Shown piece after piece: positions 1-21,371 of a DNA stretch of 21,371 bases. Below the pieces are notes generated by a model. That model searched no databases. It saw only the letters and a list, made by a program, of their open reading frames with translations, and was not told the origin of the DNA. Each line of letters starts with the position of its first letter. The first letter of the stretch is position 1. The DNA is from Pseudobdellovibrionaceae bacterium (GTDB taxonomy: Bacteria > Bdellovibrionota > Bdellovibrionia > Bdellovibrionales > Bdellovibrionaceae), in contig JBIKLL010000046.1 of the NCBI GenBank assembly GCA_044359815.1, positions 1 through 21,371 on the forward strand. The letters are read 5' to 3'. A program made the translations under genes and the position numbers.

Positions 1-2
1 TG

Positions 3-920
3 CGACGGATTTCTGCGGTCCGACTAATCCAGCAGATTCCTGAGGTAAAAACCAAAATCCAAAATGGCAGCTTGAAATTGACAGTGGTTGCTCAGGCTCA
101 AAGCTTTTTCAAAAAAGAAGAAGCCGTAACCGGAAACAGATTAAAACCCGAGCAGAAAAAACAAATTCTGCGAAACCTTGAAAACAAGTCCTCACGCGAA
201 GCCGAGCTGGAACTGGTGAAATTGCGTCCAGAGTCTGTCAAACACTCAGAGAGCCTGCGGCCTTTGACCGAGGAATTTACAGAGATTAAATTTGTAATCA
301 CCTCAGACCTGAAAACTAAAATCACCGAGCTGCAAAATCTTTTGTCCCATCAATTACCCAATAAAAACATCAGCACCTTGATGCAGCTACTGGTCGAAAA
401 GCTTTACAACGATTTTAAGCAAAAAAGCAAAATTGCTGAGATCACTTCTGAAATCAAAAATAGTCCAACCTATTCTTGCGCCGAAGTGAAAAACTCCTCA
501 AAAATAGAGCAAGCTACGGTGAACAAAAAATCTGACAATAAAATTGATCAGATTGCATTCTTTGATCTGGTACCTCAAATCAAATATAAGCCCACTTACT
601 CCGGCGCCGGAGTAAATAAAAGTGTGCAGAATAAAGAATTAAATCACTCAAGCAACTCCAATACCAATTCCAATATAAACACAGAGAATGGTTTAAAACA
701 AAATCAATCACCCAGCAGATACATCGCGACCAAAGTGCGAAAATTTATCTGGAGTCGGGATCAGGGGCGCTGTCAGTACCAGAGCACCATAAGTGGTAAA
801 AAATGTGAATCAAGACACCAATTGCAGATCGATCACATTCATCGTTTTGCTGACGGAGGCGGCCATAAACCAGAAAACCTGCGACTGCTTTGCCGCGCAC
901 ACAACAACTGGCGCGGTTAA
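3..920 (+). CDS. HNH endonuclease domain protein (long helical N-terminus, low-complexity linker, C-terminal HNH); 5'-partial
   Basis: Frame is open from the window edge (RRISAVRLIQQIPEVKTKIQNGSLKL...), so the TTG at 72 is not the true start. C-terminus RDQGRCQY...KC...LQIDHIHRFADGG...NLRLLCRAHN is a typical Zn-binding HNH motif. Confidence 0.85.
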   Translation, partial: RRISAVRLIQQIPEVKTKIQNGSLKLTVVAQAQSFFKKEEAVTGNRLKPEQKKQILRNLENKSSREAELELVKLRPESVKHSESLRPLTEEFTEIKFVITSDLKTKITELQNLLSHQLPNKNISTLMQLLVEKLYNDFKQKSKIAEITSEIKNSPTYSCAEVKNSSKIEQATVNKKSDNKIDQIAFFDLVPQIKYKPTYSGAGVNKSVQNKELNHSSNSNTNSNINTENGLKQNQSPSRYIATKVRKFIWSRDQGRCQYQSTISGKKCESRHQLQIDHIHRFADGGGHKPENLRLLCRAHNNWRG

Positions 921-986
921 TGACCAAATCGCAAACCTGAAAACCTGAGACTGTTTTACCGCGCGCACAACAATTGGCGCGGTTGA
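867..986 (+). repeat. Direct repeat of the last 54 nt of the HNH gene (867-920 vs 933-986)
   Basis: 47/54 nt identical; KPENLRLLCRAHNNWRG* vs KPENLRLFYRAHNNWRG*. A shorter third relic, NKPEGLNNWRG*, lies at 1074-1109. Confidence 0.9.
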
Positions 987-1244
987 ACGGCGGCAGCAAG
1001 CCAACGACGGCACCGATACATATTGAGCAAAAACAAATTGCAGAAACTAATCTATTTACAAATAGTCAGAAATAACAAGCCAGAGGGGCTCAACAATTGG
1101 CGTGGATAATCTGCGAAAGCCACACACACTTATTTAAAAGCGCAGTTATTTAAGACGGGTGCGCAATCCAACGGTCTCGTCTAAACTGTCACTAGTGCAC
1201 TCTGTGATTGCCTGTTGGGTTCCTGAACTAATCAACAAACTAAT

Positions 1245-2204
1245 CTACTGACAATCCAATGTCGCATAAATCGGGTAGTGGTCTGAACTGACTATCTGAT
1301 TCAATACAAAAGCCGACAGCATTTTGCAGCCTCGGTAAAACAAATGATCAAATTCAAAAGTTCTGGGATCAGTATCAAATTTAATTTTATGCAAACCTAA
1401 ATCAGTCGTCACCCTTTGCAAGATCTCAAAACGATCTCGATTCCACGTATTGAAATCACCCATCCAAATCATTTTACCCGAATAATCACGAACCGCCTTG
1501 TAAACGGCTTCAAGCTGTCTTCTGAGCGCAGCTGTTGTGGTAAAATTAATTCCATGCGTGTTGATGACCTTCAGGTTTTCACCGTTTTCCATTTGATAAT
1601 CAGTTATCAATGTCATTTTGGGTGTGTCGGCAATTGGTTCAGTATCTTCAGATCTCAGAAACTGCGATCGAACTGCCGCTGCAATGGCGCCAGTTGCAAC
1701 TCCTGTTGGAGTTCGCTTTTCCTCGGTAAAAAACGACCTGGCCGCCCAAAATTCAAAATCAGGCACAAGCTTGATGGTATCATCGACAATTCCGTCTTCC
1801 AGAAACTCTTGAATCGCGATCAATGTTTTATCCTGCGATAAATACAAAAAATCCTTTTTGAAATCAGCTTTGCCTTCGCCTTTTTGGACGTTCCAAAGCA
1901 GAATCTCTATTTCTGTTGGCAGCTTTACCCCATTAGTCTCGGTGATTTTTGCCATGGCACCTTCATCACCAATAGAGTCAAAGAAAACCTCAGGGTCAAT
2001 TGTCCCAGGATCAATTGTCCCAGGATAAATTGGTGATTTATTTGTCCAGTGACGGACAAATTTTTTGGTATCAGATAAATTATTTGAAAACTCTCTTTTG
2101 GCTTCGGCCGAGTTAATTGTGATCTGTGCCCCCACAAATACAAACACCCAACCAGCAACTACCCAACTAGTGAGCATAGTCGCTGCTTTTTTGCGAATTC
2201 TCAT
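1245..2204 (-). CDS. Endonuclease/exonuclease/phosphatase (EEP) family protein, probably exported
   Basis: EEP motifs LLWNVQKG, IAIQE, INTHG, MGDFN, FDHLFY and SDHYPI; hydrophobic N-terminus. Start placed at ATG 2204 behind GCAGGAGGGGG (ORF track starts at 2234). Confidence 0.85.
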   Translation of the reverse strand: MRIRKKAATMLTSWVVAGWVFVFVGAQITINSAEAKREFSNNLSDTKKFVRHWTNKSPIYPGTIDPGTIDPEVFFDSIGDEGAMAKITETNGVKLPTEIEILLWNVQKGEGKADFKKDFLYLSQDKTLIAIQEFLEDGIVDDTIKLVPDFEFWAARSFFTEEKRTPTGVATGAIAAAVRSQFLRSEDTEPIADTPKMTLITDYQMENGENLKVINTHGINFTTTAALRRQLEAVYKAVRDYSGKMIWMGDFNTWNRDRFEILQRVTTDLGLHKIKFDTDPRTFEFDHLFYRGCKMLSAFVLNQIVSSDHYPIYATLDCQ

Positions 2205-2272
2205 GACGCCCCCTCCTGCATCAAAAGTGTGCACGCAAAACTATATTCAGTTTCAAAATCTGTTGTCAAAAC

Positions 2273-2584
2273 TTAAAAAGGATCGTTGCAATCCCATTCG
2301 TCAGCTCCAGGGAATGAGTCCCGGCTTACAATGCAGTGTTTATAAAAAAAATCATATTTACGATAGGGCCGGGGCTCCGGCATTCGATTGTCTAAAATCA
2401 TTCCGTCAGCACCGTAGGCGGCGGGGTGAACTTTTTTAGATTTGTACTGAGCTTCCAGCAGAAGTTCCTTTGCTGAGGTCGTGCACCCTGTAGTGAGCTG
2501 CATGCCGATGAGGCCACTCAAAAAAGTAGTTATCGTAAGCAGCGAAATTTTTGAAAACGAATAACTGATTGAACTGTGTCTCAT
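2273..2584 (-). CDS. Small hypothetical (lipo)protein
   Basis: 103-aa ORF with hydrophobic N-terminus ending LTTGC and a Cys pair near the C-terminus; co-oriented with the EEP gene. Confidence 0.6.
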   Translation of the reverse strand: MRHSSISYSFSKISLLTITTFLSGLIGMQLTTGCTTSAKELLLEAQYKSKKVHPAAYGADGMILDNRMPEPRPYRKYDFFYKHCIVSRDSFPGADEWDCNDPF

Positions 2585-2862
2585 TAGTCAGGATGATAAC
2601 ACGCAAGCTTGACAGGGTGACAGCGAAAGAATGACATTTCCCAAATCCACTATAAAGCCCATTCGGACTTTGGTCTTATGTTTTGCTCATTAATGTTCTG
2701 ACTTAATCAAAGCGATTGTCCGAAAGAGCTCAATCGAAGTTGGTTATTGCAAATCCCATTCGTTTTTTCAGTGAAAAATTTAGGCTCAGAAGCTGGGCAA
2801 ATGACCTTATTTCAGAAATACAAGTTGTCGCAACTTAAGTTCTGAATTATCTGTAAACCTAT

Positions 2863-3768
2863 ATGTTTTTTCAAAAAACCATCAGAGCCAGAACCGTGGT
2901 CGAAGGCATTGGATTGCATTCAGGGAAGCCCTGCCAGTTGCTGTTTGTACCTGCACCACCAAATACAGGTGTGCATTTTGTCAGAGCGGATTTGCCTGGC
3001 AAGCCTTCAATGAAAGTCAGCGTGAAAAACGTCACTGAAACTGGTTATGCAACCACATTGGGTGGTCCTCATTTTTCAGTGGCTACGGTTGAGCATTGTT
3101 TGAGCGCTCTGTCAGCCTTGCGCATTGATAATCTGATCATTGAATTACAGGGACCAGAAATCCCTATCGTTGATGGTTCGGCTCAATGTTTTTTGGATTC
3201 AATCAACAAGGTTGGTATGATCGAGCAGGATCAGCCGCGTAAATACTGTTATATCAGTCATCCTATTTATTTTGCCGAAGATGACAAAAAAGCCTACGTG
3301 GTTCCCTATCATGGGTTGCGATTGACAGTGACCATTGATTTTCCCCATCCCCTTATCGGAGTCCAAAAATTTGATATTGATGTGAACCAGGAATCCTTTC
3401 AGCGGGAGATTGCTCCAGCCAGAACTTTTGGTTTTTACAAAGACGTCGAAGAGTTGCAAAAGCGGGGATTGGCCAAAGGCGGCAGTCTGAAAAATGCCAT
3501 CGTGTTAACTGATGACGGGATGATGAACGCTGAGCCCCTTAGATTTGCTGATGAATTTGTCAGACACAAAGCGCTGGACGCACTAGGTGATTTGGTGACC
3601 CTGGAAATGCCTATTATGGGGCATTTAATTTTGCACAAAGCCGGCCACAATATAATGAACAAGCTAGTCCAAAAAATCATCGAATCAAAAGACTGTTACA
3701 AATTGGTTGAACTGGGAGCTGGATTGACTCAGGAAGATCTGATCAAAAGCTCTTCATGGAGTTATTGA
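2863..3768 (+). CDS. lpxC: UDP-3-O-acyl-N-acetylglucosamine deacetylase
   Basis: GIGLHSG, TVEHCLSAL, EIPIVDGSA, IAPARTFGF, RHKALDALGDL and AGH motifs; 301 aa. Confidence 0.97.
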   Translation: MFFQKTIRARTVVEGIGLHSGKPCQLLFVPAPPNTGVHFVRADLPGKPSMKVSVKNVTETGYATTLGGPHFSVATVEHCLSALSALRIDNLIIELQGPEIPIVDGSAQCFLDSINKVGMIEQDQPRKYCYISHPIYFAEDDKKAYVVPYHGLRLTVTIDFPHPLIGVQKFDIDVNQESFQREIAPARTFGFYKDVEELQKRGLAKGGSLKNAIVLTDDGMMNAEPLRFADEFVRHKALDALGDLVTLEMPIMGHLILHKAGHNIMNKLVQKIIESKDCYKLVELGAGLTQEDLIKSSSWSY

Positions 3769-3794
3769 CCTCGCCCGATTATTTATCTTATAAA
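3765..3794 (+). promoter_or_regulatory. Candidate sigma70 promoter for ald, overlapping the lpxC stop
   Basis: TTGACC (3765-3770), 18 nt, TATAAA (3789-3794); GAGAGGGG RBS before ATG 3830. Confidence 0.4.
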
Positions 3795-3829
3795 TTCCAA
3801 GAATTTTTAACTCTCAGAGAGGGGTTGTT

Positions 3830-4936
3830 ATGATTATTGGAATTCCAAAAGAAATTAAAATCAGTGAAAACCGCGTTGGCATGACCGAGGCCGGAGTTCG
3901 GCAATTGGTCAAAGAAGGCCATACTTTATTTGTCGAAAAGGATGCTGGGTTGGGCAGTGGAATTTCCAATCAGCAGTACGAAAAAGCCGGGGCAAAAATT
4001 TTAGAAACTAAAAAAGAAGTTTACGCAAAATCCGATATGATCGTTAAGGTCAAAGAACCATTGCCTGATGAATATGAGTTATTAAGGGAAAATCAAATTT
4101 TATACACTTATCTGCATTTGGCTGCTGAACCTAAGCTTACAAAGGTTTTATGTGATCGCAAGGTTAAGGCCGTTGCCTATGAGACCATTCAGAAAGAAGA
4201 CGGATCATTACCCCTGTTGACTCCGATGAGTGAAGTCGCTGGCAGAATGGCCACACAGATTGGTGCTTACTATCTACAGAAGGATCATGGCGGCAAAGGG
4301 ATCTTAATGGGCGGAGTCACGGGAGTCAGACCAGGTAAAGTCACAATCATTGGTGGTGGTGTGGTTGGAACAAACTCTGCAAAAATGGCATTGGGCTTAG
4401 GCGCTGATGTCACGATCTTGGATGTGAATCTGGCTAGACTGGAATATCTGGATGATGTGTTTTTTGGCAAGGTAACAACTTTGTTTTCAAACACTCAAAA
4501 CATCGAAGAATCCGTGATGCAGAGTGATTTGGTTGTTGGTGCCGTATTGATTACGGGTCAAAAAGCTCCCACATTAGTTTCTAAAAATATGATTTCACAA
4601 ATGCAAAAAGGCAGCGTGGTTGTCGATGTGGCTGTGGACCAAGGCGGTTGCATTGAAACTTGCAAACCAACTTCGCACAAAGAGCCTACTTATGAAATCG
4701 ACGGTGTGATTCATTACTGTGTACCGAACATGCCTGGTGTTGTGTCCAGAACTTCAACCTATGCATTAACAAACACAACGCTTAAATATGCTTCGATGAT
4801 AGCAGCCATGGGTGTGGAAGACGCTATTGCCAAGGACAAAGCCCTTTTTAAAGGACTCAATGTTTATAATGGATTTGTTTGTTATGAACCTGTGGCCAAA
4901 GATTTGGGAATGCCTTTTAAAGCTTGTTCTCTGTAA
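3830..4936 (+). CDS. ald: Alanine dehydrogenase
   Basis: IGIPKEIK..ENRV, VKVKEP, YTYLHLAA, PMSEVAGRMA, GGGVVG, DVAVDQGGC and HYCVPNMPG motifs; 368 aa. Confidence 0.97.
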   Translation: MIIGIPKEIKISENRVGMTEAGVRQLVKEGHTLFVEKDAGLGSGISNQQYEKAGAKILETKKEVYAKSDMIVKVKEPLPDEYELLRENQILYTYLHLAAEPKLTKVLCDRKVKAVAYETIQKEDGSLPLLTPMSEVAGRMATQIGAYYLQKDHGGKGILMGGVTGVRPGKVTIIGGGVVGTNSAKMALGLGADVTILDVNLARLEYLDDVFFGKVTTLFSNTQNIEESVMQSDLVVGAVLITGQKAPTLVSKNMISQMQKGSVVVDVAVDQGGCIETCKPTSHKEPTYEIDGVIHYCVPNMPGVVSRTSTYALTNTTLKYASMIAAMGVEDAIAKDKALFKGLNVYNGFVCYEPVAKDLGMPFKACSL

Positions 4937-4951
4937 TAGATTGGCTGAATT

Positions 4952-6169
4952 TTAGTAACTGGTAAACAAGACGATGCCAAAAATTTTGTATTGGGGATCG
5001 GTCAGTGATTTGTACTGACCGTTGATCCACAGCCCTGGGAAATAATTTGACCCATCGGTGAAATACCCAGTGACAATTGTTTTTCCATTAACCACAGAAA
5101 TTTTGCCAAGCTTTGCAGGTCTGATCCCATTAGCGTTAATTGTAAGTTCATTCCAGACTTGGTTTTTCCAAAATCCATAATGAGTTTTTAAATTGGTCGA
5201 AAACGTTCCCAAAACATAAATGTCTGATTTTAAAACCAACAAATCATTGTCATCGACATTCATTAACGTTTCACCAGTAGTCAGTACAGGTTTGAGCTCT
5301 GTCCAAACATTGTTGATCCAATAGCCAACACGGGTGCCGCCTGATCTGTGTATGCCCTTGCCAGTGACAATCATAGAATCGGTTGTAACTGCAGAATTTG
5401 CGGGATCAGTTTTCGTTGTGACGCTGATTTCTGATGGAACTGTGTCGGTTAAATCAGTGGGCTTTGTAAGGTTTTGAAAATCATTATTCACCCAAATCCC
5501 CGGATTGCAGTCACTGCTCAGGCCTGCAAAATAAACTCCGGTTTGATCGGCATCAATGGAGGTTAGAGTTGATATACGACTGGAGTCATCCAAGACATTC
5601 TGTGCATCCAGGTTTTGCCAGTAATTTCCTGAACGCCGGCACGCTGTGTTTTCAGTGGTTTCATAACTGGCACTATAAAAAATCTGACCGTTAAAATCTG
5701 CTAAGGCCCCATTTAAAAAACGGCTGATCTGCAAATCGGGGGTTTGCAGGTACTGCAGTTTGTGATTTTGCCAAGCTATAGGGCGATACTGGGAGCCCGA
5801 TTTATAATATCCCAATACACTATTAGAAAAGGCCATTTTTTTTGCCGCCAGCAGATAAACTATGGAGGATTCGGCAGGCATGGGTAAAACATGAAACACT
5901 CCGTTTTGCCAATACCCCGCACGGTAATCGTTCACCTCTGCAATAAATCGATATCCATAAAAATTCAGTCCCGGAAATTCTGGCTCATCTGTATTGTCCA
6001 AAAACTTTGAGGCTTCGGCAGTTTGCTCAGTCATTACGCCCACAGGTTGGGAAGAGTTGTTGCTCAAAGGCCTGTCGGATCGATCACAGTTTTGAAAAAA
6101 CAAAATTAAATTCAGAGTGACTAATAAAACCAACCAATAAATATTTTTAAGCCTTTTGGGTGATTTCAT
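4952..6169 (-). CDS. Predicted lipoprotein with seven W-x-N repeats (probable beta-propeller)
   Basis: Signal peptide ending LFFQNC; repeats GYWQNG, IAWQNH, NYWQNL, GIWVNN, GYWINN, GFWKNQ and GLWING. ATG 6169 preferred over TTG 6178. Confidence 0.7.
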   Translation of the reverse strand: MKSPKRLKNIYWLVLLVTLNLILFFQNCDRSDRPLSNNSSQPVGVMTEQTAEASKFLDNTDEPEFPGLNFYGYRFIAEVNDYRAGYWQNGVFHVLPMPAESSIVYLLAAKKMAFSNSVLGYYKSGSQYRPIAWQNHKLQYLQTPDLQISRFLNGALADFNGQIFYSASYETTENTACRRSGNYWQNLDAQNVLDDSSRISTLTSIDADQTGVYFAGLSSDCNPGIWVNNDFQNLTKPTDLTDTVPSEISVTTKTDPANSAVTTDSMIVTGKGIHRSGGTRVGYWINNVWTELKPVLTTGETLMNVDDNDLLVLKSDIYVLGTFSTNLKTHYGFWKNQVWNELTINANGIRPAKLGKISVVNGKTIVTGYFTDGSNYFPGLWINGQYKSLTDPQYKIFGIVLFTSY

Positions 6170-6234
6170 ATAATCCAATTGGTGATTTTTAACTGACTCA
6201 AACTGAGACTCATCTGGCCTTCCCGTCAGCTATC

Positions 6235-6262
6235 CTATCGGCCAGTCTGCGCCATTATTTTA
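6235..6262 (-). promoter_or_regulatory. Candidate sigma28 (FliA) promoter for the W-x-N repeat lipoprotein
   Basis: Minus strand reads TAAA-N16-GCCGATAG, close to the consensus TAAA-N15/16-GCCGATAA, about 65 nt upstream of the ATG. Confidence 0.55.
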
Positions 6263-6302
6263 GCCTTTTTTCAGCTGCAATCGATTGCACGATCCGGCTG
6301 CA

Positions 6303-6667
6303 AGTTGCTGAATGCAAATTTTAAAAATAATTCTGTGATTTTCCACTTTGTGAATACATTTGCGAGCGCGCATGGCATATCTGGTGTTGCGTAAATGTAA
6401 AGATAATTTTTTTCACTATTTTTAGACACTCGCTAACGGCCGCGGGCTCATCTCTCGTATTGAGTCATTTTATAAAAGCAATTTTTTTGCTTTTATAAAA
6501 TGACTCAACACCAGATATGCCCCGCACGCTCGCTGTATGTGTCTAAAAACAGTAAAAACAAATTATCTTTGCATTTACGCAATACGAGAGATGAGCTTGC
6601 GGCCGTTAGCAAGTATTCACAAAGTGGAAAATCACAGAATTATTTTTAAAATTTGCATTCAGCAACT
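6303..6667. repeat. Long composite palindromic element, copy 1 (REPIN/MITE-like)
   Basis: Perfect 55-bp inverted arms 6303-6357/6613-6667; central hairpin 6463-6481/6487-6505; three internal complementary segment pairs; extra 12-bp outer IR 6275-6286/6689-6700. Confidence 0.92.
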
Positions 6668-6701
6668 CGAGACTGAATTGCCCTGGGTAATCGATTGCAG
6701 T

Positions 6702-7415
6702 TTAATCGACGATCGCGATGGAGCCCCAGTCTTGGGTGGTTAGCAGGGGGATTGAGTGATTTTTGAGTCTGTTGATGATGATCTGGTGAGGGTGTCCGTA
6801 CTTCAATTTTCGGGCTGAAGCTATCGCCAGTTTCAGATGTCCCAGTTGAGTCAGCAGAAACTCAGATGACGAAGTTTTGCTGCCATGATGGCCCAGGATC
6901 AGAATCCTTGCATCCCAAATTTTTGAATAGTTCCAAAGCTTTTCTTGGGCGCTGGGGGCGTCCCCTGGAATCAGCATCTTAAAACGTTTGATCCAGGCAA
7001 CCTGACTGGTTTTATTTTTGATTTTAGTATTTATATTTTTACCCTGCGGAAACAGATTCTCATGATCTGGGGCCATGCAGACTTTTTTGGCTGTGAAAAA
7101 ACTCAGATTCATTTCATCAATAGGGCGCAGCTGATTGAGTCTGCAATCAAAAAGCGGACTGAATTTAGCAAATGAATAATGATCCCAGTCGGCATGACTT
7201 AAAAACAATTTGTTGGTTTTTCCCCGGCAAAATTTAAGCACCTTTGCAGTTTGATTGTATTCACCACCCATATCCATATGCAGGCATTCATCCGGTTTTA
7301 CCAAGGTTGCCCAAGAGCCTTGGCCCACATTCCAAATGATCAGGTATTGTTTGTAAATGCCTGAGGCCATGGGGGAGCCATAGCTAAAAATCAAAATCAG
7401 AATCCAAGCTCTCAT
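6702..7415 (-). CDS. ComEC C-terminal-type metallo-beta-lactamase-fold nuclease (stand-alone)
   Basis: NVGQGS, DMGG, LSHADWDH, LIPGDA, GHHGSKTSS, YGHPH and TQDWGSI are the motifs of the ComEC/Rec2 MBL domain. Confidence 0.85.
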   Translation of the reverse strand: MRAWILILIFSYGSPMASGIYKQYLIIWNVGQGSWATLVKPDECLHMDMGGEYNQTAKVLKFCRGKTNKLFLSHADWDHYSFAKFSPLFDCRLNQLRPIDEMNLSFFTAKKVCMAPDHENLFPQGKNINTKIKNKTSQVAWIKRFKMLIPGDAPSAQEKLWNYSKIWDARILILGHHGSKTSSSEFLLTQLGHLKLAIASARKLKYGHPHQIIINRLKNHSIPLLTTQDWGSIAIVD

Positions 7416-8319
7416 TTGAAAGCCACCTCTTTCGTTTTGTCAGTTCAAAGTATCGCAATGAGCTGAGTGCAAATATAAAGATCACCCATTGGGTAAAGCT
7501 TGGCCTGTTGATCACATAATCGGGTGCAATGGCATTGAGGCCCTCAAGATTTAGGATCAAACTTTTATAAAAAAATCCAAAGCAAGCATCAATCCACAGG
7601 CTCAGCAAACTAAAATAACTGAGGGGAATTAAAACAAATGAAATCACAGGGGCGTAAATCAGATTGGCAAAAACAGATTTTAAATTAAACTCAAAAAACA
7701 AAAGCGACAAAAACCATTGGATCAATAAAGCTTCCACTAAAAAGACCCATTTTTTGTTTTGATTCAAAATTAATTGGCAGACCACCAAAATTAATGAGCA
7801 CCAGCACGACAGATTAAAGGACCGAGAATTTACCCAGTCGGGGAACAGCATCAAAACCGAGCAAAATCCCCAGGCTGATAAAATCACCGGTGACCTGCGG
7901 TGCCAGCGGCCCGAAGCAATCAGCACCTGAGTGATAAAGGCTTTGGCAATGGGCGGGCAAAATCCCACCATTAGGGATAACAAAAACAACACCACTGAGC
8001 TCAAAATAAACTTTAGTCGGCTGAGTTTTGCTGGGATAAAATCAGTCAGAATCTTAATTAAACTGGACCAAAGCATAAGGTTGCCTGCTGATACAACAAG
8101 CACATGATATAAATTCAAGTTCATAAATAAATTAAAATGCGGTTCCATTACGAAACTGATTCCGCAAATCAGACTTTGCTTAATTTCTGAAAAACTATGT
8201 TGTGACAAAAATAACTCACATGATTTTTGGGCTTTGTAAGACAGATGTGCTGTTAATAAATGCATTTTCAAAAAATGCATCAAAGCAAACAATCCTGGTA
8301 TTAAGAAAAATAGAATCAT
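7384..8319 (-). CDS. comEC: ComEC/Rec2 competence membrane domain protein
   Basis: Highly hydrophobic 311 aa; LYHVLVVSAGNL (cf. HxxxxSGxH), GFCPPIAKA, SFNLS and ANL motifs; overlaps the MBL-domain gene by 32 nt. Confidence 0.75.
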   Translation of the reverse strand: MILFFLIPGLFALMHFLKMHLLTAHLSYKAQKSCELFLSQHSFSEIKQSLICGISFVMEPHFNLFMNLNLYHVLVVSAGNLMLWSSLIKILTDFIPAKLSRLKFILSSVVLFLLSLMVGFCPPIAKAFITQVLIASGRWHRRSPVILSAWGFCSVLMLFPDWVNSRSFNLSCWCSLILVVCQLILNQNKKWVFLVEALLIQWFLSLLFFEFNLKSVFANLIYAPVISFVLIPLSYFSLLSLWIDACFGFFYKSLILNLEGLNAIAPDYVINRPSFTQWVIFIFALSSLRYFELTKRKRWLSNESLDSDFDF

Positions 8320-8333
8320 AATTACATATACTT

Positions 8334-8350
8334 AGCAAAGTTCCGGCCGG
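8334..8350 (-). promoter_or_regulatory. Candidate sigma54 -24/-12 promoter for comEC
   Basis: Minus strand CCGGCCGGAACTTTGCT has exact GG-N10-GC spacing with TTGCW; it would give a very short leader before ATG 8319. Confidence 0.35.
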
Positions 8351-8625
8351 ATTTTTATGCTTCACAAATCTGTTATTAAATTTAAAAAGTGTTTTTAGAG
8401 TAATTTAATTTTCTGTTTTTAATATTATAAATACACCACGATTTATAGATAAAGACTTTAAATATTAGATACTTAACCAATGCTCAAACAGTCAGCAATT
8501 TGCTCAAACCCTTGAGCAATGGGAGGTCTAAGGTCTAGATTTGCACCATTTCCCCAAAAATTGTGGATAACTTTTTGGTCGGGAGCTGGGTTGAAGTTTC
8601 AATTTGCAGTGTCATAATTAAAAGT

Positions 8626-9165
8626 ATGAAAACTAAAACAATTCTTACATTTTTTTCGATCGTTTTTTGTGCAGTTTTTCAAGCACAGGCAGCCAAGGAA
8701 ACTAAAATTTTAAATTCAAAAACTCAATATAAAAAAGACTTAGAGTTATTACTCCAAAAAAAGAACAATTCCAGAATCATAAAATCTAAAGGTGAACTGG
8801 AAAACTTTAAAATTGTCGAAACAGACTTTCAAAAGCTAAACAGCAAAGATTTTAGACAGACTGCCAATAATTTTTTAAAAACCTTTCCGGCCAGTCCGCT
8901 TTCGGATGATGTGCTGTATTTAGTGGGTTTGTCGTTTTTTATGGAAAGACGTTACGGGGAATCCTTAAAAAATTTTAATCACATAGTTAAATTTTATCCC
9001 AACAGCAATCGAACGGCTTCAGCGCAATTTGCAAAAGCCATTTTGCTGAAAAAATTAAATCTTCCCGACATGGCTGAAAAAAAATTATTTGAGGTCATGA
9101 AAGAATTTAAAGGCAGTCCCGAAGCTTTTAGAGCTCAATCCGAATTGAAAATACTGAGGCAGTGA
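8626..9165 (+). CDS. Periplasmic TPR protein, CpoB/YbgF-like
   Basis: Signal peptide (AQA-A); FLKTFPASPLSDDVLYLVG and FYPNSNRTASAQF TPR pattern. ATG 8626 preferred over GTG 8563. Confidence 0.75.
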   Translation: MKTKTILTFFSIVFCAVFQAQAAKETKILNSKTQYKKDLELLLQKKNNSRIIKSKGELENFKIVETDFQKLNSKDFRQTANNFLKTFPASPLSDDVLYLVGLSFFMERRYGESLKNFNHIVKFYPNSNRTASAQFAKAILLKKLNLPDMAEKKLFEVMKEFKGSPEAFRAQSELKILRQ

Positions 9166-10329
9166 TTGCTGTTTGCTATTTTTGTTTTAAGCAGCCTAAT
9201 TGGATGGACGCAGGATGAGCCCGATCTGTTAAAGGAAGGCCATTTCCACGAAGTCTACAAAACCTACAACGCAGAACCCACACCCTATGACAGTTGGTCC
9301 CAGGTCATAACAGGCAAAGATCAATCCTACGAAATCCGATCAGGGGATACATTGTGGGAAATCAGTGATGTGTTATTTGGTGATTCGTATTTTTGGCCCA
9401 AGGTTTGGAGCTTGAATGTTTCTGAAATTGGAAATCCCCATGAAATTGAACCCAATCAGGTTTTGACCTTCACTCAAGGAACAAAAGACCAAGCTCCTAA
9501 AATGCAATTAAGTGAATCAGCTCCAGAACCCGTGCGCAGTAAAAAAAGATCCGTGCCTCCGCCAAAGATTCCGCCCAGTTTACCGCATTGGATTTACGAA
9601 AAACCCGAATACGCCAGAAAAGACTCTGAGATTTTTCTGAAGCCTCGCGACCAATACGTGGCAGAGGTCAATCAGATTTTGTCTTCTTATGTCAGCAACG
9701 TTCCTTTGTCCGAAGTCGGTGAAGTTGTCGAAGTCGAAAGGGGCTTTGGCTCAGCGATGGAATTTCAAATCGTGTTTGTGAAAGCGCCCTCAGCAGCTGT
9801 CGGCAGACAGTATTCTGTGATGAAAGAAAACTCGACATTAAAAGATCCCGATTACGATGTTAAGGGGACAGTGGTTGTCGTTGAGGGTTTGATTAAACTG
9901 ACTGAATTGGTTGATCCCGCAGAGCAGATTTTCAGAGCTGTGGTGATTAAATCCAATGACCAATTATCCAAAGGTGCAAAGCTTGTGGATAAGCCGCTGC
10001 CAGTCTGGCAAATCGGTGGAGCCACCGCTGCTGGGATAGCTCGTTCACGAGTTGTTGGTGGGCAATTTGCCCTGCGCAGATCAGTGCTGGGCACATCGTC
10101 GGTGATTTATTTAGGTGGAGGGCAGGCTGCTGGATTGGTAAAAGGCAGAATCTATGAAGTCTTCAAAAATCAAAAACGCAGAAATCCATCAACACTGGCC
10201 CCGAAAGACTCGCAGAAAATTGCAAAAGTCTTAGTGATTGATGCCAACGAAAATTTCGCCACAGGTTATGTTTTAAACTCATCGCAAGAAATTTCAGAAG
10301 GCGATGTCTTAGATCCGTCGCTGTTGTAA
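9166..10329 (+). CDS. LysM peptidoglycan-binding protein, TsaP-like
   Basis: YEIRSGDTLWEIS..FGDSYFWPKVWSLN..IGNPHEIEPNQVL LysM domain, Pro-rich linker and beta-rich C-terminus; lies directly upstream of dprA as TsaP-type genes often do. Confidence 0.8.
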   Translation: MLFAIFVLSSLIGWTQDEPDLLKEGHFHEVYKTYNAEPTPYDSWSQVITGKDQSYEIRSGDTLWEISDVLFGDSYFWPKVWSLNVSEIGNPHEIEPNQVLTFTQGTKDQAPKMQLSESAPEPVRSKKRSVPPPKIPPSLPHWIYEKPEYARKDSEIFLKPRDQYVAEVNQILSSYVSNVPLSEVGEVVEVERGFGSAMEFQIVFVKAPSAAVGRQYSVMKENSTLKDPDYDVKGTVVVVEGLIKLTELVDPAEQIFRAVVIKSNDQLSKGAKLVDKPLPVWQIGGATAAGIARSRVVGGQFALRRSVLGTSSVIYLGGGQAAGLVKGRIYEVFKNQKRRNPSTLAPKDSQKIAKVLVIDANENFATGYVLNSSQEISEGDVLDPSLL

Positions 10330-10454
10330 CGGACGGGCAAATCCCATCACAGATCGGACCAAATCAGAAAAAGTTCTTTTGTTTGCAATTTTAAATGCAA
10401 CATAAACCTCGGTTGGTTCATTTTGTCTTTCAGAATTCAAACAATGAGGTTGTG

Positions 10455-11369
10455 ATGATAGACAAAATTTTACTGGCGCATTTGTTTCAGCGTCGGGGAC
10501 TGAGTGATTTCAAATATTTTTACGAATGCTGTGTAAAGCTTGATCAGGGGCAAAAGCTGACTGAACTGCAACTCAGATGGGCTGATGAAGATTTTTTTAA
10601 CAGAATTAATGAATATATTGATGCGATAAAATCTTTTATCCAATCAGGTGGACAGTTTTTGTTTCCTTGGGACCCCCTGTATCCCGAAAGTTTTTTTGCT
10701 ATGAACGACGCCCCTTACTGCCTGTCCTATCATGGGCACCCAATATGGAAACTCAAAAAGGGCCTAGCAATAGTGGGTTCGCGTTCGCCCACCCTGTGGA
10801 CTCAGAAATGGATGCAGCAAAATTTAGGACCTGCTTTGCAGCAGCTACAGATATTTACAATCAGCGGTGCCGCCAGAGGGGTTGATCAACTGGCCCACGT
10901 CATCAGTATCAGATCAGACACCCCCACGGTCGCCATTTTGCCGTCAGGGATTCAGAATTGTTACCCCACAGATTTTAAAAAATGGTTTGATCCCATTATC
11001 AAAGGCGGTGGAGCCATCGTGTCAGAGTATTCGCCCGTTGAGAGATTGGTAAAATGGAACTTTGCCAGAAGAAACCGTTTGATATCGGCCTTGTCCGAAG
11101 TGACTTTGATTGTGCAGGCCAACCTCCGGAGTGGGACAATACTGACTGCTAAGCATGCCATCGAACAGGGAAGACCCTTGGGCGTCGTGCCTTCCCACCC
11201 AACGGATACGACCTACGCGGGTTCTATGTATTTGATTTCAGAAGGTGCCTATTGGGTGCTCAGCCAACATGATATTGTTTCGCAATTTCGGTCCGAAGTT
11301 TTATATACAGATAGTGGTGAAGCCCTTGTTGGCACACCATTAGTGGACAATGGGTGCCTGGAATTTTAA
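10455..11369 (+). CDS. dprA: DNA-processing protein DprA
   Basis: LAIVGSR, TISGAARGVDQLAH, GGAIVSEY, FARRNRLISALS and SGTILTAKHAIEQGR motifs. Start placed at ATG 10455 after GAGG (ORF track 10395). Confidence 0.93.
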   Translation: MIDKILLAHLFQRRGLSDFKYFYECCVKLDQGQKLTELQLRWADEDFFNRINEYIDAIKSFIQSGGQFLFPWDPLYPESFFAMNDAPYCLSYHGHPIWKLKKGLAIVGSRSPTLWTQKWMQQNLGPALQQLQIFTISGAARGVDQLAHVISIRSDTPTVAILPSGIQNCYPTDFKKWFDPIIKGGGAIVSEYSPVERLVKWNFARRNRLISALSEVTLIVQANLRSGTILTAKHAIEQGRPLGVVPSHPTDTTYAGSMYLISEGAYWVLSQHDIVSQFRSEVLYTDSGEALVGTPLVDNGCLEF

Positions 11370-11404
11370 AATGAAAAAAAAATGAAAAATAATGAAAATT
11401 GCAT

Positions 11405-11434
11405 TTGAAATTTCACCAACTTTACCCCTACACT
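11405..11434 (+). promoter_or_regulatory. Candidate sigma70 promoter driving the intergenic sRNA
   Basis: TTGAAA (11405-11410), 18 nt, TACACT (11429-11434), preceded by an A-rich UP-like tract; no + strand ORF follows. Confidence 0.55.
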
Positions 11435-11440
11435 TAAGTT

Positions 11441-11507
11441 AAGGGAGGGGCGATGTGGTCACGGATGACCCCGGTAGTAAGGATGCTGCTGCATCGTCCT
11501 TGTTTTT
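11441..11507 (+). ncRNA. Candidate small RNA with two GGA-loop hairpins (Csr/Rsm-antagonist-like)
   Basis: Closing stem 11446-11457/11490-11501 encloses GUCA-CGGA-UGAC and GUAGUA-AGGA-UGCUGC hairpins, followed by UGUUUUU. G-U pairs work only on the + strand. Confidence 0.55.
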
Positions 11508-11522
11508 GATAAAATCTTCTGA

Positions 11523-12626
11523 TTAATTCCAATTTTTCTTGAAATTATAAGCTGCAAAACTGGCAAACACGAAATTCGGAATCCAGATTGCTAATGATAC
11601 AGGCAGGTTTCCCCCACGTGCGAAGCCCTCGCAGGCCACGTACAATATCCAATAAAACACAACCACCATCACGCAAACGATAAAATCCGATGATTTCTGA
11701 GTGCGCTTGTTCGTGGTTGCACCAATGCCGACCCCCAGAAAGCCAAACACCATACAGGCCAGGCTTAGGGCCCATCTTTTGTGAAATTCAATATGCAGTT
11801 TCAGTAAATCCTCGGAGGACAGGTCTTTGTTTTTTAATTGAATCTGGATTTCTTCCATCGAAAGCGAGGGCGGGGATTTTTCGCGATTTTCTTCTTTGAT
11901 GGGATCAAACAATTTAATGTCAAAGGTATCAAATTTAATTTTTGTGTGATTGGTGCCTTTTCTGTGAATGTCGCCGTTTTCCAATCGCAAAAGGGCCGAA
12001 TGTCCGGGGCGATCTGGATCCTGCAAAAGCTCTCCGGACTTGGCGATGATGGTTAGAGGGACTTCGCCTTTTTTTTCGTCATAGATAAAAATGTTTTGCA
12101 AAACGCCTTTGTCAGAATCAACGTTGTTGGCATAAATCACCATGTCAAAAAAACCTTCTGAAAAGGCACCGGCTCTGATGGTAGCGCCCGCTTTGGTTTG
12201 CCCCAATTTTGTAATCAACAATTCAAATTGCCTGTTGCCCCAGGGAGCTAAATTAAAACTGGTCTGGGCAGAAATAAAAAACACTAAAAGGCTCAGTAAA
12301 ATAGCTGGGTAGCTGAGTGTGAACAAATCTAAACCTGTTGATTTAAAAGCCAACAACTCAGAATCAGAGGACATCTTTCCATAGGTCATTAGTACCGAAA
12401 ACAAAAGACTCATGGGAAACAACACAGGCAAAATGCTGATGACTATGTAAGTCAGAATTTTGCCTATGGCAGCCAGGCCCACACCATGTATCAAAACGAA
12501 CTCGGTGTAACGCAAAGCTTGAAACATTAAGATGATAAAAACAAATACAACCACTCCCATAACAAATGAGGGGATTAGCTCATAAAAAACGTACTGATTT
12601 GCGGTTTTAGAAAACCTGTTCAACAT
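11523..12626 (-). CDS. lptF: LPS export ABC transporter permease LptF (LptF/LptG family)
   Basis: PMSLLFSVLMTYGKMSSDSELLAFKSTG, periplasmic beta-jellyroll region (AKSGEL, LRLENG), EFHKRWALSLAC and WIPN motifs. Confidence 0.88.
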   Translation of the reverse strand: MLNRFSKTANQYVFYELIPSFVMGVVVFVFIILMFQALRYTEFVLIHGVGLAAIGKILTYIVISILPVLFPMSLLFSVLMTYGKMSSDSELLAFKSTGLDLFTLSYPAILLSLLVFFISAQTSFNLAPWGNRQFELLITKLGQTKAGATIRAGAFSEGFFDMVIYANNVDSDKGVLQNIFIYDEKKGEVPLTIIAKSGELLQDPDRPGHSALLRLENGDIHRKGTNHTKIKFDTFDIKLFDPIKEENREKSPPSLSMEEIQIQLKNKDLSSEDLLKLHIEFHKRWALSLACMVFGFLGVGIGATTNKRTQKSSDFIVCVMVVVFYWILYVACEGFARGGNLPVSLAIWIPNFVFASFAAYNFKKNWN

Positions 12627-12697
12627 AGAACCATTCTAAGCGATGCATTGTGATTCAACAACTTTCAAATTAAGCAAATACATGGAATGATAAATCT

Positions 12698-13384
12698 ATG
12701 GCGCCCAGAATTTTGCTTATTTTTGATGATTTTAATGAGCTTTCAAAAACAGAAACCTATCTGAAAAAAACCAGTTTCGATGTTTTGAGTTTAAAAAATG
12801 AAAGATCATTGGCAGAACAGCTACTGGGTTTTAGGCCTGATGCCATTGTTGTTTATGGAAATTCAAACAGAGTTTCATCATTCAGTGTGGGCAAAAAACT
12901 AAAAGACAATCACAAATACCAGGGGCGAGTGATTTTGATTTTGCCCCCTGGGATTAAGCTCAGTCCTGAGGAATTATTAAAGGTTCGAATGAATGCCGTG
13001 ATAGAAGCCCCGGTTCCACCAGAAAAAATGCTGAAACTGCTGGCAAAACAATTGAATTTAAATGAGTCTGCAATTTTAGAAAAACTGCGCAGATTGCAGG
13101 CTCAGGATTCTTCATATTTAAAATTCGCAGAAGGCGAAGGAGCAGGGGATACTGACTCCACAATGGTTACAGGCGATGTGAGCGAGAAAAAGCCTAAAAA
13201 ACCCTCAAAGTACGATAAATTTGTAGAGGGGGTTAAAATCAACAAGGCATCCTCTACTTTGAGCCGAACTGAGACTAAAAAAAGACAAACTGAGCTGGCC
13301 AAAGAATGGGACTTTGACAAAATCAAAGAAATAGACAAATTAAAGCAAGAGTTCGCTAAAGCGTTGTTTAAAAAATCTAAATAA
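12698..13384 (+). CDS. Atypical receiver-like domain protein with charged C-terminal tail
   Basis: RILLIFDD...FRPDAIVVYG...VILIL...AVIEAPV follows the CheY-like pattern but lacks the acceptor Asp and conserved Lys. Confidence 0.6.
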   Translation: MAPRILLIFDDFNELSKTETYLKKTSFDVLSLKNERSLAEQLLGFRPDAIVVYGNSNRVSSFSVGKKLKDNHKYQGRVILILPPGIKLSPEELLKVRMNAVIEAPVPPEKMLKLLAKQLNLNESAILEKLRRLQAQDSSYLKFAEGEGAGDTDSTMVTGDVSEKKPKKPSKYDKFVEGVKINKASSTLSRTETKKRQTELAKEWDFDKIKEIDKLKQEFAKALFKKSK

Positions 13385-13397
13385 ATAAGGAGCCTTT

Positions 13398-13724
13398 ATG
13401 AGCCAAAACACTTTCCCTGTAACTGACAGCAACTTTGATCAAGAGGTTTTGAAATCCAATAAGCCTGTTTTGGTTGATTTTTGGGCTGAATGGTGTGGAC
13501 CTTGTCGTGCTATCGGACCAAAGCTTGAGGAAATTGCCTCTGAAATGTCACAACAAATTCGTGTGGCCAAGGTTGATGTGGATGCCAATCAAACAATCCC
13601 TGCACAGTTTGGGATTAAAAGCATTCCGACTATGATTTTGTTTAAGGGCGGTAAAGCCGTTGATCAAATTATGGGAAATATGCCCAAAGAACACATCGTT
13701 GAATTTATCAGAAAGCATGTATGA
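13398..13724 (+). CDS. trxA: Thioredoxin
   Basis: VLVDFWAEWCGPC and IKSIPT motifs; 108 aa; AAGGAG RBS. Confidence 0.96.
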   Translation: MSQNTFPVTDSNFDQEVLKSNKPVLVDFWAEWCGPCRAIGPKLEEIASEMSQQIRVAKVDVDANQTIPAQFGIKSIPTMILFKGGKAVDQIMGNMPKEHIVEFIRKHV

Positions 13725-14173
13725 GAAAAATTAATTTAAAATTACTGGTTTTACCTGTTTTTTTTCTGGCCTTAAATTCTGGGGCTGTCGAAAGTGTCGA
13801 GGACAAGAAAGAAATCAAGGGTCACGAAGGCGCAGTCACTAATGCTTCAGTTTATTTTGTTGAGCCTAAAGACGGCGCCGTAGTGAAGAGTAAATTTAAG
13901 GTAAAGTTTGGGGTCAAAGGCATGAGGGTCAAACCCGCCGGTGAAATCGAAATGGGTACTGGCCATCATCATTTAATTATTAACTCAACCCCAATCGGCA
14001 AGGATCAGGTTATTCCAGCCGATGAAAAACACATTCACTACGGCAATGGACAGACTGAAGCAAAACTTGATTTAAAGCCCGGTGAATACACTCTGACCCT
14101 GCAATTTGCTGACGGCAAACATATGGCCTACGGACCCATGATGACGTCATCAATTAAGATCACAGTAAAATAA
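13721..14173 (+). CDS. DUF4399-type exported protein
   Basis: Signal peptide; VYFVEPKDG, TGHHHLII, HIHYGNGQTE and LKPGEYTLTLQFADGKH motifs; ATGA overlap with trxA. Confidence 0.8.
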   Translation: MRKINLKLLVLPVFFLALNSGAVESVEDKKEIKGHEGAVTNASVYFVEPKDGAVVKSKFKVKFGVKGMRVKPAGEIEMGTGHHHLIINSTPIGKDQVIPADEKHIHYGNGQTEAKLDLKPGEYTLTLQFADGKHMAYGPMMTSSIKITVK

Positions 14174-14177
14174 AATT

Positions 14178-14675
14178 CTAGTTGCAGGCGTAATCTTCTG
14201 CAGTTTCGTAGTAGGATTTAATGACTGAATCGCTTGCAGCTAAGGCAATAAAATCGTCGTCATTAAAATTTCCCTGCATAGTTTTGTCGTAAAATTCAAC
14301 AGCGTGTTTGCAGCGGATGGCTTGTCTTTCTTTGCTCAGCTTTCTGAGTCCGGTTGAAGTGGCAGAAGCCAAGGTGGTGTTCAATCCTGAATCATCATTA
14401 AATCTTCTGACTTCAGAATCCAAATTAGCATAAACTCTTGAACCTAAATGTCTCCATCTGGTCACAAAGCTATTTACCATTTTTGTGCTCATTAAATAGG
14501 GATGGCTATCGCCCAGCCAATTTTCGTTGCAAACCAATCTGGCGTACTGGATCAATCCATAGCCTGTGTGAACAGCCAATCGGGTTTTGTTTTTAGTGGT
14601 GCAGGTTTTTTTTGCCAAAGCCATCGATGGAACCATCAATCCTGCCAAGCAAATTATTTTTAAAATATGAAACAT
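14178..14675 (-). CDS. Hypothetical secreted protein (4 Cys in mature part)
   Basis: GAGGA RBS, signal peptide ending ALA-K, 165 aa; no recognised motif. Confidence 0.7.
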   Translation of the reverse strand: MFHILKIICLAGLMVPSMALAKKTCTTKNKTRLAVHTGYGLIQYARLVCNENWLGDSHPYLMSTKMVNSFVTRWRHLGSRVYANLDSEVRRFNDDSGLNTTLASATSTGLRKLSKERQAIRCKHAVEFYDKTMQGNFNDDDFIALAASDSVIKSYYETAEDYACN

Positions 14676-14818
14676 GATTTCCTCGTTTTTGATTTAAACT
14701 TTGGGTCGCCGGGACACTTTAGCAGATCAGTGGTTTAAACCCCATCTGATGACCTGCTGGATAGAAAGATTTCCAAACCTGTCAAAAAGATCAACAGCCA
14801 GCTCGCTCCCCAACCCCC

Positions 14819-15143
14819 ACCAATTAAAAACCAATGCCTGCAGTTAATTTGAATTTGAATTTTAAAAAATATTTCTATGCTTTTTTATCTTGTGAATACA
14901 TTTGCGAGCGCGACGTTTAATTTACCGCCGCATATCTGGTGTTGCGTATATATAATAACTCAACACCAGATATGCCCCGCACGCTCGCTGCATGTGTCTA
15001 AAAAAAGTAAAAACAAATTACCTTTGCATTTATGCAATACGAGAGATGAGCTTGCGGCCGTTAGCAAGTATTCACAAGGTATAAAAGCATAGAAATATTT
15101 TTTAAAATTCAAATTAACTGCAGGCATTAGGTTTTTAATTGGT
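14819..15143. repeat. Long composite palindromic element, copy 2
   Basis: Arms 14819-14899/15068-15143 differ by a 1-nt indel, a 6-nt duplication and 2 substitutions. 14958-15077 matches 6503-6622 at 116/120 nt. Confidence 0.92.
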
Positions 15144-15909
15144 AGGTTGTCGATTTGCCTTTGCCAAAAACCGCCAGAAGACCTGCATCTGTTAGGGGCT
15201 TCAGATTTCGATTGGCCGTCCTGCGCGAGACTTTAAAATCATCCATAAAAGACTCTGTTGAAAATTTCTGGGTGCCGTAGGTTGTTTTTAGTTTTGTCAG
15301 CATTAATTGCAGATCATTGGTAAACAGATCAGACTGATTTGTTTTAGTAAAATATAATGTCAGTTCGGTGTTCTTGCCCCATCGGTAACCCAAAGGAGTT
15401 GAATCAATTTGCAGTGCCAGTTTGTTTTTTCGAATCCATTCCTGAAACCGGGTCATGACTTGATAAGTTTTGTGAGTGCTGTGTTCTGGATCAAAATATT
15501 CTTTTGCATACAGCAGTTCAAACAGATTTCCCACTGTGATGGGATTATACAAATCCAATGACAACGAACGAATGATTTTTAAAAAAAGTTTTGAACACTT
15601 TAATTTTTTATGTTCCCAGTTTTTCAAAAAACCAGAAGCGACCTCATAATGAACTCGGCCTTTGGATTTGCGACCCAGTTCATACACGAATGATTCAGGA
15701 GCTTTCCACTGAAGCTCAGATTCAATAAAATTTCTGTAACTGACCAAGGGGCTTCCGAAATAAAGCTGACACAGTTTTTTGTTGTCCTTGTTTTTTAGGG
15801 CTTCAAAACGATCAAGTTCCCGCAGAATTTCCCACTGACCCTGTTTTTCGACCAAGGCTTTAAAACGATTCAGTTCAGAGGAAATTTCATACTCAGGCTT
15901 TTGCAGCAA
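15127..15909 (-). CDS. Putative DNA-binding protein with C-terminal HTH; probably a 5'-truncated remnant
   Basis: C-terminus FKVSRRTANRNLKPLTDAGLLAVFGKGKSTTY is wHTH-like. The frame stays open 41 codons upstream of TTG 15909 (to 16032) with no ATG/GTG/TTG or evident RBS. Confidence 0.6.
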   Translation of the reverse strand: MLQKPEYEISSELNRFKALVEKQGQWEILRELDRFEALKNKDNKKLCQLYFGSPLVSYRNFIESELQWKAPESFVYELGRKSKGRVHYEVASGFLKNWEHKKLKCSKLFLKIIRSLSLDLYNPITVGNLFELLYAKEYFDPEHSTHKTYQVMTRFQEWIRKNKLALQIDSTPLGYRWGKNTELTLYFTKTNQSDLFTNDLQLMLTKLKTTYGTQKFSTESFMDDFKVSRRTANRNLKPLTDAGLLAVFGKGKSTTYQLKT

Positions 15910-15973
15910 ATGACAGATGTGGATCCATTTTTCTATGTACAGATTCAGAGCGTGTTTTTGACCCGAAATTTCT

Positions 15974-16252
15974 TTGGATGCTCGTTTAAAAAAATCCTGG
16001 GCTTCTGTGGGCTTTAAAAATTTAGTGCACTTTCACGAGGACGGTTTTGCAATCACAGCTCGGGGTGCCGATTTAAAAGTGTTTTATTTCTTTGATAAAT
16101 TCTATAATGTAAAAACCAAAGCAACTGATTGGAAACTCTCTGGTAATATCGAGTATAAAAATAAATCTATAAACTTGAAATGCCAAACCTATAGGGCTTT
16201 TGAAACCGAACAAGATATACTTGAACCTGGTCCAGTGATTCAGATTAATTAA
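15974..16252 (+). pseudogene. Possible 3' fragment of an unknown gene
   Basis: 92-codon ORF with weak TTG start, ending 10 nt before the convergent rodA stop; its 5' part overlaps the open frame of the opposite-strand HTH gene. Confidence 0.3.
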
Positions 16253-16262
16253 GTTAAAAATT

Positions 16263-17387
16263 TTAAAACAGGTACCGGCGGTAAGCCACGCTGCTAACAA
16301 TCCCCAATCCTACCATCGTCGTCAGCATGCTGGAGCCACCGTATGACAGCAATGGCAGAGGGACCCCCACAATGGGTAATAATCCAATCACCATCCCGAT
16401 GTTTACAAACATATGCCAGAAGATATAACAAATCACACCCACACAGCACAGTGATCCAAATTTATCACGGGCGCTGCTGGCAATCCTGATACCCACTAAA
16501 AACAAAATACAAAACAATCCCAGGGTCGTTAGGCTTCCAATAAATCCATGCTCCTCTGACAATACGCTAAAAATAAAATCAGTGTGACGTTCTGGTAAAA
16601 ACTCAAGCTGACTCTGGGTGCCTTTTCGAAATCCTTTGCCTACAAACATCCCACTGCCCACCGCGATTTTTGATTGGATCGAATTATACCCTGTACCCTT
16701 GGGGTCATTGGCGGGTGATAGAAAATTGGTGATTCGGGCTTTTTGATAATCCCTAAGGGCATACTTCCAAGCTATGGGGGCTGCAACCACTCCCAAAATA
16801 ATCACTGTCATCAGGATTGAGCGGCGGACTTTTACAAACAAAATCATTGAACCGCCAATGGCCAATAACATCATGGCAGTTCCCAGATCCGGTTGTTCAA
16901 CCACCAAGATAAAGGGAAAAGACAATATCAACATAGGCACAAATAATTGCAGAATACCAAGGCCTCGAGTGGGTATAGTCATGGTTGAAAGGATTTTTGC
17001 CAAAATCAAAATCAGGCAAAGCTTCATGGTTTCAGAGGGCTGGTACCTAAAAAATCCCATGTCAATCCATCGTTGGGCACCTAAGGCTATGGTTCCAAAA
17101 AAGGTAACCCACAAAATCGCTCCCAGGTTGAGCAGAAAAAACACCCAGGCAAGTCTGCTTAAAATATTGTAATCCAAAATCGTAATTATAAAAAACAAAC
17201 TCCAACCCGTTGTCAGCCAAATGATTTGATTCAGAAACAGGCCTTCGACCTCGGTGGACTGCGGGCCGTGGGTGGCACTGAACAGATTGATCAATCCCAC
17301 AATGTTTAGGGACAATATTACCACGACAAAATTCCAATCAATTTTTCGAAAGGCCGTTCGTTCTTCGACATTAATGGCAAGATTCAT
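16263..17387 (-). CDS. rodA: Rod shape-determining SEDS glycosyltransferase RodA
   Basis: GAQRWI, QPSE..K, QPDLGTA, YQKARI, LPERHTDFIF and PLPLLSYGGSS motifs; TAATG coupling to mrdA. Confidence 0.96.
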   Translation of the reverse strand: MNLAINVEERTAFRKIDWNFVVVILSLNIVGLINLFSATHGPQSTEVEGLFLNQIIWLTTGWSLFFIITILDYNILSRLAWVFFLLNLGAILWVTFFGTIALGAQRWIDMGFFRYQPSETMKLCLILILAKILSTMTIPTRGLGILQLFVPMLILSFPFILVVEQPDLGTAMMLLAIGGSMILFVKVRRSILMTVIILGVVAAPIAWKYALRDYQKARITNFLSPANDPKGTGYNSIQSKIAVGSGMFVGKGFRKGTQSQLEFLPERHTDFIFSVLSEEHGFIGSLTTLGLFCILFLVGIRIASSARDKFGSLCCVGVICYIFWHMFVNIGMVIGLLPIVGVPLPLLSYGGSSMLTTMVGLGIVSSVAYRRYLF

Positions 17388-19387
17388 TATTCACCCTCTA
17401 TTACTTGAGGAGGCTCCTCGGGTTTAGGTGCAGATTTGGCCCACTTTTTACGTTCTTTTTCTTTCTCGATAGCGACCATCATTTCTTCTTTGTGGTATTT
17501 TTCAAAATAAGCTTTCATGGTGTCTCGGACCAAGGGACCTGCGCCCGTACTGCCGTGACACGAATGTTCCGCTAATGCGGCCACGGTGATTTCGGGTTTG
17601 TCAGCAGGTGCCCATGCAACAAACCACCCATGGTGTCGTTTGTGTATGGGTTGATTTTCGCATTTTGCATAAATCTCAGCTGCCGAAAATCCCATGACCT
17701 GAGAAGTTCCGGTTTTACCAGCGATTTCAAATCCAGGGGTTTTTAAAAATTTGGCCGTTCCTCTTTCGCCATGGACAACTCTTCTTAAAGCTTCTTTTAC
17801 AGTTTTAAATGTGCTTGGGGAAACTTTGATTCCGTTAGGCTGAGTTTCATTTAAATCTCGAACCAATGTTGTCCCGCCCTCGTACAGGGTTTTTCCATCG
17901 TTATCGATTAATTTTTTGACTATATAAGGCTTGATCACTTTGCCTTCTGTCCCAATGGCATTGTAAGCAACGGCCATTTGCAAAGGTGTTGATTGAACGA
18001 AACCTTGTCCAATGGCTACGCTCAGGTTTTCACCGGGTTGCCAGTCCTCACCAATGGCGGATTTTTTCCAAGCAGCGCTGGGCATGGTGCCCGCAACTTC
18101 GCGAGGCAGCTCAATCCCTGACTTAGTGCCCAACCCAAACATCGAAATGTAATTGTGCATGCGATCAATGCCCAGTGAAATTCCCATCTTATAAAAAAAC
18201 ACGTTACTGGATCTTTCCAGAGCCTCAAAGACAGTGATGTTTCCCTGTCCGCCCCTGACGTGATCGTGGTAATACCTGTTACCAAACCACAATTGACCAG
18301 GGCAGTTCACGTAGGTGTGGGGAGTGACGATTTTTTCCTCCAAGGCAGCAATGGCCATAAGGCTTTTAAAGGTTGAGCCTGGCGAAAAATGATCTTGAAT
18401 GACCTTATTGCGTAGGGGCTTGAAAGGATCATTGATCAGTTGGCTCCACAACTGAGTCGAAATCCCTGTCGAAAATTCATTGGGATCATAGGAAGGCGAG
18501 CTGATCCAAGCTAAAACTTCGCCGTTGGTTTTCATTGCCACCAAGGCCCCAATACGTTGGTTGGTTTTAAAGGACTCACTGGCTGCAGTCTGTACATCTT
18601 TATCAATGGTTAAAACCAAAGTTCGTCCAGGGATGGGGTCTTTGTCAGTTATGTTTTCACCATAGATATTTTGTGTGGCGCTGTTGATTTCGCGGCCAAA
18701 GGCGTCCACTTGGATAAACTGAATTCCATTTTGTCCTCGTAAATCGCGCTCTAGGATCTCTTCAATCCCGGTCTTGCCCACGATGTCACCTTGTTCAAAG
18801 GTAATGTCTTTGAAAATCTGATTATACAGTGGGATTTGTTTTTTTGAAATTTCCGCCACATATCCCAGCATCTGAGATCCGCTTTCTTTGAGCGGGTAGT
18901 TTCGCAGTACAGTTTCCCTGATATCCAATCCTGGAATTTCCAGACGTAATCTTTTTAATCTGTAAACTTCCTCGCGGGACAGATTTTCCTTAAGCTTAAT
19001 CGGAGCGAAAGGACCATTTTGTTTTTTGCTTTTTGCAATAGTTGCTTGCAGTTTGTTGGGCTCGGTGCCAAGCAAAGGAGCTACAACTTTTACCAAGCCC
19101 TCAGTTTCTTTGACGTACTGAGGGGAGATAACAGCTTCAAAGCCAGGTCTGTTTTCAATCAGAGTGTTCCCATCGCGATCTAAAACCATTCCTCGGGGAG
19201 CCATGATTTTAACCTGCTTGATACGGTTTTTTTCCGAGAAATCTCTGAGCTCTGATCCCTGGATGACTTGCAAAAGCCACAATCTGACTGTGAACAATCC
19301 CAACGTCAGTCCGACCACGACATAAAATAATCTGAATCGGGGAGTGAATTCTTTGACCTCATCGGGATTCGAAATGTAATCAGCCAT
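17387..19387 (-). CDS. mrdA: Penicillin-binding protein 2
   Basis: N-terminal TM, APRG.V.DRDG, LRNYP and GKTGIE; transpeptidase motifs STFK, SSN and KTG; lies between mreD and rodA. Confidence 0.96.
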   Translation of the reverse strand: MADYISNPDEVKEFTPRFRLFYVVVGLTLGLFTVRLWLLQVIQGSELRDFSEKNRIKQVKIMAPRGMVLDRDGNTLIENRPGFEAVISPQYVKETEGLVKVVAPLLGTEPNKLQATIAKSKKQNGPFAPIKLKENLSREEVYRLKRLRLEIPGLDIRETVLRNYPLKESGSQMLGYVAEISKKQIPLYNQIFKDITFEQGDIVGKTGIEEILERDLRGQNGIQFIQVDAFGREINSATQNIYGENITDKDPIPGRTLVLTIDKDVQTAASESFKTNQRIGALVAMKTNGEVLAWISSPSYDPNEFSTGISTQLWSQLINDPFKPLRNKVIQDHFSPGSTFKSLMAIAALEEKIVTPHTYVNCPGQLWFGNRYYHDHVRGGQGNITVFEALERSSNVFFYKMGISLGIDRMHNYISMFGLGTKSGIELPREVAGTMPSAAWKKSAIGEDWQPGENLSVAIGQGFVQSTPLQMAVAYNAIGTEGKVIKPYIVKKLIDNDGKTLYEGGTTLVRDLNETQPNGIKVSPSTFKTVKEALRRVVHGERGTAKFLKTPGFEIAGKTGTSQVMGFSAAEIYAKCENQPIHKRHHGWFVAWAPADKPEITVAALAEHSCHGSTGAGPLVRDTMKAYFEKYHKEEMMVAIEKEKERKKWAKSAPKPEEPPQVIEGE

Positions 19388-19919
19388 CGAAGCTCACCGC
19401 GTCTCTTTCACGCCCATAATCAGGGCTCATCCACTGGTCCACAAATTTTAAAACAAAATATATCGGTGCGGCAAAGGCAGTGGTCAAAATGATTTCACTG
19501 AATCTGGTTCCTAAAATTGCGGGTGAACTGATTGCAAAAATCCATCCATAAAGAGGTTCTAAAATATTTTTTAAAACAACAGCTCCAAAAACTGTCATGG
19601 TAAAATACCGCCAATCATCCCAATACACACGGTTTTTAATGATCAGAATTGTGCCTGTGATTGCAGCGATGAGCAGCCAAACAAATCCCACAGGGATAAC
19701 GGAAAAACTGTGGACAATAATTCCGAACAAATAGCCTTCAATAAACGCAGACAGGCGTTCGCGATTCAGAGCCGTGAAAACAATGACCATCAGCCACAGA
19801 TTAGGCGACACACTGATTTGCAGTAATTGGTACCATGCTGTTGTTTGAAACGCACAAAAAAACAGGGTCAACAAACAGAAGACAAAGATTTTTTTCCAGG
19901 CGATTTTTTTTAAAAACAT
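19380..19919 (-). CDS. mreD: Rod shape-determining protein MreD
   Basis: 179-aa polytopic membrane protein with SPNL motif, located between mreC and mrdA. Confidence 0.75.
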   Translation of the reverse strand: MFLKKIAWKKIFVFCLLTLFFCAFQTTAWYQLLQISVSPNLWLMVIVFTALNRERLSAFIEGYLFGIIVHSFSVIPVGFVWLLIAAITGTILIIKNRVYWDDWRYFTMTVFGAVVLKNILEPLYGWIFAISSPAILGTRFSEIILTTAFAAPIYFVLKFVDQWMSPDYGRERDAVSFDG

Positions 19920-19922
19920 GTT

Positions 19923-20774
19923 TTACTGACTCATTGTTAAAATTGAAGTTAAGTCCTGTTCCTTGGCGTTCAGAATTACAAAAACTTCTTCCAGTTTGTT
20001 GGGATCTACAACGGGCTTCAGCTCTACACGCAGTGATACGGTGTAAGCTTTGTTTTCAACCTTGCTGATGATTGCGATGGGAAAACCTTTGGGAAAAATG
20101 TTGTCCAAGCCGCTAGTGACAATCAAGTCACCTTCACGAATGTCTTCTGATTTTTCCACGTGACGAAAAACTAAATTGTCAGAAGATTTTCCCTCAACCA
20201 GGCCTCGGGCGCGGCTGCGTTGATCCACTCCGTCGATCACTGAATATCGGTCGCCAATCAACAAAACATGTGAGGTGTTGGTTTGAGGTCTAAAGATATG
20301 ACCAACAACGCCTTCGGTGGTGATGACGGCCATGCCTTTTTGCAAACCATGGGCAGTGCCTTTGTTAATTTGAATTGTTTTGTGTTCAGAAATAATGTCG
20401 CGACTCATGATTCTGGCAGCCACCATTTCCATTTTGCTTTTTTCTTGAAAGTCCAACAACTTGGCCATTCGATTGAGTTCGTTTTCCAGTTCGCCGAACT
20501 GGCTCATTTTAGTCAGCAAGGCTTGGTTTTGCTGTCTGAGATCTTCAATTTCCCGCTTTATATTAAGAAGATTTAAATATTGAGATACCGTGTCTTTGAC
20601 ACCCACGCTGAATCCAAAAAAACTTTGCTGCACGACACTGGCTAAAAAATAAAAAGGTCTGTCGTACCAGCTGGTATTCAGAGGTGATTGCTGCGTGTTA
20701 ATTGAAATCAGCGGCAATGATAAAAGCACAGCGATAACAATTATTTTTTTGATGTTTATATTTAAAAAATTCAA
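19923..20774 (-). CDS. mreC: Rod shape-determining protein MreC
   Basis: TM, coiled coil (ENELNRMAKLL), INKGTAHG, GVVG, GDLIVTSGLDNIFPKGFPI and LEEVFVI motifs. Start placed at TTG 20774 after GGGGGAAGGG (ORF track 20852). Confidence 0.93.
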   Translation of the reverse strand: MNFLNINIKKIIVIAVLLSLPLISINTQQSPLNTSWYDRPFYFLASVVQQSFFGFSVGVKDTVSQYLNLLNIKREIEDLRQQNQALLTKMSQFGELENELNRMAKLLDFQEKSKMEMVAARIMSRDIISEHKTIQINKGTAHGLQKGMAVITTEGVVGHIFRPQTNTSHVLLIGDRYSVIDGVDQRSRARGLVEGKSSDNLVFRHVEKSEDIREGDLIVTSGLDNIFPKGFPIAIISKVENKAYTVSLRVELKPVVDPNKLEEVFVILNAKEQDLTSILTMSQ

Positions 20775-20910
20775 GCCCTTCCCCCAAGCAATAAGGCTAT
20801 CAAAAACAAATGTTAATTCCAATAAACTCCTTGAAAAAACTAGCCCAGTCAAAGCATACTCAAACTTTAAAAATCAGAGGGGTTTGCTCCCTCCAAAAAA
20901 AAGGGTTTGT

Positions 20911-21371
20911 ATGCTGGAAAAAATAAGTGCTGAAAATTTAAAAAAACAAATGACTTCTGGAAAATTCACAGTGAAAAGTTTTGTCTCGATGGCGATTTTC
21001 ACTGCCATAATTTTGGTTTTTGTTTTTTTCGGTTTCCCCTCTCAAAATGATAACAGTTTTGGAGTGGGCTATGCAGCAACGGTGAACAATGCCCTGATTT
21101 CGATCAATGATTTTAAGGGCGAATCTGCCAGAATCGAACAAATGTATGCGCCTCTGTTTGGATCTATGGGCGGAGCGATGGCTGAAACTCAGCGTCAATT
21201 TTTAAAGCAGCAAGCTTTGGACAATTTGATTAATCGCGAGTTGCTTTCACAGGCTGCGCAAAAGGAAAAAGTCTATTCAACTGATGAAGAAATTCGCACA
21301 TTGATCATCAACGAGATTCCAGCTTTTCAAAGGGATGGTCGCTTTCAACGCGAAATCTATGATCAGCTTTT
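20911..21371 (+). CDS. SurA N-terminal domain protein, PpiD-like; 3'-partial (not in ORF track)
   Basis: Manual translation MLEKISAENLKKQ...IILVFVFFGFP...AATVNNALIS...QQALDNLINRELLSQAA...STDEEIR...PAFQRDGRF; runs off the window end. Confidence 0.85.
   Translation, partial: MLEKISAENLKKQMTSGKFTVKSFVSMAIFTAIILVFVFFGFPSQNDNSFGVGYAATVNNALISINDFKGESARIEQMYAPLFGSMGGAMAETQRQFLKQQALDNLINRELLSQAAQKEKVYSTDEEIRTLIINEIPAFQRDGRFQREIYDQL

Follow-up and report, generated by a model that had tools for sequence, protein, structure and literature searches.

Locus and structure of the element

The window, by which we mean the whole stretch of 21,371 nt that was analysed, is contig C34 of a genome assembly of 2.95 Mb that comprises 125 contigs and is 91% complete. 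Two genes on the minus strand enclose the element studied here, which spans positions 6303-6667. Table 1 lists its parts and its neighbours, together with a second family member in the window and a family of transposase-like paralogues elsewhere in the genome. Upstream of the gene that precedes the element we observed a gene for a ComEC-like competence protein (7384-8319, minus strand; Pfam Competence, E = 6.7e-12).

Table 1. Features of the element at 6303-6667, of its surroundings and of the Y1-like gene family. Positions without a contig name refer to the window.
Feature	Position	Strand	Remarks
S, left arm of outer stem	6303..6357	+	inverted repeat with S', 55/55
ATTT linker between S and core	6358..6361	+	opposite AA at 6611-6612
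A, A-strand of the outer unit's conserved core	6362..6389	+	variant 1, CATGG type
B, left arm of connector stem	6390..6429	+	37/41 with B'
Inner unit	6432..6533	-	core variant 2, CGGGG / CCCG type
D hairpin, hypervariable apex of inner unit	6463..6505	.	19-bp stem, T5 loop
B', right arm of connector stem	6539..6579	+	pairs with B
C', C'-strand of the outer unit's conserved core	6580..6610	+	variant 1, CTTG type
S', right arm of outer stem	6613..6667	+	55/55 with S
Second family member in window	14819..15143	+	deletion derivative within its own S stem
Upstream neighbour gene	6702..7415	-	no Pfam match; stop 35 nt from S'
Downstream neighbour gene	4952..6178	-	no Pfam match; 125 nt from S
Y1-like paralogues	C23:201-821, C47:11964-12584, C48:48177-48797, C49:93331-93951		weak Y1/HUH
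Y1-like paralogues (remaining)	C56:2969-3616, C100:633-1253, C125:2378-2998, C8:23373-24056		weak Y1/HUH

An earlier note, made from the letters of this stretch, had described the element as a permuted palindrome with the block order S-A-B-C-D-D'-A'-B'-C'-S', in which each primed block pairs with its unprimed namesake. We recovered all of these pairings: S:S' matches at 55/55 positions, A:A' at 25/28, D:D' at 19/19 around a loop of five Ts, and C:C' at 29/31, where both exceptions are G.T pairs. For B:B' the count of 37/41 corresponds to three substitutions and one indel. A and C are indeed diverged homologues, as A agrees with the reverse complement of C' at 21 of 31 positions and C with that of A' at 22 of 32. 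The segment 6303-6315 of S is private to the window copy and the portion conserved in the family begins at about 6316; other copies align to window positions 6316-6654.

The fold of the element as single-stranded DNA has an energy of -137.8 kcal/mol compared to -42.4 +/- 3.8 for 100 shuffled sequences (z = -25), and as RNA we obtained -208 kcal/mol (z = -22.6). The minimum-energy structure is one long rod with DNA as well as with RNA parameters.

A family of nested hairpin units

The element belongs to a large family. A blastn comparison with the genome gave 325 alignments, which merge into 114 places, and the C' block has 129 genomic matches with at most 5 mismatches. A 23-nt core pattern taken from C' matched 65 times in forward and 64 times in reverse orientation, compared to 0 matches for the reversed control pattern. 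In total 61 top-level elements could be delimited. They amount to 20.2 kb or 0.68% of the assembly, and at 32 of the 250 contig ends a core is found no more than 400 nt away.

The basic unit consists of a variable arm S, the conserved strand A, a variable hairpin D, the conserved strand C' and the arm S' (for example C106:330-580, C46 and C35), with A standing directly 5' of the hairpin and C' following it. The arms of the S stem are 55-100 bp long and specific to each copy. Simple units measure about 210-280 nt and composite ones about 365 nt. The 129 C' cores are made up of 65 simple units, 35 outer units of nests and 29 cores without an A partner within 600 nt, which lie at contig ends or are degenerate. 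In nests the order is A+ C'- A- C'+ or the mirror image of this. Among the genome's listed cores there is no nest of two units in the same orientation; C22 is a rearranged exception. In C6, C20, C38 and C95 the inner unit of the nest retains its full S stem.

The window copy is such a nest: an outer unit (S-A...C'-S') carries in its apex a second unit on the opposite strand, and the two are joined by B:B'. Read on the minus strand, the inner unit has the complement of 6506-6533 as its A-strand, 6463-6505 as its hairpin D and the complement of 6432-6462 as its C'-strand; it was scored as the simple unit C34:6432-6520(-). Because the inner unit sits on the opposite strand, A' and C are the complements of its A and C' strands, and for the same reason the right half of the element reads A'-B'-C'. 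Nesting two asymmetric units in opposite orientation is thus by itself enough to produce the permuted order. The first ~20 nt of B form the apical stem of the outer unit and the remainder is the basal stem of the inner one. B is almost invariant across the long-form copies, and the deletion derivatives C5 and C110 retain its first part alone.

The order A-B-C-D-D'-A'-B'-C' recurs in all 28 aligned full-length copies, which excludes a one-off rearrangement as well as an assembly artefact at the window locus. Matches to the window copy on the same strand show 80-94% identity, always above the 68-78% found for matches on the opposite strand. The core variants are linked within units: an A-strand with GCGGG goes with a C'-strand with CC in 44/44 units, and GCATG in A goes with TT in C' in 29/30. 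Strand A occurs in 15 sequence variants in the 28 copies, 12 of which carry a 13-nt hairpin insert with no equivalent in A'; this optional insert is the only part of A shown to form a small local hairpin. In the second family member of the window (Table 1) an A that carries the hairpin insert is joined through a short AT loop to A'-B'-C', and this A forms a local hairpin with A'. We found no pair of near-identical elements in the genome, the closest pair being 96.5% identical over 318 nt.

Rod and strand-exchanged form

The earlier note had proposed two states for the single strand, namely a rod with imperfect A:C' and C:A' pairing and a strand-exchanged form in which the helices A, B and C join two four-way junctions. 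The rod is the predicted fold; the strand-exchanged form was supported neither by covariation nor by folding or the polymorphisms. We consider it extremely unlikely that the sequence was selected to switch between the two. The complementarity that suggested the idea is real. As isolated DNA duplexes A:A' and C:C' reach -30.3 and -39.3 kcal/mol, compared to -14.0 for A:C' and -11.3 for C:A', i.e. -69.6 kcal/mol for the summed crossed helices versus -25.3 for those of the rod (DNA parameters). The conserved order in 28/28 long-form copies speaks for the proposal as well, and C:C' is 99.2% paired across 23 copies. However, when we required A:A' or C:C' to be kept, the best nested folds reached only -110.7 and -121.5 kcal/mol, respectively, both worse than the rod at -137.3 kcal/mol.

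We studied covariation in an alignment of 23 long-form copies, from which truncated and partial copies, the self-reverse match and four further full copies were left out. The RNAalifold consensus of these copies is again the rod; it comprises 154 pairs, and compensatory changes are seen in 56 of them. Compensatory pairs were frequent in S (41/55) and D (11/19) and rare in B:B' (2/40), and covariation was nil or nearly so for the pairings that define the crossed form, with 1/28 for A:A' and 0/31 for C:C'. Eight pairs of A:A' vary solely by breaking. The common polymorphisms of A, at window positions 6383 (G/C) and 6387 (T/A), break A:A' in 13/23 copies and are unpaired in the rod, and the 13-nt insert of A is unmatched in the 12/28 copies that carry it. 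The mismatches of A:A' and C:C' fall exactly on the core-variant sites that co-vary in the pairing of the rod, where the exchange of one core variant for the other in A:C' amounts to A-T to G-C plus G.T to G-C. At the boundary between S and core, TT/AA of the linker co-varies with CC/GG in 3/23 copies.

A further argument against a selected crossed state comes from the 65 un-nested units (S-A-D-C'-S'), in which the partner strands are missing and such a state is impossible. In addition, three helices of 28, 40 and 31 bp would all have to cross one another in the crossed form, from which we infer a severe kinetic and topological barrier. Our conclusion is that nesting produces the crossed form as a by-product and that this form is no selected state.

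Upkeep of the stems and strand bias of mismatches

The two arms of a stem are kept complementary within each copy while their sequences differ between copies. For the inner 55 nt of S the complementarity was 0.906 within a copy versus 0.688 between copies, and in 39/45 elements the own arm was the best partner. Overall 3457 of 3662 S cells are Watson-Crick pairs. In their outer 20-30 nt the S arms group into a few subfamilies or are private to one copy, as in the window. The D hairpins are extremely diverse, with 47 distinct sequences among 52. The 65-nt D hairpin has a conserved apex that occurs in both orientations among copies (C93, C13 and C122 versus C49 and C92).

According to the earlier note the mismatches favour neither strand. 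Across the family this does not hold: on the sense strand of the unit G.T mismatches outnumber A.C mismatches by 35:9 in D and by 67:47 in S. Counted over distinct sequences the ratio in D is 31:9 (p = 0.0007, overstated as the copies are related) and drops to 22:9 without one recurrent site; for S we obtained p = 0.07, which is overstated for the same reason. The bias rests on related copies and arises in part from two recurrent positions. At position 24 of D the pairs T-A, T.G and C-G are all present. The G.T bias suggests that a single strand, be it DNA or RNA, is read in its folded state and in one orientation.

Persistence and changes of the interior

The population to which the genome belongs is present in lake-water metagenomes. 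In four independent runs the flanks of the window copy were covered at a depth of 4-10, compared to a summed depth of about 200-1450 for the interior, a ratio of about 100. One metagenome contig of 75 nt equals 6303-6377 without a difference. Among the metagenome contigs at the window locus none covers the whole element, and no joints were seen there.

Nine loci with the family were retrieved from one metagenome assembly. They are short contigs found by the core pattern itself, a selection that cannot show absence of the element, and 9/9 map to genome loci where an element or a contig end is present; the flanks are 84-98% identical. We compared five of them base by base. In each case the flanks and the S stem are retained and the interior differs. 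The interior is inverted in 2/5 loci (L041/C110 and L049/C49), the inner module is swapped at L047/C6 and at L046/C113 the D hairpin is exchanged for another paired variant. Deletions were found at C110 and in the second family member of the window, relative to the orthologous L042, which has the full long form. As the loci are shared with metagenome strains and no near-identical copies exist, the family looks old and vertically inherited, and its reshaping seems to owe more to recombination, both between arms and between copies, than to recent transposition. The protein of the downstream neighbour gene had no match in 25 relatives and thus this route gave no orthologous locus free of the element.

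Position relative to genes

For the genomic setting we used a crude gene set, in which ORFs of at least 100 aa were picked greedily (2679 genes, 90% coding). No top-level element lies wholly inside an ORF (0/61), and six overlap an ORF by more than 15 nt. Where both neighbours were available, 32/49 elements lie between convergent genes, compared to 16.1% of the 2554 neighbouring gene pairs (p = 1.5e-14). Another 15/49 are in co-directional settings, close to the stop of the upstream gene, and 2/49 are in divergent ones. The orientation of the co-directional elements is unbiased (8 sense versus 7 antisense).

This placement directly after stop codons and mostly between convergent genes would agree with a cis-acting or small structured RNA, i.e. 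a unit in 3' UTRs whose core is bound by an RNA-binding protein or an RNase. It might serve as a bidirectional terminator or 3'-end stabiliser, and the composite form would give a sense core to both convergent transcripts. REP elements act as 3'-end stabilisers. The enrichment of G.U-compatible mismatches on the sense strand (35:9 in D), the three kinds of pair at position 24 of D and the stable RNA fold all suit this reading. So does the hairpin insert of the A-strand, which varies in length in the manner of peripheral RNA helices. We nevertheless regard an RNA role as rather unlikely. Between strains the interior changes its orientation with respect to the flanking genes and shows no trace of constraint, the co-directional copies show no preferred orientation, and a folded DNA strand would give the same G.T bias. 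Perfect duplexes of 55-100 bp are moreover unusual for bacterial RNAs. A search of the whole window against Rfam gave 0 matches at the gathering score; at E <= 10 the matches of the region 6200-6780 were confined to generic hairpin models of microRNA precursors, all far short of their cut-offs, the best with 56.8 bits versus a cut-off of 245.

Distribution and comparison with known repeats

The earlier note did not recognise the layout from REP, BIME, ERIC or attC elements, and in Rfam the element likewise has no described family. By blastn the element was not found in 40 relatives, where one 40-nt match in relative G017 (E = 2.8e-4) was taken as chance. The core pattern had 0 exact matches in the species collection and one match with 2 mismatches in 400 other genomes of the phylum, among which the element was not found. 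A literature search on intergenic palindromic repeats of Bdellovibrio brought up nothing relevant.

REP units are about 20-60 bp long, each with an imperfect palindrome of its own at the core. Strands A (28 nt) and C' (31 nt) fall within this size; a small local hairpin is formed only by the optional insert of A. According to Bertels & Rainey (2011; PMC3116915), REPINs are extragenic inverted REP doublets for which hairpins in ssDNA or mRNA are predicted, and compensatory changes are common in them. The family studied here resembles them in several respects: it is extragenic and high-copy (129 cores), two diverged and inverted conserved blocks (A versus the reverse complement of C', 21/31) enclose a less conserved spacer so as to form a single-strand hairpin, the stems show compensatory changes (11/19 pairs in D), and elements persist at the same loci in related strains. 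It differs from REPINs in the size of its units (about 210-280 nt for simple and about 365 nt for composite ones versus roughly 100 nt), in that A and C' are only about 68% alike, and in its copy-specific stems of 55-100 bp and its nesting in opposite orientation. REP palindromes are tagged with GTAG or CGTC at one end according to PMC3733652, whereas both motifs and their complements are absent from 6303-6667; CGTC occurs inside the optional hairpin insert of other copies. The relation to transposase genes differs as well, since the RAYT-like gene of this genome is flanked by an unrelated repeat and the Y1-like paralogues have no adjoining units.

In the BIMEs of enterobacteria, which bind IHF and gyrase, REP/PU variants alternate in orientation and are combined with extra motifs into mosaics. 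Our family is likewise a mosaic of a few conserved modules at gene 3' ends in which two unit variants alternate in orientation. There is no sequence relation, and one unit is nested inside the apex of the other here whereas BIMEs are tandem. On this likeness one could take the element for a double-stranded site of a host chromosome protein, comparable to BIMEs for IHF and gyrase, with the palindromic stems as a by-product of the repeat's origin. The almost invariant and asymmetric core, the BIME-like mosaic of modules in alternating orientation and the copies at gene ends over many contigs are compatible with such a site. It would leave unexplained why the pairing of S and D has survived many compensatory changes, and the strand bias of the mismatches would be unexplained too, and we judge it improbable.

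Bacterial MITEs such as Correia, ERIC and RUP elements are non-coding multi-copy sequences with inverted-repeat ends that can form hairpins, and the present family shares these properties. It differs from them in lacking fixed termini and a consistent target duplication, and we could find no autonomous partner.

Candidate mobilising enzymes

We compared all ORFs of at least 100 aa against each other. The Y1-like family in Table 1 was the only repeated transposase-like gene. A three-copy HNH protein was found besides, and no multi-copy DDE transposase was detected in this comparison of an assembly that is 91% complete. That the elements are ordinary cut-and-paste MITEs of a DDE transposon, with S as the terminal inverted repeats, therefore appears very unlikely to us, even though the long terminal inverted repeats, the high copy number, the missing coding capacity and the breaks in the assembly at copies all fit a MITE. 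Besides the missing enzyme, the outer 20-30 nt of S vary between copies and yet pair, so there is no fixed terminus. We observed no consistent target-site duplication at the inspected element ends either; there is one possible 10-bp repeat at C48.

The eight Y1-like paralogues are 86-92% identical, about 206 aa long and have a visible HUH motif, with a weak match to Y1_Tnp (24 bits versus a cut-off of 23). As mobiliser of the family they are a candidate only: no units lie alongside them, and homologues are present in 24/40 relatives, none of which has the element. These Y1/HUH paralogues are expanded across this order, with up to 17 homologues per relative genome. Each of the eight genes is preceded by a conserved leader of ~70 nt and most of them by copy-specific, microsatellite-like tandem arrays whose unit sequences differ.

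The genome also has one canonical RAYT-like gene in single copy (C8:9768-10106), which lies between the arms of a perfect 25-nt inverted repeat (C8:9475-10290). This repeat has 37 exact copies in the genome, often as inverted pairs 100-350 bp apart, and together with the gene it is a separate REP/REPIN-like system.

Interpretation

The elements form a lineage-restricted, high-copy family of extragenic hairpins with about 129 core units at no fewer than 60 loci, the window copy is an opposite-strand nest of two units, and its fold is a single rod. Of this we are all but certain. The sequence family is new and its kind is familiar, namely that of a REP/BIME-like bacterial hairpin repeat and no purpose-built double Holliday junction. 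The whole explanation, which adds to the nested-unit family a way of working and spreading like that of REP, BIME and REPIN elements, has in our estimate a probability of about 0.55.

On this explanation the family would work like REP/BIME/REPIN elements: a putative factor would read the conserved, mismatch-bearing core on one strand of the folded single strand, which may be ssDNA or possibly RNA. The units would have spread by being copied into the apices of hairpins and into the short gaps that follow stop codons, and their present persistence would be mostly due to vertical descent. The complementarity of the arms is presumably upheld by selection on the folded strand, by conversion from arm to arm, or by both. 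Recombination between the S arms would invert the interior and exchange between copies would reshuffle the modules. The near-invariance of the core could alternatively come from gene conversion between copies, with no recognition by a factor. Several observations count against the explanation. No mobilising enzyme could be tied to the family, as neither the RAYT-like gene nor the Y1-like paralogues have adjoining units, and the near-identical copies that would mark recent transposition are missing (closest pair 96.5%). Likewise, we recovered no empty site and saw no consistent target-site duplication.

A more specific version is conceivable but doubtful. The A/C' core would be the recognition module of a system specific for single strands, perhaps a multi-copy Y1/HUH paralogue, the composite form would be favoured because at the ends of convergent genes either strand would then carry a core that can be read, and the extreme diversity of S and D, which stay paired throughout, would be actively maintained, for example to limit recombination between copies, rather than a product of drift.

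More generally, whenever asymmetric hairpin repeats are nested in opposing directions the result can look like a permuted palindrome, and an exotic reading in terms of junctions is replaced here by a simpler, testable one. The family is also a natural data set: about 129 copies combine an invariant asymmetric core with co-varying stems, strand-biased mismatches and interiors that become inverted or swapped from strain to strain under an outer stem that remains. It could be used to study what reads such hairpins, how palindromes of ~365 bp survive and how REP-like repeats persist with no obvious transposase.

Nuclease genes

With regard to long palindromes we searched for SbcD (TIGR00619). It was not found in the genome, and we rejected its loss as a cause specific to this genome: the relatives show the same near-absence, with 1/40 above the cut-off compared to 13 positives among 14 control genomes. 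A clade-wide SbcD background of this kind may tolerate long palindromes, a link that we draw by inference.

An HNH protein is encoded in the window (72-920, plus strand), and also at C107:10375-11331; the genome has at least three related copies. It has a C-terminal HNH nuclease domain (Pfam HNH, 28 bits) and resembles the HNH region of IscB weakly, with 30.5 bits versus a cut-off of 175.
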